Below, piece by piece: positions 1 to 64,000 of a stretch of 64,000 nucleotides of DNA. Below the pieces are notes generated by a model, which worked only from the letters and a program-made list of their open reading frames with translations, searched no databases and was not told the origin of the DNA. The stretch spans positions 10,051-74,050 of the IMG/VR virus record IMGVR_UViG_3300038412_000083; one strand, given 5' to 3'. This DNA is from a virus. Lineage: Duplodnaviria > Caudoviricetes. The translations under genes were made by a program, and so were the position numbers. How positions within the stretch are numbered: the stretch's first letter is position 1; each line of letters begins with the position of its first letter.

Positions 1-250
1 ACCACTTCCCATGCTTGTTAAGGCCGTAACGATCTTGTTCTCTGTAATACACAGAGGCATTAAAAATAAAGAGCATTGCAGCCATACAGAGCAGCATCCC
101 AAAGATGTAACTATGCACCATGTAAACGTAATTACTTATGCTTGAACGAAATAGATTAGCGTTATCAGCAAGTCGTAAAAATACAGGGATAAATAGGCAT
201 ATCCCGGCAATTACTCCCTGTAAAATGCTAAATGTTTTGCGTCCGTTCAT
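1..250 (-). CDS. Membrane protein, partial (runs off the left edge; not in the ORF track)
   Basis: Manual translation from ATG at 250: MNGRKTFSILQGVIAGICLFIPVFLRLADNANLFRSSISNYVYMVHSYIFGMLLCMAAMLFIFNASV..., open to base 1, two hydrophobic segments. Confidence 0.6.
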   Translation of the reverse strand, partial: MNGRKTFSILQGVIAGICLFIPVFLRLADNANLFRSSISNYVYMVHSYIFGMLLCMAAMLFIFNASVYYREQDRYGLNKHGKW

Positions 251-257
251 TGTTAAA

Positions 258-617
258 TTATGGTGCTTGTGTTGGGGCCTGTAATTGTAATAGTTGATTT
301 GTAAGCAACGATTCAAAAAGAGTAATGATACTATTTACAAAAGATTGAAGATCTGATGCAAGCTGTTGTTCAACGGAAATAAAAGCGGCTTCTGCAATTT
401 TGCCTTCGGCTGCTAATTTTAATTTCACTTCCTGCCAACTCATTGGATCTGTCGGGGCCAGTGCAGCCATTCCTATAGCTGTTAATGATGATTTTGCGTC
501 TGCTAAATATCCGGCTCCTGTAGTTAATAATTGTTTTGAATCCGTACCAATAGCGGTAACGACCTCACCCGCGAAAGTGGTGTAAATGTTGCTTATAATT
601 GTTTTTATGTCTGACAT
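258..617 (-). CDS. Hypothetical protein (late operon)
   Basis: 119-aa ORF, co-directional and tightly packed with its neighbours. Confidence 0.6.
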   Translation of the reverse strand: MSDIKTIISNIYTTFAGEVVTAIGTDSKQLLTTGAGYLADAKSSLTAIGMAALAPTDPMSWQEVKLKLAAEGKIAEAAFISVEQQLASDLQSFVNSIITLFESLLTNQLLQLQAPTQAP

Positions 618-635
618 AATTTTATTTTTTTTAGG

Positions 636-1061
636 TTATTTATAAGTTTTTTCTGTAGTGACAAGTATGTGCCCGATTTGTCTTAATAAGGCTCCATTGA
701 CGCTAATATGATTGGTTGAAATATTGCCGTCTTTTTTATGATCCTGCCTTGCTGATTCGACAATATCCAAATATGTTTTATCAATGGTTAAAATTTGAGT
801 AGGATATTTTCTTGTTGAATCAATGCTTATTTTAGTATTGATAATCGCTTCTGCATCATCATAAATTGTACTGTTAGCATCGTAACTTAAATTGGCGCCA
901 TTGGTAAAGCCTGTATAAAGCGCATTCATTGTACTATCAACAGACACGGCTGCCTGATAAGTAGCTGAATTGTAGTGTGGCGCGGATAGTTTTTTAAAAA
1001 GGCTGCAGCTCGTAAAAGCAAAAGCAATCACAAGTAAGAAGGAAAATTTTAATGGTTTCAT
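636..1061 (-). CDS. Lipoprotein (spanin candidate or surface lipoprotein)
   Basis: MKPLKFSFLLVIAFAFTS-C lipobox; lies next to holin-like genes. Confidence 0.6.
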   Translation of the reverse strand: MKPLKFSFLLVIAFAFTSCSLFKKLSAPHYNSATYQAAVSVDSTMNALYTGFTNGANLSYDANSTIYDDAEAIINTKISIDSTRKYPTQILTIDKTYLDIVESARQDHKKDGNISTNHISVNGALLRQIGHILVTTEKTYK

Positions 1062-1148
1062 TGGTTTAATTTTTAATGAATAATAAATAATAAGCTATCT
1101 CGAATATTACGAGCAGCCAAAAAGCTATTTTATAAAAGTCTATTTGCA

Positions 1149-1460
1149 TTATGAGTTTGCTTTTGTAAAGGGTAGCAAAGGTTTAATATCGCCATTCGGG
1201 TTTACCGAAATAGCACTATCATTTTTTACAGGTAATTTGGCAACAAAGAATCCAATAACTCCGGCCCACATTGCCGCCTTATTTGAAAAGGTAAAAATCC
1301 ATGCAGGAAAAGTAATTGGTAATTGCGCCTGATAACTTGCTAATAATTGTGGTAAGCCAGTAACGAAAGCCACCGCTGCGGATAACCATTGAATGATCTG
1401 AAAAAATGAAGGTGAAGGCAATTTTAATCGTGCCCAAACTTCCTGAAAGAACTTTTTCAT
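1149..1460 (-). CDS. Holin-like membrane protein
   Basis: 103 aa, two hydrophobic segments, basic N-terminus, at the distal end of the late operon. Confidence 0.55.
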   Translation of the reverse strand: MKKFFQEVWARLKLPSPSFFQIIQWLSAAVAFVTGLPQLLASYQAQLPITFPAWIFTFSNKAAMWAGVIGFFVAKLPVKNDSAISVNPNGDIKPLLPFTKANS

Positions 1461-1666
1461 AATTTATTTTTTTTGTTTCTTTGATGTTCGTGAAATTTTT
1501 CTACTATCTTAATGATATAGATAGAGGATGCTAATAAAGCACAAAAAATAGTCGCCAATGTAGCAACATAAGTGGCAAGCGTTTGCGAGTGCATAATCTG
1601 CAAAAAAATTGTCCCGAAAAAAGAAACACCTGCACCTGCGTTAGCTGTTTGTAAATCGTCTGTCAT
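1457..1666 (-). CDS. Small holin-like membrane protein
   Basis: 69 aa, two TM-like segments, highly basic C-terminus (HQRNKKNKL). Confidence 0.5.
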   Translation of the reverse strand: MTDDLQTANAGAGVSFFGTIFLQIMHSQTLATYVATLATIFCALLASSIYIIKIVEKFHEHQRNKKNKL

Positions 1667-1672
1667 TTCATT

Positions 1673-1768
1673 TTAAAATTTTACATTGAACATTTCATAA
1701 AAAATCATTGTCATTACAGCTAATATTATTAGCCATCCTACTACCGTAATTATTGTTTCTTCTTTCAT
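1673..1768 (-). CDS. 31-aa single-TM peptide (not in the ORF track)
   Basis: MKEETIITVVGWLIILAVMTMIFYEMFNVKF; ATGA overlap with the upstream stop. Confidence 0.45.
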   Translation of the reverse strand: MKEETIITVVGWLIILAVMTMIFYEMFNVKF

Positions 1769-1911
1769 TTTACAATTATTGAATCTGATCTATTCCCATC
1801 TTTGTCTACTGCTACTATTTTATAAATCTTTTTTACAGGCGGATTAACAACTGGTTTGCTCACTGTACACCCACAAACGAAAAATAGTACTATGATTGCA
1901 AGTTTTTTCAT
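1765..1911 (-). CDS. 48-aa lipoprotein (not in the ORF track)
   Basis: MKKLAIIVLFFVCG-CTVSKPVVNPPVKK...; lipobox, Pro-rich stretch, ATGA-coupled to both neighbours. Confidence 0.6.
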   Translation of the reverse strand: MKKLAIIVLFFVCGCTVSKPVVNPPVKKIYKIVAVDKDGNRSDSIIVK

Positions 1912-2216
1912 TGGTTAGACAAATGAAAATTATTCGTGGTGTCAAAAACAGGATTTAAAACATTTTTATCGTATCCGGAAGAAGAATCAATAACGAATGG
2001 TGTATAAATTCCACCATGATAAATCGGCGAAATACTACCTTTCCAAATAAAACCTTCATCTTTTTTTACTTCTTCCAAAGTGGTTACTACCTTATAAACC
2101 TTTTCACCAATTTTGATGAACTTCACTTTTCCTATAGGAATAGTAAGAGTGTCACTTTTTTGCGCTGTGGCTGAAAGTGAAAAAAGAACGATTGCGATTG
2201 TTAATAGTTTTTTCAT
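1908..2216 (-). CDS. Secreted hypothetical protein
   Basis: MKKLLTIAIVLFSLSATA-Q Sec signal peptide. Confidence 0.6.
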   Translation of the reverse strand: MKKLLTIAIVLFSLSATAQKSDTLTIPIGKVKFIKIGEKVYKVVTTLEEVKKDEGFIWKGSISPIYHGGIYTPFVIDSSSGYDKNVLNPVFDTTNNFHLSNQ

Positions 2217-2644
2217 AATTTAATTTTATAAGTTTGATTCCCCGTTGCTTTTACCCTATTAATTTCTGAAAAATGAATCCCGTCGGTACTTTCGATGATA
2301 GAATAGTAATCCAAATTATCTTCATTTTCACTTGTCCAGTTAAGCACTCCATTTTGTATAAAAACATTGATCATTTTTACAGGTGTCACCGAAGTAACAA
2401 GGATTGTTTTGCTCACCACATTATCTGCTTTTACTCTGAAATAGCCTCCTGAAATATTTGGAGCTTTGTAAACAAAAGCTGTGTCAGTTATTTTTCCTCT
2501 TACAGTTCCTATTGTTATCCAATTAATACCGTCATAGCTTTGTTGGAATTGGTATAAAGTGTGATTGTAGCTGTTCCAATAAGCTGAATCCTGAGCACTT
2601 ACCTTTAAAGAGAAAAGAATTAATATGGTAAGTAAAATCTTCAC
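2213..2644 (-). CDS. Secreted protein with a duplicated Ig-like module typical of Bacteroidota T9SS substrates
   Basis: Signal peptide (...SLKVSA-Q); motifs QQSYDGINWITIGTV and TPVKMINVF...LNWTSENEDNLDYYSIIESTDGIHFSEINRVKA. Confidence 0.55.
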   Translation of the reverse strand: MKILLTILILFSLKVSAQDSAYWNSYNHTLYQFQQSYDGINWITIGTVRGKITDTAFVYKAPNISGGYFRVKADNVVSKTILVTSVTPVKMINVFIQNGVLNWTSENEDNLDYYSIIESTDGIHFSEINRVKATGNQTYKIKL

Positions 2645-3792
2645 TGAAAAATAATATTGTTATGGATGATACGAACATTAGAAAAGGGAGGTGAACTAAC
2701 ATTTACCGTTACTTCTCCGTAAACCGTTTGTCCATCATCCTGTGTAAGTGTATTTCTAAAAACATAAATTCCTGTCGTTAATCCTGTTACTGTGGTACTT
2801 GCAGAAGTTGATGAAGTTATTGTTGCAGCAGGCCCGCTTGTTTTCGTCCACGCATAAGTACCTGAATGACCGGCGGCCCATATAGCTGTTGAATAAATAC
2901 TTGTTGAACTTGTACTGATAGCCTGATTGCCCGACATTGAAACAGTAGGGGCATCCGCTATATCTGAAACGTCTTGATAAACTTTATAGCTTTGGGTTAC
3001 CAAAGAAAATCTTCTACCCCTTGTTGTACTATCTACATTAACCATTGCACTATTCCAATCATACAACCCTCCGAACTTCACATAATCGTCAAAGTGCCCT
3101 ACTTGTCCTGTATCACGCCTATATTTTGTAACCCCATCAACTTGCAAATGAAAGAATGCTGTTTGGCCTGTATAGCCTTTACCTTCTCTGAGTGTTACCC
3201 TTACTGTATGTGGTATATTATACCAACCAGATAAAGTTCCAATTGTGGTATTAGCCGTAACAAGTGTTCCACCCCCTACATCATGTACATCACCGCTTAT
3301 TAAATTGCTGCTTGTATCAAGATCAATTCCCCACACTGTTGCAACCTGAGTAAGACTATGAATCTGCATAGCCACTAAAATTTGATACCAACTTGTTAGA
3401 TAATTATAATTTTGTGGAAAATAACCTTTCCATTCAAGCGTGTAAGTATGGGAAGTATCAATAGTGAAACTATATTGCGAAAGTGTCATTTCTGAACGTG
3501 GGTAGCCAGACCCAACAGGTGTACCATCTTTAATTGTACTCCATAATGCACCACTTTTGATCTGCTCACCAAAACCTGCATTTCTTCCTACATACCAATT
3601 AACGCTTGCAGCATCGTAAAATTCACCATAAGGAGTAGTATTTTCGGCATAAAATAAAGTAGTATCTGCACCATTTATTGATGTTAGCGCATTAGCATCT
3701 GCCATATTGAAATTATACAACAAAGTGCTGCTCGTAGGCATCTGAGCCTTTACAATAAGTGGGAAAAGAAATAATATGATTAGTTTTTTCAT
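2641..3792 (-). CDS. Secreted polysaccharide-lyase-like protein with a C-terminal PKD-like domain
   Basis: Signal peptide (...LIVKA-Q); RSEM / MQIH / YVKFGGLY motifs as in jelly-roll polysaccharide lyases; YAWTKTSGPAATITSS...GLTTGIYVFR PKD-type repeat. Confidence 0.55.
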   Translation of the reverse strand: MKKLIILFLFPLIVKAQMPTSSTLLYNFNMADANALTSINGADTTLFYAENTTPYGEFYDAASVNWYVGRNAGFGEQIKSGALWSTIKDGTPVGSGYPRSEMTLSQYSFTIDTSHTYTLEWKGYFPQNYNYLTSWYQILVAMQIHSLTQVATVWGIDLDTSSNLISGDVHDVGGGTLVTANTTIGTLSGWYNIPHTVRVTLREGKGYTGQTAFFHLQVDGVTKYRRDTGQVGHFDDYVKFGGLYDWNSAMVNVDSTTRGRRFSLVTQSYKVYQDVSDIADAPTVSMSGNQAISTSSTSIYSTAIWAAGHSGTYAWTKTSGPAATITSSTSASTTVTGLTTGIYVFRNTLTQDDGQTVYGEVTVNVSSPPFSNVRIIHNNIIFQ

Positions 3793-6700
3793 TAATTATG
3801 GTTTTTCGTTCCTATTAAAGTGACAGATAAATAAGTTGGCTTTGTTGTGATTGAAGTCAGTTGACACCACACCCAATTACCAGGCGGTATCTTCGCATTA
3901 TCAAAACTTGTTACCGTTGTTCCTGTGTAAATATCTGTTGCTGCACTTCCAGCATTTACCAATTTAGTTGCCCCTGCTGTCACTCCCAAAGAATCATTAA
4001 AGTAAATTGTAACTGTCACAGAAGGAGAAGTTCCCTGCAATCCAATCTTCATTTTAGTAATATTCAAAGTGTCGGTACCTGAATTGTACATAGAACCATA
4101 GATAGCACTTGTGCTCGCTGCAATCGTATCTGCGGCCAGTCCTGAACCGTAACCGAAGGAAAGGAGTGGGATTGTGTCTCTACGCTCTACAATATTTCCT
4201 GTTGAAGTTACTGAGAGATCATAAGCTGGTGTGCTTTGGAAGTTACCTTGTCCGTATTGATTTAATTGTATTTTGCCGTCATTATTGAACACTACTTTAT
4301 CGTGAACTACACCGTTAATATCTGAAGTGTCTTTTGTGCCAAAATGGATAGACGCTCCACTTGAACCTGCTGATATTTTGTCGGCAATAAAAGAGATATT
4401 TGCCTCTTCTGATGAAGAACCGGAACTTGTTGGTAATCCAGCTTTTATAGAATATCCCTGACCTGCTACTGTAGAAGTTGAAAAACCATTTAAGGAAACC
4501 ATCGGAGAAATAGTGCCGGATATATCTGTCCTTTCAGCATAGAAAGGTGCTCCAGTAGATGTACTTGAATAAACCCCCAAACCTGTTGTATTTACGGCTT
4601 TTATTGCCTGTGTTGCAGTCGAATAATTTGAATAAATACCATTATCTGTGAAACTTATCTTATTTGTTCCAGCACCCATTATGTACAACTCTTTACTGTT
4701 TAATGTCAATGAGTCTGTTTTTGTCAGATTTCCACCTAACTCAACATCATTTCCAGTTTTTGTTAAACCATTTGAAGCGGATAAAATACTTAACGCATGA
4801 ACACTATCCACATATTTTTTATCAGGAACAGTAAGGCTGTCTGCTGTAGTCATTGTGGGATTGGTGGTGTATTTAGCCTTACCAATTACTGAAATGCCAG
4901 AACTGTCAACCTGTAATTCCTTTATTCCTTTAGATATTAATTGTATAGGTTTAGCACTATATAGCACACTCGCGTAAGCAGATGAACCTGAGTAAAATCC
5001 TCCCGCAGTACTACCTTCTTGTCCAAGATAAAATGAACCACCTGCATTATTAAACTTATTGTATGTATAGCTGGTTCCTGAATATGTTTGATTAAGAAAG
5101 ATATTTGAAGATGAGGTTATTGTCCCTGATAAATTAAGTGTTGTTCCCGTAAGTGTTGTTCCCGTAAGTGTTGTTCCCGTAATTGTTGTTCCCGTAATTG
5201 CAGATGTTGAAATTAATGGATTATAAAAATAAATTCCCGCATCATTAATTTTAGCCCTCATTACTGAATCCGTATAAAAAGTCATATTTCCCCCCCACGT
5301 AGTATTCCTACCAACATTAAATTGTAATTCTGCTACATTAGGTTGCATTTTTATAAAAGATTCCGGTGTTGTATAGTTGTAAAATATAATCCCATATTTA
5401 TTGCTGTTAGAAGTGGTTGAGAAACTTAATACAGGTGCAGAAGATGTTAGTTCTAACATACTTTTGGGTGTTCCTGTACCTCCCAGCTTCATAGAATCAG
5501 TAGATGAATTACCCTTATCCATCACGCTTTGTAAGCTCGGTATTGATGATTTTGAATCATATAAATTCCCCTTATTATTATGCCCAGCAAAAGCCTGAGC
5601 AATTATATTCCCCAGAACTATACTTCCATAATAATTTGGGTGCAACCCATCTGATGTAAGAGTGGGGATTGTTTGTAAATTAAAGTTTGCAAGAGCGTGT
5701 AAGTCAATACACTGTACACCATAATTAGCGCATATTTGAGAAATCAACACTTCCAAATCTGTGAGTGTCCACCCGGCTGAATTAGTTGCATGATAAAGCA
5801 CCCCTGCGCCGTTAGCTTCAGGCGGAGTCATTACATATAATTCAATATTCGGATTAGCGGATAAAATGGATTCTATCATGTGTTTTAAATACCCTGCGCA
5901 AGTCGTTCTATTTGATGAGTCATTTACAGTACCCAAAGAATCGCTCGCTGCAAAATCATTTACGCCTAATAAAATACTTGCTATATTGAAGGAATTAAAA
6001 TAGGTTGGATTGGCTGATAAAATTGAATCTAATTTTGCAGATTGTTGATAAAACCTATTACCAGAAACGCCGTTTGTTACTGTTCCTGTAAGATGAAGCA
6101 ACGTATCAACCCTTCCGTAATAATGATTGGATGTAGCAGAAAAACTATCCCCAAATATTACCCATTTCTTCCAATATGGATTCCTGTTTTGATTAAGTGT
6201 ATCTGTAATATTTGCCTTCAATCCATTTTGATAAAGCGTTGTCCAACCTGTTGTTGAGTTGGTGGAATCTACTTTACGTAAATACGGACTAAGCATTGAT
6301 GCTGTGTCTGAGATGTTTAGTTTTGTTATATCGTTTAAGTGACCTTTTTTTACAGTGTCTTTATCCATCCATACTACACTATTTATGTCAGCATTTGCAC
6401 TATCTACCTTTTTTAATGTGAAATCGCCATTGGTTTCAAATGCTCCCATTTCACTGTAAGGGTGTAATCCATATTGTGATCCATAAGGATAAGCTACTGA
6501 ACCTTTACTAAATACTATTCTGCCTGAATTACTTGAAAATTCCATACCCCCTGAACCATTGGTACTAATTATTGCACCATCTGTTTTAAGATCATTAGTA
6601 GTACTTCCCATCATTAATTTTAACCAATGCCCTGTCCATTCATCTGATGGATTATCGGCTACATTATTCTTAAATACAAAGCCTGTTGCTGCCCAATTTA

Positions 6701-7430
6701 AAGAATCACTATTTTTTTCATACAAATAATTATTTCTATTAAATTCACTTGTAATTTTTAAAGCGGTTTGCGTACTATTACTGTTTATGAATATTGGATT
6801 AGTAGTAGAGTTACCTGCGTTTGTTACTTTCTGTAAATTTGGTATTGCCCCAATAGAATCTGCCACAGGTGGCGCAATCTGATTACCATAAACATCTACG
6901 ATAGTTATTACAATAGAATTTGCAGGCAATGAAGGAACTAAAGCCCTTGCTGTATCTTCTGTACCTACTAATTTATAAAGCAATCCGCTGGTGTCAGCGT
7001 AGATCAAATCACGTCTATAATATCCGCTATCTGCTGAATTAATTATAAAAGATGAAGGTGTAACTTTCGTGTATATAACTCCGTTATAACTCCATTTTAT
7101 AGTATCGTTGATCGTTAAGGTAGAATCTACTAAGGTTATACCTCCTGTAGACATAAGACCGTTGTTTATGGCACTCGCAGCGTTTATTAATTTTGAAAGA
7201 GAATCCCATCTTGAACCCCTCCAAATATAAACTTCATTATTTTTTATTGATAGGCCCCTGTCAGTACTTAATAACTGAATAGTATCTTTTGGGAACAACA
7301 TAGCACTGTCAACTGAGAGTTCTCCATTAAGTTTTACAATGTTGTTCTTATTCCCTATTGTTTGCACCGGCTTCTGAGCCATAGCAGCACAACTTAAAAT
7401 CGTAAAAAGTATGGTTAATATTTTTCTCAT
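3792..7430 (-). CDS. Fibre/spike-like protein with an SGNH (GDSL) esterase domain and an N-terminal signal peptide
   Basis: SGNH blocks FGDSFS, GVSG, LGVND, DGLHP; TGTT(L/I) shaft repeats; MRKILTILFTILSCAAMA-Q signal. Confidence 0.7.
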   Translation of the reverse strand: MRKILTILFTILSCAAMAQKPVQTIGNKNNIVKLNGELSVDSAMLFPKDTIQLLSTDRGLSIKNNEVYIWRGSRWDSLSKLINAASAINNGLMSTGGITLVDSTLTINDTIKWSYNGVIYTKVTPSSFIINSADSGYYRRDLIYADTSGLLYKLVGTEDTARALVPSLPANSIVITIVDVYGNQIAPPVADSIGAIPNLQKVTNAGNSTTNPIFINSNSTQTALKITSEFNRNNYLYEKNSDSLNWAATGFVFKNNVADNPSDEWTGHWLKLMMGSTTNDLKTDGAIISTNGSGGMEFSSNSGRIVFSKGSVAYPYGSQYGLHPYSEMGAFETNGDFTLKKVDSANADINSVVWMDKDTVKKGHLNDITKLNISDTASMLSPYLRKVDSTNSTTGWTTLYQNGLKANITDTLNQNRNPYWKKWVIFGDSFSATSNHYYGRVDTLLHLTGTVTNGVSGNRFYQQSAKLDSILSANPTYFNSFNIASILLGVNDFAASDSLGTVNDSSNRTTCAGYLKHMIESILSANPNIELYVMTPPEANGAGVLYHATNSAGWTLTDLEVLISQICANYGVQCIDLHALANFNLQTIPTLTSDGLHPNYYGSIVLGNIIAQAFAGHNNKGNLYDSKSSIPSLQSVMDKGNSSTDSMKLGGTGTPKSMLELTSSAPVLSFSTTSNSNKYGIIFYNYTTPESFIKMQPNVAELQFNVGRNTTWGGNMTFYTDSVMRAKINDAGIYFYNPLISTSAITGTTITGTTLTGTTLTGTTLNLSGTITSSSNIFLNQTYSGTSYTYNKFNNAGGSFYLGQEGSTAGGFYSGSSAYASVLYSAKPIQLISKGIKELQVDSSGISVIGKAKYTTNPTMTTADSLTVPDKKYVDSVHALSILSASNGLTKTGNDVELGGNLTKTDSLTLNSKELYIMGAGTNKISFTDNGIYSNYSTATQAIKAVNTTGLGVYSSTSTGAPFYAERTDISGTISPMVSLNGFSTSTVAGQGYSIKAGLPTSSGSSSEEANISFIADKISAGSSGASIHFGTKDTSDINGVVHDKVVFNNDGKIQLNQYGQGNFQSTPAYDLSVTSTGNIVERRDTIPLLSFGYGSGLAADTIAASTSAIYGSMYNSGTDTLNITKMKIGLQGTSPSVTVTIYFNDSLGVTAGATKLVNAGSAATDIYTGTTVTSFDNAKIPPGNWVWCQLTSITTKPTYLSVTLIGTKNHN
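5136..5195 (-). repeat. 4 x 15-bp tandem repeat encoding TGTT(I/L) in the fibre shaft
   Basis: aa(g/t)tgttgttcccgt x4 on the plus strand. Confidence 0.85.
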
Positions 7431-8602
7431 ATCGTATTTATGGATATTAATTCTGAATCTTGAATTGGAGTTGAGAATGTTATAGTATTGCTTAAATAAG
7501 TCTTTGTTAAAAATTCTCCGCCGTCCAAAGGATCAATACCAGGAACTTTTATACCACCCCTGTAAACATTCACGTATTTGTTTGCAATAAGACTATTCAC
7601 GAAGGTTGTAGCTCCAACTACTATACCTGCAGAGATTGCTGCTGAAGTGCCAGCTACTACTTCAAGCACATAAGGAACTACCGGAGCCGGAGTGCTACCG
7701 CAATCATAAACATAAGCCGATATAGGAGCGTTTGTATGTGTTCTGCTAAGGGTTACGTTATTATTTAAGATGTCAATTATTTCCTGTATGTAAGTATCAA
7801 CACCACCGCTATCAGAAGCGCATATTCTTTTTTGAGCATGAGCGTACAATGTGTAAGCATACTCATAATCTGCTTTTGCGTTATCGTATTTTTGACAACT
7901 ATTAATCAAAGCATCAAGCCTTGTTTTTAACGTTGTCATATCGGTAAGTAACTGAGCAGAAGTAGGGGGTGTATAAACGTCCACGTTAAATACACTTTCT
8001 AAGTAGTCAACGATGCTTAAATAGCTGTAACTTGTTGACTGATAGGTTATGGTTGCTGTAAAGGTTATAGCATAAGCAGAATCATAATAAGAACCCGCAT
8101 ATTTAAGATCAAAAGATGCTGAATTGGTGCCCGTAATTGTCGCCGCCGACATTACCGCTTGCCATGTACGTACTACCGTTTGCGTGAAACTTCCGGCAGT
8201 GTAAACTGTACTATCATCATAACTTAAAGCCGGAGTAAATACATCAAAATTCTTAGTAAGAACAACTGTTGGTTTTGTATATCCTATCGTGAATGATCGT
8301 GATAACAATGTAGGTACATATCCATCCGCGGAAACTTCATACTTAATGGTGTATTCTCCCTGCTGTAGAAGATTTGCCGAAGTCAATCTAAGGGCTATTG
8401 AAGCAATTAAAGTACCACCTGAGATGTCCGGGGATGTAAACGTTCCCGTCCTTGTTATTCCATCCGGCTGAGTTATAGTAAAAATCCCTGTAGGAACTAC
8501 ACCAACCGGGTAAACAGAGTTATCAGTCAGCTTAAATACAGGGGCAGAGATATTTGTAACATCTGCCTGTACTAAAAATGAAATATAACTTGATAAATCC
8601 AT
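7427..8602 (-). CDS. Putative virion structural protein (collar or fibre-attachment type)
   Basis: 391 aa, T/S/Y-rich beta composition, first gene after a late promoter and upstream of the fibre gene. Confidence 0.5.
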   Translation of the reverse strand: MDLSSYISFLVQADVTNISAPVFKLTDNSVYPVGVVPTGIFTITQPDGITRTGTFTSPDISGGTLIASIALRLTSANLLQQGEYTIKYEVSADGYVPTLLSRSFTIGYTKPTVVLTKNFDVFTPALSYDDSTVYTAGSFTQTVVRTWQAVMSAATITGTNSASFDLKYAGSYYDSAYAITFTATITYQSTSYSYLSIVDYLESVFNVDVYTPPTSAQLLTDMTTLKTRLDALINSCQKYDNAKADYEYAYTLYAHAQKRICASDSGGVDTYIQEIIDILNNNVTLSRTHTNAPISAYVYDCGSTPAPVVPYVLEVVAGTSAAISAGIVVGATTFVNSLIANKYVNVYRGGIKVPGIDPLDGGEFLTKTYLSNTITFSTPIQDSELISINTI

Positions 8603-8617
8603 GTATTTAGATTAAAA

Positions 8618-8671
8618 CAAAGTTAGACGGTTAGGTACATGGTGTACCCTAAAATACGGGGAGAAATATTT
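8618..8671 (-). promoter_or_regulatory. Tripartite late promoter, copy 1
   Basis: Minus strand: AAATATTTCTCCCC (8671-8658), 9 nt, GGTACACCATGTACC (8648-8634), 8 nt, TAACTTTG (8625-8618). Confidence 0.85.
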
Positions 8672-8721
8672 AAAAAACCGCCTTTCGGACTATCGTGCGA
8701 AACGAATGTGATCAGACGGCT
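8672..8721 (-). terminator. Rho-independent terminator with a large structured loop
   Basis: AGCCGTCT...AGGCGGTT stem followed by a T run on the minus strand, after the 295-aa gene. Confidence 0.55.
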
Positions 8722-8742
8722 ACCCTTATCAACTAAACGAGA

Positions 8743-9630
8743 TTACTCTTGTACAGAGGATTTGAGCTGTGCCTTTATATTTTTGATAACTACTTTCCCT
8801 TGAGCAGAAGTCTTTAACCATTCTGCAAGCTGGTCTATGGTGTCCACGCTTTCTTTTCTATCGAATGATCGTATAACTTCATTGGTCTGTGTGAAATTGT
8901 ATTTGTTTTCTAATGGACTAAAAGTGATAACATTATCTGCAATCGCTTCATTTATGAGTGACCTTAATGCTAAGTCATTTTTATTCCCTACAATTTTCTT
9001 AAACCCTGCTGGATCTTTAAGAACAAGCTCCTTTAAGCGTGTAGTGATAATTTCTTCGCTTGAATTTCTATCCCATCCATAGGCCCCGGCGACTTCCATC
9101 TTTTCTGATTTGGATAAGTCCCTTACAAACACGAGCATTTCGGTAAGAAGGTCGTACTGGCGGCTCTTTTCTTTACTTTCTTTTTCAGCGTCAATAAGTT
9201 TGAATTTCGCTTTTTTGTTTTTGTCCCTGTGTGGATTGCTTTCGTTCTCATTACAGATAAGCATATACTCATACCACTTTTCCTGCTCTATATTACCGCC
9301 TACGATAGTTATAAATCCATTGGTATTTTTTGGCATTATTGTCCATTGGTCGCATATAGCCTTCCCTTTTTCATCAATTTCTGTTACTACACCGATTTCT
9401 ACTATCTTCCCAGTGTAAGGGTCTTTAATATTATCATGCCCTCTAATCTCGTCCACCATTTTCCAGATGATTTCTTTCCCTTCCTTCCTTCTTTCATCCG
9501 GGTCAGGATTTAGAATACCATCGAGTAATTTGAATTGTACTACCTGTCCATCAGATAATATTTTTTTATCGAGTTCAGCCTGATATTTTTCTGAGATTTT
9601 GTTAATGCCTGAGTTGTCAAACGTTTGCAT
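8743..9630 (-). CDS. Hypothetical capsid-operon protein
   Basis: 295 aa, immediately downstream of the major capsid gene. Confidence 0.55.
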   Translation of the reverse strand: MQTFDNSGINKISEKYQAELDKKILSDGQVVQFKLLDGILNPDPDERRKEGKEIIWKMVDEIRGHDNIKDPYTGKIVEIGVVTEIDEKGKAICDQWTIMPKNTNGFITIVGGNIEQEKWYEYMLICNENESNPHRDKNKKAKFKLIDAEKESKEKSRQYDLLTEMLVFVRDLSKSEKMEVAGAYGWDRNSSEEIITTRLKELVLKDPAGFKKIVGNKNDLALRSLINEAIADNVITFSPLENKYNFTQTNEVIRSFDRKESVDTIDQLAEWLKTSAQGKVVIKNIKAQLKSSVQE

Positions 9631-9656
9631 AAAATTTTTGTTTAGTTAATAAAAGA

Positions 9657-9691
9657 TATAAAGAAAAGAAGGCGAGTTGCCCCGCCTTCTT
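9657..9691 (-). terminator. Rho-independent terminator after the major capsid gene
   Basis: AAGAAGGCG-N8-CGCCTTCTT, then TTCTTT on the minus strand. Confidence 0.8.
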
Positions 9692-9696
9692 ATTAA

Positions 9697-11007
9697 TTAA
9701 GCTGCAACACCTGATTGTTTAGCAACCTGGTTAGCACCAAGTACTTCAAGACCTTGATAGGTTTCCCAATGCGCCTGCCAGTTAGCAACTGTTCCATTTC
9801 CGTTAGGAGATAGAGCACCAGTATGCCATTCACCAATCATTTCATTTCCACCAGGGAAAGAATGTTGTAAATACCTGATCTGAATACGAGGCTGCATTCC
9901 ACCGCCTTCAACATTTACTTTTCCGGTAGGAACCCAATAGATGGCTTTCTTAATAGAATCAGTAAACAACTGAGGATGAGAGAAAATTGGCATCGGTATC
10001 AAAGAATATTTACGGCTACCGAAAGTGTAGCTGTCAACAGTCAAGTCGAGATCCTTGCCGTCAATATTCATACGTCCAGACTGTATGCCACTTGAACCGA
10101 GTGCTTTAAAATAAGTATCGTAAACGATCTTAGAAGCATCAGAACAGTAACCCATGTATTCCAAAGGAGCTTTTGCGGCATTTAATTTAGACGCAAAGTC
10201 GGCCAAATCTGCAGTGACAAGTGTTCCGGCAGTAGCAAGTGTATCAGCAATACCGTAAGTGGTAGCATACTGATCAAGACCTCTTGTTTTTTGAAGCGGT
10301 TTACCGTTGGCATCTACCAGAGCAGGTGAAGCATCACCGTATCTTGTAGCAGAAATTTGTCCACCGATCATTGCGATATCCACAGAGGCGGTCAATGCCT
10401 GTACTTTCTTCGCGTGTTCGTAAACACCATAAAGAGCCTGTCCGTTATAATTGAACTCAATAGGAGTTACCTTTTGAATATCAGTGATAACGTCAATTTC
10501 CCTGAATGCCTGGATTAAGTTTGAGTATTTTGTTACATCATACTTCCTGTTAGTCACAGCATCACTTTCTTCACCTACTACGTTACCGTTGTAAATCAGT
10601 GCATTTCCTGATACCAATGTAAGGGCTGTTCCGTCGCCGGAGTTTATAACCAAAGTATCAACGCCGGAAGAAGTGCTTACACTGTAAACAACTCCATCAT
10701 TACCGGCTGGAAATTTAGCCACATCACCTACACGCCAGAATCCGTTTCCTGCAGTTAAAGCAGTAGTTACGGCAGTAGTACCGGAGCCAGAAGTAGTACC
10801 AACAGTAGTAGCAACGAACAAGTCGCTGTTTACGAAGTGGTGGTATTCCGGCATTTTGCATTTCTTAGTTCTGCCAAGCAACTGCATTGTTTTTAAAAAT
10901 CCTGTATCATTCGCTGCATCTATCAATGCAGGATTGATGTCACGTTGGTCAAGCATATCAATAGCTGACACATACGCCTTATTTAGAGTACCCCTTGTAA
11001 TAGCCAT
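9697..11007 (-). CDS. Major capsid protein
   Basis: 436 aa, follows portal and acidic scaffold, followed by a strong terminator; HK97-type motifs (KYSNLIQAFREIDVITDIQ; RGLDQY). Confidence 0.8.
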   Translation of the reverse strand: MAITRGTLNKAYVSAIDMLDQRDINPALIDAANDTGFLKTMQLLGRTKKCKMPEYHHFVNSDLFVATTVGTTSGSGTTAVTTALTAGNGFWRVGDVAKFPAGNDGVVYSVSTSSGVDTLVINSGDGTALTLVSGNALIYNGNVVGEESDAVTNRKYDVTKYSNLIQAFREIDVITDIQKVTPIEFNYNGQALYGVYEHAKKVQALTASVDIAMIGGQISATRYGDASPALVDANGKPLQKTRGLDQYATTYGIADTLATAGTLVTADLADFASKLNAAKAPLEYMGYCSDASKIVYDTYFKALGSSGIQSGRMNIDGKDLDLTVDSYTFGSRKYSLIPMPIFSHPQLFTDSIKKAIYWVPTGKVNVEGGGMQPRIQIRYLQHSFPGGNEMIGEWHTGALSPNGNGTVANWQAHWETYQGLEVLGANQVAKQSGVAA

Positions 11008-11037
11008 TATTAAAAAATTAGATTGTTATAAAAGTTG

Positions 11038-12144
11038 TTAATTCGATTCTTTGAACTTTCCGAACTTAGCAAGAGCCTGTGCCGGTGTCAATGACGTATC
11101 AGTAATTGACGGGGCCGAATCTTTCTTTGTAGGGTTTTGAAGTTCATCGAATGCCTTTTTTTTGCCTATCGTTTCTCCATGAGATATGAGCATCTGCTCA
11201 ATTTTGTCCATGTTGGCTATATAGGCTTTAGCCTTGTAAACTTTTGCGAGGTCAGCATTCCCTTTCTTATCAACCAAGTCATTAAATAAAAGGTTAGGGT
11301 TAAGGGCAGTTTCTACCAAGTCTTTAGGCTTTTCAACGTTGAAGTTGAAGGCTGTTTCTCCGCTACCGTAAACAAGTTTCTTGTCTTTAAGTAGGGTTTT
11401 GGTTTGGTCGCTCTCATCCACGAAACTCTTGTACTCATTGTACTTAGCCTCTTGTTCTGCCTGTTGACGCTGTGCACTGTCATCAACAGGCTTCTCCGGT
11501 GCTTTAAACTTGCTTTGTGTTTCTATTAACCCTTTTCTGATTTTATTAGCTTCGTGTTTCAATAACTCCCTGCCCAGTTCTGCGGCGGCCTCTCCGTTTA
11601 CTTCCGCATCAAGTTTATACTGTTCATTTACTTTTTGTTCGTAAAGCATGTCGAACACCTTGTCCGGCATATCCTTGTACTGTTGGCGCAGGTCATGTTT
11701 CATAATCTGCTCGTCAGTGAACTTTGAGTAATCAACCGTCTTAGCTTCCAAGTAAGGTGTTAAATCCCCTGTCTGCTCTTTATATTTTAAAAGGTCAATA
11801 TCAAAATCGTCAAAACCCAGTTTTTTAAGGGCTTCATACTTATCAATCTTTTTAAGTTCCTCGTCAAAGTTTAAAACTGGTACTACTACCTTTTCTTCTT
11901 TAACTTCTTCCGGCTTTTCTTCCGGTATTTCCACTTTTTCATCTACCTTTTCCTCGGCAGGTTTTTCTTCTACTTTTTCCTCCGGCACTTTTGCCACCTT
12001 TTCTTCGGCTGGTTTTTCATCTGCCTCTACTTCCGGTTCGTCAGGGTCAACCAATGAAATATCACCGCTTTTTGCTCCCTCAAAAGGATTATAGGCTATA
12101 CCGCCTTTACCTTCTAAGGCATCATAGAATTTTTTTATGAACAT
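11038..12144 (-). CDS. Capsid scaffolding protein
   Basis: Very E/K/P-rich, coiled-coil, between portal and MCP. Confidence 0.7.
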   Translation of the reverse strand: MFIKKFYDALEGKGGIAYNPFEGAKSGDISLVDPDEPEVEADEKPAEEKVAKVPEEKVEEKPAEEKVDEKVEIPEEKPEEVKEEKVVVPVLNFDEELKKIDKYEALKKLGFDDFDIDLLKYKEQTGDLTPYLEAKTVDYSKFTDEQIMKHDLRQQYKDMPDKVFDMLYEQKVNEQYKLDAEVNGEAAAELGRELLKHEANKIRKGLIETQSKFKAPEKPVDDSAQRQQAEQEAKYNEYKSFVDESDQTKTLLKDKKLVYGSGETAFNFNVEKPKDLVETALNPNLLFNDLVDKKGNADLAKVYKAKAYIANMDKIEQMLISHGETIGKKKAFDELQNPTKKDSAPSITDTSLTPAQALAKFGKFKESN

Positions 12145-12181
12145 AATTTGTTGTTTAGTGGGGTAAACTATTTTCTAAAAA

Positions 12182-12235
12182 CAAAATTAGAATGATAGAT
12201 ACATAGTGTATCTCAAAATAAGGGGAGAAATATTT
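12182..12235 (-). promoter_or_regulatory. Tripartite late promoter, copy 2
   Basis: AAATATTTCTCCCC, 9 nt, GATACACTATGTATC (12212-12198), 8 nt, TAATTTTG. Confidence 0.85.
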
Positions 12236-12238
12236 GGT

Positions 12239-12294
12239 AGCCGTTAGCCGCAACCACCCCAATTGTGAAATGCGGCTGTCTATATCGGCTTTTT
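12239..12294. other. Long interrupted hairpin between the portal stop and the late promoter
   Basis: AGCCG/CGGCT and AGCCGCA/TGCGGCT nested stems; the T run lies on the plus-strand side. Confidence 0.5.
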
Positions 12295-14695
12295 ATCCAG
12301 CCATTGCAGGCTGTGGAGACTGTTGTGGTGCTCCTTGTTGCGATTGCTGATCAGGTGGTGGCTGTAATGGTGGCAACCCTGATTGATCTGGTTGTCCTTG
12401 TTGTGGTTGTCCTGCCATACCTTGTCCGGCACCTGCCGGAGTATCACCTGCCGCACTCATAGCTTGCGTAATTATTTTAGCATTTGCCCCTATTATAGTG
12501 GCTGTATCTGCTGTTTTATTTTTAAGTTCCTGAACGGCAAGATTACCTTCAATTTCCCTGTTCAAATACTCCATATCGTATTGATGTTTCAGCGCTTCAC
12601 CCTGTTGTTTTAACTTCTCTGACACCATAACCGACTGCTGCTGCCCTTGAATAGTCTGCTGATTATTCTGTAAAGCGTTCTGCTGCATCAAGGCTTTATT
12701 TTTCTTCACCTTGTAAGCGAGTAACTGGTACGCTTGCCTTGATGAGTACATATCAAGTATAATCAAAACGTCTGAAAGGTCTAAATATCCCGCTGCTATA
12801 TTCGGCTGCATCTCCTGAATGATTAACTGCTTTATTTCATCCGTAGGGCGTACTTCGCAGGCGATAGCAAACTCATGTAAAGCAAGATTAGGTGAGACGG
12901 TTATCAACTTCACTCCATTTCCACCGAGGGCATTAATATAACCGCCATAATCGCCTCTTTTTAACGCTATCTGTAACCTCATAAAACAACTACGTGCCAA
13001 CTTTTCAAGCAAGCATTTTTCAGCATCTATAATTCCAAAGAGTGCGTTGTTTGCACTTTCCATATTTGCCTGGATAAGTCCGTTAGGCATCCTGTCTTGT
13101 CCTGCAGTACTTCCGTCAGTTAATTCATTTAAACCGCTTATATCCCTTATCTGTGCGATAATAGAAGTCATGTGCTGATATAAAGCAAGCATTTCCTGTG
13201 CAAAGGAAGTTTGTATAACTTCAACCGGTTTATAATTAATGTTATTATTAGCGTTGTCTTTCTTTCTATAAACCAAAAGCTGGCTCTGAAAGAACATATC
13301 GAGTACTTCCGAAGGTTTTAAGTTTTCTCCACCTTGTCCGAGGGCGACATCTTCAATAGCATCCAAATCTATTGCCCATCCAAAAGGCATCATCCGGTTA
13401 TTTAAGTTCTGCACTTTATAAACAAGCAACTGGTATTCATCAGCCATAGGTATCAACTGTTCCATGATTGACAAAACTCTCATTTCATGGAAGTCTGGAG
13501 CATAAAAAGAATAACTTAATTCTGTCTTAGCAGCCTTCTTAGTATTAGTAGAACGCGGCTGATCTTTTGCGATCCCAAAATCATAACAAAAATCAGTTCC
13601 GATAATCCATTTACACTTATAAACTACTTCTATAGTTTTAGGAATATACTTAGGCTGTTCCTTGCCGTCAATTACGATAGTTTTATCTGAATCTTTTTTA
13701 GAGTATTTCGCATTGGCAAAGGCTAAATTCCCTTTGGCATCCACGTTTTGCTCTTTGACAATAGTGTTATAGGTTATCCATTCACAGTCTAATACTTTGA
13801 TCTTTGAGGGGTCGTGTCTGTAGATGGTAAATATTGAACCTAAAGGACGCTGCTGGTTGTCCGTTTGGGCTACTCCTTTTAAATATTCCATTGTTTCAGC
13901 ATCAAACTGTTTGGATATTTCAGTTAAAGGAACTTCTATAATCTCCCCTGCATATGAAAGGTCTCTAAAGTCTCTTTTGCGGCAATAGTTAGTCAGAATA
14001 TTTCTTAAATCACACACTCTGAATCGCACCCTTCCGTTTGCATCTGTCCATACTTTTTGTCCACCTACGCCATAGTCAAATAAATTCTCAAACTGCAGTT
14101 TTCTATGTTCGTAAATATCGTTATCGGTATCATTGAAAATTACTCCCACACCTTCTTCGGCCTCAATAGATAGATTGGTTTTTGAACCGTAGTCCATCTG
14201 CATCTGCAGTTCTTCCATATCTTCGGGATCACCAAATTTTTTCTTAAAAGCAGGTAAGTCGGCAAGTTGAGGCTGTTGTTGTAAAATTTTTTCCCGAAGA
14301 ATCATCTTCGCCTTTATGTCGCTGTAATATTTTGATACCTCATCGCGGGCCAAAGGGTCAATGGGATGAAAATTTACATTGTATTCGGCCTTTTCCAGTT
14401 TACCGAGTGCTATCCTCCTGAATTTGGAAACAATAGGACGTATTGACCAGTCAATATTAAGGTAAGAACTATCATCTTCTTTATCTACTCCCATACCTTT
14501 TTGATACTTAGCAAGAATCTGGTAGCCAAGAGCATAAGATTTTATCCTTTCATACTTATCGGCAGCATGAGAAAAGAGTGTTTTAGGCACTACATGAATC
14601 CAGTTATTATAAATAGCTTCGGCATATCTCTTACAGTAGTCCTGATTTTTCAATTTAGGGTCTATGCTGTCTGCCGGAAAAGTTGAATCACTCAT
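12293..14695 (-). CDS. Portal protein
   Basis: 800 aa between TerL and scaffold; FPADSIDP...YAEAIYNNW N-terminus typical of large Bacteroidota podovirus portals; Q-rich C-terminus. Confidence 0.8.
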   Translation of the reverse strand: MSDSTFPADSIDPKLKNQDYCKRYAEAIYNNWIHVVPKTLFSHAADKYERIKSYALGYQILAKYQKGMGVDKEDDSSYLNIDWSIRPIVSKFRRIALGKLEKAEYNVNFHPIDPLARDEVSKYYSDIKAKMILREKILQQQPQLADLPAFKKKFGDPEDMEELQMQMDYGSKTNLSIEAEEGVGVIFNDTDNDIYEHRKLQFENLFDYGVGGQKVWTDANGRVRFRVCDLRNILTNYCRKRDFRDLSYAGEIIEVPLTEISKQFDAETMEYLKGVAQTDNQQRPLGSIFTIYRHDPSKIKVLDCEWITYNTIVKEQNVDAKGNLAFANAKYSKKDSDKTIVIDGKEQPKYIPKTIEVVYKCKWIIGTDFCYDFGIAKDQPRSTNTKKAAKTELSYSFYAPDFHEMRVLSIMEQLIPMADEYQLLVYKVQNLNNRMMPFGWAIDLDAIEDVALGQGGENLKPSEVLDMFFQSQLLVYRKKDNANNNINYKPVEVIQTSFAQEMLALYQHMTSIIAQIRDISGLNELTDGSTAGQDRMPNGLIQANMESANNALFGIIDAEKCLLEKLARSCFMRLQIALKRGDYGGYINALGGNGVKLITVSPNLALHEFAIACEVRPTDEIKQLIIQEMQPNIAAGYLDLSDVLIILDMYSSRQAYQLLAYKVKKNKALMQQNALQNNQQTIQGQQQSVMVSEKLKQQGEALKHQYDMEYLNREIEGNLAVQELKNKTADTATIIGANAKIITQAMSAAGDTPAGAGQGMAGQPQQGQPDQSGLPPLQPPPDQQSQQGAPQQSPQPAMAG

Positions 14696-16758
14696 GCTGT
14701 TTTGTATTTTTTAACGTAATCAGTTATTGGCCTTAATTTGCCAGGGTCTCTTTTAATAATTTTGTATTTGTCAGCCCACAGTGTCCACATAGAAGCCATA
14801 GTTTCATCTTCTTTTTGGGTATCGTTGACATTGAATTTTATCCAGCTTTGGAGTAATCTTTTGAAGTAAACTTTATCAAGATTTTCGTTTATGTATTCTT
14901 CAAGAAGATCAACGCCTGATTGCTTATTGGCAGGGCTAGCCGGAATACCGGAATCTTTATAATCGTCAAGTTGTATAAGGAATGAATTGCAATTATTATC
15001 TCTGAAGTAAGTACGAACTCCGGGTTTATTACTTTCAAATAATAGTGAGCACCCGAAGTAAAAGCAAGCCTTTAAAACATCGTCGTACATCATAGCCGCC
15101 GTCGCTGGCCTGTAAACGTATTCCATGACAAATGCCTTATTATAAGGATCGGAAGGCTTCATAGGATTATGCTTCTTAAACACATAAAAAGCAGCATTTG
15201 ACTTCCGGTTATCCTCCGTTATGTCATGATCATAAGGATCTAAACCAATAACATACTTTGAAGTGTTGGCCGGTTGATAACCGTTGCCTCTTTTCATTAC
15301 ATTATTAATATCAGTTTCGTTATCAAACTTGAATCCGGTACAGATATAAAACTTGCCTGAATTTTTATTAGGAACGAAATTTACTTTGGTAAGATGTTCG
15401 CCTTTATCCCAAACTAAATCACCTCTTTGAACCATATTTGTCCATCCTATTTCGTCTATACGTTCGTGTAGTTTTGATTGCGGGAAGTGGCACGTATTAG
15501 AAGTAATTCTAAAAGCCTGTATAACATCAAAAGGATTTTTCCTCATGTCAGCTATAAGGTCTGATTCGCTATCCTGGTACTGCCTTTGAGAATCTTTTAT
15601 ACGCTGTTTTTCTTTGGCTTCATCGCAGTAACCGTACTTGTCGTATTTACCTGATCTGTACGCCGGCATAAAAAAGCAATACAGTTCACCGCCCCTTTCT
15701 ACTGAATCTGAAACGGGCATTCTCCTTAGTTGATCATTCTGCGCCCAAAACTTATCACCTTTGTATTTAACACCTATTTCCTCTACCGTAGAAGTGTAAA
15801 GGATTTTTCCTGTTATAGCTCCGGTATGATCAGTAGCACAATACTTAATAACAAGGTGTCTTTTAAAACAATCTACCTCAGTCTTAAAGACTTCATCCAC
15901 AACGCCCCTTTTAAGTTTGTGACCATCATACGCTTTGGGTTTTGAATCCATGAAAGTCAGGTAAGAACCAAGTTCCTGCCCATTATTGTGAATGTTATTG
16001 TTCTTGCCTTTTACCGAAGGTTGAGTGAAACTAATATCACTTTTTAGAGTGCTTGAAGTGTCCCATATTGGAACAAAGAAAGAAGCAAGCCTTTTAAACG
16101 GAGATACGATAGTTTTAGAGAAAAATTCAGAAGCAGAATCTTTGTTGTAAGATATAATACCACCCTCAATAGTTCCGTAGGTTCTTGAAAGACTTTCAAA
16201 CAACATACAACCAGCAAAGAAGGATTTTCCGTCACGCCTTTTTCTTACCTCAATCATCCCTACCGCGTGCGGATCTTCAACCACTACCTGCCACAAATAA
16301 GCCTTTTCCAAGTCTATGATACGAAAGTCTGGATAACCGGAATCAAGGTGCCAATAGTTAAGGAAGAAATAGTGAAGGCCGGTAATGTAAACCGGAACAC
16401 CGTTGTTCCAAAACCATACACCGTACATTCTCCTATGCCACTCCTGTATTCTAAAAGCGTCAAGGTCTGGATCAGAATAGCCAACATCTTCAACGGGTCT
16501 GTTTGAGGCTTCTGCAGCCCTCTTTTCCGCAGCTTTTACTTCTTCGTCTTTTTTCTTCTCTATTAAGGCTTTCTTTTCAAAATCTTTGGGTAATAGAGTT
16601 CTTTCCCAGTATTGTTCTTCTTTTTTACCGGAACGCTTAATAATATCCGTCGGTTTTAAAGCACCCGTTTCTGAATGACTACCCATCCCCAAAGGAGGTA
16701 TGTAGCAGGTAACACCTTCTAAAATTATAGAGCTTCCATCTGGTATAGGATTATACAC
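14692..16758 (-). CDS. terL: Terminase large subunit
   Basis: Walker A-like KRRDGKS, Walker B VVDE, nuclease acidic motifs IGLDPYD and DETMA. Confidence 0.9.
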   Translation of the reverse strand: MYNPIPDGSSIILEGVTCYIPPLGMGSHSETGALKPTDIIKRSGKKEEQYWERTLLPKDFEKKALIEKKKDEEVKAAEKRAAEASNRPVEDVGYSDPDLDAFRIQEWHRRMYGVWFWNNGVPVYITGLHYFFLNYWHLDSGYPDFRIIDLEKAYLWQVVVEDPHAVGMIEVRKRRDGKSFFAGCMLFESLSRTYGTIEGGIISYNKDSASEFFSKTIVSPFKRLASFFVPIWDTSSTLKSDISFTQPSVKGKNNNIHNNGQELGSYLTFMDSKPKAYDGHKLKRGVVDEVFKTEVDCFKRHLVIKYCATDHTGAITGKILYTSTVEEIGVKYKGDKFWAQNDQLRRMPVSDSVERGGELYCFFMPAYRSGKYDKYGYCDEAKEKQRIKDSQRQYQDSESDLIADMRKNPFDVIQAFRITSNTCHFPQSKLHERIDEIGWTNMVQRGDLVWDKGEHLTKVNFVPNKNSGKFYICTGFKFDNETDINNVMKRGNGYQPANTSKYVIGLDPYDHDITEDNRKSNAAFYVFKKHNPMKPSDPYNKAFVMEYVYRPATAAMMYDDVLKACFYFGCSLLFESNKPGVRTYFRDNNCNSFLIQLDDYKDSGIPASPANKQSGVDLLEEYINENLDKVYFKRLLQSWIKFNVNDTQKEDETMASMWTLWADKYKIIKRDPGKLRPITDYVKKYKTA

Positions 16759-17341
16759 GCGCCATAGTTTCGGGTGAAATACGATTGTTTATTACCTGTT
16801 CTCTCAAATCATCATCTTCAAAAATCTCTTTGTAATATTCTTTGAGTATAGTGTGTATCTCCTTTAAGTCCTGCACCAGCTTAGATTTCAGGACTATCGT
16901 AGCCATTACGTCCTTTTCTTTTGTAGTATCCTTATCATCCTCTACCGGCTTCATTAATCGCTCATTGTACTCATAAAAAGTTTGCTCATGTGATACAATC
17001 ATTGACCATGTTCTGTCATGAATAAACTCTTTTAGGAACTTTATAGCTTTGGCTGCGGCTTCTTTATTTTTGAATGAGTAAACACTATCTAAAAAATCGC
17101 TGTCTTTTTGCAGGTCGAATCCGGCGAGTTTTGCCGCTTCCTGTTTCCGTGTTTTAATGTTGCGTATATCCCGTATGAAAGGAGATTTAGGATCATAGAG
17201 AAAGAGAATATATTTAAGCACTTTTTCACCATGCTCCCCTTGTGGTAGCAAGTCTTTTAAAGCAGGATATTTGCCAGTTAAGTCCTTAGCGAAAGGATTA
17301 AATAAACAATTTTTAAACGATTCCTGTGAGTAATCGGCCAT
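16751..17341 (-). CDS. Putative terminase small subunit
   Basis: 196 aa, helical, overlaps the TerL start; assigned by position only. Confidence 0.45.
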   Translation of the reverse strand: MADYSQESFKNCLFNPFAKDLTGKYPALKDLLPQGEHGEKVLKYILFLYDPKSPFIRDIRNIKTRKQEAAKLAGFDLQKDSDFLDSVYSFKNKEAAAKAIKFLKEFIHDRTWSMIVSHEQTFYEYNERLMKPVEDDKDTTKEKDVMATIVLKSKLVQDLKEIHTILKEYYKEIFEDDDLREQVINNRISPETMARV

Positions 17342-17357
17342 AATAATATTTCTCCAA

Positions 17358-17411
17358 CAAAATTAATCCTGTCGGTACAGTATGTATCGTAAAATGCGAG
17401 GAGAAATATTT
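17358..17411 (-). promoter_or_regulatory. Tripartite late promoter, copy 3
   Basis: AAATATTTCTCCTC, 9 nt, GATACATACTGTACC (17388-17374), 8 nt, TAATTTTG. Confidence 0.85.
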
Positions 17412-17421
17412 GTTTATTATT

Positions 17422-17436
17422 GATACATAGTGTAAT
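17422..17436. promoter_or_regulatory. Imperfect extra operator copy
   Basis: GATACATAGTGTAAT versus consensus GRTACA-N3-TGTAYC. Confidence 0.55.
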
Positions 17437-17469
17437 TACACCTTGAAGCATTAGGAATAAAGTCATGAA

Positions 17470-20400
17470 TTATTCCCCTATCTGCTGTTTAAATTCAGCC
17501 GTTTTTATTGCCTTTTCATGTGCTTTGATTTTAGCATCATGCTTTTCTAAATTAGTTTCGTGTGGTTTCTTAGCCTCTTTTTCTGCCAATAATTTCTTAA
17601 GTACTTCCTGCCGCCATCCAGGTACGCCCATTTTTATATTATCCATGAAGGTTTTAGGATAAATACCTACTTCATAAGGCTTCACTTTTTCTTCGTGTCC
17701 TGATTTTATTCCAAACTTATTAAGTACAGGTATTTGTCCTTGTGCAATCTCAGAACTGGTAGTAGAAAATGGTGTTCTTGCTTTTATGAAGTTAGCAGCG
17801 GCTTTCCCCAATCCTTTACCGGTAACAAGCGGGTTAATAACTGTGCTGGCTGATTGAAGATACGGAGAAGATGAGCCTACGCTTCTTGCGTTTTCTGCAA
17901 GTACATTCGGAAGGGAACCCATGAATGTTGACATACTTGCTTCGCCGGGGTGTTCTTGATCATATTTATCCCATACCCATCCATGCGAAACGCCGGCATT
18001 AAATACAAGGGCATCCGGAAAGTGAGAAAGTGTTTCATATAATTTTAACCAGGGACTTTCTTCATCACCCTGTTTTTGTTGGGCATATTTACTTGCAGAA
18101 GATTGGTAGAATGGATTAAAGTGAGAGTGCAACGCATATCCGAGAGCATACGTAAGCGCACCAACGCCCTGAAAAGTAAGCGTTCTAAGTAATACAGATT
18201 TTTCGTTTTCTGAAAGTGGTGAATCCTTACCTAAAGCATTGGAAAATATCTTAAATATTGGTTTATACGCCGCTGTCATTCCAACCACAGGCATTTTAGT
18301 CAAGGCTTCACTAATGTAGTTGGAAGAAATCTTAGTGATTGGCGCAAGTCCTTTTACTAATTCAGCCCCGTTAGGCATTCCCCTTCTTCTTAAACCCTCC
18401 TCCATATCACCTTGTAATTTTGTTACAAAGTTATCCTGCATAAATTTAGCACGTAAAGACTTCCTAAAGGCACGTTGATTAATAGCTTCCTGCAAAGTAG
18501 CATTGCCTAGTTCTTCCGGTTTCACACCTTCCCTGATTAGGTTGGCGCCAATAGTTTTTTGATACGCCCTATATTCGGGTAGAGAAACAAGAGACTTTTC
18601 TGCACCATGAAGTGAAGCATTCTTATCTAATACCTTCATTGTTTGGAAGAAGGAGTTTTGTATAAAAGTTTTCATACCTGTTACCTTTATATCTGGGATA
18701 GGTAACTTCTTATAATTGCGGCCAAGAGTTAAATCTTCCTTCGTATTGTGATTTTTAAAGGCAAACTTCATATCCTGAAAGTTCTCTTTACTGAATAAAG
18801 TAGAATAGAAGGTAGCAATATGTTCAGCAAGATCGTGTCTGGTTGTTATAGCTTCCGTATGAGCACCTTTTGCAAGTTCCGGAAACATTTTACTTACTCC
18901 ATATTTTACGGCTTCTGTTGGCGCTTTAAATGTAGCCCTCCCAATTACGGAACCTATGATACGTGCAAGGATGACGGGATTGGATATTAAAACACCGTTG
19001 ACGAACCTGTTACCCCAATGTATAGCCTTACCAAGAGCACCCATATTATTAAACTCCCGTATGCCTATCATGTTATCAACATCATTCTTAACTTTTTGTT
19101 GTTCGGCACGTAGTTTTAAGGCTTCAGCATCAAGTACGGTTTTCTTCTTAACCCTGTCAGCCAAAAGTTTATCAAGATTATTAGTATCTCTGATTTCTTT
19201 AAGATACGCAGTTCTCTTAGCGATATTTTTCTTCATGGCCTCCAACTTCCGGCGATTGGTTTCACCTTCGGCATCCATAAGTTTATTATAGACGTTCTTT
19301 AAATCTTCACGTTTCTTTTTGAGCGCATCAAGGCTTTCACTTTTAAGATCGGTTTTCTTATTTTGTGAGAAGTCTTTATTGGAAATACGTTCAGTTAATT
19401 TGTCAATAGATTTTTGAACGGCTTTTGAGGCTCTCTCTATTCTATCTTCATCAGTTAATTCCTTGTTGGTGCCGAATACTTTATCATACTCATCACGTAA
19501 ATCATCTCTTTGCGCTTTCAGATCGTTTGCTTCCTGATCATACTCAATCCCTTTTCTGTCCTTAACGATTTTTTCATTACGGTCAATAGCATCGGATAAA
19601 TCCTCAATCTGATTTTTTAAACGGGTTTTTGCGGCATCCAGGGAAGTCTTGATTTGTTCTTCCGGTGACTTAACCTGAATATTATTGTCTTTTATAGCCT
19701 TGTTAAGCTCTTTTTGCAGCCTTCGTTGTTCAGGTGTAGGCTTATCTCTTTGAGCGCCGGATTTAAGCGGATTTTCGCCCTTGTTGGCAAGTTCTATACT
19801 ACTTACTAATCTACCTTGTGCGGTAATATCTCTAAAGGCTTTTTCTACCGGATTATCATTTGGCTTTTTAATCTTGCCGTAGCCTGTGATAGCATCACGT
19901 ACAGAAGTTTTATCAATATCAGGATTCCCAAGAGCATCAACAACGTCTTTATGTACCCTGTCAATTATTTTATCCAGTATAGCTTCTTTACCAACAGCCA
20001 AACCTTCCTCGATATAACTTTTAGCCAACTTTACAAGATCGGGCACCATGTCAAGAGGAATGATATTGTTCATACCAGCACTTCCACCCTTAATATGATT
20101 TTGCCACTTGTTTTTTAAAGAGGCTTTTATATTTTCACGCTCAAATTTTATCTTCTCTATGGTACGCTTACCTTGTGATTTTACCTGTGATTTTACTTCT
20201 TTTGCAAGGTTGTCAAGTGCGCCCTGTTGGTCTGCATTATTTTTACGATTTTCTTTCTCACCTTCGATAAGTAATTTAAGGTCGCTTATTTCCTTTTCTG
20301 CTTCGGCCTGCTTCGACTGCATATCCTGAATAGACAAGTCTTTGCTTTCAACCTGTTTTGCAAGGTCTCTTAATTTATCTTTTACGTGCTCAGGTATATC

Positions 20401-23400
20401 GCCACCGTTGGCCGCCTTATATTTTCTTGTCAGGGCTTCAAGAGTGTAATCCTGTTTGATTAATAGTTGTCTTGCGCGACCTACGTCACTCCATTCCCTA
20501 CCTAACCTTCTTGCAGCAAGATCATTGTTTTCAAGCAACATTTCGTTTTGGGCACGTTTACCCATCCACATAGCTTCGGCTTTCTTATCTCCTTTCTCTC
20601 TGGCCTCTGTCAATCCATTGTCTATCTCAGCACCTTTTTGTTGAAGTGTATTACGATCGTACAGTAAAGCATGGTGCATTTCTGTTACCGATAGGTTTGT
20701 ATGAAAATCATCAAAACCACTTGCAAGGGAGGCACTTAAATCCCTGATATGTTCCAGTGAAATATCGCCACTTTCAATACGTGCTTTTGTTTTGTCAAAG
20801 GCATCCATTGTACCATCACCAGTACTCTTTAAAGGTTGTTTACCCTGTTGGGCACGTTCATCATCTACTATCTGGTTTTTAATGGAAGTATATTTATTTT
20901 CCGGTGACAGTAGTTGCTTTATCTGATCATCCTTGTAACCTAAATCTTTGAGAGTATCTTTAATTTCATCGTCCGAATAATCGAGATCCTTTAACTGTTG
21001 TATTCTATCGGGAATGCTATTGCCTTTATCGGCTTTGTCACTGCCACCATTACCTTTATCCACTACCTTTTTTAGCGATTCTGTATCGCCTGTATCGAAG
21101 GCTTTTTTAATATCGGTAGCGAAGGATTTAAAATCATACTGTTGCCCGAAACGTATCTTTAATCCAAGTTTTTCAAGTATCTTATTTAACAGGTCAATGA
21201 TAACCCCTTTCTTTGCCGGAGGTATATCTTCCAATTTAATATTACCTTCTGATATTTGTGTTAGAAGTTCTGTTATCCCTTCGGCGGCAGGGTGTTCATT
21301 AACGCCGTAATTTAAAGTGTGGTGAAGTACTGCATCAAACCCTTCTACACCTTGCATTTGTTGAGCAAGGTCATTCCATAAAGGATTTAGTTCTTCGGGG
21401 TGTTCGCCTACCACTTCATCAACAATAGGATGTATTACTTCATGGAAAGCTGTTCGGCCAGAACCATCTTCACGTAACTTTTGAAGATCGAGCATGATAG
21501 TTCTATTACCTTCAGCATCTACTTTTGATACGCCCCTTGAATCGCGGGGGCCACCGTTAGCAACATAGTCAGAAGTCTTATCGTAAGTTTCAAATTTAGC
21601 TTCGGGGAATAAAGATGATAAAACAGATTTAGCCCTTGATACGTACTGTTCAATAGGCATTTTGCCGTTATCAGTATTTATTTCTGCATTATTTGTTTGT
21701 TTACTGTTATTATCTTCCGGATAAATAACTTTATTTTTATCTAATACTAAAATTTCGTTTTTATAAGCAGCACTATGTTTATCAACTATTGCATCAAATC
21801 CTAATTCTTTCGCTGCATCTGAAATATATTTTGAAGGTAATTCTGAATAATCCCAATATTGCTTATAACCATTATCATCTTCTGTAAAATTGTGTTTTTT
21901 ATTGTAATCATTGATAGCGTTTTTTTCCGCTAAATCAGTAACATTCGCCCAATCTTTTGTATTGGTATAAACCGGGTTTTCAATGTTTAATTTTGCCTCA
22001 GTAACATGGTTTCCAAATTCATTAACTGCCTTATCCTTTTCTGTTGTAAAATAAATTCCTTTACCAAATTGAGTTGCATCATTTTCTTCTAATTTCCCAA
22101 CTCTTTTTTTATTTGAGGCGTGATAAAAAGTGTCTTGTTCTCCTAATTTAAACATCTTACTACTCTTATCCAATTTTTCATTACCAAGTATTTTATTTAC
22201 AGTTTCGGTATCTCCGGATAATATAGCTTTGGCTAAAGATTTTTTATCTTCGGTAGAAAGTTTTGCAACCTTTTCTTTTACTGGTTGGCCTTTATCACCT
22301 TGTTGTTGGCTGTCTGCTGGTTTTGACTTATCTGGTTCAGGTTTGGTGCTTTTATCGCCCCCTTCTGCATCGGTATTCCTACCCCCGCTTTTTGCATTGC
22401 CCTGTCCACTGCCAGATGATGTATTACCCTCTTTCTTACTTCCGGTGTCAGTGGTTTCAGCATTTGGTGAAGTTTTGCTACTTTCATGGTCTATTAATTG
22501 TTGTACGTATTCTGGTGTTGATTCAAACTCTGATTGTTTGTTAGCCTCATCTTCAAGCCACTTTTCTTCTGCAGCTACTTCTTTCTGGTGCTCGGCTTCC
22601 CAATGATCACGTTCTGCCTGATCGTGCATAGCCTGTATATGTTCAAGATGATAAGTGTTTACAAATTTAGTTGCTGCATCTTCCCTACTTCCATGCTCCT
22701 GCAAGGTACTGATTATTTTATTTCTTATCTCATGATCATTTGTGCCGTCGCCCCAACCTTCCGCAAGTTGTGAAACTGTCGGATATAGTTTACCGTTTTC
22801 ATCGGTAGCTTTTACAAGTGTATTATCTTTAACGTCCGAAGCTTGAGTGCCCTGTTCTCCATAACCGGCTCTTTTCTTATGTACAACTTCAGTGCTAAAA
22901 CTATCAGGATGAACTTTACCACCACCTGCGAAGTATTGTAATATCTTCCCTTCGACATCGGTAGGCTCATCTACTTCATTAACCATTTTATAAAGCCTTG
23001 TTCTGCCTGATCTGCCACCAAACCCTTCCGTTAAATCCTGCTGTCTGGTATCTTCAAGTTCTAACTGTTTGGCTTGTTCTCTTTCGGCTTTTGCACGCTG
23101 TTTAGCTGCTGCAAGGTTTTCAGCCTGTCCTCTTTTGACATCAGCATTAGCTTGACTTTTTCTTTGCTTTTCAAGTTTGCCATAATATTTGTTTAAATCT
23201 TTATCAAATTTATCTAACATTTTCGTAGCATCGGCTTTTTCTTTGTCGCTGCTATCGCTTTCTGCTATTTTTTGTCGTGCCTGATCTGCCCATTCACTTG
23301 AACGGATTACCATTGCTTGCGTTTCTTCCGGTGCAAGGGCTTCAATCTTATTGTCCATTGCGGCAAAAGTATCAGCTACTTCTTCCGGCATTGAATCTAT

Positions 23401-26400
23401 AATATCGTTTGCTTTCTGTCCTAAAGATTTCTTTGCTATATCATTTACTACCTGTTGGTGTACGGCATAGTCCGGAGGTTCAAGCTTACTTTCAAAATCA
23501 TGTTGGTTTTTAGCAATAGCAACATCGAGTGCTAATTCTTTATCTCTGAAAGTTCTATCCTGTCCGTCACTGTTTGTAAGGGTTACAGAAGCTAAATTAC
23601 CGTTATTGTCTTTATTGAATGATTCACCGTTTGGTTTAAGGGTAAAATCTTCACCATCAATATTTACGTTATCGCCTTTTACCTCTACTTTTGGGGCAGG
23701 TTTTATACCGTAATCAGAAGCATTTGAGTTATTGAATTTTTCATCGGTAGTCTTTCCTAAAAGCGTTTCTTTTGTGCCGTTGTCAAATAACACATTATTT
23801 TCTTCATCGGTTCTCAGTTTTCCTCTTTCATCATTCATTACTACATCGCTGTTAGTAAGATCAGAAATAACCGGAGAACTTACGGGTTCAGCCGGCTTTT
23901 CTGCTGCACTTACGGGCGCAGTTTTTTCAATAGGTTTTTCAACGGGCTTTTCACTAACTTTCGCTTCTGGGATTACAGGAGCTACAGGGTTTAATATTTG
24001 TTCTCTTTGGCCTTGTAATTCTTTAATCTTCCCATCGTAGAATTTAAATAATACCTTGTCATCCTTAACGCCTGTTTTCTTAGCTTCCAAAGCGTATTCC
24101 TGTAATCTGTTATTTACCCATGTTACAGCCTGATCGTGTGTTAATGGCTGTCCGGTTGAAGGATTGCTTTGTGGAGTTTCATTTAAAATCTTTGAACCTA
24201 CATTTATTACTTCGGCTCTTTTCGCATATTCATCGGGTGTTATTAATCCTGCATCCTGAGCTTTCCCTAAGTCAGATAAGGTACGTTGAGGATTAGCAAA
24301 AGCATCATACATTGACTGTTTTCTGAAATTGCTGGCATTCATACCTCCTAACAAGTTAATGCCAAAAATACCAGGCATTAAAGACGTAGGAAGTGTTTCC
24401 CATTCATCAGCTATTTCGGAAGGTACATTTGCCCAATCTTCTGAGCTATTTTTATTGTTGGCAATAACACTTTGAGAAATATGTTTTAATAGTACACCTG
24501 CTGTTTGCATGGCGCCAAACTTACCGGCTTCCTCAGTTGTGTTTTTAGCTGATTCAAGAATATTGGCAAGAGGCTTTTGTAAGTATTTTTTAAGATTGGT
24601 ATTCAATGTTTCACTGCTTAATCCTTGCAGGTCCGAAGGCAAATCTTTTATCACATCGGTAAGTTCTGTTTTACCTGCTGTAAGCGCATCACCATACTTC
24701 CCTATCGGTAAATGGAAAACTGCTGCATCTATTAAAGAACCTAACATTGCAGATACGTTTCTCTTACCTTCGTCTCCCGGATTATCACCAATTATTTGAC
24801 GTGCCTTTTGATAGTTAGGTTCATAAGATGAGGCGAATACCGTAGCATCCGTTCCTATATGATTAGCAAGTGCTGTTGAGGCCGCATCGGTCATTCCCGG
24901 CGCTGCATCAGCTAATACGTTTTCAGCTACCTTACCCACATTATTAGCCGTTAGAACAAATGAAGCAAGACTACCAATTCCCTTCATTACATTGCCTGCG
25001 GTAATAGATGATTGAGGTAGTACCTTATTCGCCAATGCTTCACTTTCAGGATTGTCAAGATTGAAGTTCTTGTTTAAATTAGTCTGTCCTTGCTGAATAT
25101 CCTGATTTAAAACATCTTTATCTACTCCTAACGTATTTCCTCCCATTCTTTCTATACCACCTGCCATATTTGAAAAAGTTCCCATAAAGCCAGAAAGAAG
25201 TTTTCCGGCCATATCTTTAGGTAAATTATCAGGCCATGAGATATTTTTTGCCACTGCATCAGGTACGTCAATACCGTCTTTTTTCATATCAGATATGTAC
25301 TCTGATAATGATTTTGGATATATCCCGGTATTTATTTCCAACGGAGTTAAATGTTTGGCAATATATTCGCCTATCTTATCGCTCCAAAGCTGTCTTAAGG
25401 CTTCCGGGTGCCTTTGTAATATCGTTGCTTTCTGATTTTGTAGATTAGCAAGTTGTTGTAAATATTGCGGATTTTGCGGATCGTTGTCGTTCTGAGCGTT
25501 TAAAGTAGTTATCTGTGCATCAATTCCGGCATTTTCTGTATTTACTTGCTGAATAGGGTTTATAGGAATCCCCTTAGCCATCAAACGTGCCTGTTGTGCC
25601 GCTTGTGGATCACCCATTGATTGACCTAAGATAAGTCCTGTCTTTACCGGATCACCACCCCCTTCAAGCCCTGCATGAATAGAATTATAATGATATACTT
25701 GCTGAGTTAAAGCCTGTTGTTCATCTTTCAGTTTGGCTATTGCCCCACCCATTACACCCCTTTTCTCACTAGCTTCCATTTGGTTAATCTGGTTCTGCAA
25801 AAGATCATTCTTTTGTTTATAGTAACCACTGAGCAAGTCTTTGTTACCTAATATTTGGTTAGGATCAGTGCCAGGGAAATCAGTTTCAATAGATTTTGTA
25901 AGATCGAAAGGTTGGTCATCTGTTTTTATTTGCGCCTGTTTAGTTACCGGCTCTGCCTTAACTGAATTATTAGCGTTCTGTTGTATTTCCTGTACCTGCT
26001 TTTGAACTACTTGTTTAGGTACGTTCGCCTGTGCAGATAAATTATCTTGTGCCGATTGATTACCTAATACGTTAGCCCTTGATTGGCTCATGAAAGTATT
26101 CGGATCAAAAGCGGCTGGCTGTGATGCGGATTGACTTGACGAAGGTGTAGCAGCGTCGGAAGAAGGTGATGATTCTGTTAAGTCTGCCGGTGCGGCTACG
26201 TACTGAGTTGGGGTAGAAGTTCCTAAAGAATTTTTTTTTTGAGGTACAACTGAATTATTAAACTCTTCCGGTGTTTTATCAAATCCTTGTAAGTTATCTT
26301 TCAAGGCAGCATAAACCCTACTTCTGTAATCAGGGTCTTGCATAGAATCAAGAAACTGTCCCGGTGTTTTATCAAAACCCTGTAAATTGTCTTTAAGGGC

Positions 26401-26442
26401 ACTATAAACTCTGCTTGTATAGTCTAATTTAGGATCAGTCAT
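17470..26442 (-). CDS. Giant polyvalent internal virion (ejection) protein with ADP-ribosyltransferase-like and zincin HExxH domains
   Basis: 2990 aa; duplicated 31-aa N-terminal motif (SRVYxALKDNLQGFDKTP); FYHAS...GKGIYFT...NEILV; FHEVIH...EGITE; long coiled coils; last of three ejection-type genes. Confidence 0.7.
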   Translation of the reverse strand: MTDPKLDYTSRVYSALKDNLQGFDKTPGQFLDSMQDPDYRSRVYAALKDNLQGFDKTPEEFNNSVVPQKKNSLGTSTPTQYVAAPADLTESSPSSDAATPSSSQSASQPAAFDPNTFMSQSRANVLGNQSAQDNLSAQANVPKQVVQKQVQEIQQNANNSVKAEPVTKQAQIKTDDQPFDLTKSIETDFPGTDPNQILGNKDLLSGYYKQKNDLLQNQINQMEASEKRGVMGGAIAKLKDEQQALTQQVYHYNSIHAGLEGGGDPVKTGLILGQSMGDPQAAQQARLMAKGIPINPIQQVNTENAGIDAQITTLNAQNDNDPQNPQYLQQLANLQNQKATILQRHPEALRQLWSDKIGEYIAKHLTPLEINTGIYPKSLSEYISDMKKDGIDVPDAVAKNISWPDNLPKDMAGKLLSGFMGTFSNMAGGIERMGGNTLGVDKDVLNQDIQQGQTNLNKNFNLDNPESEALANKVLPQSSITAGNVMKGIGSLASFVLTANNVGKVAENVLADAAPGMTDAASTALANHIGTDATVFASSYEPNYQKARQIIGDNPGDEGKRNVSAMLGSLIDAAVFHLPIGKYGDALTAGKTELTDVIKDLPSDLQGLSSETLNTNLKKYLQKPLANILESAKNTTEEAGKFGAMQTAGVLLKHISQSVIANNKNSSEDWANVPSEIADEWETLPTSLMPGIFGINLLGGMNASNFRKQSMYDAFANPQRTLSDLGKAQDAGLITPDEYAKRAEVINVGSKILNETPQSNPSTGQPLTHDQAVTWVNNRLQEYALEAKKTGVKDDKVLFKFYDGKIKELQGQREQILNPVAPVIPEAKVSEKPVEKPIEKTAPVSAAEKPAEPVSSPVISDLTNSDVVMNDERGKLRTDEENNVLFDNGTKETLLGKTTDEKFNNSNASDYGIKPAPKVEVKGDNVNIDGEDFTLKPNGESFNKDNNGNLASVTLTNSDGQDRTFRDKELALDVAIAKNQHDFESKLEPPDYAVHQQVVNDIAKKSLGQKANDIIDSMPEEVADTFAAMDNKIEALAPEETQAMVIRSSEWADQARQKIAESDSSDKEKADATKMLDKFDKDLNKYYGKLEKQRKSQANADVKRGQAENLAAAKQRAKAEREQAKQLELEDTRQQDLTEGFGGRSGRTRLYKMVNEVDEPTDVEGKILQYFAGGGKVHPDSFSTEVVHKKRAGYGEQGTQASDVKDNTLVKATDENGKLYPTVSQLAEGWGDGTNDHEIRNKIISTLQEHGSREDAATKFVNTYHLEHIQAMHDQAERDHWEAEHQKEVAAEEKWLEDEANKQSEFESTPEYVQQLIDHESSKTSPNAETTDTGSKKEGNTSSGSGQGNAKSGGRNTDAEGGDKSTKPEPDKSKPADSQQQGDKGQPVKEKVAKLSTEDKKSLAKAILSGDTETVNKILGNEKLDKSSKMFKLGEQDTFYHASNKKRVGKLEENDATQFGKGIYFTTEKDKAVNEFGNHVTEAKLNIENPVYTNTKDWANVTDLAEKNAINDYNKKHNFTEDDNGYKQYWDYSELPSKYISDAAKELGFDAIVDKHSAAYKNEILVLDKNKVIYPEDNNSKQTNNAEINTDNGKMPIEQYVSRAKSVLSSLFPEAKFETYDKTSDYVANGGPRDSRGVSKVDAEGNRTIMLDLQKLREDGSGRTAFHEVIHPIVDEVVGEHPEELNPLWNDLAQQMQGVEGFDAVLHHTLNYGVNEHPAAEGITELLTQISEGNIKLEDIPPAKKGVIIDLLNKILEKLGLKIRFGQQYDFKSFATDIKKAFDTGDTESLKKVVDKGNGGSDKADKGNSIPDRIQQLKDLDYSDDEIKDTLKDLGYKDDQIKQLLSPENKYTSIKNQIVDDERAQQGKQPLKSTGDGTMDAFDKTKARIESGDISLEHIRDLSASLASGFDDFHTNLSVTEMHHALLYDRNTLQQKGAEIDNGLTEAREKGDKKAEAMWMGKRAQNEMLLENNDLAARRLGREWSDVGRARQLLIKQDYTLEALTRKYKAANGGDIPEHVKDKLRDLAKQVESKDLSIQDMQSKQAEAEKEISDLKLLIEGEKENRKNNADQQGALDNLAKEVKSQVKSQGKRTIEKIKFERENIKASLKNKWQNHIKGGSAGMNNIIPLDMVPDLVKLAKSYIEEGLAVGKEAILDKIIDRVHKDVVDALGNPDIDKTSVRDAITGYGKIKKPNDNPVEKAFRDITAQGRLVSSIELANKGENPLKSGAQRDKPTPEQRRLQKELNKAIKDNNIQVKSPEEQIKTSLDAAKTRLKNQIEDLSDAIDRNEKIVKDRKGIEYDQEANDLKAQRDDLRDEYDKVFGTNKELTDEDRIERASKAVQKSIDKLTERISNKDFSQNKKTDLKSESLDALKKKREDLKNVYNKLMDAEGETNRRKLEAMKKNIAKRTAYLKEIRDTNNLDKLLADRVKKKTVLDAEALKLRAEQQKVKNDVDNMIGIREFNNMGALGKAIHWGNRFVNGVLISNPVILARIIGSVIGRATFKAPTEAVKYGVSKMFPELAKGAHTEAITTRHDLAEHIATFYSTLFSKENFQDMKFAFKNHNTKEDLTLGRNYKKLPIPDIKVTGMKTFIQNSFFQTMKVLDKNASLHGAEKSLVSLPEYRAYQKTIGANLIREGVKPEELGNATLQEAINQRAFRKSLRAKFMQDNFVTKLQGDMEEGLRRRGMPNGAELVKGLAPITKISSNYISEALTKMPVVGMTAAYKPIFKIFSNALGKDSPLSENEKSVLLRTLTFQGVGALTYALGYALHSHFNPFYQSSASKYAQQKQGDEESPWLKLYETLSHFPDALVFNAGVSHGWVWDKYDQEHPGEASMSTFMGSLPNVLAENARSVGSSSPYLQSASTVINPLVTGKGLGKAAANFIKARTPFSTTSSEIAQGQIPVLNKFGIKSGHEEKVKPYEVGIYPKTFMDNIKMGVPGWRQEVLKKLLAEKEAKKPHETNLEKHDAKIKAHEKAIKTAEFKQQIGE

Positions 26443-26444
26443 AA

Positions 26445-28025
26445 TTACAAGTTGTAATCTTTAGCATTTTTGCCTCCTTTAGCATCAGGAAGTTTGTAGT
26501 TCTGCTTATTCTTAATAGACGTTTTTGAGTTCTGTAATTTAATATCAGAATTTGTCCTGCTATTCACATCAAACCATTGTCCTGATTTTGTCATTACTCC
26601 CGTAACCTGCCCATTTTCTATCTTTACCTTTACCTGATTTGTAGGATCAAAGGTTGTAGGGTCAATCTCATTTTTAATATCGTTATGTGGTGACCATTTG
26701 GCTACTGCATCTCTTACTGATAAAGGGAGGTTTGAAATAGGTATAGTTCCTGTCATTTCACCACCATTATATTTAGGTGTACCGTATAAGGGCGCAAATG
26801 CACCTCTCTTTGCAGGTTGAAATTGTCCGTTTGTGATAGTTCCCTTTACACCGTTATCTCCAACAAAAGGAGTATTAGAAATGTCGCTGAATGACGCTTG
26901 TGTTTCATCATTTTTATTACCTGCTGCAGCACCACCACTTCCGGGCATTGGATAACCCAATTCTATTTTAGTCAAGGCCTCAGATTTATTGACACTCTGT
27001 TTATCACTTATTGATTTTGCTCCCCAATCTTTTGTCATCTGGTAAGCCATGATACGCTTTGCATTCTCAAAGGCCGGAGTACCGGGAGCCACCGATACGT
27101 TAGGTGAATGTTGCGCTAAATAGTGCATCGTAGCAACATCTAATTGAGCTTTCATTCCTGGAGTTGATTGCATTGTATCAATAGAACTTTGTGGCAACGC
27201 ATCTATCTGAACTTGTTTCCCGTTTGCATCGGTTGTTGTGATAGGATCAGAAAGTGTTGATACATGGTACGCCCCTTTATCATCTCTAACTAAATTTTGC
27301 AATCCATCAAGCCATGTAGCTTTGAAATCGTTTTTACTCTTAACACCGGGAGATGTGTAGTGCTCGCCTGATAGTTCCTGACTTACAGGAGTGAACGCTT
27401 TTTTATAACCTTGCCAATCAACATTACCCGGCATCACTAACTGAGGATTGTTTTGTAAAACATCGGCAGCGTAATTATGGCTTGGGTCAAGTTGTGAAAG
27501 TTCATCATTGCTTTTCAATACAAGTTTACCAGTAGCCGGATCTTTCTTATAAAGAACATTTAACTCTGTATTCTTAGCAAGAGCGCCATAGTAAGGCGCC
27601 AATGTTTTATCAGCCTTATAACCTTCCAAAGAAGTATTGATATTGTTTTGTAACGCTGTTCCTAACTGATAGGTTTGTCGTAATCCACCTACCTCTTGAT
27701 TAGCCGCAGCTTCTATATCCTGATCACTGGCCCCGCTATTTATTAAATCAGAAACTCTTTTTAGTGAATCACCGGACATCTGAGTTATACGCTGGTTTAA
27801 ATCATTTTGGGTATTGTAGTTGGAGGGATCAAATTCCTTCCCGTAATATTTTTGTAGAGCGAATTTATGAGCAGCATCCGCTTGTTGTTGAGCATCTGCT
27901 TGATCTTGCCGAGCCTGATTTTGCTGATCTAGCATCCTAACAAGATTATTTCTGTTAGTTTCACCTAAATCACCATAGGTAACTGCGTACCCTGCGTTCT
28001 GTGCTCCTGATCCTGGTGCTCCCAT
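26445..28025 (-). CDS. Internal virion/ejection protein
   Basis: 526 aa, A/Q/G-rich N-terminus, between the small and the giant ejection-type genes. Confidence 0.55.
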   Translation of the reverse strand: MGAPGSGAQNAGYAVTYGDLGETNRNNLVRMLDQQNQARQDQADAQQQADAAHKFALQKYYGKEFDPSNYNTQNDLNQRITQMSGDSLKRVSDLINSGASDQDIEAAANQEVGGLRQTYQLGTALQNNINTSLEGYKADKTLAPYYGALAKNTELNVLYKKDPATGKLVLKSNDELSQLDPSHNYAADVLQNNPQLVMPGNVDWQGYKKAFTPVSQELSGEHYTSPGVKSKNDFKATWLDGLQNLVRDDKGAYHVSTLSDPITTTDANGKQVQIDALPQSSIDTMQSTPGMKAQLDVATMHYLAQHSPNVSVAPGTPAFENAKRIMAYQMTKDWGAKSISDKQSVNKSEALTKIELGYPMPGSGGAAAGNKNDETQASFSDISNTPFVGDNGVKGTITNGQFQPAKRGAFAPLYGTPKYNGGEMTGTIPISNLPLSVRDAVAKWSPHNDIKNEIDPTTFDPTNQVKVKIENGQVTGVMTKSGQWFDVNSRTNSDIKLQNSKTSIKNKQNYKLPDAKGGKNAKDYNL

Positions 28026-28027
28026 GT

Positions 28028-28729
28028 TTATTTTATAAATGGATTAATATAACTACCACCGTTTAATTGACCGGGCTGTATGTAATTCCCTACCTGTCCG
28101 ACATTTTGAACCATTGGCGTAATTCCCATACTACCCATTTGACCACCCCCACCACCGCCAAAACTACCGCCTTGCGCCATTTGCCCCGCACCAACAAGAG
28201 CATTAGAAAAACTATCCATCATTCCCCCTTTATTATTCCATGCAGCATTTTGAAGCGCATTCTTAGCCTGTAAGTCGTTATTGTAATTCCTTAACTGATC
28301 TTGGTACATATTCATATTCTCCTGTGTCATTCCCTGATTAGCGGAAGATAAATAACCGAGTAAGTTTTGTTTGTTAGCAGCCTCTTGTTGTCCGAGTTGA
28401 TTGTAAGCGTTATTAGCGTTACCGTTTAATCCTGCCAGCATAGCAAGTGATTGTGAACCGTTGGTAGAGTTTCTGTCCACTCCCGCCATAGAGTTAGCGA
28501 AATTCCCTGCGATATTCTGTTGTTCATTTGCGGCCCCCGCCATACGCCCGTTCATCATCTGTTGAACAGTAGATAGTTGGTTTTGAGCATAAGGAGAGGT
28601 ATGATACACCGCATTTACAGGATGAATAGCATCTGCCATTTTTTGCTGCTTGTGGCCTTGAATACCTTTAAATACTCCATTGATTAAATTAGCGGCAGTA
28701 TTGGCTATATCTAAAAAAGGTAATCCCAT
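28028..28729 (-). CDS. Small internal virion/ejection protein
   Basis: 233 aa, A/N/Q/G-rich amphipathic composition typical of podovirus pilot proteins. Confidence 0.6.
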   Translation of the reverse strand: MGLPFLDIANTAANLINGVFKGIQGHKQQKMADAIHPVNAVYHTSPYAQNQLSTVQQMMNGRMAGAANEQQNIAGNFANSMAGVDRNSTNGSQSLAMLAGLNGNANNAYNQLGQQEAANKQNLLGYLSSANQGMTQENMNMYQDQLRNYNNDLQAKNALQNAAWNNKGGMMDSFSNALVGAGQMAQGGSFGGGGGGQMGSMGITPMVQNVGQVGNYIQPGQLNGGSYINPFIK

Positions 28730-28745
28730 ATTTTATTCGTTTGAA

Positions 28746-28799
28746 CAAAGTTAAAACGGAGGGTACATTATGTACCTAAAAAAGAGGGGAGAAATATTT
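28746..28799 (-). promoter_or_regulatory. Tripartite late promoter, copy 4
   Basis: AAATATTTCTCCCC, 9 nt, GGTACATAATGTACC (28776-28762), 8 nt, TAACTTTG. Confidence 0.85.
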
Positions 28800-31700
28800 A
28801 AACCCGATGCCCGATGGAATCAACAAAACTTACATTAACGGCTTTTAGTTGCACTATTGAGGAAGTCCAAAACTCTATTAAAACATAAACATAAGTTCCT
28901 CTTAACTTATCGCCGGTAAATAGTTTTTCATCATAAGTACCGGCACTGTTCGGTGATAATCTATCTCTCAAAGCGGAAGCGTAAAATATACCTTCTTTTT
29001 CAGTGAAGTCGGCAGTCACAAAATCAGAACTTTGTATGTCAGGGTATTCAGTCCTGAAATGTACGTAATCAGGGCTTACATTTGCCTCTACTGATATAGC
29101 TGATAGTACTTTCGGTTTAGAAGGTTCAGCATTGATAGCAAACATTATCCGTGCCTTCTGTTGCACTCCACTAAAATTATTATAGAGTGATGTTTGATTG
29201 CACTGATAAATGTTCCCGGCATTAAAATAAAATAACTTATTTGCTATTGATATGAAAGATTCTGCATTAAAAGAATAACTGCCCATAAATGCCCCCTGAA
29301 ATGAAAAGTATTCAGTACCATAAGAACGCATACCTACAAATTCACCTTTTAATACGATTGTCTTTCCCTGAAAGTCCAAAAGGTCATAAGGGTAGTCCAT
29401 ACTTATATCGGCAATAGTTCCGTTAGGATTATCGCCTATCTTTGGAATGCTCCAAAGCATTTCTTTGTGGTAAATATCTACACCACCTATTATCAATGGG
29501 CGGTTTCCTAAAGCCTCTATTTCAGCAGATGTCAAACTTTTATACTGATCAGAATATAATTTAGCAAACCTTTCTGTTCTTCCTTTATTTAGAGAGTGAA
29601 CACCACTGGAAGAATAAAATGCCCAACAACCGGCATTGGCATCAAACCAAAATACACCACCCCTGTATTCTACAACACTTTCAGGATTTATAGTGCCATA
29701 GCCGCCTTTAAGAGGGTTTATCTGCCCTATCGTGTTACTGGATTGAGCAATAGCAGTATTTTCTCCGGTAGCACTTGTCAAAACACTTTCTCCCAGGTAA
29801 ACAGAAAGGGTTTTATTTTCACATATAGCCAGCATGATTGAACCTTCGGCCTTAGTTTTTGAGGTAAGGATAAGTTTTCTTAACGCACCATTCTCTATTG
29901 AGATATTATCGGTATTTAAAGGTTGAAAAGAACCTAACCCGTTTACTTTTGTTCCTTCAATGTAAGTGTCACTAAATGCGATAGATCCTTTGATTAATTT
30001 TTGCCCGATACTATCTACTTCATTCGGCCACCCTGAATCAGTTTGCCATATCTGCCATACCAAATCATTTGGTGACATAGCTTCAACAAAATAAACGCTG
30101 GCGCCGTTATTTCTTTCAAAAGCATAACAGTCGCCGTTTATCTGACCACTAAGGGAAGAATAAGTACGGCTTGAAGTTCCGGGGAGTAATATAGGCATTA
30201 CATCTCCTGTTTCATAGAAAGGTTCTGTAACGGACGCTTTATAAGGTGTGTAAATTTCAACAAGAAATTGTACGGTTCCTGTGAGATCACCTACATCTGT
30301 TGGATGACAAAGAACATTATTACCGTCAGTTCCCAAAACGGGAATAGTTACCGAAGTGCCGTCACTTTTATAGATTATAAGAAAATCACCGTCATTGTAA
30401 GTATATCCAAGACCGTTAGAAATAAGTTGTGTCAGATCAAAAGATACCGCGTAATTCGTGTTTATCGCCCACGTTGTTTGATTATAAGTTAATACTCCTG
30501 AAGTAGATTTTGTAACATAAGAACTCTTTGGTGAGTTAATTTGCTCAAAGAATCGAGTAGTTTGATTTTTAGTTATCTGTATCTGGTAATAATAAGCCCA
30601 ATCCGGTATCTCTGTTAAAGCACCAGCATTACTTAATGTCCATGCTAGTATAGAAGAAAAGACTGATTGATTATAAGTCCGTACCGGAATAGTTGAACTT
30701 ATGTAGTTTTTAACTATACCGCATTTCCTTCTAAACCTGTCATAAAAAGCAATAGAAGTTCTGTAAGTAGAGTTTGATTTAAAAAACTGTAATAACGAAG
30801 ATGTAGGTGCAGCGACAATAATAGTACAGTCCGGCCCTAAGTCAGTAAATGTCACAGATGAATAAGACCACAAAGCACCTGCAGGTACATTAACATTATT
30901 CCTTATTATGTAGTAAGCAAGGTTTATTTCTGTGTTCCACGATGTTATTGCGTCGGAGGCGTTAAGAGACGTTCCTCCCACCATAGGGCCGTAATAGTAA
31001 GAAGAAGTCGCAAGCGTAGCAACATAAACGTAAGGTAGTGATTTATCAATTAAAACAGAAGGCGCATCAGGGTAGTAATATTTAAGGTTCATATCCTTGT
31101 ACCGACCAGCGTAAGAACCCGACCCCCCTGTATCAAATGTTTGTACGGTAACCCCAAGACTTGAAGCCGAAGGTGTATTATATCCAAACAAGTTATGCCC
31201 AAGAAAAATCCGGTTTTTTGCTACTGATAAAGTTTCAGATAGTAAGGGTACGCTATCAAAAGGAGTGTTAGCCGAAACATCATCAAGTGCTATCCCAGAA
31301 AGATCATCGTAAAAACCAAAACTAAGAGCAGTACCGGCATTGTGAGCCGTAATAGCTGCAGTATCAGAGGTTTTATCCCATGACTTTACTATAAACGTCT
31401 TTCCGAAATTGCCGTACTTAACACAAACATCTATCGCAAAAATATCATCATCAATATACTCTGTTGTGGGTACGGTTACTGTGATCTTATTAAAGGTTTC
31501 AGAGTTTCCATTAAAGGAAACAAGTCGTGAATAAGTAGATAAAACAGAATTTTGATAATCTCTATATCTGTACCTGTAAGAAAACTGGTAAGCATTCTTA
31601 GCAATAAAATTATTCGGGTAGCCAGCATCCGTACTCTTTGCCCATGTAAGAGGAAATATCGGAGGCCGCTTTATTAAAGTGGTAGTGGTGTACTTTATCG

Positions 31701-32202
31701 GAGTAGCATAAGCCGCTTCGGTAGTAACGTAAGAAGAATGGTTGAGTTTTATTCCGGCCTCAACGTTGATACACTTCTGTTCCTGATTGTTGTCAGTCCA
31801 TATAAGAAGATTTCCTACTACTTCTGCAGAGTGAATGTAAAAATCTTTATCTAAATTAAGACCACCTTCAACCTGTGCATCCAGTAAAACTTTATAAACC
31901 GTTGTACCATCATAACAGTATATCGCATGATAACCTGTTTGGTTCCAAACAAATTGATAAAATCTTTGCCGGGCATTATCTTCTACCGAACCATTACATA
32001 AGGAAGTTCCATAAGGAGATGTTGGAAGTAGGTAAGGATTTGTAACAAGGAGTGAAGAACCTATGGATTCCATTTGTCCAGTACGCCCTTTATCGGTAGA
32101 ACCCATCCTCATATTTTGAAGATTCATATAGTCTGTCGGCTGTAACTTTTGCGGAGCAACATCACTATTTAAACCACCCGAGAAGTCAGTTTTTATTGTC
32201 AT
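28798..32202 (-). CDS. Tail stabilisation/nozzle protein (P22 gp10-like position and N-terminus)
   Basis: 1134 aa; DFSGGLNSD N-terminal motif; beta-rich; follows the tail tube genes. Confidence 0.7.
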   Translation of the reverse strand: MTIKTDFSGGLNSDVAPQKLQPTDYMNLQNMRMGSTDKGRTGQMESIGSSLLVTNPYLLPTSPYGTSLCNGSVEDNARQRFYQFVWNQTGYHAIYCYDGTTVYKVLLDAQVEGGLNLDKDFYIHSAEVVGNLLIWTDNNQEQKCINVEAGIKLNHSSYVTTEAAYATPIKYTTTTLIKRPPIFPLTWAKSTDAGYPNNFIAKNAYQFSYRYRYRDYQNSVLSTYSRLVSFNGNSETFNKITVTVPTTEYIDDDIFAIDVCVKYGNFGKTFIVKSWDKTSDTAAITAHNAGTALSFGFYDDLSGIALDDVSANTPFDSVPLLSETLSVAKNRIFLGHNLFGYNTPSASSLGVTVQTFDTGGSGSYAGRYKDMNLKYYYPDAPSVLIDKSLPYVYVATLATSSYYYGPMVGGTSLNASDAITSWNTEINLAYYIIRNNVNVPAGALWSYSSVTFTDLGPDCTIIVAAPTSSLLQFFKSNSTYRTSIAFYDRFRRKCGIVKNYISSTIPVRTYNQSVFSSILAWTLSNAGALTEIPDWAYYYQIQITKNQTTRFFEQINSPKSSYVTKSTSGVLTYNQTTWAINTNYAVSFDLTQLISNGLGYTYNDGDFLIIYKSDGTSVTIPVLGTDGNNVLCHPTDVGDLTGTVQFLVEIYTPYKASVTEPFYETGDVMPILLPGTSSRTYSSLSGQINGDCYAFERNNGASVYFVEAMSPNDLVWQIWQTDSGWPNEVDSIGQKLIKGSIAFSDTYIEGTKVNGLGSFQPLNTDNISIENGALRKLILTSKTKAEGSIMLAICENKTLSVYLGESVLTSATGENTAIAQSSNTIGQINPLKGGYGTINPESVVEYRGGVFWFDANAGCWAFYSSSGVHSLNKGRTERFAKLYSDQYKSLTSAEIEALGNRPLIIGGVDIYHKEMLWSIPKIGDNPNGTIADISMDYPYDLLDFQGKTIVLKGEFVGMRSYGTEYFSFQGAFMGSYSFNAESFISIANKLFYFNAGNIYQCNQTSLYNNFSGVQQKARIMFAINAEPSKPKVLSAISVEANVSPDYVHFRTEYPDIQSSDFVTADFTEKEGIFYASALRDRLSPNSAGTYDEKLFTGDKLRGTYVYVLIEFWTSSIVQLKAVNVSFVDSIGHRV

Positions 32203-32951
32203 CCTTTTATAGTTGCAGAATATCCGGTTCTTACAATTCTTACATAGTCATCTTTGGTAAGCCCATTCAATCGTGCTCTTAGTGTTCTCCTTTGCGATTC
32301 AAACTCTTTCTGCGCAAGCTGCCTTTCAGTAGGACTATAAGACCTGCTATGTTCTTTAAACTGCCAGAAGATATAAGCCTCAATAGTTTTCTGAGCGTAA
32401 GGATGAATCATTGTAGCATTGTCAGAAGATTGCCCATCGCTGATATATTCTAAATAAATTGAAGGATCAGCAATAGACTGATCAATTTGGATGATTCCCC
32501 TTTCTCTGATTACTTTGTAACCGTCCGTAAGCCAGTCGGCACTAAAGCCAAAAAATCTTCCAAGAGGTTCATAGTCGTCAGTAAAATAATCGCTCTGTAA
32601 TAAGAAAGGAATATAAGTCAGATCAACATTGTCCGGTGCAGGATAATTTATAGGTTGTCCGCTACTGTTAAGGTCAGGCAATCTATTAATTGTATCTTTT
32701 TTTACCAAAGGCTTTACATATTGCCCTGTTGGTACACCTACTTTAATCATGTCAACACAATCACAGGGAATATCAATGGTTCCTGTTGCGGAAACCGGAA
32801 GCATGATTGTATTAATATTTCTAAGAGAATCAAATGTTAATTCACGAAGGCAGTCGGAAGCACTCTTTAATCCTTGCAGATAAAAGTGTATTGGATATGA
32901 CTTCTGCATCAAAGCACTACGAACAATATTGTCTAAGGTTTGAAATCTCAT
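32199..32951 (-). CDS. Tail tubular/ring protein
   Basis: 250 aa; YIFWQF...ELAQKEF adaptor-type C-terminus; synteny. Confidence 0.55.
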   Translation of the reverse strand: MRFQTLDNIVRSALMQKSYPIHFYLQGLKSASDCLRELTFDSLRNINTIMLPVSATGTIDIPCDCVDMIKVGVPTGQYVKPLVKKDTINRLPDLNSSGQPINYPAPDNVDLTYIPFLLQSDYFTDDYEPLGRFFGFSADWLTDGYKVIRERGIIQIDQSIADPSIYLEYISDGQSSDNATMIHPYAQKTIEAYIFWQFKEHSRSYSPTERQLAQKEFESQRRTLRARLNGLTKDDYVRIVRTGYSATIKG

Positions 32952-33595
32952 TGTTGTTGTGTTTGTGGTGAACGTTCAGAAGATGGATCTACGATTTTAC
33001 TTCCAGGCATTTGAGAAGCGAATAATTGAAAACATTCCTTCGCTACCAACCCTTCCATATCCGCAGGTATAGGCAGAAGGTCATAATCATCATACTTAGA
33101 AATATCCATTACCACCAACCCGACAATTATCGTAACACCTACTTCAGTAGTTAAGTCAACATTGAAAACAAGATCATTACCGTAAGGAGTATAAACCACT
33201 TGTCCTAATACACCACTTATCAATCTTTCACCTTTTATTAAAGCTAATTGGCCGTTTTGCGCAGGGATAAATCCGTTGTCAATGTCTGCAGTCCTGCTTA
33301 CATGGAATATTCCCATATTGCGAGGTAGTGCAACCGGAGTAGCCGGTAATGTTATTTTTGAAACCGTTTTATATTGAACTGGGACAATACCGTCATAGTA
33401 AGTAAGCATACAACCTTCGGGGATAGTTTCACCGGACGGCATATTTACGCTTAAATGTTCCTGCTTAAAATGAGTATTTATAGACTGCCCTACGGCCTCC
33501 ATAATATCTTCCATCTCAATAGAAGTAGCCGCTTTAATATTTCCTCCTTTAAGTAAGAGAAGAACTTGTTCCGCTATTTTATATTTCGAGGTCAT
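32948..33595 (-). CDS. Tail tubular/ring protein
   Basis: 215 aa; synteny; LLPIPADME-type motif near the C-terminus. Confidence 0.5.
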   Translation of the reverse strand: MTSKYKIAEQVLLLLKGGNIKAATSIEMEDIMEAVGQSINTHFKQEHLSVNMPSGETIPEGCMLTYYDGIVPVQYKTVSKITLPATPVALPRNMGIFHVSRTADIDNGFIPAQNGQLALIKGERLISGVLGQVVYTPYGNDLVFNVDLTTEVGVTIIVGLVVMDISKYDDYDLLPIPADMEGLVAKECFQLFASQMPGSKIVDPSSERSPQTQQQ

Positions 33596-34260
33596 TAGTT
33601 TACTTCTTTACTTTTTAAGTCAGCGAATTGAGCAACCGTTTGATCTTGTGCATTTACTCCGAGGTATTCTAAAGCCCTTATCATTATTTCACCTATCTCA
33701 CTTTCACCCCATTCAAGCTGTACGGAGTTTGTTGGATCGTAGGTTATCACCCTTCCAACTTGTGTATAAGCAAACTTTGGTACGGCTGGCCTTCTTAAAT
33801 AGAAGATTGTTCCGGCCATAGATGTTTTAGGATAAAGCTGAATCAAAGTAATACCCGATACTTTTCCGTATATAGTGGCGAACGGTTTAGATGTACTAAC
33901 AGGACGTAGCTTAGATTCAAGCCTGTAAGCAACTTCATCTTCTGAAAGAATTTTTAATGATTTGTTCCTTGTATTGCCATTTATTACCACTGTAACATAG
34001 CCTCCGGTCATATACATATAATCAGAAGTAAGCGTAATAACACCGGAAGGCGTATCAGATGTAAGAAAATTGTATGTTACCTTAAAAGGCGAAAGGCTAT
34101 CTTGTAGTTTTTCAGCCAGTGCATAATAAGAGTATTCAGAATTAAAGTATGCTATTTGTGCCCTATCAAGACTTCTATCAATCTCATCAGAAGTGAAATA
34201 ATTGTCGATCGACTTATCCGCGATAAAGTTTATCCACTTATGTACATCTTCGATTGTCAT
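33595..34260 (-). CDS. Head-tail adaptor/ring protein
   Basis: 221 aa; EIDRSLDRAQ...IQLYP...FYLRRPAVPK...EIMIRALEYLG adaptor-type motifs. Confidence 0.6.
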   Translation of the reverse strand: MTIEDVHKWINFIADKSIDNYFTSDEIDRSLDRAQIAYFNSEYSYYALAEKLQDSLSPFKVTYNFLTSDTPSGVITLTSDYMYMTGGYVTVVINGNTRNKSLKILSEDEVAYRLESKLRPVSTSKPFATIYGKVSGITLIQLYPKTSMAGTIFYLRRPAVPKFAYTQVGRVITYDPTNSVQLEWGESEIGEIMIRALEYLGVNAQDQTVAQFADLKSKEVN

Positions 34261-34832
34261 AGTTTGGCAAGGATTCTTGTTTCGTGTAAAATGTAATACT
34301 CCCTTCCAAAAAGTTCATAGGTTTCAACATAACTCTTATCAAAGAAGATAACATCGTCTCTCTTATGTTTTTTTGCTGCCACAACTCTTGCCTGTCCTAT
34401 AAGTTTTACCTTTTTTAGGTAATCAGGTACAATTAAAGTTGAGGTAGTTTCTTCTTCAATAAAATCCAGTAAAACATAGCCGTTAAGCATTTCCATTTGA
34501 TCGTCCCTTACCCTGAAATAAATGTGTTCAGGCGCTACCATCCATACCTTTTTACCTTTACGAAAGAGAAGGTTTTTATGAATGTCGGTATCGCGGTCTC
34601 TTTGGATTTTATCTTCAATTACCTGATAAGAAAAGTATATTTGATCACCTTCGGTTACGTCAATGTCATTGAATTTTGGAACACGGGTAACAACACCATT
34701 TGTTTGTGCATAAAACTCAGGATGGAATGAAGTATCGCGGTACAATACAATACCGGACTTAGTTTGTACTTCATCCATGTAAGCCTTTTCAAGCTGTACT
34801 AAAAATTTTTTAAGTGCTTGCATATCTTCCAA
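34257..34832 (-). CDS. Tandem (two-domain) GroES/Cpn10-like co-chaperonin; start probably ATG 34823
   Basis: Two Cpn10 repeats: FLVQL...TKSGIVL...GVVTRVP...VTEGDQIYF and YVLLD...LIVPD...DDVIFF...GREYYILHETRILAKL. Confidence 0.65.
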   Translation of the reverse strand: MEDMQALKKFLVQLEKAYMDEVQTKSGIVLYRDTSFHPEFYAQTNGVVTRVPKFNDIDVTEGDQIYFSYQVIEDKIQRDRDTDIHKNLLFRKGKKVWMVAPEHIYFRVRDDQMEMLNGYVLLDFIEEETTSTLIVPDYLKKVKLIGQARVVAAKKHKRDDVIFFDKSYVETYELFGREYYILHETRILAKL

Positions 34833-34833
34833 A

Positions 34834-34887
34834 CAAAGTTATAATTAGCGGTATAATATGTATCGCAAAATAAGGGGAGAAAAATTT
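34834..34887 (-). promoter_or_regulatory. Tripartite late promoter, copy 5
   Basis: AAATTTTTCTCCCC, 9 nt, GATACATATTATACC (34864-34850), 8 nt, TAACTTTG. Confidence 0.85.
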
Positions 34888-34897
34888 TGTTTGTATC

Positions 34898-34912
34898 GGT
34901 ACATAGTGTACC
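34898..34912 (+). promoter_or_regulatory. Operator overlapping the probable -7 box of the divergent plus-strand promoter
   Basis: GGTACATAGTGTACC, running into TACCTTAG. Confidence 0.7.
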
Positions 34913-34947
34913 TTAGCTGCTTCAATTCACAACTAAACTTTTTAATT

Positions 34948-35808
34948 ATGTTTAATCTCAAAAAAAAGATCGTGGATTCTTTTAAAGATCCAAATGTTTT
35001 AATCGCAGAAATTCATGAAGAATTTGATTCATCAACCGAAAGACTTCTATCCGAAGCAAAAGAAATCCTATCGAAAAGCGATACAAATAAAATCGCCAAA
35101 GCAGACCGGCTAAAAAGCATCGGCTTTTCAAGTGCCAAAACAGTCGCAGAAGCGCAGCAACAAGTAAATGATGTTGCTAAAAGCAAAGAGCTTTCTGAAA
35201 ATATCATGTACTTCAAACAATGGTATCCATTCAATAAGTTCATTAACGAAGCCGAGGTAGAGCGTATCTGTAAAAAATACGGTTTGCTTTGTGGGGAAGC
35301 CAGTAAATACATCGGCGATATTCCTGAAAAGAATTTATCCGAAATAGAAGGGTTTAAATTGAGGCAGGAAGATATGGTTGTCCGGTATTCACCAAACTAT
35401 AGTATAGATAGAATAATGTATGAGCAGCAAATGTTATGGGAAAGAAGGCTTAATGAGCAAACACAAAGAAACGCATTAATGGCTTCTAATTCATTTGGTA
35501 ACCTACTTGGTGGTGTTTCCAGTATTGGCAATTCTATAAATTCAGTTGGTTCAAGTGCTCCGATATACTCAGCATTGGAACAAGCTAACTTTGGCGAACG
35601 TGAGAAGACCCACGTAAAACCTGAATTTAAAATTTGTGCTCCTGTAAAAGATTTTGATACCAAATGGATGCGTGTTGAAGATGGTTACAAACTATCTAAC
35701 GTACCTGACCCAATAGTTTTGCAGCCAGTAAAAGGAGGCTACTTAATTGTAAGCAAATGGGGACTTGAAGGAGAAGATAAAGAACTAGTGAACGAGGTTT
35801 TGAATTGA
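34948..35808 (+). CDS. Conserved Bacteroidota phage hypothetical protein (start moved from 34858)
   Basis: MFNLKKK start follows an AT-rich leader; the track's longer N-terminus overlaps the promoter and operators; C-terminal DPIVLQPVKGGYLIVSKWG motif. Confidence 0.65.
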   Translation: MFNLKKKIVDSFKDPNVLIAEIHEEFDSSTERLLSEAKEILSKSDTNKIAKADRLKSIGFSSAKTVAEAQQQVNDVAKSKELSENIMYFKQWYPFNKFINEAEVERICKKYGLLCGEASKYIGDIPEKNLSEIEGFKLRQEDMVVRYSPNYSIDRIMYEQQMLWERRLNEQTQRNALMASNSFGNLLGGVSSIGNSINSVGSSAPIYSALEQANFGEREKTHVKPEFKICAPVKDFDTKWMRVEDGYKLSNVPDPIVLQPVKGGYLIVSKWGLEGEDKELVNEVLN

Positions 35809-35817
35809 TAAATGGCG

Positions 35818-35842
35818 AGCCATCCGAAAGGGTGGCTTTTTT
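35818..35842 (+). terminator. Rho-independent terminator
   Basis: AGCCATCC-GAAA-GGGTGGCT followed by a T run. Confidence 0.85.
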
Positions 35843-35865
35843 CATTAAAATATTTTTTTATTTAC

Positions 35866-35880
35866 GATACACTATGTATC
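35866..35880 (+). promoter_or_regulatory. Operator at the GroES/glycosyltransferase operon promoter
   Basis: GATACACTATGTATC overlapping TATCTTTA (-7-like). Confidence 0.75.
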
Positions 35881-35908
35881 TTTACCATCTAATTCAACTA
35901 AATAGATT

Positions 35909-36433
35909 TTGAGCAATCTTAATTTTTCCGGTGTGCAGGCTATTATCCTACCTGATACACCACCTACACGGGTAAACGGCATCGTTATTCCTGATGAAGC
36001 CAGAAAGCCCACTAATACAGGAACTATAATCTCTATTGCTCCAAATGATAATCTTAAAGACGGCGACCAAGTAGGGTTTAACTTCTACACTGGCTACCGA
36101 TTTGAACATGAAGGAGTAAAATATTTATCTATTAATCACAATAATATCTTATCAAAAGACATGATACCATTACACGCAAGGGTTTTTGTAGAACCCATAA
36201 AAGCAGAGAAATCATTATCCGAAGGCGGTGTAGTATTACTTGAGGATTCAGTTACCAGGGATGGCATAGTAGTATCTACCGGAAGTGGAACCAAAGATGA
36301 CCCAATGTTACTTGGAGTGGGTGACTTAGTAACATACCCGAAGAACGCCGGAACAACAATCAAAGGGCTTTTACTGTTAAACCAAGCAGATATTATGTGC
36401 TTTGAGGACAGGCCTGAAACTGAAAACGAATAA
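35909..36433 (+). CDS. groES: Tandem (two-domain) GroES/Cpn10 co-chaperonin
   Basis: GIVIPDEARKPTNTGTIISI...DGDQV and PLHARVFVEP...SEGGVVL...GIVVSTGSG...VGDLVTY. Confidence 0.75.
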   Translation: MSNLNFSGVQAIILPDTPPTRVNGIVIPDEARKPTNTGTIISIAPNDNLKDGDQVGFNFYTGYRFEHEGVKYLSINHNNILSKDMIPLHARVFVEPIKAEKSLSEGGVVLLEDSVTRDGIVVSTGSGTKDDPMLLGVGDLVTYPKNAGTTIKGLLLLNQADIMCFEDRPETENE

Positions 36434-36434
36434 A

Positions 36435-36587
36435 ATGAAATACTTCTATATAATTTTCTCAATAATTTCATTAATAAATGCGGTAGTTTATCTGAATAAC
36501 GATTATCTCTTTGCATTTTGGCTGACAGCATTTGTTATCTCTATGGGTATAGAGGATATAATTACCGAGATAAAAAATCTGAAATAA
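36435..36587 (+). CDS. Small membrane protein
   Basis: MKYFYIIFSIISLINAVVY...; hydrophobic; coupled to the next gene. Confidence 0.5.
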   Translation: MKYFYIIFSIISLINAVVYLNNDYLFAFWLTAFVISMGIEDIITEIKNLK

Positions 36588-37126
36588 TGGTACACATAAT
36601 CAACATACCATACAGAAGTGAAAGAAAAAGAATAGTGGAGCAGGAAATGATTCAGCAGGGAATAACTGACTACCGTTTTTGGGATGGCATTGTTGATAAT
36701 CCTGTATGTAAAGGCGTATCAAAAGCACACAAGCAGATAGTGGCCTATGCCAAACAATATGAACTTCCTGAGATAACGATTGCAGAGGATGATATTAAAT
36801 TTCCTGCAGAAGATGGTTATGAATACTTTCTCAGTAAGAAACCGGAAGATTTTGACCTTTATTTAGGGGGAATATACAGGGGAGAAATTAAAGACGGTAA
36901 AACAACCGACTTTTCTTCGCTTCACCTGTACATTATTAAAGCAAAGTTCTACGATACTTTCTTAGGCATTGATGAAACAAAACATTTGGACACCGAACTT
37001 GCCGGTAAAGGAGATTACCACGTTTGTTACCCCTTCGCAGCTATTCAACACAATGGGTACAGCGATGTAGAGCGAGGTAAAACCAATTTCGACAACTTAT
37101 TAAAAGGCAAACTAATACACCAATGA
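36587..37126 (+). CDS. Glycosyltransferase, GT25-like (start moved from 36518)
   Basis: IINIPYRSER...FWDGI...GVSKAH...IAEDD. Confidence 0.75.
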   Translation: MVHIINIPYRSERKRIVEQEMIQQGITDYRFWDGIVDNPVCKGVSKAHKQIVAYAKQYELPEITIAEDDIKFPAEDGYEYFLSKKPEDFDLYLGGIYRGEIKDGKTTDFSSLHLYIIKAKFYDTFLGIDETKHLDTELAGKGDYHVCYPFAAIQHNGYSDVERGKTNFDNLLKGKLIHQ

Positions 37127-37818
37127 AATCAATAGATGCTATTATTGTTTCTGATGCAAAGAATGAAGGACTAAGGCGATTGACACAGCAAACTATTGAC
37201 ACGGCTACAGATAGCGAAAAGAATGTAGAGGTAAATATTATTGTAATAGAGAAGCAAGACTGTAAATTTTTTAATGCTCTTACAATAAAACAGGAAGGAG
37301 AATTTTGCTACAATAAATATCTTAACCAGGGAGCGGCATTAGGTAGTTCAGAATATATAGCATTTTGTAATAACGATTTAATATTTATTGACAATTGGGC
37401 GACAAAAATAATAGAAGCGATGGAAGAACACAATGTAAGTTCTGCCTGTCCTTATAGCCCTATTTCAAACTTTGAAAATAAAACCGGAATAGGTGAAAAT
37501 ACCGGAGTTCACTTTGGTTACGAGGTAAGAAAAGAGTTTGTCGGATGGTGCATTGTTTGGAAAAGAAGCCTTTGGGATAAAATGAAACTTGATGAAGGAG
37601 TAAAGTTTTGGGCCAGCGACAATGCAACTGCGAAAATTCTTATGAACGCTGGGGAAAAGCATATTTTAGTTACCAACTCAGTAGTTCATCATGTAGAAAA
37701 CGGGAGTAATACATTAAACACAATTGAACCTACTAAAAAAGATGAATTGATGCACCGGCAGATTAAAATATACAACCGGCTTTACAACGACAATTATTTC
37801 AACTTAGGAACAGAATGA
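37123..37818 (+). CDS. Glycosyltransferase, GT2/GT-A fold
   Basis: FCYNKYLNQGA...YIAFCNNDL; FWASD. Confidence 0.8.
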   Translation: MKSIDAIIVSDAKNEGLRRLTQQTIDTATDSEKNVEVNIIVIEKQDCKFFNALTIKQEGEFCYNKYLNQGAALGSSEYIAFCNNDLIFIDNWATKIIEAMEEHNVSSACPYSPISNFENKTGIGENTGVHFGYEVRKEFVGWCIVWKRSLWDKMKLDEGVKFWASDNATAKILMNAGEKHILVTNSVVHHVENGSNTLNTIEPTKKDELMHRQIKIYNRLYNDNYFNLGTE

Positions 37819-38405
37819 AATCAGTAACGGTAATAATAGGTTGGTACGGTGACATAGCAATATGGAATCCTTTTATACAAAGGGCTTTGTGGTCGGTATT
37901 GAACCAATCTATTCCTGCTGACAGGATTTTAATAAGCAAAGGAGATTATTTACAAGACGCAAGGAACGCCGGACTAAATGTTGATACGCAGTATATTATT
38001 TTTCTTGACGCTGATGACGAACTTGATTACCACTACATAAAGTCAATGCTCAGTGGTGAAGGAGATATAAGAGTTCCTTTTGTTAGGAATATTTACCCAG
38101 ATGGAACAATTTCCGACGATCAACGGTGGTACACACCAAAGAATTTAATTGAAGGACAGAATTATATAGTCATTGGCCCGATGATAAATACTGAATTATT
38201 CAAAAAGGCAGGAGGATTTAGAAATTTACCTTCACTCGAAGACTACGATTTATGGCTAAGGATGGAAGAAGCCGGTGCCGTCATTAAGCAATGTACCAAC
38301 GCAATTTACAAAGTACATCAAAGAGAGAATAGCCGGAGTAAAGATCAGAACGCAATCTTAAACCAAATTGTTTCAGAAGCAAAACAAAGGAGGAAAATAG
38401 CATGA
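37815..38405 (+). CDS. Glycosyltransferase, GT2
   Basis: ARNAG...IIFLDADD...EDYDLWLRM. Confidence 0.85.
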   Translation: MKSVTVIIGWYGDIAIWNPFIQRALWSVLNQSIPADRILISKGDYLQDARNAGLNVDTQYIIFLDADDELDYHYIKSMLSGEGDIRVPFVRNIYPDGTISDDQRWYTPKNLIEGQNYIVIGPMINTELFKKAGGFRNLPSLEDYDLWLRMEEAGAVIKQCTNAIYKVHQRENSRSKDQNAILNQIVSEAKQRRKIA

Positions 38406-39073
38406 AAAACGTTTCACTTGTAATAATCACCGACGGAAGGTTGGAGTATTTGGAAAAAACAATGAACTCTTTATACAATAATGTGAAATATCCTTTTGTA
38501 GAGAAGATTATCGTAAATGATTGTATAGATATAAGATTTAGAAATAAGGTAAAGGAACTTGCAGATATTTATTCCTTTTTTACAATTAACCACAATACAA
38601 AAATGGGATTTGCCAGAGTTTACAACACCGCATGGAAAAGAATTTGGCCATCATCAGACTTCGTTTTCAGCACTGAGGATGACTTTACCTTCAATGAAGA
38701 AATTGATGTAGAGAAAATGATTGAAATTTTGGAGTACGATAGAAACTTAGTTCAGGTAGCCTTAAAACGTCAGGCATGGAATGAAGAAGAAAAGAAAGCC
38801 GGAGGAATAGTTGAGCTGTGGCCTGATCAGTACGAAGAAAAAAACGTAGGTGATTTATCATGGACTGAACACAGGCAGTTTTTTACCACCAATCCAAGTC
38901 TGATATCAAAATGGGTGATTGACAGAGGGTGGCCGTTGGTTCCTGATAGTGAAGGCATATTTACTCATGAACTTTTTAAAAATCCTAATTACAAATCTTG
39001 CTTTTATGGCGGAAAATTTGATAAGCCAAAAGTGGAACACATTGGGATAACCCGCGCAGGAATAAATTATTAA
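38402..39073 (+). CDS. Glycosyltransferase, GT-A fold
   Basis: IIVND...GFARVYNTAW...FSTEDDF...TTNPSL...VEHIG. Confidence 0.75.
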   Translation: MKNVSLVIITDGRLEYLEKTMNSLYNNVKYPFVEKIIVNDCIDIRFRNKVKELADIYSFFTINHNTKMGFARVYNTAWKRIWPSSDFVFSTEDDFTFNEEIDVEKMIEILEYDRNLVQVALKRQAWNEEEKKAGGIVELWPDQYEEKNVGDLSWTEHRQFFTTNPSLISKWVIDRGWPLVPDSEGIFTHELFKNPNYKSCFYGGKFDKPKVEHIGITRAGINY

Positions 39074-39077
39074 AACT

Positions 39078-39632
39078 ATGATAGGAAAGACAGGTATTTG
39101 GACTAATGAAGAAAACTTCGCTCACGCTTTCAGTTATTATACTGCAAGGTTTATTTCAAAATACTTTGAAAAAGATAATACAGTATTTGATATTGGATGC
39201 GGCAGAGGAACATACTTGCAATACTTGAAAGATGTTGGATTTATGGATTTATCAGGAATTGAAGGTAGCAAGTTAGATAGTTTTGATTTCGATGATATTT
39301 TATGTGCTGATTTAACCCATCCAATTTTTATTCCACAAAAAGGTAATGTTATTTCCATTGAAGTTTTTGAGCATATTCCACCTGAATTTGAAAGTGTGTT
39401 TGTAGATAATATTTGCCGTTTATGCGATAATAAACTTGTGTTATCAGTAGCAGTTGAAGACCAACCGGGCATAGGTCATGTAAATTGCAAAAACAACGAC
39501 TACGTGATTAATCTATTTCAAGGAAAAGGATTTTGGTTTAACAAAGAAAAGACGGAAGAAGTAAGATCAACGGTAGAAGATCATGTTTCTTATTTACGGA
39601 AAACGTTAATGGTTTTTGAAAAAATAAAGTAA
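39078..39632 (+). CDS. SAM-dependent methyltransferase (glycan-associated type)
   Basis: VFDIGCGRG; SIEVFEHIP; QPGIGHVNC. Confidence 0.8.
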   Translation: MIGKTGIWTNEENFAHAFSYYTARFISKYFEKDNTVFDIGCGRGTYLQYLKDVGFMDLSGIEGSKLDSFDFDDILCADLTHPIFIPQKGNVISIEVFEHIPPEFESVFVDNICRLCDNKLVLSVAVEDQPGIGHVNCKNNDYVINLFQGKGFWFNKEKTEEVRSTVEDHVSYLRKTLMVFEKIK

Positions 39633-40447
39633 TGAAGATAGCAGCAATAACGATGGTTAAAAACGAAGAAGATATAATCTATCATTCTTTGTTGAATATG
39701 GCCGAGGAAGGTATTGACGTAATTATTGTAGCCGATAATATGAGTACCGATAAAACTCTTGCTGAAATAAATAAAGCTAAAGATGTTCTTAATGGTTCTA
39801 CCTGCCAAATAATTATTTTGGAGGATAAGGAAGTAGGGTATTATCAATCCGAAAAGATGACAGCACTTGCTCATAAAGCGTATAATGAATTTAGCGCAGA
39901 TTGGATCATACCAATGGATGCAGATGAAATATGGTTTGCACATGAAGGGAAAATTTCAGATGTTATAAAATCATTGCCTGAGAATATAAATGTTATCGAG
40001 GCTTCATTATACAATCATTTTCCAACAAGTATAGATGTTGATAGTATAATCCCATTTGAAAGTATTGTGTGGAGACAAAAAGAAAAAGGTGCGCTTCTAA
40101 AAATGGCTGTAAAATATCATAAGGATATGGTTATTGAACAAGGTAATCATTCAGTAAGACTACCTGTACCACAAGTAAAATCAAATTGTTTAGAAATAAG
40201 GCACTTTCCCTACAGAACATGGGAGCAGTTTAAGAACAAGGCATTAAACGGAGCAAAAGCATACAAGGCTACAACTCTACCAGAAAATATAGGAAGTCAC
40301 TGGAGAGGTTACGGTGAAATGATTGAAAAGTGGGGGGATGAAGTTGTTAGAAAAGAAGTCTATGAAAAGTATTTTTCATTTTTTTCACCTTTTGACAACG
40401 ATATGATTTTAGATCCGGCGCCTTTTAGACGATGGAATAAACAATAA
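39632..40447 (+). CDS. Glycosyltransferase, GT2 (Glyco_tranf_2_4-like)
   Basis: TMVKNEEDII...VADNMSTDKT...WIIPMDADE. Confidence 0.85.
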   Translation: MKIAAITMVKNEEDIIYHSLLNMAEEGIDVIIVADNMSTDKTLAEINKAKDVLNGSTCQIIILEDKEVGYYQSEKMTALAHKAYNEFSADWIIPMDADEIWFAHEGKISDVIKSLPENINVIEASLYNHFPTSIDVDSIIPFESIVWRQKEKGALLKMAVKYHKDMVIEQGNHSVRLPVPQVKSNCLEIRHFPYRTWEQFKNKALNGAKAYKATTLPENIGSHWRGYGEMIEKWGDEVVRKEVYEKYFSFFSPFDNDMILDPAPFRRWNKQ

Positions 40448-40451
40448 AAAT

Positions 40452-40625
40452 ATGCACAAAGGACAATCTGTATGGCAGTTTAATATGCGAACAAAGGAAC
40501 TTATCAAGAGAGTAGAAAATAAGTTTGAGTGCGAGCCATATTGTCTATATGTAATATCAATCAACAAAGAAAATGCGGCTAAAAAGATAATAAAACTTTT
40601 GGATGCAATGGAAAATAAAAATTAA
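40452..40625 (+). CDS. 57-aa hypothetical protein (not in the ORF track)
   Basis: MHKGQSVWQFNMRTKELIKRV...; fills the operon gap. Confidence 0.45.
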   Translation: MHKGQSVWQFNMRTKELIKRVENKFECEPYCLYVISINKENAAKKIIKLLDAMENKN

Positions 40626-40669
40626 AAATATAAACAACCAATAGATGAAAGAGAATTAAACTATTAATT

Positions 40670-40870
40670 ATGACTGAAACATATTTTAAAAATGACGCAA
40701 AACAAATTGTTGATATGCTATTCGACAATAAATTGTTTATCTCAACCTTAACAAGGGATGAATTAAATTCAATAGAAGAATATTTAGCATACTCAATGGA
40801 ATCAAAGTTTGATAGTCATTTAAGAGCAGAGAAACTTTTTTCTAAAATAAATAAAGAACAAAAACAATGA
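40670..40870 (+). CDS. Hypothetical protein
   Basis: 66-aa ORF coupled to the next gene. Confidence 0.55.
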   Translation: MTETYFKNDAKQIVDMLFDNKLFISTLTRDELNSIEEYLAYSMESKFDSHLRAEKLFSKINKEQKQ

Positions 40871-41229
40871 GCTACGAAGTAATAGGAAAACTAATTTTCA
40901 AATCAGAAACTATCCAGCGTACAGAAACATTTAAAGTACGTGATTTTGTACTGGAGCAAACCGAAGAAGCCAACAGTAAGACCTTCATTAATTACATCAA
41001 ACTACAAGCATCACAGAACAAAGCAGACTTACTCAATGATGCAAATATTGGAGATGAATTAAAGGTGCAATTCAATCTTCGCGGATCTAAGTACGAAAAA
41101 GACGGGAAAACCTTGTACTTTACCAATCTTGATGCCTGGAGAATTGAAGTAACTAATAAGCTGGAAAAGAAACCGATCATAAGTGAGGCAGAAGTGGTAG
41201 AGGAAACATCAGATGATCTTCCGTTCTGA
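40867..41229 (+). CDS. DUF3127 family OB-fold (SSB-like) protein
   Basis: IGDELKVQFNLRG...YFTNLDAWRIE; acidic DDLPF tail. Confidence 0.8.
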   Translation: MSYEVIGKLIFKSETIQRTETFKVRDFVLEQTEEANSKTFINYIKLQASQNKADLLNDANIGDELKVQFNLRGSKYEKDGKTLYFTNLDAWRIEVTNKLEKKPIISEAEVVEETSDDLPF

Positions 41230-41244
41230 TCTAAAATAAAACAA

Positions 41245-41733
41245 ATGAAATATTTCCATCTTGACGGTAGGATAGTTGAGGAACTATTAAATAGATTTTT
41301 AGGGTTTATGAATGAAACTCCTTCGGAAGAAATAACTATTATCATTAATTCAGTAGGAGGCAAAGAGTGCGTTTCAAAATTAATTCTAAATATTATTAAT
41401 GAGAACAAGGAAAGATGCACCTTAATTTCGCTCGGAGTATATAGTGCAGCTTTTTATATTTTTTATAATGCAGAATGTAAAAGGAAAATGACCTATGGTT
41501 CACCTGCAATGTGGCATTTATCTTCAGCAGATATGAGAATGATGTCTAATAAAAAACCTTCTTATACTGAGGATGAGACGCAATTGAAAAATTGGGTAGA
41601 TGATAAGATTGAAATTGAGTTCGCTGAGAAATTTATGACACCAAAAGAATTAAGGGATTTTAAAAAGGGTATCGATGTTTACTTCACTTTTAAAAGAATT
41701 AAAGAAATATTCCCTGATGTAGAAATAATTTAA
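41245..41733 (+). CDS. ClpP-like peptidase
   Basis: IIINSVGG, YSAA (Ser), AMWH (His). Confidence 0.65.
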   Translation: MKYFHLDGRIVEELLNRFLGFMNETPSEEITIIINSVGGKECVSKLILNIINENKERCTLISLGVYSAAFYIFYNAECKRKMTYGSPAMWHLSSADMRMMSNKKPSYTEDETQLKNWVDDKIEIEFAEKFMTPKELRDFKKGIDVYFTFKRIKEIFPDVEII

Positions 41734-41882
41734 AACCAACCGAAATGAGAGCGATAATATTTATATTTTTTACCGTTGCTATATGTGTAACCATATTGAT
41801 AATTACTGTGATGGCAATTCGTACTTCATCAAATACATACACAATACGAAAACCACATTTTATAAAACCAAAATAAAAATCA

Positions 41883-42074
41883 ATGAAAACAATAATCAAA
41901 GAAAAAGGTAAAAAGCCGCTGGTATTTCAGAAAGGAGGGCTTCATAAGAGCACTAATACTCCTATGGGTAAGACTATCCCACAAGCTAAATTCTCAGCAG
42001 CCTTAAAAGGCTCAGACGGCCCTAAAGCGAAAAAGCAAGCTCTAATGGCTAAAAACGTTTTCGGGAAGAAGTAA
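41883..42074 (+). CDS. Small basic phage protein
   Basis: KGGLHKSTNTPMGKTIP...; Lys-rich. Confidence 0.55.
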   Translation: MKTIIKEKGKKPLVFQKGGLHKSTNTPMGKTIPQAKFSAALKGSDGPKAKKQALMAKNVFGKK

Positions 42075-42138
42075 ACTCCAATGTAGGTGTGATAATCATG
42101 CCTACTTTCTATTAAGTAACCAATTAAACCTAAATAAA

Positions 42139-42468
42139 ATGTCAGTACTTTCAGATTTTAACCCAGATCCGGTAATAAAGGAATCATATCCAGATTCAGA
42201 ACGTGATCCATCCGATACTCAATTAAGAGAAAGAGAACTTACTTTCGGAGAAAAATTAGTAGGATTGAATTTTAATCCTTCAAATGATGATAAGGTTGGT
42301 AAGGCAAAAAGACTTTGCGCTGATCTTGCCGATTTAGTATATAACAACGATGCCGCAATAGGTACAGAACCTCCAACTTACTTGTATAACCTTATTAAAG
42401 GAAAAGCATTAGGAGAAATTCTTAATGCCCAAATGAACGTGGTAAAAGTTCTTACCCTGAAGTATTAA
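42139..42468 (+). CDS. Acb2/Tad1-hairpin-like (DUF7681-type) putative anti-defence protein
   Basis: TFGEKLVGLNFNPS...VGKAKRLCADLAD...AQMNVVKVLT pattern, recognised from memory. Confidence 0.55.
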   Translation: MSVLSDFNPDPVIKESYPDSERDPSDTQLRERELTFGEKLVGLNFNPSNDDKVGKAKRLCADLADLVYNNDAAIGTEPPTYLYNLIKGKALGEILNAQMNVVKVLTLKY

Positions 42469-42540
42469 AATCCTTAGCTGCCGGAACTTAAAAATATTTT
42501 TTTGGGTTGCGGAAACCGGCGGCTATATTTTAAAAATATA

Positions 42541-42795
42541 ATGATAATGTACATTTCAAAGAAAAGTCTTAAAAAGGTAGTAAAATATATACTTGAAAAT
42601 TCAGAATGGCTATCAAATGAAGATGAGGCATTAAGCGAAGCATTGGAGATGCTAAAGAATGGAGAATTGGAAGATAAACCCTTAACCGAGGAAGAAAGGA
42701 AATCTTTAATCAGGTATATATCAGATATTAAGTTTTTAGACCAAAGGGATATTGATACAAATATTTTCACTTTATCTTCAACCTACTCCCATTAA
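42541..42795 (+). CDS. Hypothetical protein
   Basis: Acidic helical ORF converging on the RepL-like gene; start moved from 42502. Confidence 0.45.
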   Translation: MIMYISKKSLKKVVKYILENSEWLSNEDEALSEALEMLKNGELEDKPLTEEERKSLIRYISDIKFLDQRDIDTNIFTLSSTYSH

Positions 42796-43216
42796 ACACA
42801 TAGTTGATATTAACGAAGAACTCGATGCTACTACCCTGTTTTCTGGCGATAACCTGCTTCTCAATTAATAAGGATATATTTCTATAATAACTCCTACGAC
42901 TGAAATTACAAGATTTACATACAATATCACAAGGAAGTGAAATAACATCTATATGAGGCTTTAAATTAATGGCTATATAAATAAACATAGACAAAGCGCC
43001 AAAACCTAAACCGGAAACTATAACCAATCCTTCCCGAAAGAACTTAACATAATTGGCAGTATCAACAAGAACTCTTTTATTCTTTGCCGCTTTCCGGAAT
43101 ACATTGATCTCGCCACTACTAGTATCAGCTAATTCGTAATCACCACCCTCTACCCTTTTAAAACACTCTTTTATTGCTCCATCTATAACCTTAAATGGAC
43201 TGTTTAAATACTCCAT
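42767..43216 (-). CDS. RepL-like winged-helix protein
   Basis: SRRSYYRNISLLIEKQVIAR...FFVNINYVFNGSR resembles the RepL family C-terminus. Confidence 0.55.
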   Translation of the reverse strand: MEYLNSPFKVIDGAIKECFKRVEGGDYELADTSSGEINVFRKAAKNKRVLVDTANYVKFFREGLVIVSGLGFGALSMFIYIAINLKPHIDVISLPCDIVCKSCNFSRRSYYRNISLLIEKQVIARKQGSSIEFFVNINYVFNGSRLKIK

Positions 43217-43228
43217 ATTTACTGTTTT

Positions 43229-43244
43229 GTGCCACCGTTGGCAC
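43229..43244. promoter_or_regulatory. Inverted repeat upstream of the RepL-like gene
   Basis: GTGCCA-CCGT-TGGCAC. Confidence 0.45.
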
Positions 43245-43355
43245 TATGAAGGACATAAATGACACTAACCACCATTAATAATCAATGACTTATCTACATT
43301 CCATTCTTAATATTCTTAGTACTACTTTTCTACTCCCACAAATTTAATCTTTTTC

Positions 43356-43397
43356 GGTACATATTGTATCTTTTTTCGGATTATTTAATTAGCTTTG
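43356..43397 (+). promoter_or_regulatory. Operator plus -7 promoter box
   Basis: GGTACATATTGTATC (43356-43370); TAGCTTTG (43390-43397). Confidence 0.7.
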
Positions 43398-43401
43398 CGG
43401 T

Positions 43402-43482
43402 AGTTCTTTAAACGGTTAGGTAGTGACTGAGTAAACGCATAAAGCACGAAAACCAGACTATTACTTAACCGTTTTTTGAACT
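43402..43482 (+). ncRNA. Putative rod-shaped small RNA (~80 nt)
   Basis: AGTTC/GAACT, AAACGGTTAG/TTAACCGTTT and GTAGT/ATTAC stems; begins 4-5 nt after a TAnnTTTG box. Confidence 0.5.
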
Positions 43483-44077
43483 ATTTTCAGTTCTTTGTAA
43501 ACATGGCACGATTTTTTATTACGCGAACTTCCATACTAAACACCCAAATTCATGGAATTAGTTCACACCGTCCTGAAAGGTTATTTTTACTTCTGGATAA
43601 TAATTATTTCTCTGCTTTTTATCGTCCCCCTGGTTCAAACTTTGTTCAAATTGATTGATATTTTGATCAAAAAGAACTCTAAATACAAGCGGGATATTTA
43701 AGCAAGTAACAATATGAAGGTCAAGAAGTAACAACAGTTTTAAAAAGATTAATGTAGTTGTGATGATGGGGTACATGTAGATTAAGGCGGGGTCAAACTC
43801 AGATGGGAAATGGGTTTTGGCGAACCAGGTGGGGTGTCAATTTACTTTTTCAAAAGGAGGGAAAATACTTCGCTACAAAGTAACAACAACGAATTGATGC
43901 GTTTACAAATAACTATTTTTTAAAATAACTATAATTAAATTGGAATGATTGAAGGAAATATTCTATTTAACATAATGTTTGAGAAGGGAAAGTGTGAGTG
44001 TGGGAATGTGGTGTTTCCATCTATAACTAAAGACATAGTTAATTCCCATTCATTATTCTACTTAACATAATAATCAT

Positions 44078-44392
44078 TTGAAACTAAGCTACCTTTCACG
44101 CTGTTTCTTATATAATAAGGCTATTGCCAAAGCTACTATAAAGCCTGAATACATCTTCATTTTACACGCTATTAGTTTACTTCAGCCTGTTGGCTGGTTA
44201 GCAATATTAAACGTTCTTACTAAGGTTAAGAGAGGAAGAGATCGAGGTGTATTAACTCAATATCTTGATTATCTCACAGCCAATGGATATATAATAAGAA
44301 ACACAGCCCGCAAATATTCGCTTACTCCTTATGGATTATCTATCCTAAAAGATATTGAAACAAGACTTCGCAATGAACGCCACGACAAATGA
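44078..44392 (+). CDS. Winged-helix (MarR-like) DNA-binding protein
   Basis: LTQYLDYLTANGYIIR...YSLTPYG; TTG start. Confidence 0.5.
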   Translation: MKLSYLSRCFLYNKAIAKATIKPEYIFILHAISLLQPVGWLAILNVLTKVKRGRDRGVLTQYLDYLTANGYIIRNTARKYSLTPYGLSILKDIETRLRNERHDK

Positions 44393-44460
44393 ACTTTGGC
44401 ACGATATTAAGTTGAGTAATAATTTCCCCACTCATTTCCCACAATGTAGAATAAAATACA

Positions 44461-44476
44461 CGTTCCACGTGAAACA
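44461..44476. promoter_or_regulatory. parS centromere-like site
   Basis: CGTTCCACGTGAAACA, one mismatch to the chromosomal consensus TGTTNCACGTGAAACA. Confidence 0.75.
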
Positions 44477-44500
44477 TCTATATAGTTAAGTATATTTTAC

Positions 44501-44522
44501 GTTATAACCTTAGGTTTATAAC
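44501..44522. promoter_or_regulatory. Inverted repeat abutting the sigma-54 site
   Basis: GTTATAACCT-T-AGGT-TTATAAC. Confidence 0.45.
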
Positions 44523-44524
44523 TT

Positions 44525-44540
44525 TGGCACGCTGTTTGCA
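44525..44540 (+). promoter_or_regulatory. Sigma-54 (-24/-12) type promoter
   Basis: TGGCAC-GCTGT-TTGCA, exact consensus spacing, 20 nt before the first ATG of the operon. Confidence 0.6.
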
Positions 44541-44560
44541 TTATATTGAGCAAAAACAAT

Positions 44561-44653
44561 ATGAAAAAGCTAATAAAACAAATCATCGCAGTTCTCCGTA
44601 ACTGGAACTTTGAAACCCCTTCCAATTTTTCACAATTCAATTCTAAAAATTAA
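44561..44653 (+). CDS. 30-aa leader ORF (not in the ORF track)
   Basis: MKKLIKQIIAVLRNWNFETPSNFSQFNSKN, directly after the promoter. Confidence 0.4.
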   Translation: MKKLIKQIIAVLRNWNFETPSNFSQFNSKN

Positions 44654-44657
44654 TACT

Positions 44658-45911
44658 ATGAGAAAGACAATTAAAAATGTTAATGGCTGGGATGTTCAAA
44701 TATCAACCGGTAAGAATTACAAAAATATTATTTCCTGCACTGCTCAATTTGGAGTATGTGAGGAGCGCAGCGGCTATCAGACATTTTCACACGCTTTATT
44801 TTCTGATCCTTCTTTGACACTTGCGCAAGCTAAACCAGGCGAAAGGGCAACAGAAAAGAAACTCTTGGAAGTGTTTAACGCCGGATTGGCTGAGTTTGAA
44901 AGATTAAAGGAAGCGAACGAATTACCAATTAAAAAAGATGCGTTGGAAATTCAAGTCGGCCAAATTCTATTTTTAAATGGTTACGGACAGGACGAACAAG
45001 GGCACGAAAGACTTGCCGTTTATGAAATAGAGGGGAGCAGGTACAAAACCGTAAATCTTGAAACACTTACTTTATCAACAGAAGAACACATTAGGCCAAT
45101 TGAAGAAAAATTTGGCATCGGTATTTATTACAAAAAAGGCGATGTGATAGAAGTTAATGAAGTAAAAGCCGCAGTAGCAGCCGCAAGAGTAAAAGTAGAA
45201 TTAAAAGAAAAGGCAGACAAAGAACAGCGCGAAGCCGCCCAAATTGAGAGATCAGAAAAAATAAAAAAGGGCGCTGAGATTATTAACGCAATCCCGGAAG
45301 GCGTAAGCCATGCGATCGTTGCAAATCTTATGGAAGATGATAGCGACATCCAAAGCGATTATTTTGCAAGTCATTCAACACAAACAGTTTTTTTAGCTTT
45401 TAGTAAACATGGCCGGGATTTATTCGACGAAATGAGAAAAGCCGCCGCCAATTGTCCTATTGAAGAAATAAATAAATACAGTGTAAAGCCAGAAAAACCA
45501 GAAGGAGAAAACGAATTTTGGACACCGGAAGACGAACACCGCGAAAAGTATAGTATGGGATCTGGTTATTATTTAGGCAGCCAGTACAGAAGCGGCTGGG
45601 AAATAAGTAAGACTAATATAGACGGCCGCAGCCTGGAAGCCTTACAAATTGCAGCCGCCGAAGGTCGCTATTTTATCCCGGAACAAAGCGAACAGACGGA
45701 AGTTAAAAACTATTCTCCAGTTGAAGTAAAGGCCGGAACTGTTCAAATAATAGATTACAGCGAAAAGGCGATCGCCGTAATTGGTGACACAAAACCGATA
45801 AAAGATAAATTAAAAGAATTGGGGGGTCGTTTCAATTTTCGTCTTTCTTGTGGCGCTGGCTGGATATTTCCAAAGACTAAATTAACCGAATTACAAAGTG
45901 CATTAGTCTAA
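44658..45911 (+). CDS. Multi-domain leading-region protein (Bacteroidota 'fusion protein' type); start moved from 44610
   Basis: DDSDIQSDYFASH...EHREKYSMGSGYYLG module and C-terminal IIDYSEKAIAVIGDTKPIKDKLKELGGRFN...GWIF module. Confidence 0.6.
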   Translation: MRKTIKNVNGWDVQISTGKNYKNIISCTAQFGVCEERSGYQTFSHALFSDPSLTLAQAKPGERATEKKLLEVFNAGLAEFERLKEANELPIKKDALEIQVGQILFLNGYGQDEQGHERLAVYEIEGSRYKTVNLETLTLSTEEHIRPIEEKFGIGIYYKKGDVIEVNEVKAAVAAARVKVELKEKADKEQREAAQIERSEKIKKGAEIINAIPEGVSHAIVANLMEDDSDIQSDYFASHSTQTVFLAFSKHGRDLFDEMRKAAANCPIEEINKYSVKPEKPEGENEFWTPEDEHREKYSMGSGYYLGSQYRSGWEISKTNIDGRSLEALQIAAAEGRYFIPEQSEQTEVKNYSPVEVKAGTVQIIDYSEKAIAVIGDTKPIKDKLKELGGRFNFRLSCGAGWIFPKTKLTELQSALV

Positions 45912-45961
45912 CTGATGAGCCGTAAAGCGGCGAAACTTGGCCTACGGGCTAAGTCTTAGAT
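45906..45961 (+). ncRNA. Type I hammerhead ribozyme
   Basis: Stem I TCTAA/TTAGA; core CTGATGA; stem II GCCG-TAAAG-CGGC; GAAA; stem III CTTGGC/GCTAAG; GTC cleavage triplet (45953-45955). Confidence 0.85.
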
Positions 45962-45974
45962 AAAAATAAATACC

Positions 45975-47459
45975 ATGTTTAACAGCGAATTTTTCCCCAC
46001 TCCCTTAGAAGTTATTGGAAAAATGACTTGGGGGCTTAACCTTAACGGCAAAGTAATTTTGGAACCCGAAGCCGGCAAAGGTGATATAGTTGATTATCTT
46101 AATAATGCAGGGGCCAATGTATTAGCCTGTGAATTAAATAAAGACCTTCAGCAGATCATTAAAACAAAGTGTAAACTATTAGCCGAAGATTTTTTAACCG
46201 TCACAAGCGACCAAATAAGCCACATTGACTATATTATTATGAATCCGCCATTTAGTAAGGCAGTAGAACATATTTTACACGCTTACCAGGTCGCGCCCAA
46301 TGGTTGCAAGATCGTTGCCCTTTGCAACGCTTCTAATTTAGAAAACCTTTACACCAACACACGTAAGGAATTAAACGCGATTGTTGAGAATTACGGACAA
46401 GTGCAAAACCTGGGCGATTGCTTTAAGATGGCAGAAAGACAAACAGCCGTAAATATTTCAATGATAACCATAAATAAACCCGGCGAAAGCTATAAAAGCG
46501 AATTTGAGGGATTTTTTACCGATGAAGAACCAGAGGAAGCTGGGGAAATTGGGTTAATGAGTTACAATGTAGTTCGGGATCTTGTAAACAGGTATGTTGC
46601 AGCCGTTAAACTGTATGATGAACACTTGCAAACAGGTGTAAAAATGAACAGTCTTTTAAATAACTTTTATGGCGAAGGCTTAACATTTACCTGCACAGAG
46701 CAAGGAGCGCCAAAATTAAGGAACGAATTTAAAAAGGACTTGCAAAAATCAGGGTGGAAATTTATATTCAATAAAATGGATATGCAAAAGCACATGACAA
46801 GCGGACTAAAGAAAGATATTAATAAATTTGTTGAGCAGCAAAGCGAAATACCTTTTACAATGAAAAATATTTATTTCATGCTTGATATGGTGATTCAAAC
46901 ACACGGCCAAAGGATGGATAAAGCAATTTTGGAGGTATTCGACAAGATAACCGAACACCACCACGACAACAGGCATTTTGTAAAAGGGTGGAAAACAAAC
47001 AGCCATTTTCTAGTTGGCAAAAAGTTCATCCTTCCTTACCAGATCAACCCGGCCAAAGAATACGGTTATACATCCGATTCTTACAACAGCTTACGGCAAT
47101 CTTATGACGGTATAGTGTCAGATTTTGAAAAAGCCTTGTGTTATGTTACCGGGAAAGATTACAGCGATATAAAGCCGCTCAACCATTGCATAAATAGAAA
47201 TGATTACGGCGAATGGTACGACAGCGAATTTTTTAAGTACAAAGGCTATAAAAACGGGAATATGCACTTTGAGTTCAATAACGCTGATGTGTGGGCCAAA
47301 TTTAATCAAAGAGTTTCTAAATTAAAAGGTTATCCACTATTTGAAGGGAAGGCGCAAACTAAATACCAAGACAGGCAGACAGGAAGGGCACAACAAAAGA
47401 AAGCAAACCCGGCACACATGTATAAACCAACCGTTCTTTTTGAAATTAAAGTAGCTTAA
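45975..47459 (+). CDS. N6-adenine DNA methyltransferase fused to DUF4942
   Basis: FFPTP, ILEPEAGKG, IMNPPF; C-terminal KGYKNGNMHFEF. Confidence 0.8.
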   Translation: MFNSEFFPTPLEVIGKMTWGLNLNGKVILEPEAGKGDIVDYLNNAGANVLACELNKDLQQIIKTKCKLLAEDFLTVTSDQISHIDYIIMNPPFSKAVEHILHAYQVAPNGCKIVALCNASNLENLYTNTRKELNAIVENYGQVQNLGDCFKMAERQTAVNISMITINKPGESYKSEFEGFFTDEEPEEAGEIGLMSYNVVRDLVNRYVAAVKLYDEHLQTGVKMNSLLNNFYGEGLTFTCTEQGAPKLRNEFKKDLQKSGWKFIFNKMDMQKHMTSGLKKDINKFVEQQSEIPFTMKNIYFMLDMVIQTHGQRMDKAILEVFDKITEHHHDNRHFVKGWKTNSHFLVGKKFILPYQINPAKEYGYTSDSYNSLRQSYDGIVSDFEKALCYVTGKDYSDIKPLNHCINRNDYGEWYDSEFFKYKGYKNGNMHFEFNNADVWAKFNQRVSKLKGYPLFEGKAQTKYQDRQTGRAQQKKANPAHMYKPTVLFEIKVA

Positions 47460-47502
47460 AATCTAAATGACACGCTCAGTCAATAACAGGAGCAAATAAA
47501 TT

Positions 47503-47598
47503 ATGAACATATCAAAAACAACACAACCACCGGAAAGACCAGACTTCAACGCCTGGATCAATTACATCTTTAAACTTATTCACAACCTTCAAAAATAA
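47503..47598 (+). CDS. 31-aa micropeptide, copy 1 (not in the ORF track)
   Basis: MNISKTTQPPERPDFNAWINYIFKLIHNLQK. Confidence 0.7.
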   Translation: MNISKTTQPPERPDFNAWINYIFKLIHNLQK

Positions 47599-47625
47599 TT
47601 ATCTTAAAAAATAAAAAACACAATC

Positions 47626-47913
47626 ATGAAACAATTTAAAATTACAGCAACAGCGCCAACAGTTTATCAAATTCAATCTTTAAGGCATTTCGGGATGAAT
47701 GTTAAAGAAAACGGTAATGGTTTATTTTCCAGTGAGCAAATATTTGACAGCGAAGAAGCAGCTAAGGCTTACTTAGTAGAGAGAGCAGAAAAATATTACG
47801 ATGAATTTGAAGGGCAGGTACAGGAACATTTAGAAGATATTAAAAAATATGGAATGTTGACTATTGACGCAGTTACCGCTCGAATAGATGAAGTTGATAA
47901 CGAAAAAGACTAA
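47626..47913 (+). CDS. Hypothetical protein between the two micropeptide repeats
   Basis: 95-aa ORF. Confidence 0.6.
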   Translation: MKQFKITATAPTVYQIQSLRHFGMNVKENGNGLFSSEQIFDSEEAAKAYLVERAEKYYDEFEGQVQEHLEDIKKYGMLTIDAVTARIDEVDNEKD

Positions 47914-47962
47914 CCAACCCATTAACCAATAAACAGGGAGGCGCACCCAAAAAGCGAAAATT

Positions 47963-48058
47963 ATGAACATATCAAAAACAACACAACCGCCGGAAAGGCC
48001 AGACTTCAACGCCTGGATGCAGCACATATTTAAATTAATTCATAACCTTCAAAAGTAA
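47963..48058 (+). CDS. 31-aa micropeptide, copy 2 (not in the ORF track)
   Basis: MNISKTTQPPERPDFNAWMQHIFKLIHNLQK. Confidence 0.7.
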   Translation: MNISKTTQPPERPDFNAWMQHIFKLIHNLQK

Positions 48059-48062
48059 AATC

Positions 48063-48281
48063 ATGGAAACGACAATTTTAAAAAAAGTAAAAGGTTCTAC
48101 AATGGTAGATATATTTAATTTTTCAAAAACTTTAAATGTAAGGTACTACAAAGCATTAGACCTTCCAGAAGTTCAAGACTATAGCCCTGAAAAGGTTTAT
48201 AAATTTGAAATTAACATAAGGCATTCAGAAGGAACAGATGCAAATGATTTATTTCAAAAAGCGATAAAAGAAAAACATTAA
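48063..48281 (+). CDS. Hypothetical protein
   Basis: 72-aa ORF. Confidence 0.55.
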   Translation: METTILKKVKGSTMVDIFNFSKTLNVRYYKALDLPEVQDYSPEKVYKFEINIRHSEGTDANDLFQKAIKEKH

Positions 48282-48851
48282 CCCCTTAACCCCTGCAAGC
48301 CTAAGCAGCCCAACCAATGGCAAATACTATGACCAGAAAAATAAATGGACGGGTACGACAATTTAAGCCCGTCCTCACGATCAAAGAAATTATTTCAATC
48401 TTGTTAATGATCTTATCTTTTATCTTAATAGGTGTAATAGCATGAAAATACAACTAATTAAATTCGGGCATTTCCCGGAAACCGCCGAAAGAATTTATGA
48501 TCCTCGATTCAGGGCTCTAAGTTTAGAGCAGATCCTGGCAGAAATAGATAAAGAGCATACATACAAGAAAATATTCCTTAACAAAAACACAGCAACAATA
48601 TTTTTAATAAAATAAATTTACAATCATGAACATCTTTAAAAGGTTTTTTAAAAAAGTAACTCCCTGCATCCATGAAGGGGATTTGGCAGAAATTAGGCAG
48701 GTAAGAGTTGAAAATGGTAGGTTGGTTGGATTCAAGATAAGAACGCCTGAGCTACTTGAATGTAAAAAATGCGGAGCAACAAAAAGAACTATGATATGAA
48801 ACTACCACCCTTCGTATTTATTGCACCAAACGAAGATTAAAACTTTTAGCC

Positions 48852-49907
48852 ATGTATTACACAACAACCACCAACAGTCAAACCTTTCAACCGGCCAATA
48901 AACAGAGAACGCTATTTTTGCCCCTTTTTAGCCTCATGGCTGATAAAATGCGTGAAGGCAAGTTATTAACGCCGGACGGTAACAAATACAGCCATAACAC
49001 AGTCAAGAATTATCAAACAGATATAAAAGCCTTTAAAGCATATCAGGAAGAAACAGAAATTATTTACCTGGAGGAGATTTCTATTAAGTGGGCAGAAGAT
49101 TTTAATATTTGGATGATGGATAAAGAATATAGTAAAAATACTATTGCCGGAACACTCCAACGCATTAAAGCCGTTTTGCGCCGTTTAAAGCATGAAGGAG
49201 TTACAACATTCGACGGATCCGGAATAAGAGCGGCAACAGAACAAACAACAACCGTATTTAATACTATTGAAGAATTGAAGACACTACTGGAAGCTGATTT
49301 TTCAGATACACCGGGATATGACAGAGTAAGAGATATTTACGTGATTCATTGTTTTCTTGGCCTTCGCTTTTCTGATCTTGCTATTTTGCTTGCAAATCCT
49401 AAAAACTATTTAAGAGAGATGGGCGGCAAACTGTACTTTGAAATCAAGACGCAAAAGACGGGTGAGATTGTTTTCATCCCCGTTTCGAGGTCTGTTAAAC
49501 AGGTGTGCGACAGATACCAATGGAATTTCGGGGATTTATTCACCTACCAGTATTACAACGAAGCAATCAAAGAAATAGCAAAGAGGGCCGGATTAACTGA
49601 AAATATAGTATTCAGCAGGACGGAAGGCGGGAAAAGAGTAGATAAGCAAGTTCAGAAGTTTGAATTAATGAGTAGCCACACCGCCAGGCGAACATTTGCG
49701 ACCAATGCGCACTTATCAGGGATAGCAGAAAGAGATATTATGTTAATCACCGGCCACAAGACAACGGCCAGCTTTTATAAGTATATCAGGAGCAGCAGCA
49801 TGGAAAACGCTATTAAGATTGCCAACCACAACTTTTTCAACTTAGATATGCCGGTAACTATTAGCTTGCCGCAGGAAGTAAAACAAGAACTTAAACTATT
49901 ATTTTAA
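48852..49907 (+). CDS. Tyrosine recombinase (Bacteroidota type; core-binding plus catalytic domains)
   Basis: GLRFSD (R), TQKTG (K), SHTARR (HxxR), TGH, FYKY (Y). Confidence 0.9.
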   Translation: MYYTTTTNSQTFQPANKQRTLFLPLFSLMADKMREGKLLTPDGNKYSHNTVKNYQTDIKAFKAYQEETEIIYLEEISIKWAEDFNIWMMDKEYSKNTIAGTLQRIKAVLRRLKHEGVTTFDGSGIRAATEQTTTVFNTIEELKTLLEADFSDTPGYDRVRDIYVIHCFLGLRFSDLAILLANPKNYLREMGGKLYFEIKTQKTGEIVFIPVSRSVKQVCDRYQWNFGDLFTYQYYNEAIKEIAKRAGLTENIVFSRTEGGKRVDKQVQKFELMSSHTARRTFATNAHLSGIAERDIMLITGHKTTASFYKYIRSSSMENAIKIANHNFFNLDMPVTISLPQEVKQELKLLF

Positions 49908-49930
49908 ACAATTTTTAATACCTTTGGTTT

Positions 49931-50233
49931 ATGATTTTCGATAAAGAACCCTTTATTTTTGTTGAGGCGACGGAAACCTTACCGGGCGCAGGTTTTATAC
50001 TATCAACAAAACCACCTTTTTATATCGGGAGGGTAATAAAGATGAATCGCGAGGACTACACAGAAAAAAATTATGTGAATTGTGAAGGTTACAGCGTGGT
50101 AATTCTTGCCGCCGGCTCATTACTCCCCGGACATACTGAGGATATTAGAATTGTACTTGCTAAGATGGCAAACTACTATTCACAATTTAAAATACAACGA
50201 TACGAAGGAAGATTTAAAAGATACAGATTATGA
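49931..50233 (+). CDS. Hypothetical protein, paralog A
   Basis: Aligns with the next ORF: GFILSTKPPFYIGRV / EGYSVVILAAGSL / KMANYY. Confidence 0.65.
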   Translation: MIFDKEPFIFVEATETLPGAGFILSTKPPFYIGRVIKMNREDYTEKNYVNCEGYSVVILAAGSLLPGHTEDIRIVLAKMANYYSQFKIQRYEGRFKRYRL

Positions 50234-50580
50234 GGCTACCTAAATTTTCTTTCATTCAGTCCGATATTGACCTGCCCGGATGCGGTTATATTCTACATGG
50301 TGAAGAACGACCCTATTACTTTGCGCGAGTTGTGAAATTTGGAAACCAGATGGACCTAACGGTTGCACTCAACAACGATAAAAAATTATGGATCAATAAA
50401 CAGGTAGAGGGTTATTCGATCTTAATCGTCCTGGCTGGCTCTCTTGAAGGCAAAATTTACGTTTCTGCAGAAGGGACTGGTAATTTAGAGCGCATGGTAA
50501 AAGAAATGGCTGAATGGTACTTAAAACGCCATATTTTAACTAATCAAAACAAATTTAAAAAATATGAACTCAGTATTTGA
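50230..50580 (+). CDS. Hypothetical protein, paralog B
   Basis: GYILHGEERPYYFARV / EGYSILIVLAGSL / EMAEWY. Confidence 0.65.
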   Translation: MRLPKFSFIQSDIDLPGCGYILHGEERPYYFARVVKFGNQMDLTVALNNDKKLWINKQVEGYSILIVLAGSLEGKIYVSAEGTGNLERMVKEMAEWYLKRHILTNQNKFKKYELSI

Positions 50581-50881
50581 TGATCCCGAAGAAATAAAAG
50601 ACGATCCCGAAACGCAAGCGATTGTTAGCACATTCACAGAAGCATTAAAGCAAGCAAGAATCGCTAAAGGTCTTTCGCAAATGAAGGTAAACCGGAATGC
50701 GCGTATTAGCCAAAAAACAGTGAGCGAAATTGAATCCGGCGGAAATTTTAAGATGAATAATTATGTTAAGCTGTGCCGCGCAATTGGTGTAGTGCCCGTA
50801 GTTAAGTTTTTAAAGTACCGGCCTAAAAAGCAAGCAGTGAATCAACATACTCTTTCTTCCGAAGCGAAAGATAATTCTTAG
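50564..50881 (+). CDS. XRE-family HTH regulator
   Basis: LKQARIAKGLSQ...ISQKTVSEIESG. Confidence 0.85.
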   Translation: MNSVFDDPEEIKDDPETQAIVSTFTEALKQARIAKGLSQMKVNRNARISQKTVSEIESGGNFKMNNYVKLCRAIGVVPVVKFLKYRPKKQAVNQHTLSSEAKDNS

Positions 50882-51365
50882 TTAAGTGTGTTTTATTGTA
50901 GATGAAGAAGGAAAGATAATCTTCGTCTTTAAGTTCGGTATTATCCTTTATGAATTTACTAAACTCTTTTTTAGAACTTACCACATGGCTAAGGATAATA
51001 CCGGATTTGAATATTTCGCCTGCAGTCGCTTGATTGTGCTTCGTCCAAAACTTTTCTGAAAAGTCTTTATAATCTTTTGCACCATAAAAGTGCATTATTT
51101 CAGCAACACGGGCTAAGTGCTTATTAAATACGGTAACATTGGTATTAAATCCCTTTGGAGTTATATCGTAGTAAGCAACTACCTTTTTTTGTGATTCATT
51201 GAGGTAAATAGTGGAAAGGCCACAGATAATAACCATACCAATATCGAGATACCGGTCTTTTTTTACATTGACACAGTTAAGGAACTGATCTGCTTTACCT
51301 GGCTCATGGTAACGCTTGAACGGTAACTGTTTCATCACTGCCGTTTCGATTTCTTGAATTTTCAT
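50823..51365 (-). CDS. Hypothetical protein
   Basis: 180-aa ORF; start uncertain. Confidence 0.55.
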   Translation of the reverse strand: MKIQEIETAVMKQLPFKRYHEPGKADQFLNCVNVKKDRYLDIGMVIICGLSTIYLNESQKKVVAYYDITPKGFNTNVTVFNKHLARVAEIMHFYGAKDYKDFSEKFWTKHNQATAGEIFKSGIILSHVVSSKKEFSKFIKDNTELKDEDYLSFFIYNKTHLTKNYLSLRKKEYVDSLLAF

Positions 51366-51654
51366 TGATAAAATTTTGGATTAACCCGGATTTGGATGCT
51401 TTAAAAAATATAGTGTTCCAGTCGTAAGTATTTACAATTTGCCCACTCAGGTTTATTTCACGCCTTTTAAATAACTGTCCATTTATTACTAAAGTAGAAT
51501 CTTCCACCACCACGCCGGGCCGGTAGAAAGTGCCAATAAGATGTTCATCACAAAGACTTCGTGAATAAGTTAGAAGGTAAGCCCGTAGATCGTCAAGATT
51601 AAATCTTTGATCGTCTGTTATTAGTAATCCAGTAGAGTAATTGAATCTAACCAT
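51304..51654 (-). CDS. Hypothetical protein
   Basis: 116-aa ORF downstream of the operator pair. Confidence 0.55.
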   Translation of the reverse strand: MVRFNYSTGLLITDDQRFNLDDLRAYLLTYSRSLCDEHLIGTFYRPGVVVEDSTLVINGQLFKRREINLSGQIVNTYDWNTIFFKASKSGLIQNFINENSRNRNGSDETVTVQALP

Positions 51655-51681
51655 TAAGCGGATATTGCTTTGGGTAGTAAA

Positions 51682-51749
51682 GATACATAGTGTACCTGAA
51701 TTAACAATACTTTTTTCTCAAAAGGGGGAAAAAGATACACAATGTATCA
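51682..51749. promoter_or_regulatory. Operator pair directly 3' of the XRE gene
   Basis: GATACATAGTGTACC (51682-51696) and GATACACAATGTATC (51735-51749). Confidence 0.8.
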
Positions 51750-51947
51750 TCTTCCATCAATAAGCCAGTTATAAGAAACTTTAAATTTTTTATGTAAAAT
51801 TTGCAACATTTCAATAGAAGGAAGATAGCGTTCATTTTCAATAGCATTAACAGCAGAGCGAGTTATATTAAGCATCTTAGCATATTCAGGTTGTGTTAAT
51901 CCGGCATTTTTTCGCACCTGTTTGAACCTTTTGCAAATCTCTTTCAT
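51747..51947 (-). CDS. XRE-family HTH regulator (Cro-like, 66 aa)
   Basis: FKQVRKNAGLTQPEYAKMLNITRSAVNAIENERYLPS...VSYNWL. Confidence 0.9.
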   Translation of the reverse strand: MKEICKRFKQVRKNAGLTQPEYAKMLNITRSAVNAIENERYLPSIEMLQILHKKFKVSYNWLIDGR

Positions 51948-52003
51948 AAAAAAACATTAAGTGGAAAAAGAAGGGGTGCAATAATAATACTAATTATTTA
52001 TAT

Positions 52004-52483
52004 TTAATCATTTTTAATTAAATTTTCCAAATTCCTAATTACATTTTGATAATTTAATGCAGTAAAAGTTAGCAACGGCCATCCTAAACTTTGAGCAAGG
52101 TTTGATTTATCACTATCCCGTGTTGCTCCAGCAGCAGAACTATGACCGCTTTTAGTTTTCATAAAAATTCCTCCCTGGTATTCAATGGCAGCTACAATAT
52201 TTTCATTTGTATATTCAAACTCTCGCGCTTGTTTTTCAGTTACGCCTTTCATTACCACAAAATCAAACCTGTATTTTCTTTTTTTATCGAACTTTAATTC
52301 AGGTATTACAATAAACCCTATCTTCTCGCACCAATATTTTAGCTGCCAGTGAATCCATTGAACTTCTTTACAATCGTTCCGGGCTTTTACTACTTTCTTT
52401 ATCGTTTTTCCGGTATCAGGAACGAGGTGTTGATTTCTTGCGCCGCAGGGTGATTTTAATATTGCTTCTATGGTGGGTTTCAA
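52004..52483 (-). CDS. PD-(D/E)XK endonuclease-like phage protein
   Basis: ELKFDKKRKYRFDF...AIEYQGG...RDSDKSN...GW. Confidence 0.7.
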   Translation of the reverse strand: MKPTIEAILKSPCGARNQHLVPDTGKTIKKVVKARNDCKEVQWIHWQLKYWCEKIGFIVIPELKFDKKRKYRFDFVVMKGVTEKQAREFEYTNENIVAAIEYQGGIFMKTKSGHSSAAGATRDSDKSNLAQSLGWPLLTFTALNYQNVIRNLENLIKND

Positions 52484-52674
52484 AGTTTATTTTTTAACTG
52501 ATGGTAACTTACATTGCCGCCTTCAATGTTCCATGACATTGTAGATCCTTTTACCTTAGCCTCAATTAATCTAAATTCTTTTCCAGGCATTAAATACTTT
52601 GGCTTTATAAAGCGATATTCCTGTTTTTCTATTCGGAATAGAAGTTTCTTTTTATCAATTAGTTGTATTGTCAT
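52480..52674 (-). CDS. Hypothetical protein
   Basis: 64-aa ORF. Confidence 0.5.
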   Translation of the reverse strand: MTIQLIDKKKLLFRIEKQEYRFIKPKYLMPGKEFRLIEAKVKGSTMSWNIEGGNVSYHQLKNKL

Positions 52675-52692
52675 GTTGCGTAAATAAACGAG

Positions 52693-53124
52693 TTATACGG
52701 CAATGCTCCCTGTCGAAATTAATTCAGGGTTGTCGTGGATGTTCCCGGCTACTTCCATTTTATAAAGATTTATCTCTTCATTATGCCATTGAGAAGCGGC
52801 GCAAGAAATAATTTCTTTACCTCTATAAGTGTTTGGCATTGAAAGATAAAAACCTCCGATTGCGCCAATCCATTTTATAACATAAATTACTTCACTTTCA
52901 CTTTTTAAAATATCATTCTCGAATATTTTTTTACCATTTTTATCTAATAGATTTATGCACTGTCCTATTGTTTCAGGAATAACCTCATCCATGTGCATAT
53001 CCTTATCAGTATTTTTAGATGTGAGAATCCAATGCTTACCATTGCGCTCATCGATATACAAAAATCCATAAGTCCAAGTGTTATCAAATTTATCTTTGCC
53101 TCTAAATAAAATTTCCCTTTTCAT
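52693..53124 (-). CDS. yopX: YopX family protein (cassette 4; start moved from 53274)
   Basis: MKREILFRGK...IGQ...DKNGKKIFENDIL...EVAGNIHDNPEL. Confidence 0.9.
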   Translation of the reverse strand: MKREILFRGKDKFDNTWTYGFLYIDERNGKHWILTSKNTDKDMHMDEVIPETIGQCINLLDKNGKKIFENDILKSESEVIYVIKWIGAIGGFYLSMPNTYRGKEIISCAASQWHNEEINLYKMEVAGNIHDNPELISTGSIAV

Positions 53125-53175
53125 GATTTTTATGTTTTTATAGTTTGAAATAATTTTCTCGTTTACCGCATCGCC

Positions 53176-53308
53176 GTATAACAGCCCGTTTTGCGCAAGC
53201 AGGGCAGACCTGCAAGCGCTCAACATTTTTTCTCTAATCAACTTTAGTGCCTGTGCTGGGCAGACCGTTTTCAAATATCCTGCCTTCGCAAAGCGGAAAA
53301 CGTAAGGC
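53176..53308 (-). repeat. attC-like hairpin C (133 bp)
   Basis: GCCTTAC ... CCGCTTTGCGAAGGCAGG // CCTGCTTGCGCAAAACGG ... GTTATAC. Confidence 0.75.
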
Positions 53309-53312
53309 GCAA

Positions 53313-53675
53313 TTAAACCAATTCGTAATCGCTTCGTTTGTACCTGATAAAACGAACTCTGGTTTCCATTTCAATCGAACTTAAGATTCTGTTGGCAGCA
53401 CGAAAACATACTTCTGCTACTATTTTATCTGGCAAATCGGCAATAGTAATCATTACACTATTGTGGATTAGTTTAATGAAATTTCTTAACCGAGGAGATA
53501 TTTTAATACCCATGTCTTTTAAGCTATCGAGACACACATAAACATCTGTAAAATGTATCAACAAACTGCGCCTTACATTGTGTTTGGCAATAGGCTTTGC
53601 AGACCTGCGAGTTTTGAACACCTGTTCGCTATCAACTTTAGTTCCAGCGAACGAACTTTTATCAACTTTTTTCAT
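53313..53675 (-). CDS. Hypothetical protein (cassette 3); the long ORF starts inside hairpin B and the true start may be downstream
   Basis: Stop codon 4 nt before the R'' box of hairpin C. Confidence 0.45.
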   Translation of the reverse strand: MKKVDKSSFAGTKVDSEQVFKTRRSAKPIAKHNVRRSLLIHFTDVYVCLDSLKDMGIKISPRLRNFIKLIHNSVMITIADLPDKIVAEVCFRAANRILSSIEMETRVRFIRYKRSDYELV

Positions 53676-53761
53676 TTTATGATCTTTTGGTTTTTAATTA
53701 ATCTTTTGTTCCGGCTTGACGTGCGCTATTTCAGCCAATCGCCAAGCCCTGACCGTAAGGC
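53570..53761 (-). repeat. attC-like hairpin B (192 bp)
   Basis: GCCTTAC ... GCTTGGCGATTGGCT // AGCCTATTGCCAAAC ... GTAAGGC. Confidence 0.75.
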
Positions 53762-53767
53762 GCAAGG

Positions 53768-54010
53768 CTACTTTTCTCTATTCTTTACGTGTTCACAATA
53801 ATGAAAATTATAATCAGAGGGATTGTTATAAATTCTTACATCTAACCCTTGCATAGCGTACTCTGTAAGCTCTTTTATCATTCTTTCATTTTCTTCAACA
53901 TCAGTACCATCTATGAAGTCGGTGTGTAATGCTGTTACAGCAAAAACGCTATTGCAGATAGGACATGAATACCCTAAAATTGGGCGATTTCTTTTTTCAA
54001 TTTTTTCCAT
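53768..54010 (-). CDS. Small Cys-containing hypothetical protein (cassette 2)
   Basis: CPIC...HYCEH; stop 6 nt before the R'' box of hairpin B. Confidence 0.6.
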   Translation of the reverse strand: MEKIEKRNRPILGYSCPICNSVFAVTALHTDFIDGTDVEENERMIKELTEYAMQGLDVRIYNNPSDYNFHYCEHVKNREK

Positions 54011-54036
54011 TTTGTTTTGTTTTTTACCCGCCCTGC

Positions 54037-54170
54037 GCCTTACATTTCATTGGCGAAAAGCAGGGGTGAAGAATATATTTTGAACTTTTGTAGCACTATT
54101 GAACTTTTGTAAGTGGTTGGGCAGACGTGCTACTATTTCCCTGCCTTCGCCAATGAGTTAACCGTTATGT
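54037..54170 (-). repeat. attC-like hairpin A (134 bp)
   Basis: ACATAAC ... TCATTGGCGAAGGCAGGG // CCCTGCTTTTCGCCAATGA ... GTAAGGC. Confidence 0.8.
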
Positions 54171-54596
54171 TCAAGTTTTTAATTTTTCTTCCCTCTGCAC
54201 AAATTCGTGTTCAGTAATTGCAATCGGTATTTTAGTTGAACCATGTCCACAACAATGGCAACCACCTTCATTTAATTTCATGTTTTGCAATTCCTTTTCA
54301 GCATCTTCTTTGGTTAAAAAGAATACATTGAAAAATGAAATATCTTTTGACCACAAAAATGTATCTCTCCACGTTTCAGGCTTATTGCTTTGCCACACCT
54401 TCATTTGTTTATAGCAGAACTCATTTGTATCAGTTCTTTCAATTAGCCAAAGCATCCCACCATTTTGGTAGATGTTAAAGCATTTTTCTATGTATTCTTT
54501 TTCTTCTACCTCTGTTTTCTTTGGTTCATTCGATAACATGCCGCTTTGCTCAAGGCTGGCTGAAGGAAGCAAGTGATCTTTTTGTTCGTTGTTCAT
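54171..54596 (-). CDS. Hypothetical protein (cassette 1)
   Basis: Starts inside hairpin D; TGA abuts the R'' box of hairpin A; CHCCGHG motif. Confidence 0.55.
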   Translation of the reverse strand: MNNEQKDHLLPSASLEQSGMLSNEPKKTEVEEKEYIEKCFNIYQNGGMLWLIERTDTNEFCYKQMKVWQSNKPETWRDTFLWSKDISFFNVFFLTKEDAEKELQNMKLNEGGCHCCGHGSTKIPIAITEHEFVQREEKLKT

Positions 54597-54665
54597 CTTT
54601 TGTAAGTATTTTGAAGTGAAGTAATTCTATTCCCAGCCCTGCGCAAAGCGGGCAGGACGTTAGTG
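54531..54665 (-). repeat. attC-like hairpin D (135 bp)
   Basis: CACTAAC ... CCGCTTTGCGCAGGGCTGG // CCAGCCTTGAGCAAAGCGG ... GTTATCG. Confidence 0.8.
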
Positions 54666-54979
54666 GCTATACTACCACATTTTTCAAATCTTCCTGTATC
54701 GGCATAGCAGTCTGAATTATTTGCAAAAAGTTGCTCAGCACTTACATCACTTACTTCATCCAAAACTATTTTAGGCGTAAACTTTTCCACTTTTGTTATA
54801 GTTGCTTCTTTGGTTAAAGTTTTTGATTGAAGGGGAATGATAATTTCTTCATTGCTTTGAAGGGCGGCTTTGTAACCAGCGGTAAATCCGTTTAAACTTC
54901 TCTGGTTTACTTCACGTTGTGGATGTTTATTTTTATACCACTCTTTGGCTAATTTTTCAATTTCTTGATCTGTATTCAT
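54593..54979 (-). CDS. Hypothetical protein reading through hairpin D
   Basis: 128-aa ORF; its C-terminus is the translation of the repeat arm. Confidence 0.5.
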   Translation of the reverse strand: MNTDQEIEKLAKEWYKNKHPQREVNQRSLNGFTAGYKAALQSNEEIIIPLQSKTLTKEATITKVEKFTPKIVLDEVSDVSAEQLFANNSDCYADTGRFEKCGSIATNVLPALRRAGNRITSLQNTYKR

Positions 54980-54985
54980 GATTGT

Positions 54986-55444
54986 TTATTTTTGATAGTT
55001 AAAAATATTGTCATTAAGGATTTGAAGCTCATTTCCGAAAATATCATCTTCAAGTTTTTTATTTATCCCTGGATTCTCGTAACTTTTATAAAGCCACCTT
55101 TTTAAAACATTTTGGCTATTTCTTAAATTAATCCTTGTTAGGTTAGTCGGGTTCTCTATGTGCTCATCAATCCTTTTATTCATCTTTACTACGATCTCAA
55201 TTAATGAATGGAAGTCTTTGTAGGATTCCATTGGTGTTTGTTTTTTGAAATTATAATACGTTTCTTTGTTTCGATCAATTACACTTTGATAACAATGGGC
55301 AGCTAATTCTTTACCTCGTTCAGTAAATGGGAATCGTTTTTTAAAATTTATCCTTCCCTGGACTCTGCAAGCCCAATAATAATTTTTACCGTTATCAACC
55401 TGAAGTGTCACCCCTTTAACTCCTGATGATTTATTTTTTCTCAT
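54986..55444 (-). CDS. AP2-like DNA-binding domain protein
   Basis: NKSSGVKGV...YYWAC...KKRF...KELAA. Confidence 0.5.
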   Translation of the reverse strand: MRKNKSSGVKGVTLQVDNGKNYYWACRVQGRINFKKRFPFTERGKELAAHCYQSVIDRNKETYYNFKKQTPMESYKDFHSLIEIVVKMNKRIDEHIENPTNLTRINLRNSQNVLKRWLYKSYENPGINKKLEDDIFGNELQILNDNIFNYQK

Positions 55445-55709
55445 TAAAAAATTTTAAAACGTGTAAAATCTTTGCTGCATTCGTTAAACTTTTATTTGTA
55501 AACTTTAATCCTGTTTCCCTGCATTCGTCAACTAATTTCTTTTTTTCTTCTTCCGCTAAATTTTCAATAATTGTTATCTGTTTTTCATTTACCAGTATTT
55601 TATAAACTTTTAAGATAACCTCCTTTGGCACATCGCTTGTAATTAGGTATTCAAGATGACCTTTCTTGTACTGGCTTACAAATGTTGAACAAAGCTCTAT
55701 TTCAATCAT
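55431..55709 (-). CDS. Hypothetical protein
   Basis: 92-aa ORF in the replication operon. Confidence 0.55.
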   Translation of the reverse strand: MIEIELCSTFVSQYKKGHLEYLITSDVPKEVILKVYKILVNEKQITIIENLAEEEKKKLVDECRETGLKFTNKSLTNAAKILHVLKFFNEKK

Positions 55710-56377
55710 TCTTTTACGTAAATATGTTCTGAATTATTACCTAATTTCCTTACAAAAAACTCATGCACATTTTCACCTTCACTCAGCAATCCATCTTCTC
55801 GTAATGTTTCTTCAAAGTAAATGTGAATGATAGGGCGATAACCTTTTTTAAGTGCCTGGAAAGCGGTTTCTATGTCATACCTGTACTGGTTCAAAACTTC
55901 CAAAGGATCATAAGGCTTTTTTTCCGGTGGCGGCTGCATTCGTTCCAATAATCTACCAATTTCCCGTCTTTTAAGCTCATAGGGCCAAAGAACACCATCA
56001 ATAAGGCTTAGGTTCATTTCTTTCCCCCAATCTTTTACACTTGTTCCTGAATGCCTGAAAGCATATTCAATTTCATCAACGTTAAACGTAGGGTAATCTT
56101 CAATAAGTTTTTTTTGAAATTGATCGTTAAGAACGTTTAAAATGTCTCCAGAAGGTAAATTCCATCCGGTTATTACCTGAATACGAATTAAAAGCGCGGC
56201 ACAATGTTTTCTTAGATCACTTTTACTTAACGATATTATTTTTGGAGAGCAAAGGGAAAGTTTATTAATTTTCTCCTGTTCATCCGTCAATACCGAATTC
56301 TTCTCTAAGTTGCTTGGCAAGTTCATAGGCTCCTGAACTTTTACCGTGATTTGCTGAAGATGTTTTACTATTTCCAT
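55706..56377 (-). CDS. Replication-associated protein (possible helicase loader)
   Basis: Directly follows the initiator gene; function inferred from position. Confidence 0.4.
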   Translation of the reverse strand: MEIVKHLQQITVKVQEPMNLPSNLEKNSVLTDEQEKINKLSLCSPKIISLSKSDLRKHCAALLIRIQVITGWNLPSGDILNVLNDQFQKKLIEDYPTFNVDEIEYAFRHSGTSVKDWGKEMNLSLIDGVLWPYELKRREIGRLLERMQPPPEKKPYDPLEVLNQYRYDIETAFQALKKGYRPIIHIYFEETLREDGLLSEGENVHEFFVRKLGNNSEHIYVKE

Positions 56378-57041
56378 AATCTTTTATTTTTTTAAAATCA
56401 GTTTTTTTAATCCAGTTCATAAAATGTGATTGTACCGCCTCTTCATCTACATAATATTTTTTTCCGGTTAAATTTTGCTGCTTAAATGCTTCCCACATTA
56501 TCAAAACATCAGGCTCTTTAAGATCGACTTGCGCCGTTATTTTTAAAATTTCAATAGTTGAAATGATTTTGGCTTTTGGAAGGTCTTTAACATCCTCAGG
56601 TTTTGGAAAAGGAAAAGGGTTTTCAGACTTTCCTAAAAGATCATCTTTATTTTTATTTTCATTTTCATTTTCTAAAAGGCTTTTATTCTGATAACCCGCG
56701 GGTTTTATCCGGGTTTCATCCGGGTTATTTTTTGGCCTTCCTCCCTTAGAACCACGCTCTTTTTGCTTTGTATTAAAATTTTTTCTCTTATCTTTCTCTA
56801 TTTCTAACCGCTCATTAAAAAACCCGCGGGTTTCATCTTCTTCGAATTTTTCTTTAACTACAGGCCATAGTTTTTCAAATGATCCGTTGAGTAATTTTTG
56901 GGCTTGCTCTATTGTAAAGTGGCCTTTATTAAACTGGAGAATTAAAAGCTCCATATAAGCACCTTTTTCTTCCAATGTCATACCGAGGGTTCCTCCTATA
57001 TAATCATTAGGATAAAATAAAAAAGCCGGGTCTTTCGCCAT
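56280..57041 (-). CDS. Replication initiator with a DUF1376/YdaU-type N-terminus
   Basis: MAKDPAFLFYPNDYIGGT...EEKGAYMELL; KGGRP; ENENEN linker. Confidence 0.75.
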   Translation of the reverse strand: MAKDPAFLFYPNDYIGGTLGMTLEEKGAYMELLILQFNKGHFTIEQAQKLLNGSFEKLWPVVKEKFEEDETRGFFNERLEIEKDKRKNFNTKQKERGSKGGRPKNNPDETRIKPAGYQNKSLLENENENKNKDDLLGKSENPFPFPKPEDVKDLPKAKIISTIEILKITAQVDLKEPDVLIMWEAFKQQNLTGKKYYVDEEAVQSHFMNWIKKTDFKKIKDYGNSKTSSANHGKSSGAYELAKQLREEFGIDG

Positions 57042-57092
57042 AGATCAGTTGTTTTTAATTTTTCACTTTATTGGATAAATTCTAAAAAAAAT

Positions 57093-57668
57093 CTAAATAC
57101 TAATTGAGTTATTCACTTCATTACCAAACACATCCCACCCTTCATATTCATAATCTCCAAACATTCCAACTCTGGTTCGAGCAAATAACTCTAACCTTCT
57201 ACACTCTGTAAAACTTTTATCAGATAATTTCATAACTAATTCCCTGAAAAAATGAGGTTTTGCTGAATGATCACAAATTGTATGTTTATAAATATTCCTT
57301 TCTTGATGATTAAACGGTTTAACTTTACCTTTAATACCGATTAAAATAAACTCTGTCTGTGTCCTTAGCCAGTTGCCCATACCTAACAATCCTTTCTTTT
57401 CCCAAACTATCAGTGTTTTATACGTGAATCCCCATGCAGAAATAGTATTTAATCCTATATCAATTAAAGGAGTGGTTGCCCACATAAATAAAATTGCATT
57501 ATCTTGGGTTAGATCATTAATGGGCATACTTTGAATATCCTCATTTGTCATTAATGAATAATTGTCGATCGCCCCACTTTTATTACCTCTACCTACATTT
57601 TTTTGGGAATAAGTCCACGGAGGATCTGCGTAAACAACGTTATATTTTTTATTGGGAGGTAGGCTCAT
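57093..57668 (-). CDS. MT-A70 family adenine methyltransferase
   Basis: YADPPW, LFMWAT, HSAKP, LELFAR, WDVFGNE. Confidence 0.9.
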   Translation of the reverse strand: MSLPPNKKYNVVYADPPWTYSQKNVGRGNKSGAIDNYSLMTNEDIQSMPINDLTQDNAILFMWATTPLIDIGLNTISAWGFTYKTLIVWEKKGLLGMGNWLRTQTEFILIGIKGKVKPFNHQERNIYKHTICDHSAKPHFFRELVMKLSDKSFTECRRLELFARTRVGMFGDYEYEGWDVFGNEVNNSISI

Positions 57669-57679
57669 TTGTTGCAGTT

Positions 57680-57868
57680 TTAAAATGAGAAAGTAAAATA
57701 TAGGCGGCTGGGCTTGATGAACTGCAACGTAACATCATGCAAAGGAGATAAGCTCCCGCACCCAGCCATATAATTAAGTAAATAAGAGAAATGTACATTG
57801 CATAATTTATTGTTACGTTGCGAGTGCAATATACACCTTTCCCGCAATTCAGCAAAAATTTTCTTCAT
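57680..57868 (-). CDS. Hypothetical protein spanning a solo attC-like palindrome
   Basis: 62-aa ORF. Confidence 0.35.
   Translation of the reverse strand: MKKIFAELRERCILHSQRNNKLCNVHFSYLLNYMAGCGSLSPLHDVTLQFIKPSRLYFTFSF
57724..57821 (-). repeat. Solo attC-like hairpin E (98 bp)
   Basis: GCAACGTAAC ... TTATGCAA // TTGCATGA-T-GTTACGTTGC. Confidence 0.55.
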
Positions 57869-57889
57869 AAGTTTTATTTTTTTTCAACG

Positions 57890-58075
57890 CTATTGGATAA
57901 CAAAAATTCCTTTTTTAATATTTTTCTCAATCTGTTCAGCAGTCATGGTTATTTTCATTCCTTGCTTTGTTAGCGATTTAGTGAACTTGTATTCATGTAA
58001 AATCTCTTTTCCTTTGATAGTCTGCACGTATTCGAGTTCGTTTTGATCGGAAGGGCAGATTAGTTTTTTAATCAT
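57890..58075 (-). CDS. Hypothetical protein
   Basis: 61-aa ORF. Confidence 0.5.
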   Translation of the reverse strand: MIKKLICPSDQNELEYVQTIKGKEILHEYKFTKSLTKQGMKITMTAEQIEKNIKKGIFVIQ

Positions 58076-58371
58076 AAATAGTAATATTTAAACCCATTCT
58101 CCCAGCCGTCCTTAATCTCAATCTCCGTTCCTTCTAAATACTTTTTAATGTCAGCTATCCGGCGCGGTAAGTGTCCTATTCTTCTCATTCTTCCAATTGA
58201 TTCATCCCATACTCGCGGATCTTCATTGCCTACCTTTTTCCCCTCCAACATGGCCTGATAAATTATTTGGCAGTGGTGCATCCATTTTTCAGTATTAGCT
58301 TCTAAATGAGCCTGAGAATCGTTATTATTTTCTTTTGCGTGAACTGTAAAATCAAATGAAGTTTGTATCAT
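58072..58371 (-). CDS. Winged HTH-like protein
   Basis: HLPRRIADIK...I.DGW...KYYYL pattern. Confidence 0.45.
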   Translation of the reverse strand: MIQTSFDFTVHAKENNNDSQAHLEANTEKWMHHCQIIYQAMLEGKKVGNEDPRVWDESIGRMRRIGHLPRRIADIKKYLEGTEIEIKDGWENGFKYYYL

Positions 58372-58388
58372 GATTAAAGTTTTAAATT

Positions 58389-58766
58389 TTAAGCTACCCA
58401 GCTTTCCATAGAATCCACATCAAAAAACATTTCTTTCACCTCATATATTTTCTTTTCTTTCCGGTTTTTACGATAAGTAAAAAGGCTTTCTTCTCTTTTA
58501 AATCGCTGCAAAAACATTCTGGTAATTCCTAACTCCCTCATTATTTCGCTTTCCTTCATTGATAAATAATTGTCGCGGATAAATTGCTTTTGATCTTCAG
58601 TTAATTTCTTGTTACTAGAGTAACCCATTTTATTGCAGTATTCGTAAATCTTAAAAGCGCTTTGAAATTTTAATTTATTACTTATGTTTACCCTACTCAT
58701 TTTAGAGTAATTTTCATCTACGAATTTCTTCTGTGAAGGGGAGAGTGGTATTGCTTTTTTAGGCAT
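58389..58766 (-). CDS. Protein with a duplicated HTH-like motif (start moved from 58832)
   Basis: LSPSQKKFVDENY...SNKL and LTEDQKQFIRDNY...RELG. Confidence 0.55.
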   Translation of the reverse strand: MPKKAIPLSPSQKKFVDENYSKMSRVNISNKLKFQSAFKIYEYCNKMGYSSNKKLTEDQKQFIRDNYLSMKESEIMRELGITRMFLQRFKREESLFTYRKNRKEKKIYEVKEMFFDVDSMESWVA

Positions 58767-59119
58767 TGATTTATGTGTTTTGATTTTGAAACTCCCATCG
58801 CAATAGCTTCTAAAGGATTTGCTTCTATCCATCCATTACAGGCATTGCAGGAGCGTAATAAATTTTTCTTATCCATTAAGTTCTTTTCTGATCTCTTTAC
58901 TTTGTGCTGCAATCCGGTAGCTCTGCCTTTACAAACCGGGCTTTTTACTTCACAACGATCATTTTCTGCCAACATTTCTTTTACTAAGGACCGGTATTTA
59001 GGTTGCATCTTTGCCCGTCTTTTATTTAACGGCGCAATCTGTTTAGGTTTCTTTTCCTCCTTCGGTGCAGAAAGTCCTAGCTTTTGCCTTTGTCGTTCGA
59101 GTAGGTATTGATCAGTCAT
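58718..59119 (-). CDS. HNH-like zinc-binding nuclease
   Basis: CEV...C...QHK...LLRSCNACNGWI. Confidence 0.6.
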   Translation of the reverse strand: MTDQYLLERQRQKLGLSAPKEEKKPKQIAPLNKRRAKMQPKYRSLVKEMLAENDRCEVKSPVCKGRATGLQHKVKRSEKNLMDKKNLLRSCNACNGWIEANPLEAIAMGVSKSKHINQCLKKQYHSPLHRRNS

Positions 59120-59388
59120 TCGGTTGCTTCTTTAATTGCTTCATTTCTTAAATTCCAAATAGTGGCAGGAATAGAATTATCATCATTTTCAATTGATCTA
59201 AGGGCATCCAACATTTTATCATAAACCTGCTTATCTACGATCGCAAAATTTCCGGCCCAAACGCTGTAATTGTCAGGCATTTCAAAAGTCCAGGTATTTT
59301 CTTCAAAATCTGCTGTGGCAGAAATCCCGAATTGTGTTTTTACTGTTCTCATAATTTTACATTTGATATTTAGAAAATTCACGCTCAC
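59116..59388 (-). CDS. Hypothetical protein
   Basis: 90-aa ORF. Confidence 0.5.
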   Translation of the reverse strand: MSVNFLNIKCKIMRTVKTQFGISATADFEENTWTFEMPDNYSVWAGNFAIVDKQVYDKMLDALRSIENDDNSIPATIWNLRNEAIKEATE

Positions 59389-59749
59389 TTTTTAAACTTG
59401 AGATTACCGTCCGTATTCCGTCAATTGTATGAACACAGGTTCTCGAAAGTCTTTCGGATAAATCATATACATAAGCACTTTCACTACATTGGCTGTCTAT
59501 ATAATCCTTTGCTAAACTGGCTGCGTAATATTTCTTTTGAGCTTCACTACTGGCAGCCAACTTTTGATAAGCAGCTTTCTTTTCTTCCCTCCATTTCCGG
59601 CCGTACTCAGCCATAAGGAAATTAGCCCGGCTCATTACGTTTGTGAGTTCGATAATGTAAGAGTGTAGTGACTCGCCATCCTGCGCCATATCTTTGTCAA
59701 ACGTTTGGATAGTGATAAAGTAAGCGGTTAATTCTTCTGTTACTGTCAT
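59357..59749 (-). CDS. Coiled-coil protein in the recombination cluster
   Basis: 130 aa, helical; near ERF. Confidence 0.5.
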   Translation of the reverse strand: MTVTEELTAYFITIQTFDKDMAQDGESLHSYIIELTNVMSRANFLMAEYGRKWREEKKAAYQKLAASSEAQKKYYAASLAKDYIDSQCSESAYVYDLSERLSRTCVHTIDGIRTVISSLKSEREFSKYQM

Positions 59750-59937
59750 GCTATTTCTTTTTTATAATTCATCTTTACAGTTTTTGCAGCGGTAGTCTGG
59801 TTCTGATCCATGTGAGAAATAAATAGAGCCGCATGGATGCCGTCTTATTCTACACATAAGTTTTCTTAAATTAAAAGGTATTTCGAATAAATATTGATAC
59901 CAGCTAATTGAAAACCATTTGGTTATTTGATGTATTT

Positions 59938-60186
59938 TCATGCTATTTCTTTTTTAAGGAGGCGTAACCGTTGTAGTACGCTGTTGGCTACAATTTCAAA
60001 ATTCCGATCTGTTTCTTCTAACTGGAACCAGCTACCTTTGTAAGTCCTTAACCATACCCGGTCTTCATGCGTGGCTATTTCTTCAATTCCAATGATCGGA
60101 GTATGAGGCCTCGGCTTTACAGATACCGGCGTATCAAACTTTATTTCTTCGCCGGTTAATTTTATTATTTCTTCTATCTTGGTCAT
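59938..60186 (-). CDS. Hypothetical protein
   Basis: 82-aa ORF. Confidence 0.5.
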   Translation of the reverse strand: MTKIEEIIKLTGEEIKFDTPVSVKPRPHTPIIGIEEIATHEDRVWLRTYKGSWFQLEETDRNFEIVANSVLQRLRLLKKEIA

Positions 60187-60191
60187 GGCTT

Positions 60192-60725
60192 CTATTTTGG
60201 CAGTGAAACTTTAAAGGAGGATTTTGAAGATTTGGAAGGACGGTAAATAGTGTAAGTGTCCCCAGTTTCAGGATCGGTTATTAATAACCCTTTTTCCGGC
60301 ACTGTTTTTAAAAACTCTTTTCTTTCTTTTAATTTTTCAGCAATACTTTTTGAGGCTTCTTCAAGTTGGATAAGTTCCTGATCATTGCACTTTGAAAAAT
60401 CAAAAGTGCTTCCCACTTCTGCCAGTGTAAACTTTACGCCTCTCTCAGTGGTAAATTCTGCCTTATCTCCTCCATTGCCTTGCTTCTGAATTTCTTCCAT
60501 CAAATAATCAATAAATTCTTTGTCGGGTTCGATTTTAGAAGCGCTATCGCCGCTTATCTGCTTATCCAGGGCCGCAAAGAATTTTATTACTTCAATGTAT
60601 TCAAAAGCGCCGCCTTGTTCGTAAATGCGTTCCTTTGCCTGTTGGTGGAATGTTTTAGCATTCTGTTTGGAAAGTACCGGGATATGATCCGGTGTTAAGA
60701 CGATTTCTAAGTTTTCAGTTTGCAT
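60192..60725 (-). CDS. Conserved phage hypothetical protein
   Basis: 177 aa, coupled to ERF; FDFSKCND...DPETGD...P motif. Confidence 0.6.
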   Translation of the reverse strand: MQTENLEIVLTPDHIPVLSKQNAKTFHQQAKERIYEQGGAFEYIEVIKFFAALDKQISGDSASKIEPDKEFIDYLMEEIQKQGNGGDKAEFTTERGVKFTLAEVGSTFDFSKCNDQELIQLEEASKSIAEKLKERKEFLKTVPEKGLLITDPETGDTYTIYRPSKSSKSSFKVSLPK

Positions 60726-61293
60726 GGCTTAATTCATTTACTGCGTTATTTAATAAGGTTTCTACTTCTTTTGATACTTTCATTACTTCCCTGATCTTTG
60801 CAATTGTAGTTGTTCCTTCTCTCAATTTCTTTACAGCGCCATCAAATTCTTTAGTATTTTTATTTAACCAAGGCTTGTTATTCTCAGCAGCTTTCTCAGG
60901 GGTTTTGCCGCCGTGCGTAGCTTCATTTGCATCATCATCTTCATCAATGTTTAACCCTAAAACAGCGGCAAGGGCGTATCTTCTTTGATAGGTAATTACC
61001 GATCCTTTCCCTTGTGGATCATTTTTTACCGGTTGCATATTGTAATCACTTTGCAGGTATTCTCCGCTTGTGTGCATCAGGATGGTTGTAAGTCCGTTTT
61101 CGCCTGTTGGAAATTGAGAAAATGATAATCCACTTTCTTCCAAAGGAATTTGAATTGCCTCTAAAATATTTGAAAGAGAGGCGTATTTGCTTTTAAAGAA
61201 AGGGTTTGTAGCATCCTTTTTTACGGTTTCAACTTTTATATGAAATTGAATAATGGCCTTTGCTATTTCCTGAATTGAGTTACTTTTTTCCAT
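60715..61293 (-). CDS. erf: ERF family ssDNA-annealing recombinase
   Basis: NPFFKSKYASL...GSVITYQRRYALAAVLGL...DDDAN. Confidence 0.9.
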   Translation of the reverse strand: MEKSNSIQEIAKAIIQFHIKVETVKKDATNPFFKSKYASLSNILEAIQIPLEESGLSFSQFPTGENGLTTILMHTSGEYLQSDYNMQPVKNDPQGKGSVITYQRRYALAAVLGLNIDEDDDANEATHGGKTPEKAAENNKPWLNKNTKEFDGAVKKLREGTTTIAKIREVMKVSKEVETLLNNAVNELSHAN

Positions 61294-61389
61294 GATCTTT
61301 AATTTTAGTTTTTGTTTTAAAAAATTGGAGCGAGTAGAAACAAGCCCCGTTTTACGTATTGCTTGATATGAGACCGTTTAATAATTTTA

Positions 61390-61470
61390 AAAATTGGCTG
61401 TCTTTCCAGCCTGTCAGCATCTTGAATCCTTATCTTCTAAAGCCTCACAAGACTGCGAATATTGGCTTTA
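61390..61470 (-). other. Structured leader upstream of erf (two hairpins)
   Basis: TGACA-GGCTG-GAAAGA-CAGCC followed by T-rich sequence; AAAGCC...TCGCA-GTCT-TGTGA-GGCTTT. Confidence 0.45.
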
Positions 61471-61549
61471 AATTCGTTTGGGTAGGCCAAACTCCGTGTA
61501 GCTGAATTTCACACACTACAATCCACCCTACTTGGTATATAAAAGGTTG

Positions 61550-61669
61550 TTGCGTATGCAGGACTCGAACCTGCGACCTACTGAACCGAACCTTAATAGT
61601 TTTTTAAGGTTTCCTCTACCACAGGACTTTACCGAATACAATCGCTCTAACCAACTGAGCTAATACGCA
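61550..61669 (-). tRNA. tRNA-like gene with a 46-nt insertion in the anticodon loop (anticodon TCG if the insert is removed); no encoded CCA
   Basis: Acceptor TGCGTAT/ATACGCA; D arm GCTC-AGTTGGTTA-GAGC; T arm GCAGG-TTCGAGT-CCTGC; variable loop AGGTC. Confidence 0.75.
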
Positions 61670-61869
61670 AACTATTTCAAATAACTTTTTCTTTGGAGGT
61701 TAATAACCCATCTTTCTTGTGGTTCAGCTATGCTGGTTTTTCATCTTTCTAACTGTTCCGGTATGCCCGGTATATTTCCTTTCTCTCTCCCTTACCCCTA
61801 CATCCCAAACTGCTTTTGAGGCTACTGAGAAAATTATTAATAATGCTGCTGCCAGGTATAAGAGTATCA

Positions 61870-62244
61870 TTATTGTTGAATTTTTGTTTTATCAATAGCA
61901 AGTCCGGCTTCTATTAATCCGAAAAGATCAAAATGTTTTGAAAGAAGAAAAGCAAACCGGTTAAATTCTGTTGGTTCTCCTATAGACATTTTTGCTTTTT
62001 CGTCATATTCCCATCTTTTAGTGTCTTCTGAAAAAGAAATATTTTGGAAGTCTGAATATTCTTCCTCTGTCATATCGTCAAAAGGTCTTAGCACCAATTT
62101 TAAATCATTGATTTGATCATATTTTAGCAGCATTAAATCTGCATAAAATGTTGGCGTTATCGTAAGATCAAGTTTTGGATTTGATACTGATATACCGTGA
62201 CATCCGATATGGTAATGCAAATAATCTTTAAGTTCTTTTTTCAT
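61870..62244 (-). CDS. Hypothetical protein
   Basis: 124 aa; KLVLRP...LLSKHFDLFGLIEAGLAID motif common in Bacteroidota phages. Confidence 0.65.
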   Translation of the reverse strand: MKKELKDYLHYHIGCHGISVSNPKLDLTITPTFYADLMLLKYDQINDLKLVLRPFDDMTEEEYSDFQNISFSEDTKRWEYDEKAKMSIGEPTEFNRFAFLLSKHFDLFGLIEAGLAIDKTKIQQ

Positions 62245-62438
62245 GATTCAATTTTTTCAAGCCATTCGTTTAAAATTTTGTTTCCTTCAATTTCGTGTCG
62301 AAATTTCTCCACTCGTTCCCAATATTTTCGGGTCATTTCATCCTCCATTTCCTTTTCAACATCTTTTTTAGCGTCATTAATCATTATAAAAATGAAGATT
62401 AAGTAGTTTGTGACAAATCCGGTTATAAAGTATATCAT
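62241..62438 (-). CDS. Small membrane-anchored protein
   Basis: N-terminal TM segment. Confidence 0.5.
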   Translation of the reverse strand: MIYFITGFVTNYLIFIFIMINDAKKDVEKEMEDEMTRKYWERVEKFRHEIEGNKILNEWLEKIES

Positions 62439-62476
62439 AGTAGTTTAGTTTTTACCAGTTACGAATATCGGTTTCA

Positions 62477-62698
62477 TCATCCTTGTCCGGCTTCGGTGTA
62501 TGCCTGATTGATAAGGCTACTGAGGCTATTATTACCAGTACATAAATTATTAGTGCCCATTTCATATTGCAGTTGTTTTAAGCGGTTTATAATAAAGTGT
62601 TCGTGTTTGCGTGACTTTGCTTCCAGTGCCAGGTAATGATCAAATCTTTCATTCACAAAGTCTTTACGGTCAGGGTTGGGCATTACGTAGTTTAGCAT
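62477..62698 (-). CDS. Hypothetical protein
   Basis: 73-aa ORF. Confidence 0.5.
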   Translation of the reverse strand: MLNYVMPNPDRKDFVNERFDHYLALEAKSRKHEHFIINRLKQLQYEMGTNNLCTGNNSLSSLINQAYTEAGQG

Positions 62699-62867
62699 GG
62701 TTGATCTTTTTCGTTATTCATAATGTCAATCATTTGATCTGAATTCGATTCTGAGTTCTCTTCTTCATCAATATCATCTTCTTCCCATTCACAATGCTCT
62801 TTACAATCAGGACAAATACCGTAATCTTCGTTTCCATTTGCGGGCGCACCGCAGCAATCTGATATTA

Positions 62868-63542
62868 TCATTTGATGTAAATTTTAAACCCTGCACCGGC
62901 GAAAAAGCTATGTGCCTGGGTAATGAATAAATAATAATTTCCGTAATGATTAGCTGCCGTCGTAAAGTCTTTACCCAACTCAATAGAAGTGGCTAAAACT
63001 GTCTTGTTGATTGCCTGGATTCCTTTTACCGTATCATGGTAATGAGCAATTCCGATTAAAGGAGTAACTTCAAAATTGTTCCCAATTTGGTAACCAGCCT
63101 CAGCATAAGTAATATTTGATACTACCGTGCTGCGGGAGTAAGGGAACAAAGAGCCGCCTTTAAATTCCATATGGTGAACGATAGCACCGGCATTAATTCC
63201 CATCCTGTTACCGGCTTCACCTGATACAAAAGCCTGTGAATAACATAAAGAGGTAAGCAATAGGAAAGCAAGGCACGCCGTTAATTCTTTCCATAAAGGA
63301 TTTGATTTTTGTAAAGCCAGTGTTGGGGCTTCTTCTTCCTCAATCGGATTAAGTTGTTCGTTAATCGCATTTAGAGCCGCCTGATCTTTCCATTGCTCAG
63401 TAACAAGCCCTTCGATTATTAGTTGAAATTCATTTGCTTGCTCAGTATGGTAATCAAAGTCTTTTTTCTTTTTAGCGATCAAAGATTTTGAAAGGGCGAT
63501 TTTAGCCTCAAGAAGCTGTTTTGATTCTAATAAGGCGTTCAT
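62868..63542 (-). CDS. Apparent fusion of an 83-aa coiled-coil protein and a signal-peptide-bearing small outer-membrane beta-barrel protein
   Basis: Internal KELTACLAFLLLTSLCYS-Q signal sequence; alternating beta strands ending GAGFKIYIK. Confidence 0.55.
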   Translation of the reverse strand: MNALLESKQLLEAKIALSKSLIAKKKKDFDYHTEQANEFQLIIEGLVTEQWKDQAALNAINEQLNPIEEEEAPTLALQKSNPLWKELTACLAFLLLTSLCYSQAFVSGEAGNRMGINAGAIVHHMEFKGGSLFPYSRSTVVSNITYAEAGYQIGNNFEVTPLIGIAHYHDTVKGIQAINKTVLATSIELGKDFTTAANHYGNYYLFITQAHSFFAGAGFKIYIK

Positions 63543-64000
63543 AGTTTAATCATTTTTGAGTTTTGTAATGAGTACCATGTGTCAGCCTCTATTTTTTTAC
63601 CATCTACTTTTTTTGAAACGATGCTTATAATTTCAAGGTTATCATTTCTTTCAGCAAGAACGATCCATGAGCCGAGCGAAGCCTTAGCCTTATTCTTGTA
63701 ACCAACCGCAACCGAAACAGATTCTTTGGCATTAGTTTCAGCAGATGAATAGTTACTGATTGTAAATGCCGCTCCGTTGTAACCTGAATTGCTGGCCGCT
63801 CCGCCGTCACCTGAATTGCTGGCCGCTCCGCCGTCACCTGAATTGCTGGCCGCTCCGTTGTAACCTGAATTGCTGGCCGCTCCGCCGTCACCTGAATTGC
63901 TGGCCGCTCCGCTGTAACCTGAATTGCTGGCCGCTCCGCTGTAACCTGAATTGCTGGCCGCTCCGTTGTAACCTGAATTGCTGGCCGCTCCGCCGTCACC
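63539..64000 (-). CDS. DUF7666-type repeat protein, 3' part (runs off the right edge; different frame from the ORF track)
   Basis: (GAASNSGxx)n, then ...AKASLGSWIVLAE...KVDGKKIEADTWYSL; TGA overlaps the next ATG. Confidence 0.8.
   Translation of the reverse strand, partial: GDGGAASNSGYNGAASNSGYSGAASNSGYSGAASNSGDGGAASNSGYNGAASNSGDGGAASNSGDGGAASNSGYNGAAFTISNYSSAETNAKESVSVAVGYKNKAKASLGSWIVLAERNDNLEIISIVSKKVDGKKIEADTWYSLQNSKMIKL
63768..64000 (-). repeat. 8 full 27-bp tandem repeats plus partial copies, three variants (GDG, GYN, GYS)
   Basis: acctgaattgctggccgctccg + ccgtc/ttgta/ctgta. Confidence 0.95.

Follow-up and report, generated by a model that had tools for sequence, protein, structure and literature searches.

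A probable self-cleaving type I hammerhead ribozyme at the boundary of two phage genes, an apparent member of a large phage subfamily

Hammerhead ribozymes located between genes of phages and prophages, including tandem copies that flank single genes, have already been described (PMC3088659). In that work, tandem prophage hammerheads cleaved polycistronic transcripts of ~2 kb in vitro and in E. coli, phage and prophage copies were reported near integrase and ardA genes, and a halovirus copy was placed 13 nt before a start codon (PMC3088659). Thousands of bacterial and phage hammerheads are known, and a 2019 review describes their function as undetermined while citing the same RNA-processing hypothesis (PMC6765202), namely, that the ribozyme cuts a co-transcript and thereby separates an upstream RNA from a downstream mRNA with a 5'-OH end (PMC3088659, PMC6765202). 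The initial annotation of the DNA analyzed here placed a hammerhead between two phage genes and stated that such intergenic copies occur in phages in a largely unknown role.

The window, that is, the whole stretch of 64,000 nucleotides that was analyzed, covers positions 10051 to 74050 of an IMG/VR virus record that is 74,050 bp long and has direct terminal repeats. The ribozyme lies in a run of genes on the + strand that encode a single-stranded DNA-binding protein (SSB), a ClpP-like protease, a winged-helix protein, a 417-aa protein, a 494-aa methyltransferase, several small ORFs and a tyrosine recombinase. This module is non-structural and, judging by the predicted SSB, winged-helix protein, methylase and tyrosine recombinase, early expression of the genes that flank the ribozyme is plausible. 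The upstream gene (44658-45911, +) encodes 417 aa when read from the first ATG (the start in the ORF list is a TTG at 44610), and its product belongs to an uncharacterized family with at least 1400 homologs, mostly from Bacteroidota; given the origin of the named homologs, a Bacteroidota host is likely. In some relatives of this protein, the C-terminal domain scores as LPD26. The downstream gene (45975-47459, +) encodes 494 aa that consist of an N6-adenine DNA methyltransferase N-terminal domain and a DUF4942 domain; the methyltransferase N-terminus is clearly identifiable by an NPPF motif and by matches to PHROG methyltransferases. The sole BLAST match to cultured phages covers 223 nt of the methyltransferase gene and comes from a Leeuwenhoekiella phage.

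Several further features of this region were observed. Giant polyvalent proteins encoded by phages and conjugative elements contain modules that resemble the products of both ribozyme-flanking genes, as seen from matches to PHROG families of 2,000-3,900 aa for the methylase and from relatives with LPD26 for the upstream protein. Two 31-codon ORFs, at 44562-44657 (+) and 47504-47599 (+), each precede a larger gene on the same strand (read by eye). A match to the sigma-54 -24/-12 consensus, TGGCAC-N5-TTGCA, is located at 44526-44542 (+), ~115 nt 5' of the ATG of the 417-aa gene, and would be a candidate promoter of the transcript cut by the ribozyme.

The complete hammerhead, with one flanking A on each side of stem I, spans 45905-45962 on the + strand, as delineated by direct reading of the bases, by a structural descriptor and by a covariance model of the family (model R1, see below). 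The 5' strand of stem I (45906-45911) pairs with 45956-45961 over 6 bp, and its three core-proximal bases (45909-45911) form the TAA with which the upstream gene ends. It is followed by the catalytic core segment C3-A9, CUGAUGA (45912-45918), which matches the core consensus given in PMC3088659; by the stem II hairpin (45919-45931), in which 45919-45922 and 45928-45931 form 4 bp around a 5-nt loop with U as the first and A as the third base, both as in the family; and by the core bases G12, A13 and A14 (45932-45934). The stem III hairpin (45935-45954) consists of 8 bp, the A15.1-U16.1 pair and 7 further pairs, formed by 45935-45942 and 45947-45954 and closed by a UACG loop. C17 is base 45955, and the scissile bond is predicted on its 3' side from the hammerhead consensus position; the 3' strand of stem I (45956-45961) would then form the 5'-OH end of the downstream RNA, within an A/U-rich methyltransferase leader of 19 nt (45956-45974). 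All 13 core positions (45912-45918, 45932-45935, 45954 and 45955) are intact, that is, each element of the core definition quoted in PMC3088659 (C3 U4 G5 A6 N7 G8 A9, G12 A13 A14, A15.1-U16.1, H17) is present, together with helices of 6, 4 and 8 bp for stems I, II and III. Stems II and III each end in a loop and stem I is open-ended, so the ribozyme is of type I. The base-by-base reading bears out the initial description of a complete core with three stems in the type I arrangement, of the upstream TAA within stem I, and of a predicted cut after C45955, 19 nt before the methylase ATG at 45975. One deviation from the family is the outermost pair of stem I, which is G.U at this locus vs G-C in 43 of the 44 aligned family members.

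On the two strands of the complete genome (74,050 bp), a type I descriptor yielded a single match, the ribozyme site, and only 2 of 300 dinucleotide shuffles contained a match even with relaxed stem lengths. At the gathering thresholds, an Rfam scan of the window detected no hammerhead and returned only a tRNA-like match; in E-value mode, the hammerhead was the sole ribozyme-like match in the whole window. The three Rfam hammerhead models, which are independent of the pattern and the model that we built from this element, all score below their thresholds at the site: RF00163 reaches 24.7 bits vs a gathering score of 34 (E 3.7e-5 for the genome), with the full model aligned (positions 1-45), RF00008 reaches 27.8 bits vs 48.5, and RF03152 (RAGATH-1 hammerhead) 25.2 bits vs 56.3; the scan with the latter two models gave an E-value of 2.7e-4. 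An assignment to type III on the strength of the RF00008 match was rejected because that alignment is mis-threaded and uses a GUC inside stem I. The Rfam scan that the initial annotation had proposed as a check thus gives sub-threshold matches of all three models at the site and none at the gathering threshold. An Rfam scan of two other viral contigs recovered, at E 0.1, only one of their verified family copies (four pattern copies in L061 and five in L062). Because verified copies also mostly fail, the low score at our site reflects the coverage of the models and not a defect of the element, and the Rfam hammerhead models overlook most members of the subfamily, which is abundant in phages.

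The tRNA-like Rfam match is located at 61550-61669 (-) and scores 51.2 bits; the acceptor, D and T arms are intact, and ~53 nt stand in place of 7 anticodon-loop positions of the model. ARAGORN made no tRNA call in the window, this site included, and the fold of the ~53-nt insert is not distinctive. The sequence could represent a tRNA that is interrupted or carries an intron, or else a remnant of an attachment site that resembles a tRNA.

Relatives of the ribozyme were collected with a search pattern derived from the element itself, in which the three core-adjacent pairs of stem I, the core, CGAAAC and GUC-UUA were fixed and the remainder of all stems was left free. The pattern matches at least 144 copies in at least 120 contigs of the viral collection; we estimate that chance alone would produce fewer than 1 match in a collection this large. 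Only 12 occurrences were counted in 185,579 species genomes, and most of these are in Bacteroidota (Daejeonella, Mucilaginibacter, Paraflavitalea and Bacteroidia MAGs) or in short MAG contigs. An alignment was made of 44 unique, gap-free copies of 46 nt with 4 flanking bases each. When the hammerhead structure is imposed on these copies, standard pairs occupy 100% of the 704 cells, and all 10 variable stem pairs covary through compensatory changes; in controls with a slid register, only 29-38% of the cells are paired. Outside the search pattern, the A that precedes stem I (A1) and the first U of loop II (U19) are invariant, and the outer G-C pair of stem I and the A that follows stem I (A54) are conserved in at least 90% of the copies. 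The leading A, the opening G, the loop II U and the trailing A are all present at our locus. The features that define the subfamily in sequence (54 nt; a 6-bp stem I with UAA/UUA at the core; a 4-bp stem II with a 5-nt loop; flanking As) are likewise found there, the element being the source of the pattern.

In natural hammerheads, a tertiary contact between stem I and loop II allows cleavage to be fast when Mg2+ is low. At the locus, neither an internal loop nor a pseudoknot that would make such a contact is evident. The conserved flanking As and the loop II U are located where hammerheads form it, and they may play that role here.

The covariance model built from the 44-copy alignment, R1, has a single match in the window, at 45905-45962, with 53.6 bits and an E-value of 6e-10, a score that is partly circular as the seed pattern was derived from this element, with the free stems and the additional conserved positions being the non-circular part. 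Across the family, R1 detects 181 copies in 100 sources with scores of 35-78 bits, and the locus falls within this range. In L062 (IMGVR_UViG_3300049491_000350), which carries five pattern copies and further R1 matches, the same conserved stretch of ~27 nt follows stem I each time; hence the repeated unit is longer than the ribozyme, and it may hold a second element. Another contig, L117, shows mixed topologies on its - strand, with eight type I matches to R1 and type III-like Rfam matches at 8622-8676, 7914-7965 and 7064-7123.

The placement of the family members relative to genes is strongly patterned. Among the matches listed, there are 137 non-redundant family loci, 72 of which have an upstream ORF of at least 80 codons. 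In 58 of these 72, the upstream ORF ends within the ribozyme, at the UAA of stem I (28 loci), at a UAG atop stem I (16) or at a UGA in the core (14); the remaining 14 upstream ORFs end 6-13 nt before the UAA. The distance from the cut to the next ORF has a median of 26 nt and is between 15 and 35 nt in 82% of the loci. Two or more copies are present in 52 of the 120 loci listed, always on one strand and at a median spacing of 586 nt, or about one small gene. The neighboring genes are diverse, mostly unannotated, and small (medians of ~90 and 106 aa). Downstream of the 112 family members listed there are diverse small ORFs, including 2 for ArdC-N and 3 for DUF6876 proteins, and 0 methyltransferase genes. 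Our locus shares the subfamily layout, in which the upstream ORF stops inside the ribozyme or no more than 13 nt from it and the next ORF on the same strand begins ~16-30 nt past the cut; here the TAA is in stem I and the ATG 19 nt past the cut. The locus is atypical in that the ribozyme is the sole copy in the genome and is flanked by unusually large genes. The ribozyme apparently belongs to a large phage subfamily, many of whose hosts appear to be Bacteroidota, that marks the boundaries of co-directional genes. Overlap with a stop codon was not found described in PMC3088659, where the phrase 'stop codon' has 0 occurrences.

Folding predictions add a complication. The minimum free energy of the region is -24.7 kcal/mol, compared to -20.5 kcal/mol for the hammerhead secondary structure, a difference of 4.2. 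The minimum free energy fold retains stems II and III (z = -4.2), and stem I is displaced by a predicted hairpin (45901-45917, +) in which the last codons of the upstream gene pair with core bases C3-G8. Stems II and III contribute -18.3 kcal/mol, and the isolated stem I duplex only about -3 kcal/mol. We considered the competing hairpin as a conserved folding switch and rejected this possibility, given that it is predicted in 7 of 138 family copies, some of them duplicates, vs 2.6 expected; the hairpin is probably incidental. A search of the spacer for an intrinsic terminator or a sigma-70 promoter found none at the ribozyme, and stem III is not followed by a U tract.

Taken together, these observations make it quite likely, as far as this can be judged from sequence, that the element is a genuine self-cleaving type I hammerhead of a phage gene-boundary subfamily that splits a co-transcript. 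Under the proposed mechanism, the 417-aa gene and the methyltransferase gene would be transcribed on a single RNA. A ribosome completing the upstream ORF would melt the 45901-45917 hairpin, and the ribozyme would fold in the 63-nt spacer and cut after C45955. The upstream mRNA would then end in a 2',3'-cyclic phosphate right behind the stable stems II and III, which would provide terminator-like protection. The weak 6-bp stem I would melt after the cut, and the methyltransferase mRNA would be freed with a 5'-OH and a free, A/U-rich leader of 19 nt, compared with the family median of 26 nt. In model bacteria, 5'-OH ends are poor substrates for the RNase E/J pathways that depend on a 5'-monophosphate. 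Overall, the two cistrons would become independent of each other in stability and translation without RNA polymerase being stopped. Co-transcription and cleavage in vivo are presumptions of this scheme, as are the size of any change in expression and the direction of that change. For this genome, which has only one copy, we rejected the possibility that paired ribozymes excise a circular RNA.

A more specific view, which we offer as a tentative and rather speculative extension, is that the subfamily is a modular 'stop-and-cut' cassette, combining stops in three frames, cleavage gated by translation and replacement of a terminator with read-through. In the subfamily, the 5' strand of the ribozyme contains stop codons in all three frames, a UAG atop stem I (in copies with a U ahead of the conserved AG), the UAA in stem I and the UGA in the core, so that any upstream gene can end inside the cassette. 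A terminating ribosome might keep stem I and the core open, in which case cleavage would be gated by upstream translation, and the cassette might stand in for an intrinsic terminator, giving a protected 3' end while the polymerase reads on. That stop codon and ribozyme overlap across the family suggests that the termination of translation and the folding of the ribozyme may be connected. If this extension holds, the release of the methyltransferase mRNA would be tied to translation of the preceding gene.

Comparison of orthologous loci bears on whether the ribozyme is tied to either of its neighbors. A hammerhead is absent from the methylase homologs L002-L010 of IMG/VR, as assessed with Rfam, a core-motif listing and model R1; five of these (L002-L006) are 32-59% identical to our methylase, and the methylase gene of L002 shares its first 8 nt with the end of the ORF before it. 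L132 is the closest relative in which the two genes occur as a pair (the upstream protein is 65% and the methylase N-terminus 60% identical); its 61-nt spacer has an 8-bp GC-rich hairpin and a weak U-rich tail in place of a hammerhead. In L134, L135, L137 and L139, the homolog of the upstream gene is followed by a GC hairpin and a U run that resemble an intrinsic terminator; these four spacers are nearly identical and represent about one lineage. A different type I hammerhead, with distinct stems II and III, overlies the TGA stop codon of the upstream-gene homolog in L133, and 20 nt separate its predicted cut from the start codon, an ATG, of an unrelated gene of 119 aa. More distant relatives of the upstream gene have short, unstructured gaps at this spot. 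A single-sequence search of IMG/VR with the upstream protein gave no match, and a profile search gave 58 loci, 0 of which have a hammerhead at the 3' end of the gene; hammerhead-like matches occur elsewhere in two of the 58, L181 and L149. The match in L149 (1347-1399, +) is weaker (23.4 bits, 5-bp stem I) and lies ~100 nt 5' of a distant homolog of the 417-aa gene. Because a terminator-like hairpin or a hammerhead fills the spot after the upstream gene in relatives, this spot appears to be a recurrent transcript-boundary site. The link between ribozyme and methylase is not conserved.

These comparisons weigh against a reading in which the ribozyme is a dedicated device that times the expression of the methyltransferase mRNA or stabilizes it for anti-restriction. 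The notion has its attractions: the downstream gene does encode a DNA methyltransferase, relatives of both neighbors match modules of polyvalent proteins, ArdC-N genes follow two of the 112 family members listed, and ardA is flanked by hammerheads in the earlier report (PMC3088659). However, methylase homologs lack the hammerhead, the same gene pair has a hairpin instead in L132, the hammerhead of L133 follows the same upstream gene and precedes an unrelated one, and the downstream genes of the family are diverse, with no methylase among those listed. We therefore consider such a device unlikely. The initial proposal that cleavage frees a methylase mRNA with a 5'-OH end fits the layout of the family as far as the cleavage and the freed mRNA are concerned; the specific tie to the methylase, and with it the tuning of methylase stability or timing for anti-restriction, found no support.

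The terminator-like hairpins of the relatives raise another alternative, namely, that the element is mainly a stable RNA structure (a 3'-end protector, a partial terminator or an RNase site) and that self-cleavage is weak or irrelevant here. Plain hairpins and terminators at the same spot, the stability of stems II and III on their own, the predicted sequestration of the core by the competing hairpin and the G.U pair at the outer end of stem I are all compatible with this explanation. Nevertheless, a mere hairpin has no need of 13 intact core positions, the family-conserved positions beside stem I and in loop II have been kept, and the U tract is missing, so a purely structural role seems very unlikely. 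We give hardly any weight to the idea that the ribozyme is chiefly a shared boundary sequence for the shuffling of cassettes between phages, or a selfish passenger, with the benefit of RNA cleavage being secondary. The sporadic occurrence among orthologous loci, the near-identical copies within one contig (L061, L062) and the flanking of single small genes could be understood in this way, but the strict compensatory changes in all stems and the confinement of the copies to one strand per contig, co-directional with the ORFs, point to selection on RNA rather than DNA, and this genome has only one copy. Finally, a functionless chance or decayed look-alike, which could be suspected from the sub-threshold Rfam scores and from the lack of conservation at orthologous loci, is extremely improbable given the rarity of matches in shuffled sequences even under relaxed settings, the perfect core, and the fit to the family both in positions left unconstrained by the pattern and in layout (a stop codon in stem I and 19 nt to the ATG).

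We therefore return to the co-transcript-splitting hammerhead as the preferred reading. The relatives of the locus provide two natural comparisons: members of one gene family have a hammerhead behind them in two lineages and a terminator-like hairpin in other lineages, and the same pair of genes is found both with the ribozyme and lacking it. Because these with/without comparisons exist in nature, the possibility that the ribozyme is a read-through substitute for a terminator is directly testable. The statistics of stop-codon overlap and the alternation of terminator and hammerhead at one orthologous site may be new points, both of them modest.

Among the Rfam families, RF00163 (Hammerhead_1) shares the type I topology with the locus, which scores below the gathering threshold of this model as do most copies of the subfamily. 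RF03152 is likewise of type I and aligns end to end with the locus, and both combine a stem I that is short (5-6 bp) and A/U-rich with a long, tetraloop-capped stem III; the upstream accessory hairpin of RF03152 is matched at the locus only by a weak 4-bp A/U helix inside the coding sequence, and stem II is a normal 4-bp hairpin in contrast to the minimal one of RF03152. The intrinsic terminators or stabilizer hairpins of L132, L134, L135, L137 and L139 hold the equivalent position and would likewise leave a structured 3' end on the upstream mRNA, whereas at our locus this end would arise by predicted cleavage, the polymerase could continue, and there is no U tract. The closest described systems are the hammerheads of Perreault et al. 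2011 (PMC3088659), with which the locus shares the catalytic core, the three-way junction, the position in a co-directional phage operon just upstream of a start codon, and the neighborhood of integrase and anti-restriction-type genes; it differs from them in being a single copy between two large genes. The ribozyme itself adds no new kind of element and is a member of the already described phage gene-boundary hammerheads.

Follow-up and report, generated by a model that had tools for sequence, protein, structure and literature searches.

Four single-gene hairpin cassettes in a phage genome as a probable recombinase-less array of an integron-like system of Bacteroidota and their phages

The capture and shuffling of genes is what integrons are best known for, and one segment of the phage genome studied here raises the question of whether phage genes can be held as cassettes of that kind or whether the hairpins between them serve some other purpose. 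In the window, by which we mean the whole 64,000-nt stretch of DNA that was analysed, four related imperfect palindromes (elements D, A, B and C) alternate with single genes in an early operon. All four lie on the minus strand, the coding strand of this region, and all four are found where a sequence-only reading had placed them when it proposed an integron-like cassette array. We believe that 52692-54662 on this strand is probably a recombinase-less array of four single-gene cassettes within a large integron-like system found in Bacteroidota and in phages of this phylum. Judging from sequence comparison, we give this reading a probability of about 0.8.

The core sequences of the elements (Table 1) correspond to the AAC/GTT cores of attC sites, appearing as TAAC...GTTA in D, TAAC...GTAA in A, TTAC...GTAA in B and TTAC...GTTA in C. 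Element D, whose spacer side is 5 nt, opens the array and carries an ATG at 54596 inside its loop. The loop of A contains a repeated ACAAAAGTTCAA motif, and B, with a weak long-range stem (about 12/15), has an ATG at 53675 in its loop. Bulges in the window stems are irregular and none is conserved. These stems have CCGCTTTGCGAAGGCAGGG in common, and those of G001, the unrelated phage that holds the single relative of cassette 1 that was found, carry GGGTATTGGCG or GCGTRTATRAG. In-frame ATG codons are present in the loops of D, B and several G001 elements, and loops also contain AT-rich leaders.

Table 1. Positions of the array elements, the cassettes and the recombinase gene in the window.
Feature	Position	Strand	Details
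Element D	54662-54534	-	TAAC core 54662-54659; GTTA core 54537-54534; stem of ~19 bp; 73-nt loop
Cassette 1 body	54164..54533	-	ORF ends with TGA 54173-54171; closing box ACATAAC 54170-54164
Element A	54167-54040	-	TAAC 54167-54164; stem 11+6 bp; variant GTAA core 54043-54040, then GGCGCA
Cassette 2 body	53755..54039	-	80-aa ORF 53768-54010; closing box TGCGCCTTAC 53764-55
Element B	53758-53573	-	TTAC 53758-53755; GTAA 53576-53573; ~190 nt; divergent copy
Cassette 3 body	53302..53572	-	ORF end 53313, 120 aa if the start is 53675; closing box TGCGCCTTAC 53311-02
Element C	53305-53179	-	TTAC 53305-53302; interrupted stem; GTTA 53182-53179, then TACGGCGATGC
Cassette 4	52692..53178	-	yopX 52693-53124 (PF09643, 2.7e-17)
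Tyrosine recombinase ORF	48852..49907	+	Outside the array-associated Xer-like family

The gene of cassette 1 likely starts at ATG 54540 or at about 54527 rather than at 54596. Cassette 2 has no family match, and a close-relative search of IMG/VR returned zero relatives for cassettes 2 and 3, which counts against the array reading. Relatives of YopX are at most 46% identical, with no close phage for synteny among them, and none of 50,697 phage records matched 52000-56000 by blastn. It had been claimed that the stop codons fall just before or inside the next box. This placement holds for cassettes 1-4, the TAA stop of yopX being the TAA of the TAAC core itself, but not for the ORF that precedes D (54593-54979), whose called frame runs through the 5' arm of D into its loop.

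A more specific claim was that the box opening each cassette complements the box closing the same cassette and not its own hairpin partner, and our counts agree with it. The sequence after GTTA or GTAA complements that before the next TAAC or TTAC at 10/10 positions in cassette 2 and again in cassette 3, and the yopX flanks (53182-53168 versus 52706-52692) are complementary at 14/15, the remaining position being G.T. For cassette 1 the complementarity comprises GTTAT/ATAAC only (5). An exact 10-mer, GTAAGGCGCA, is present in four copies, at 53302, 53567, 53755 and 54034 and nowhere else. The yopX unit bears the same end signature as the other units, in support of the proposal that this gene too is a cassette. 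It ends in an orphan closing box, GCATTGCCGTATAAC (52706-52692, with TAAC at 52695-52692), that is followed by no hairpin and that we take as the terminal junction of the array.

The same organization recurs in a family of hairpin cassettes that we defined in this analysis from contigs of IMG/VR and of genomes. An 18-mer of G001, CTAACGTTTTGCGTRTAT, is present in 66 contigs of IMG/VR and in 64 contigs from genomes (the latter nearly all from Bacteroidota), and Polaribacter phage P12002L has elements of the same TAAC...GTTA type. Arrays hold up to 13 elements of fixed geometry, with an asymmetric spacer (5 nt opposite 1-2 nt), in length classes of about 48, 88 and 125 nt. Their stems, 17-20 bp long, align without gaps and covary, and sequences diverge widely between neighbouring elements. 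The TAACG and TGTTA cores are invariant across the family. TAAC/GTTA is the core in 179/184 elements, and the compensated G-TA/TTAC core to which the sequence-only reading had drawn attention is genuine and rare (5/184). Three of the four window hairpins (A, B and C) have a rare TTAC or GTAA core. DNA methyltransferases are among the cargo of the relatives' arrays.

Complementary ends likewise extend to the family. R'(n) and R''(n+1) agree at a mean of 7.9/11 positions, and at 9/11 or more in 55% of 119 pairs, versus 3.7/11 for a hairpin's own two boxes and 3.8/11 for random pairs. An orphan complementary TAAC box follows 32 of the 59 array-terminal elements, and the control on the other side gave 0/59. 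On the TAAC-G strand, G.T pairs outnumber A.C under neutral scoring, by 409:85 in phages and 97:41 in chromosomes. Folding and coding strands coincide in viral contigs (125 in the same orientation versus about 5 in the opposite one), and in chromosomes the folding strand is antisense to the flanking genes, which is the classical orientation.

Membership of the window elements in this family was observed with a covariance model, R1, for which 44 elements from other contigs of IMG/VR, and none from the window, were used. On the minus strand it matches D (54670-54526, 62.4 bits, E 3e-10), A (54175-54032, 58.7 bits) and C (53313-53171, 44.1 bits) at full length. The match to B is confined to the loop, and the scan of 64 kb returned nothing beyond these. 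Folds of D and A are far more stable than those of shuffled sequences (z of -3.9 and -3.7). The lack of a convincing fold for C and B alone (z of -0.8 and -1.6 versus shuffles) counts against the array reading. No Rfam family was found for the hairpins in the window, in the region at a permissive threshold or in five arrays.

If the units are mobile, unrelated genomes should share them. We found 13 independent cassette-sized segments, 86-99% identical, common to otherwise unrelated phage contigs. Breakpoints are at the TAAC box for 10/10 informative 3' ends and 8/13 5' ends, with no shared sequence past the 4-nt core. Given such sharp breakpoints, these segments are best regarded as DNA recombination units; with their movement between unrelated phages, and end-box complementarity far above controls, the proposed integron-type cassette logic holds at the DNA level. 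Because these ends fall at the TAAC box, the unit comprises a hairpin, the downstream ORF and the closing box. The sequence-only reading had placed the crossover just after the G and had asked whether relatives break there. Cassette-sized exchange with breakpoints at the boxes is indeed seen, but the position is TAAC and not between G and TT or between G and TA. With the crossover placed between TAA and C, and not between G and TT, it follows that in phages the hairpin moves with its downstream ORF. Two shared segments (L100/L134 and L096/L150) break at or near GTTA and not at TAAC, which counts against this scheme.

Cassette 1 is the only DNA common to this phage and G001 (86% nucleotide identity over 360 bp), and the structural proteins common to both are only 22-27% identical. 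End boxes differ between the homologous copies, yet are complementary within each. Two observations on this pair count against the array reading, in that neither flanking hairpin is in common and the 5' breakpoint lies 27-75 nt inside the unit, not at the box. Except at this 5' end, the breakpoints point to a single-core crossover in which ORF and hairpin would move as one unit.

The next question is which enzyme might act on these sites. As had been noted for the window, IntI is absent, and a TIGR02249 search extends this to the whole 74,050-bp phage record. Neither G001 nor P12002L, both array carriers, has a tyrosine recombinase (TIGR02249, PF00589). A candidate comes from Bacteroidota chromosomes, where one Xer-like family, represented by 5 copies in 4 genomes that are 43-48% identical to each other, lies ~0.6-2.6 kb from family elements in all 5/5 cases. 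Loci in Aequorivita nionensis (CP130281, near 2.218 Mb) and Cecembia lonarensis (AMGM01000138) are among these chromosomal examples. Viral relatives were found with a 5-sequence alignment (the L219 recombinase as a single query returned none in viral contigs), and 6/30 viral loci carrying such a relative have 3-6 elements directly upstream of it. The array-adjacent recombinases match TIGR02249 at positions 2-181 and 239-315 only, with 168-205 bits against a cut-off of 265. From these alignments and gene neighbourhoods, the cognate enzyme is likely a small Xer-like tyrosine recombinase without the IntI additional domain, and not the classical host IntI that had been suggested as mobilizer.

The ORF at 48852 had been put forward as another mobilizer. 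We rejected it as the cognate enzyme, as it has only remote similarity to the array-associated family (E 0.001) and no match in a second search; G001 and P12002L, moreover, have arrays and no tyrosine recombinase. With no cognate recombinase in this phage, its array is an orphan. Both the absence of a relative of the Xer-like recombinase here and the lack, at the terminal junction of the window, of the TATTATATATA motif that is found beside recombinase genes in phages count against the array reading.

We propose that a unit, read on the coding strand, would consist of C-G, 4 nt, the hairpin, GT(T/A)A plus extension, the ORF, and a complementary extension plus T(A/T)A. The TAAC-G strand would fold as a single-stranded DNA hairpin, and a tyrosine recombinase would exchange strands inside the TAAC core, at a predicted cut site within these four bases. 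The unit would then leave as a putative circular intermediate with its two end boxes paired, and the circle would enter another array or a docking site. Since this phage has no cognate enzyme, any movement here would require one in trans, presumably from the host or a co-infecting phage. The array may be partly fossil, given the poor folds of C and B and the rare TTAC or GTAA cores of A, B and C. We lean somewhat towards a broader picture, in which an undescribed integron analogue across Bacteroidota is run by Xer-like enzymes and phages, with inverted polarity, draw on a common pool of small genes that includes anti-restriction methyltransferases. If this is true, a hairpin that precedes the ORF and often carries the start codon would let units arrive ready for expression from a phage operon.

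A function in RNA would account for some of the same observations. Like T7 RNase III sites, the hairpins could process or stabilize a polycistronic early transcript, with the boxes kept for long-range RNA pairing. Indeed, the wobble-tolerant strand is the transcribed strand in phages, start codons lie in loops, and the two cassette 1 homologues have different but internally complementary end boxes. However, chromosomes have this strand bias too, and there the strand in question is antisense to its neighbouring genes; the invariant TAACG and TGTTA cores suggest recognition by a protein. Sharp DNA breakpoints at the core and a linked recombinase would be left unexplained, and there is no Rfam match. 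We consider it improbable that RNA is the main substrate, although a secondary RNA role in phages may exist alongside the DNA role. It is very improbable that the hairpins are non-autonomous transposable elements, MITE-like or of the IS200/IS605 type cut at a TTAC-like tetranucleotide, that spread into intergenic gaps. In favour of such elements, many genomes contain these palindromic repeats, with a fixed tetranucleotide next to the hairpin, but if the hairpin alone had spread, the far sides of genes would not have become complementary, the shared mobile segments contain an ORF, and the linked gene is a tyrosine recombinase instead of an HUH or transposase gene. An IS200/IS605-like, TTAC-directed mechanism was rejected on its misfit in spacing, the lack of a linked HUH gene and the ORF inside the mobile segments.

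Gene shuffling could also proceed by homologous recombination between repeats that serve as promoter/terminator modules, as in the PeSLs of T4-type phages. PeSLs mediate modular shuffling and form mini-circles (PMC2839356). The present elements occupy the gaps between small early genes and, in phages, point the same way as transcription; AT-rich leaders in the loops, and in-frame ATG codons in D, B and several G001 elements, would agree with such a role. Nevertheless, a sigma-70-type scan, which does not cover Bacteroidota-type promoters, gave 5 promoter-like sites against 8.3 expected, and the elements contain zero terminator-like sites. Direct-repeat homologous exchange also predicts no inverted-repeat signature around each gene. 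Stems covary while neighbours diverge, and because neighbouring stems differ so widely in sequence they would offer little homology for recombination, whereas the breakpoints fall at a 4-nt core past which no sequence is in common. Furthermore, the same elements are antisense to genes in chromosomes and adjoin a dedicated recombinase there. Thus, we find this explanation quite improbable and favour the cassette array.

Even yopX, a widespread gene, behaves as a cassette in phages. If confirmed, the cassette array would account for part of phage mosaicism by a site-specific mechanism and would give unrelated phages a route for the exchange of counter-defence genes. It would also offer a new structure-specific recombination system to study, and a whole lineage would prove to have been missed by current integron finders. 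IntegronFinder 2.0 reported almost no integrons in Bacteroidetes (PMC9024848), and integrons are rare in phages according to a survey (PMC9892861). Clusters of attC sites in virulent phages, including Polaribacter phage P12002L, have been published, and one P12002L site was recombined by IntI1 (Qi et al. 2023, PMC9892861), yet we found no literature description of the Xer-type system.

Among known systems, T4-type PeSLs resemble the array in being intergenic stem-loop repeats in plastic phage regions with small ORFan genes and modular exchange (PMC2839356, PMC4122927). Unlike these homology-driven direct repeats with promoter and terminator, the elements here have inverted-repeat gene ends, site-specific breakpoints and no terminator or sigma-70 signal. 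The ~125-nt site class recalls the Vibrio cholerae repeats (about 120-130 nt) of sedentary chromosomal integrons, and as in such integrons, sites resemble each other more within a genome than between genomes. The host phylum, recombinase family and site geometry differ, however, and the array is located in a phage early operon.

The likeness to classical integrons and to CALINs, clusters of attC sites that have no integrase, is broader. Imperfect palindromes with AAC/GTT cores and variable centres stand between units that mostly hold a single ORF, the wobble-tolerant strand has a G after AAC, cassette ends are complementary, crossover appears limited to a single core, the terminal junction is free of a hairpin, and DNA methyltransferases are among the cargo in relatives of the array. 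In contrast to the roughly symmetric unpaired spacer of attC, the family has an asymmetric loop of 5 x 1-2 nt; it also has no conserved extrahelical bases, a hallmark by which attC is judged (Bouvier 2009, PMC2727003), and its end complementarity reaches 10-21 nt, unlike that of integrons and CALINs. A classical cassette has its ORF upstream of its own attC, with the bottom strand antisense, whereas phage ORFs are on the folding strand, so that the hairpin precedes its ORF. The linked recombinase, unlike that of integrons, is without the IntI additional domain. These comparisons suggest a structurally distinct version of the integron, with another recombinase and another site geometry, that is common among chromosomes of Bacteroidota as well as in many phages of this phylum.

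The array in the window is an orphan four-cassette array of an integron-like system, possibly partly decayed. We describe it on the minus strand because the genes across ~51-64 kb run that way; the window covers 10051-74050 of the IMG/VR source record, which is 74,050 bp long and carries direct terminal repeats. The sequence-only reading had reported four related imperfect palindromes between small ORFs, and these are confirmed at the sites listed in the table. Compared with shuffled sequence, D and A fold much better (z -3.9 and -3.7), and B and C not convincingly so (z -1.6 and -0.8). The proposal that the box opening each cassette complements the box closing it also holds: the 10-mer GTAAGGCGCA has four exact copies, at the four expected sites and nowhere else, and the flanks of yopX, the fourth cassette, pair at 14 of 15 positions, the remaining one being G.T. 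The two junctions described as carrying a compensated GTA/TAC are real. This TTAC/GTAA core is rare in the wider family of TAAC...GTTA elements (5 of 184), yet occurs four times in the window, always compensated inside each cassette and mismatched inside hairpins A and C.

Array elements and other features of the window
Feature	Coordinates	Strand	Description
Element D	TAAC core 54662-54659; GTTA core 54537-54534	-	imperfect palindrome
Element A	TAAC 54167-54164; GTAA 54043-54040	-	imperfect palindrome
Element B	TTAC 53758-53755; GTAA 53576-53573	-	imperfect palindrome
Element C	TTAC 53305-53302; GTTA 53182-53179	-	imperfect palindrome
Orphan fifth box GCATTGCCGTATAAC	52706-52692	-	after yopX, without a subsequent hairpin
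159-aa ORF	52004-52483	-	directly beyond the array's terminal junction
Rfam tRNA-model match	61550-61669	-	51.2 bits over 120 nt, implying a large insert
ORF 48852	48852-49907	+	tyrosine recombinase

Stop codons had been placed before or inside the next box. This is true of cassettes 1-4, where they lie inside that box or 0-3 nt before it, and fails for the ORF upstream of D, which as called extends into the D loop. The identity of yopX is confirmed by its PF09643 match (E 2.7e-17), and its paired flanks and the orphan terminal box uphold its reading as a cassette; the other three array ORFs have no family match. An ATG lies inside the loop of D, of B and of several elements of G001, a second phage described below. 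The loop of A (54060-54120) and the loops of the ~125-nt class (alignment A2, columns ~65-100) have a repeated ACAAAAnTT motif in common, which makes part of the supposedly variable centre conserved. For the 159-aa ORF the matches are phrog_503 and, as a weak hit, a homing-endonuclease phrog. Just six ORFs have relatives in G001, this one among them; its G001 counterpart (34% identity) lies at 11504-11896, distant from the G001 array. ARAGORN reported no tRNA in the window, including at the Rfam tRNA-model match. The region scan gave no terminator-like sites and no excess of sigma-70-like promoters.

G001 (71 kb, a complete phage record) carries a relative of cassette 1 with 79% amino-acid and 86% nucleotide identity. 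Compared over their entire genomes, the two phages have no DNA in common besides these 360 bp, and the few structural proteins in common are 22-27% identical. The nine or ten elements of the G001 array are very regular: xxxTAAC is followed by G and 4 further nt, then come the first arm of a 17-20 bp stem, the loop, the returning arm, a gap of 1-2 nt and finally GTTAxxx. The inverted repeats on either side of its genes agree at 14/16, 14/15, 17/19, 19/21 and 14/15 positions, an orphan TAAC box closes this array too, and the cargo includes one C5 and one N6/N4 DNA methyltransferase.

The sequence CTAACGTTTTGCGTRTAT, an 18-mer present in two G001 elements, was found in 66 IMG/VR contigs, against ~4 expected by our estimate, and in 64 genome contigs, nearly all from Bacteroidota. 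Family arrays reach 13 elements, with lengths clustering near 48, 88 and 125 nt, spacers of 5 nt and 1 nt, strongly covarying stems, and invariant TAACG and TGTTA. A covariance model built from 44 foreign elements, none from the window, matched the minus strand along the full length of D (62.4 bits), A (58.7) and C (44.1) and B in the loop only, with no further matches in the 64 kb; no Rfam family matched the hairpins. Dense clusters of tRNA genes accompany the long cassette arrays of two phage contigs (L121 7736-9301; L140 110-3850), and L121 also has a full tmRNA gene (86 bits). Three MAG contigs labelled Saccharofermentanales, Nitrosotalea and Saccharibacteria (L168, L193, L220), with 3-12 phage-polarity elements each, are probably Bacteroidota phage contigs mis-binned into unrelated MAGs.

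The end-box signature is general for the family. When the 11 nt after each GTTA were set against the 11 nt leading up to the following TAAC in 119 cassettes, complementarity averaged 7.9 of 11, with at least 9 in 55% of pairs, against 3.7 for the two boxes of one hairpin and 3.8 for random pairs. An orphan complementary TAAC box follows 32 of 59 array-terminal elements (wrong-side control, 0/59), a pattern to which the yopX unit conforms.

Integron-type cassette logic, as originally proposed, is thus correct on the end-box signature and on how segments common to unrelated contigs break at boxes, but the crossover just after the G is not. The retrieved loci include 13 independent segments (277-466 bp, 86-99% identity) that are common to otherwise unrelated contigs, and these end instead at the TAAC core, at the 3' end in 10/10 informative cases and at the 5' end in 8/13. 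Beyond the core, similarity is lost after a few bases; L115 and L144 are 99.4% identical, then have nothing in common. Exceptions are L100/L134, which break at T|GTTA, L096/L150, which break 20 nt after GTTA, and cassette 1, whose window and G001 copies have neither flanking hairpin in common. A unit therefore consists of the hairpin, the GTTA extension, the ORF, the complementary extension and TAA. By these comparisons, units travel as DNA and break at specific sites, with crossover predicted in TAA|C, not G|TT. Both cuts predict an identical end-box signature, which explains why the original observation was correct.

With G.T and A.C scored alike and orientation taken from spacer geometry alone, G.T:A.C on the TAAC-G strand is 409:85 in viral and 97:41 in chromosomal elements. 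This strand is the coding strand in viral contigs (~125 vs 5) and mostly antisense in chromosomes. Structure is thus selected on one DNA strand whatever the transcription, which points to single-strand DNA folding, and the elements would act as DNA rather than RNA. ORFs lie on the folding strand in phages (L091-L156), whereas those of Bacteroidota chromosomes (L157-L220) lie on the other one; arrays read toward the recombinase gene in phages and away from it in chromosomes.

The absence of IntI was borne out, none being found in the window phage. ORF 48852, the enzyme suggested earlier, is rejected as it does not belong to the array-linked recombinase family; the array-bearing G001 and Polaribacter phage P12002L yielded no tyrosine recombinase at all. 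One Xer-like tyrosine recombinase family has five copies (274-370 aa, 43-48% mutual identity) in four Bacteroidota genomes, and every copy lies ~0.6-2.6 kb from family elements. The best models are NF040815 (219 bits, cut-off 220) and TIGR02249 (205, cut-off 265), the latter aligning as two separate blocks that leave out model positions 182-238, where the IntI-specific domain lies; that domain is cited as defining (PMC9668308). Among the best 30 relatives in IMG/VR, six have 3-6 co-oriented elements directly upstream, one of them sharing its 170-kb contig with a 12-element array. In five of these six loci an orphan TAAC box, often followed by TATTATATATA, stands 66-253 nt ahead of the recombinase gene. 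Terminal junctions often read TAAC|TATTATATATA (L255 ~2860, L260 ~2749, L091 ~9711; G001 36842 with TACTGTATATAAGC), with the recombinase gene 142 nt (L255) and 253 nt (L260) beyond. The TAAC-adjacent TATTATATATA, a candidate docking-site motif, is missing from the terminal junction of the window's array (52692). Beside the Xer-like recombinase, the chromosomal cassette region of Cecembia rubra (L167 5669-7450) holds a MotA/ExbB-like gene whose product ends in a long coiled-coil tail, together with an OmpA-like gene, a pair reminiscent of Zorya-type defence.

Qi et al. 2023 (PMC9892861) described integrase-less attC clusters from virulent phages, among them P12002L, whose cargo includes methyltransferase, and showed that one P12002L site is recombined by IntI1. 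The existence of attC clusters in phages is therefore already on record, and P12002L carries the same TAAC...GTTA element type. IntegronFinder 2.0 found almost no integrons in Bacteroidetes (PMC9024848), and our full-text literature search found no published description of an Xer-type, Bacteroidota-wide system. Like classical attC bottom strands, which fold as single-strand DNA (PMC2727003), the TAAC-G strand conserves a G after AAC. In Aequorivita nionensis, the recombinase (L219 3031-3855, plus strand) faces minus-strand cassette ORFs, matching the divergent layout of classical integrons. In phage arrays, by contrast, ORFs are inverted relative to classical cassettes, each hairpin standing ahead of its ORF. 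Site geometry, the polarity of cassettes in phages and the recombinase all set the window's system apart from classical integrons.

Follow-up and report, generated by a model that had tools for sequence, protein, structure and literature searches.

A phage tRNA gene with 53 nt in place of its anticodon loop and a loop sequence repeated around a short insert

Introduction

Lak megaphages of Prevotella (Bacteroidota) have 'enigmatic' introns in their tRNA genes (Devoto et al. 2019, PMC6784885, Table S6). The Lak introns are 79-114 nt long, lie after position 37 and are identical across cohorts (PMC6784885). They carry a T-arm-like GGTTCGA motif and a closing stem, which gives them a tRNA shape, and they were the only published phage tRNA introns that we found.

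We know of no removal of short, non-self-splicing tRNA introns in bacteria. The bulge-helix-bulge (BHB) motif of archaeal and eukaryal tRNA introns consists of two 3-nt bulges with a 4-bp helix between them and lies at both splice sites. A group I intron has a terminal G and requires about 200 nt or more for its catalytic core (P3-P9). tRNA-shaped RNAs that do not decode include the stable RNAs C and D of phage T4, and engineered tRNAs in which hairpins replace the anticodon loop are still processed and accumulate. Such tRNA scaffolds, with RNA placed in the anticodon stem, reportedly gave stable expression in E. coli in the hands of Ponchon and Dardel in 2007.

Group I introns interrupt the anticodon loops of bacterial and phage tRNAs (reviewed in PMC3984707), and the YrlA Y RNAs of bacteria and phages are tRNA-shaped and do not decode (PMC4201824). 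Here we analyse an interrupted tRNA gene in a 64,000-nt stretch of a phage genome (the window), which makes up most of a 74,050-bp IMG/VR virus record, and compare it with these systems.

Results

A complete tRNA body around an enlarged anticodon arm

Exactly one match to an Rfam RNA family was found in the window, a tRNA at 61550-61669 that is also the sole tRNA match in the whole 74,050-bp phage genome. It spans model positions 1-71 of RF00005 at 51.2 bits (gathering score 29). The parts of the gene, taken from the cmscan alignment and for the 5' body also from the sequence, are:

61550-61669, minus strand, whole tRNA-like gene, 120 nt (Rfam RF00005, 51.2 bits)
61638-61669, minus strand, 5' body
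61669-61663, minus strand, acceptor 5' strand
61660-61644, minus strand, D arm, then base 26
61642-61638, minus strand, anticodon-stem 5' strand AUUGU
61550-61584, minus strand, 3' body
61584-61580, minus strand, anticodon-stem 3' strand UCAGU
61579-61575, minus strand, variable loop
61574-61558, minus strand, T arm
61557-61551, minus strand, acceptor 3' strand
61550, minus strand, discriminator A

The first-pass annotation had described the acceptor, D and T arms as canonical, and this was borne out by the full-model Rfam match, by the acceptor (7 bp), D (4 bp) and T (5 bp) stems, which are paired at every position, and by the presence of the usual conserved tertiary bases. A canonical anticodon arm with a 7-nt loop and a 5-bp stem was not found. 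The stem contains a U-U mismatch, and the Rfam alignment places 53 nt between its two strands where a 7-nt loop is expected, which confirms the observation of a tRNA with 53 nt in place of the anticodon loop. CCA is not encoded at the 3' end of the gene, nor in most tRNA genes of the related host genomes examined. ARAGORN, suggested earlier as a check on the gene, missed the unedited gene with default settings and, under its intron option, modelled it implausibly as Phe(aaa) and gave it a long variable arm; the product of a 46-nt deletion was recognised as tRNA-Arg(tcg).

The loop is repeated around two potential hairpins

The 53 nt between the anticodon-stem strands contain these elements, located from the sequence (for the first loop copy also by enumeration of excisions) and, for the hairpins, by folding:

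61631-61637, minus strand, first loop copy AUUCGGU, which contains TTCGGT copy 1
61636-61631, minus strand, TTCGGT copy 1
61591-61630, minus strand, 40 nt separating the TTCGGT copies
61590-61585, minus strand, TTCGGT copy 2, preceded by a G (loop copy 2 reads GUUCGGU)
61626-61612, minus strand, hairpin 1, 4 bp with a 7-nt loop
61589-61611, minus strand, hairpin 2, perfect 8-bp A/U-rich stem with a 7-nt loop

The direct repeat TTCGGT-[40 nt]-TTCGGT had been reported before and was recovered at 61636-61631 and 61590-61585; the copies lie exactly 40 nt apart, each flush against one strand of the anticodon stem. A 6-mer repeat at these flush positions arose in 0.025% of shuffles, and any 6-mer common to both 22-nt edges, a looser test, in ~7%. 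After the first loop copy comes AAAGU, which imperfectly repeats the 3' stem strand; over the loop and the next five bases, the two copies agree at 9 of 12 positions. Going beyond the earlier description, the repeat is in fact ~12 nt long, imperfect and extended over the loop and the 3' stem strand; these are in effect duplicated around ~34-40 nt of new sequence.

The insert had also been called structured; by folding energy it is not significantly so. Both hairpins can form, and a perfect 8-bp stem was obtained by chance in 0.35% of shuffles; however, the energy of the entire insert does not set it apart from shuffled sequence (z = -0.49). The full two-hairpin model proposed earlier has -28.1 kcal/mol and lies 3.8 kcal/mol above the minimum-free-energy fold. 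The 3' arm of hairpin 2 extends into the second TTCGGT copy. In a folding ensemble with fixed tRNA arms, the normal anticodon stem reaches a probability of only ~2%, and some insert bases are paired there with the 3' stem strand and the variable loop.

Like a miniature transposable element the insert is flanked by a direct repeat. It has no terminal inverted repeats, and no other copy or source of it was found in the phage genome or in the collections searched. A 14-nt identity between the hairpin 1 region and window positions 41194-41207 is probably due to chance (unrelated flanks, E about 0.01-0.02). A relation to the palindromic elements at 52.6-54.7 kb was rejected: there is no common sequence, and CCTTA...TAAGG occurs at chance frequency.

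The insert belongs to no known intron class

No match to group I or any other Rfam family was obtained in or around the insert, even at an E-value of 1. The gene resembles group I cases in the interruption of the anticodon loop of a bacterial-type tRNA, but the insert measures 46 nt and has no Rfam match; a group I intron is ruled out on both grounds, in agreement with the original argument that it is too short.

Archaeal and eukaryal BHB introns are similar in size range and in their site in or beside the anticodon loop. However, when all cut pairs were enumerated, no BHB could be drawn for any 46-nt excision, and the splicing endonuclease family PF01974 is absent from the phage. It is also absent from all ten bacterial control genomes and was detected in the archaeal controls only.

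The likeness to the Lak introns is closer and comprises tRNA genes of Bacteroidota phages, an interruption in the anticodon arm, short length, no Rfam match and a tRNA restored upon removal. In contrast to these introns, the insert at 61550-61669 is 46 nt long, flanked by a duplicated loop and without relatives, and it lacks the T-arm motif. A tRNA-shaped mini-intron of the Lak type was rejected, as neither a GTTCRA T-arm-like motif nor a tRNA match is present inside the insert.

With YrlA, and likewise with RNAs C and D of phage T4, the gene would have in common a tRNA frame that is recognised by tRNA enzymes and carries a non-decoding domain. The topology of YrlA is the opposite, and its GNCGAA-type Ro60 motif beside a Ro60 gene has no counterpart here: a role as Ro60/Y-RNA handle was rejected, with the GNCGAA-type/GGUCCGA motif absent from the insert and no TROVE (Ro60) gene in the phage. 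RtcB and an Rnl2-type ligase are not encoded by the phage either. A Bacteroides control genome carries both RtcB and Ro60, and a host ligase is therefore conceivable.

The tests exclude every known intron class. In a broad sense the gene does belong with the phage tRNA genes that carry short inserts of this kind: the insert lies in the anticodon arm, is not group I, and its removal restores the cloverleaf. Apart from this gene, the window was scanned for ribozymes, and none was detected by Rfam at the gathering threshold, including at 45907-45960, a region proposed as a hammerhead.

Excision would yield a poor arginine tRNA

Wherever in the repeat the 46 nt are cut out, the product is the same. 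It has the anticodon TCG and the U31-U39 mismatch that the first-pass annotation had predicted for it. Cuts at 39/40 or 30/31 instead give 5/5 anticodon-stem pairs in the excision enumeration; these two alternative cut points with a perfect stem are new relative to that annotation. ARAGORN classifies all three excision products as tRNA-Arg(tcg), and the restored loop core UUCGG and the T arm are the same as in a Saprospiraceae tRNA-Arg(UCG).

The elements of arginine identity (A20 with C35 and G/U36) are incomplete. C35 and G36 would be present only after excision. Position 20 is U, in line with the reported absence of the A20 determinant, which is found in 5/5 Arg tRNAs examined (four from Lacibacter and one from a Saprospiraceae genome). 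The restored tRNA would further have a purine at position 32, and its body most resembles the Asn/Met/Val/Gly types. Of the Arg codons in the phage, CGA is used least (50/811 overall, 12 in late genes), so that there is no codon-supply reason to keep the tRNA. With U20, the purine at 32 and such a body, the restored molecule would be a poor arginine tRNA. Codon reading is probably not possible for the gene in its present form.

The gene lies in a variable slot of a phage that very probably infects Bacteroidota

The surroundings of the gene comprise the following features, of which the terminator-like element comes from a consensus scan only:

61294-61869, minus strand, non-coding gap holding the gene, 576 nt
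61870-62244, minus strand, upstream 124-aa ORF
60715-61293, minus strand, Erf-type recombinase gene, downstream
61396-61411, minus strand, terminator-like hairpin and T run

The terminator-like hairpin follows the tRNA at a distance of ~140 nt and precedes the Erf gene. Upstream of the tRNA gene no sigma-70-like box stands out and the Bacteroidota box TAnnTTTG is absent. The flanking non-coding RNA is not unusually structured.

The phage encodes portal, terminase and integrase-family genes. The nearest relatives of its terminase in cellular genomes are in Lacibacter and Puia, followed by Saprospiraceae and Flavobacteriia, which makes a Bacteroidota host very probable. The tRNAs near the Lacibacter prophage-like TerL are unrelated to the gene. 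The 81-nt 'direct terminal repeat' of the record (1-81 and 73970-74050) sits within a 27-nt tandem repeat, so the record may have been called circular or terminally repeated on account of an internal repeat.

A near-identity search of 60000-64000 against GenBank phages revealed no homologue, and a distant search with the tRNA returned generic arm matches only. Exact and degenerate patterns found no real homologue in IMG/VR, a 21-mer had only a chance match to a coding gene in JGI metagenomes, and a 24-mer from the tRNA 3' end had 0 matches in 185,579 species genomes. The two phages nearest by TerL (55% and 35% identity) contain no tRNA, and none was present beside the Erf relatives in other assemblies (84-88% identity) or beside relatives of the 124-aa ORF (55-57% identity), where other small genes follow directly. 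At about 61312-61320, shortly before the Erf start codon, similarity to the closest Erf-carrying relatives breaks off, which marks the tRNA region as a variable slot. Together with the lack of a homologue, this synteny break identifies the gene as a lineage-specific addition at a variable spot. Its absence from all relatives found adds to what had been noted before.

Interrupted tRNA genes occur in other viral contigs

A pattern defined by the D-arm and T-arm type of the 61550-61669 gene with a gap of 50-80 nt matched 21 IMG/VR contigs and 0/401 Bacteroidota genomes searched. In at least 6 of the 21 contigs, a perfect Asn(GUU), Lys(UUU) or Pro(UGG) arm results when 44-56 nt are removed from the anticodon-stem 5' strand. 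The inserts of these contigs sit at 28/29 to 29/30 and mostly start with UA, and two of the contigs have a CAGCAA-like motif in common. The duplicated-loop layout was seen in none of the 21.

Discussion

We favour, at somewhat better than even, the reading that a tRNA-derived gene was altered by a DNA-level insertion with target duplication, and that the insert stays in its RNA, which is non-decoding. The insertion into a tRNA-type gene would have enlarged the anticodon arm and duplicated its target, the loop and part of the 3' stem strand, around ~34-40 nt of new sequence. The RNA would be made and trimmed like a tRNA, by RNase P at the 5' end and by RNase Z with CCA addition at the 3' end; CCA addition is assumed because host tRNA genes also lack CCA. 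The mature RNA would then retain the insert without decoding. Engineered tRNA scaffolds behave in the way that we infer for this RNA, although they are artificial and imply no natural role. Two readings seem about equally likely: the gene is kept as a tRNA-shaped RNA, for a putative role in transcript processing or stability or as a decoy, or it is a young relic. The flawless rest of the tRNA body fits selection on tRNA shape and a recent event alike.

Several lines of evidence argue for this reading. The direct repeat flush with the stem strands is the expected trace of a DNA insertion with target duplication. Retention of the insert is favoured because no removal signal of the group I, BHB or tRNA-shaped kind is present and because the phage has no RtcB, Rnl2-type ligase, splicing endonuclease or Ro60. 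U20, the purine at 32, a body nearest to the Asn/Met/Val/Gly types and the rarity of CGA speak for a non-decoding RNA. The low share of the normal anticodon stem in the folding ensemble and the position of the gene at a synteny break, missing from relatives, point in the same direction.

Other results count against it. As no homologue was found, covariation and conservation lend no support to any function, and there is no recognisable promoter. An insertion would call for an inserting agent, and the insert shows neither terminal inverted repeats nor a source elsewhere in the genome. In many other phage tRNA genes the removal of short inserts restores perfect anticodon arms, which suggests a removal route in some phage-host pairs, and excision here restores a valid cloverleaf with a loop core as in Bacteroidota tRNA-Arg(UCG).

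These last points lead to the main rival, in which the 46 nt are a short intron, removed from the RNA by a host endonuclease and a ligase such as RtcB to give a decoding tRNA with anticodon UCG. We regard this as unlikely, yet as a serious competitor, since the class taken together points to the existence of some removal route. Excision within the repeat, or at 39/40 or 30/31 with 5/5 pairs, gives a tRNA-Arg(tcg) valid for ARAGORN whose loop core UUCGG and T arm equal those of Saprospiraceae tRNA-Arg(UCG). RtcB does occur in a Bacteroidota control genome. The interrupted pattern in 21 IMG/VR contigs, at least 6 of them with a perfect arm on excision, as against 0/401 Bacteroidota genomes, also fits an intron, as do the short non-group-I inserts published for the Lak phages of Prevotella (PMC6784885). 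However, the insert carries no BHB, group I or tRNA-shaped signal, its boundaries are kept in no homologue, and a true intron has no need of a duplicated loop; the missing A20, the purine at 32 and the rarity of CGA argue against a decoding product. The first-pass annotation had left the choice between a non-decoding mimic, a mini-intron and a pseudogene with a target-site duplication. The exclusion of known intron classes, the lack of codon demand and the lack of arginine identity shift it towards a non-decoding RNA or a relic and away from an intron.

The gene belongs to a known, published but unexplained oddity of phage tRNA genes, here as a single, weakly supported copy. Splicing of any such phage insert would mean that bacteria or their viruses possess a route of RNA cutting and joining not yet described; if none is spliced, the tRNA frame would serve phages as a carrier of other RNA domains. 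What sets the present gene apart is its layout, in which 40 nt of filler are enclosed by two copies of the loop, and its carrier, a small Bacteroidota phage of temperate type and not a giant phage.

A variant with a low probability makes the duplicated loop itself functional. Both UUCGGU copies might be the target of one anticodon-loop endonuclease, either of host defence or dedicated, and the insert might then be a nuclease-dependent 'intron' joined by RtcB, or the RNA a double-site decoy for an arginine-tRNA-specific nuclease. If this were true, cuts at equal positions in both copies followed by RtcB joining would give the same mature tRNA wherever the repeat is cut.

The repeats could also act at the DNA level. 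Occasional deletion by slippage or recombination between the perfect 6-nt copies (~12 nt with the imperfect part) would regenerate one loop, and a minority of genomes with an intact tRNA would make the insert an on/off switch. We consider this quite improbable, because the repeats are very short for efficient slippage and an insert-free allele was found in no collection searched.

Anticodon loops of tRNAs are frequent targets of integrases, which leave behind a duplicated core. The imperfect stem-strand copy after the first loop copy is attL-like and the phage has an integrase-family gene, which would agree with an attachment site of a tyrosine recombinase or with the remnant of an element integrated into the anticodon loop. 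Such a site or scar has little likelihood. In a phage attachment site the 3' part is identical to a host tRNA and the integrase gene adjoins; here the 24-nt tRNA 3' end, with 0/185,579 species genomes matched, is no copy of a known host tRNA end, and the recombinase gene is 11.6 kb distant. A full 5' half is moreover unexpected in an attP, and 40 nt are too small for an element.

Least probable of all is an assembly artefact, for although the record is a single metagenome assembly whose 81-nt end repeat lies within a tandem repeat, the insert is unique sequence, neither a repeat collapse nor a k-mer loop, and similar inserts occur in many independent assemblies.

Some other viral contigs have layouts of their own. 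One IMG/VR contig carries at 3742-3870 a tRNA with an anticodon-arm insert that contains a T arm and then a D arm, and this insert looks like a permuted tRNA nested within a tRNA. In a record with the CAGCAA-like motif, two interrupted tRNA genes (118 and 135 nt) lie 6 nt apart at 18908-19166, with normal tRNA genes adjoining. Three separate viral contigs have a nearly identical insert of 52-53 nt (1-nt indel) in the same tRNA-like gene, with an extended closing stem; these three form a conserved family, unlike the gene at 61550-61669.
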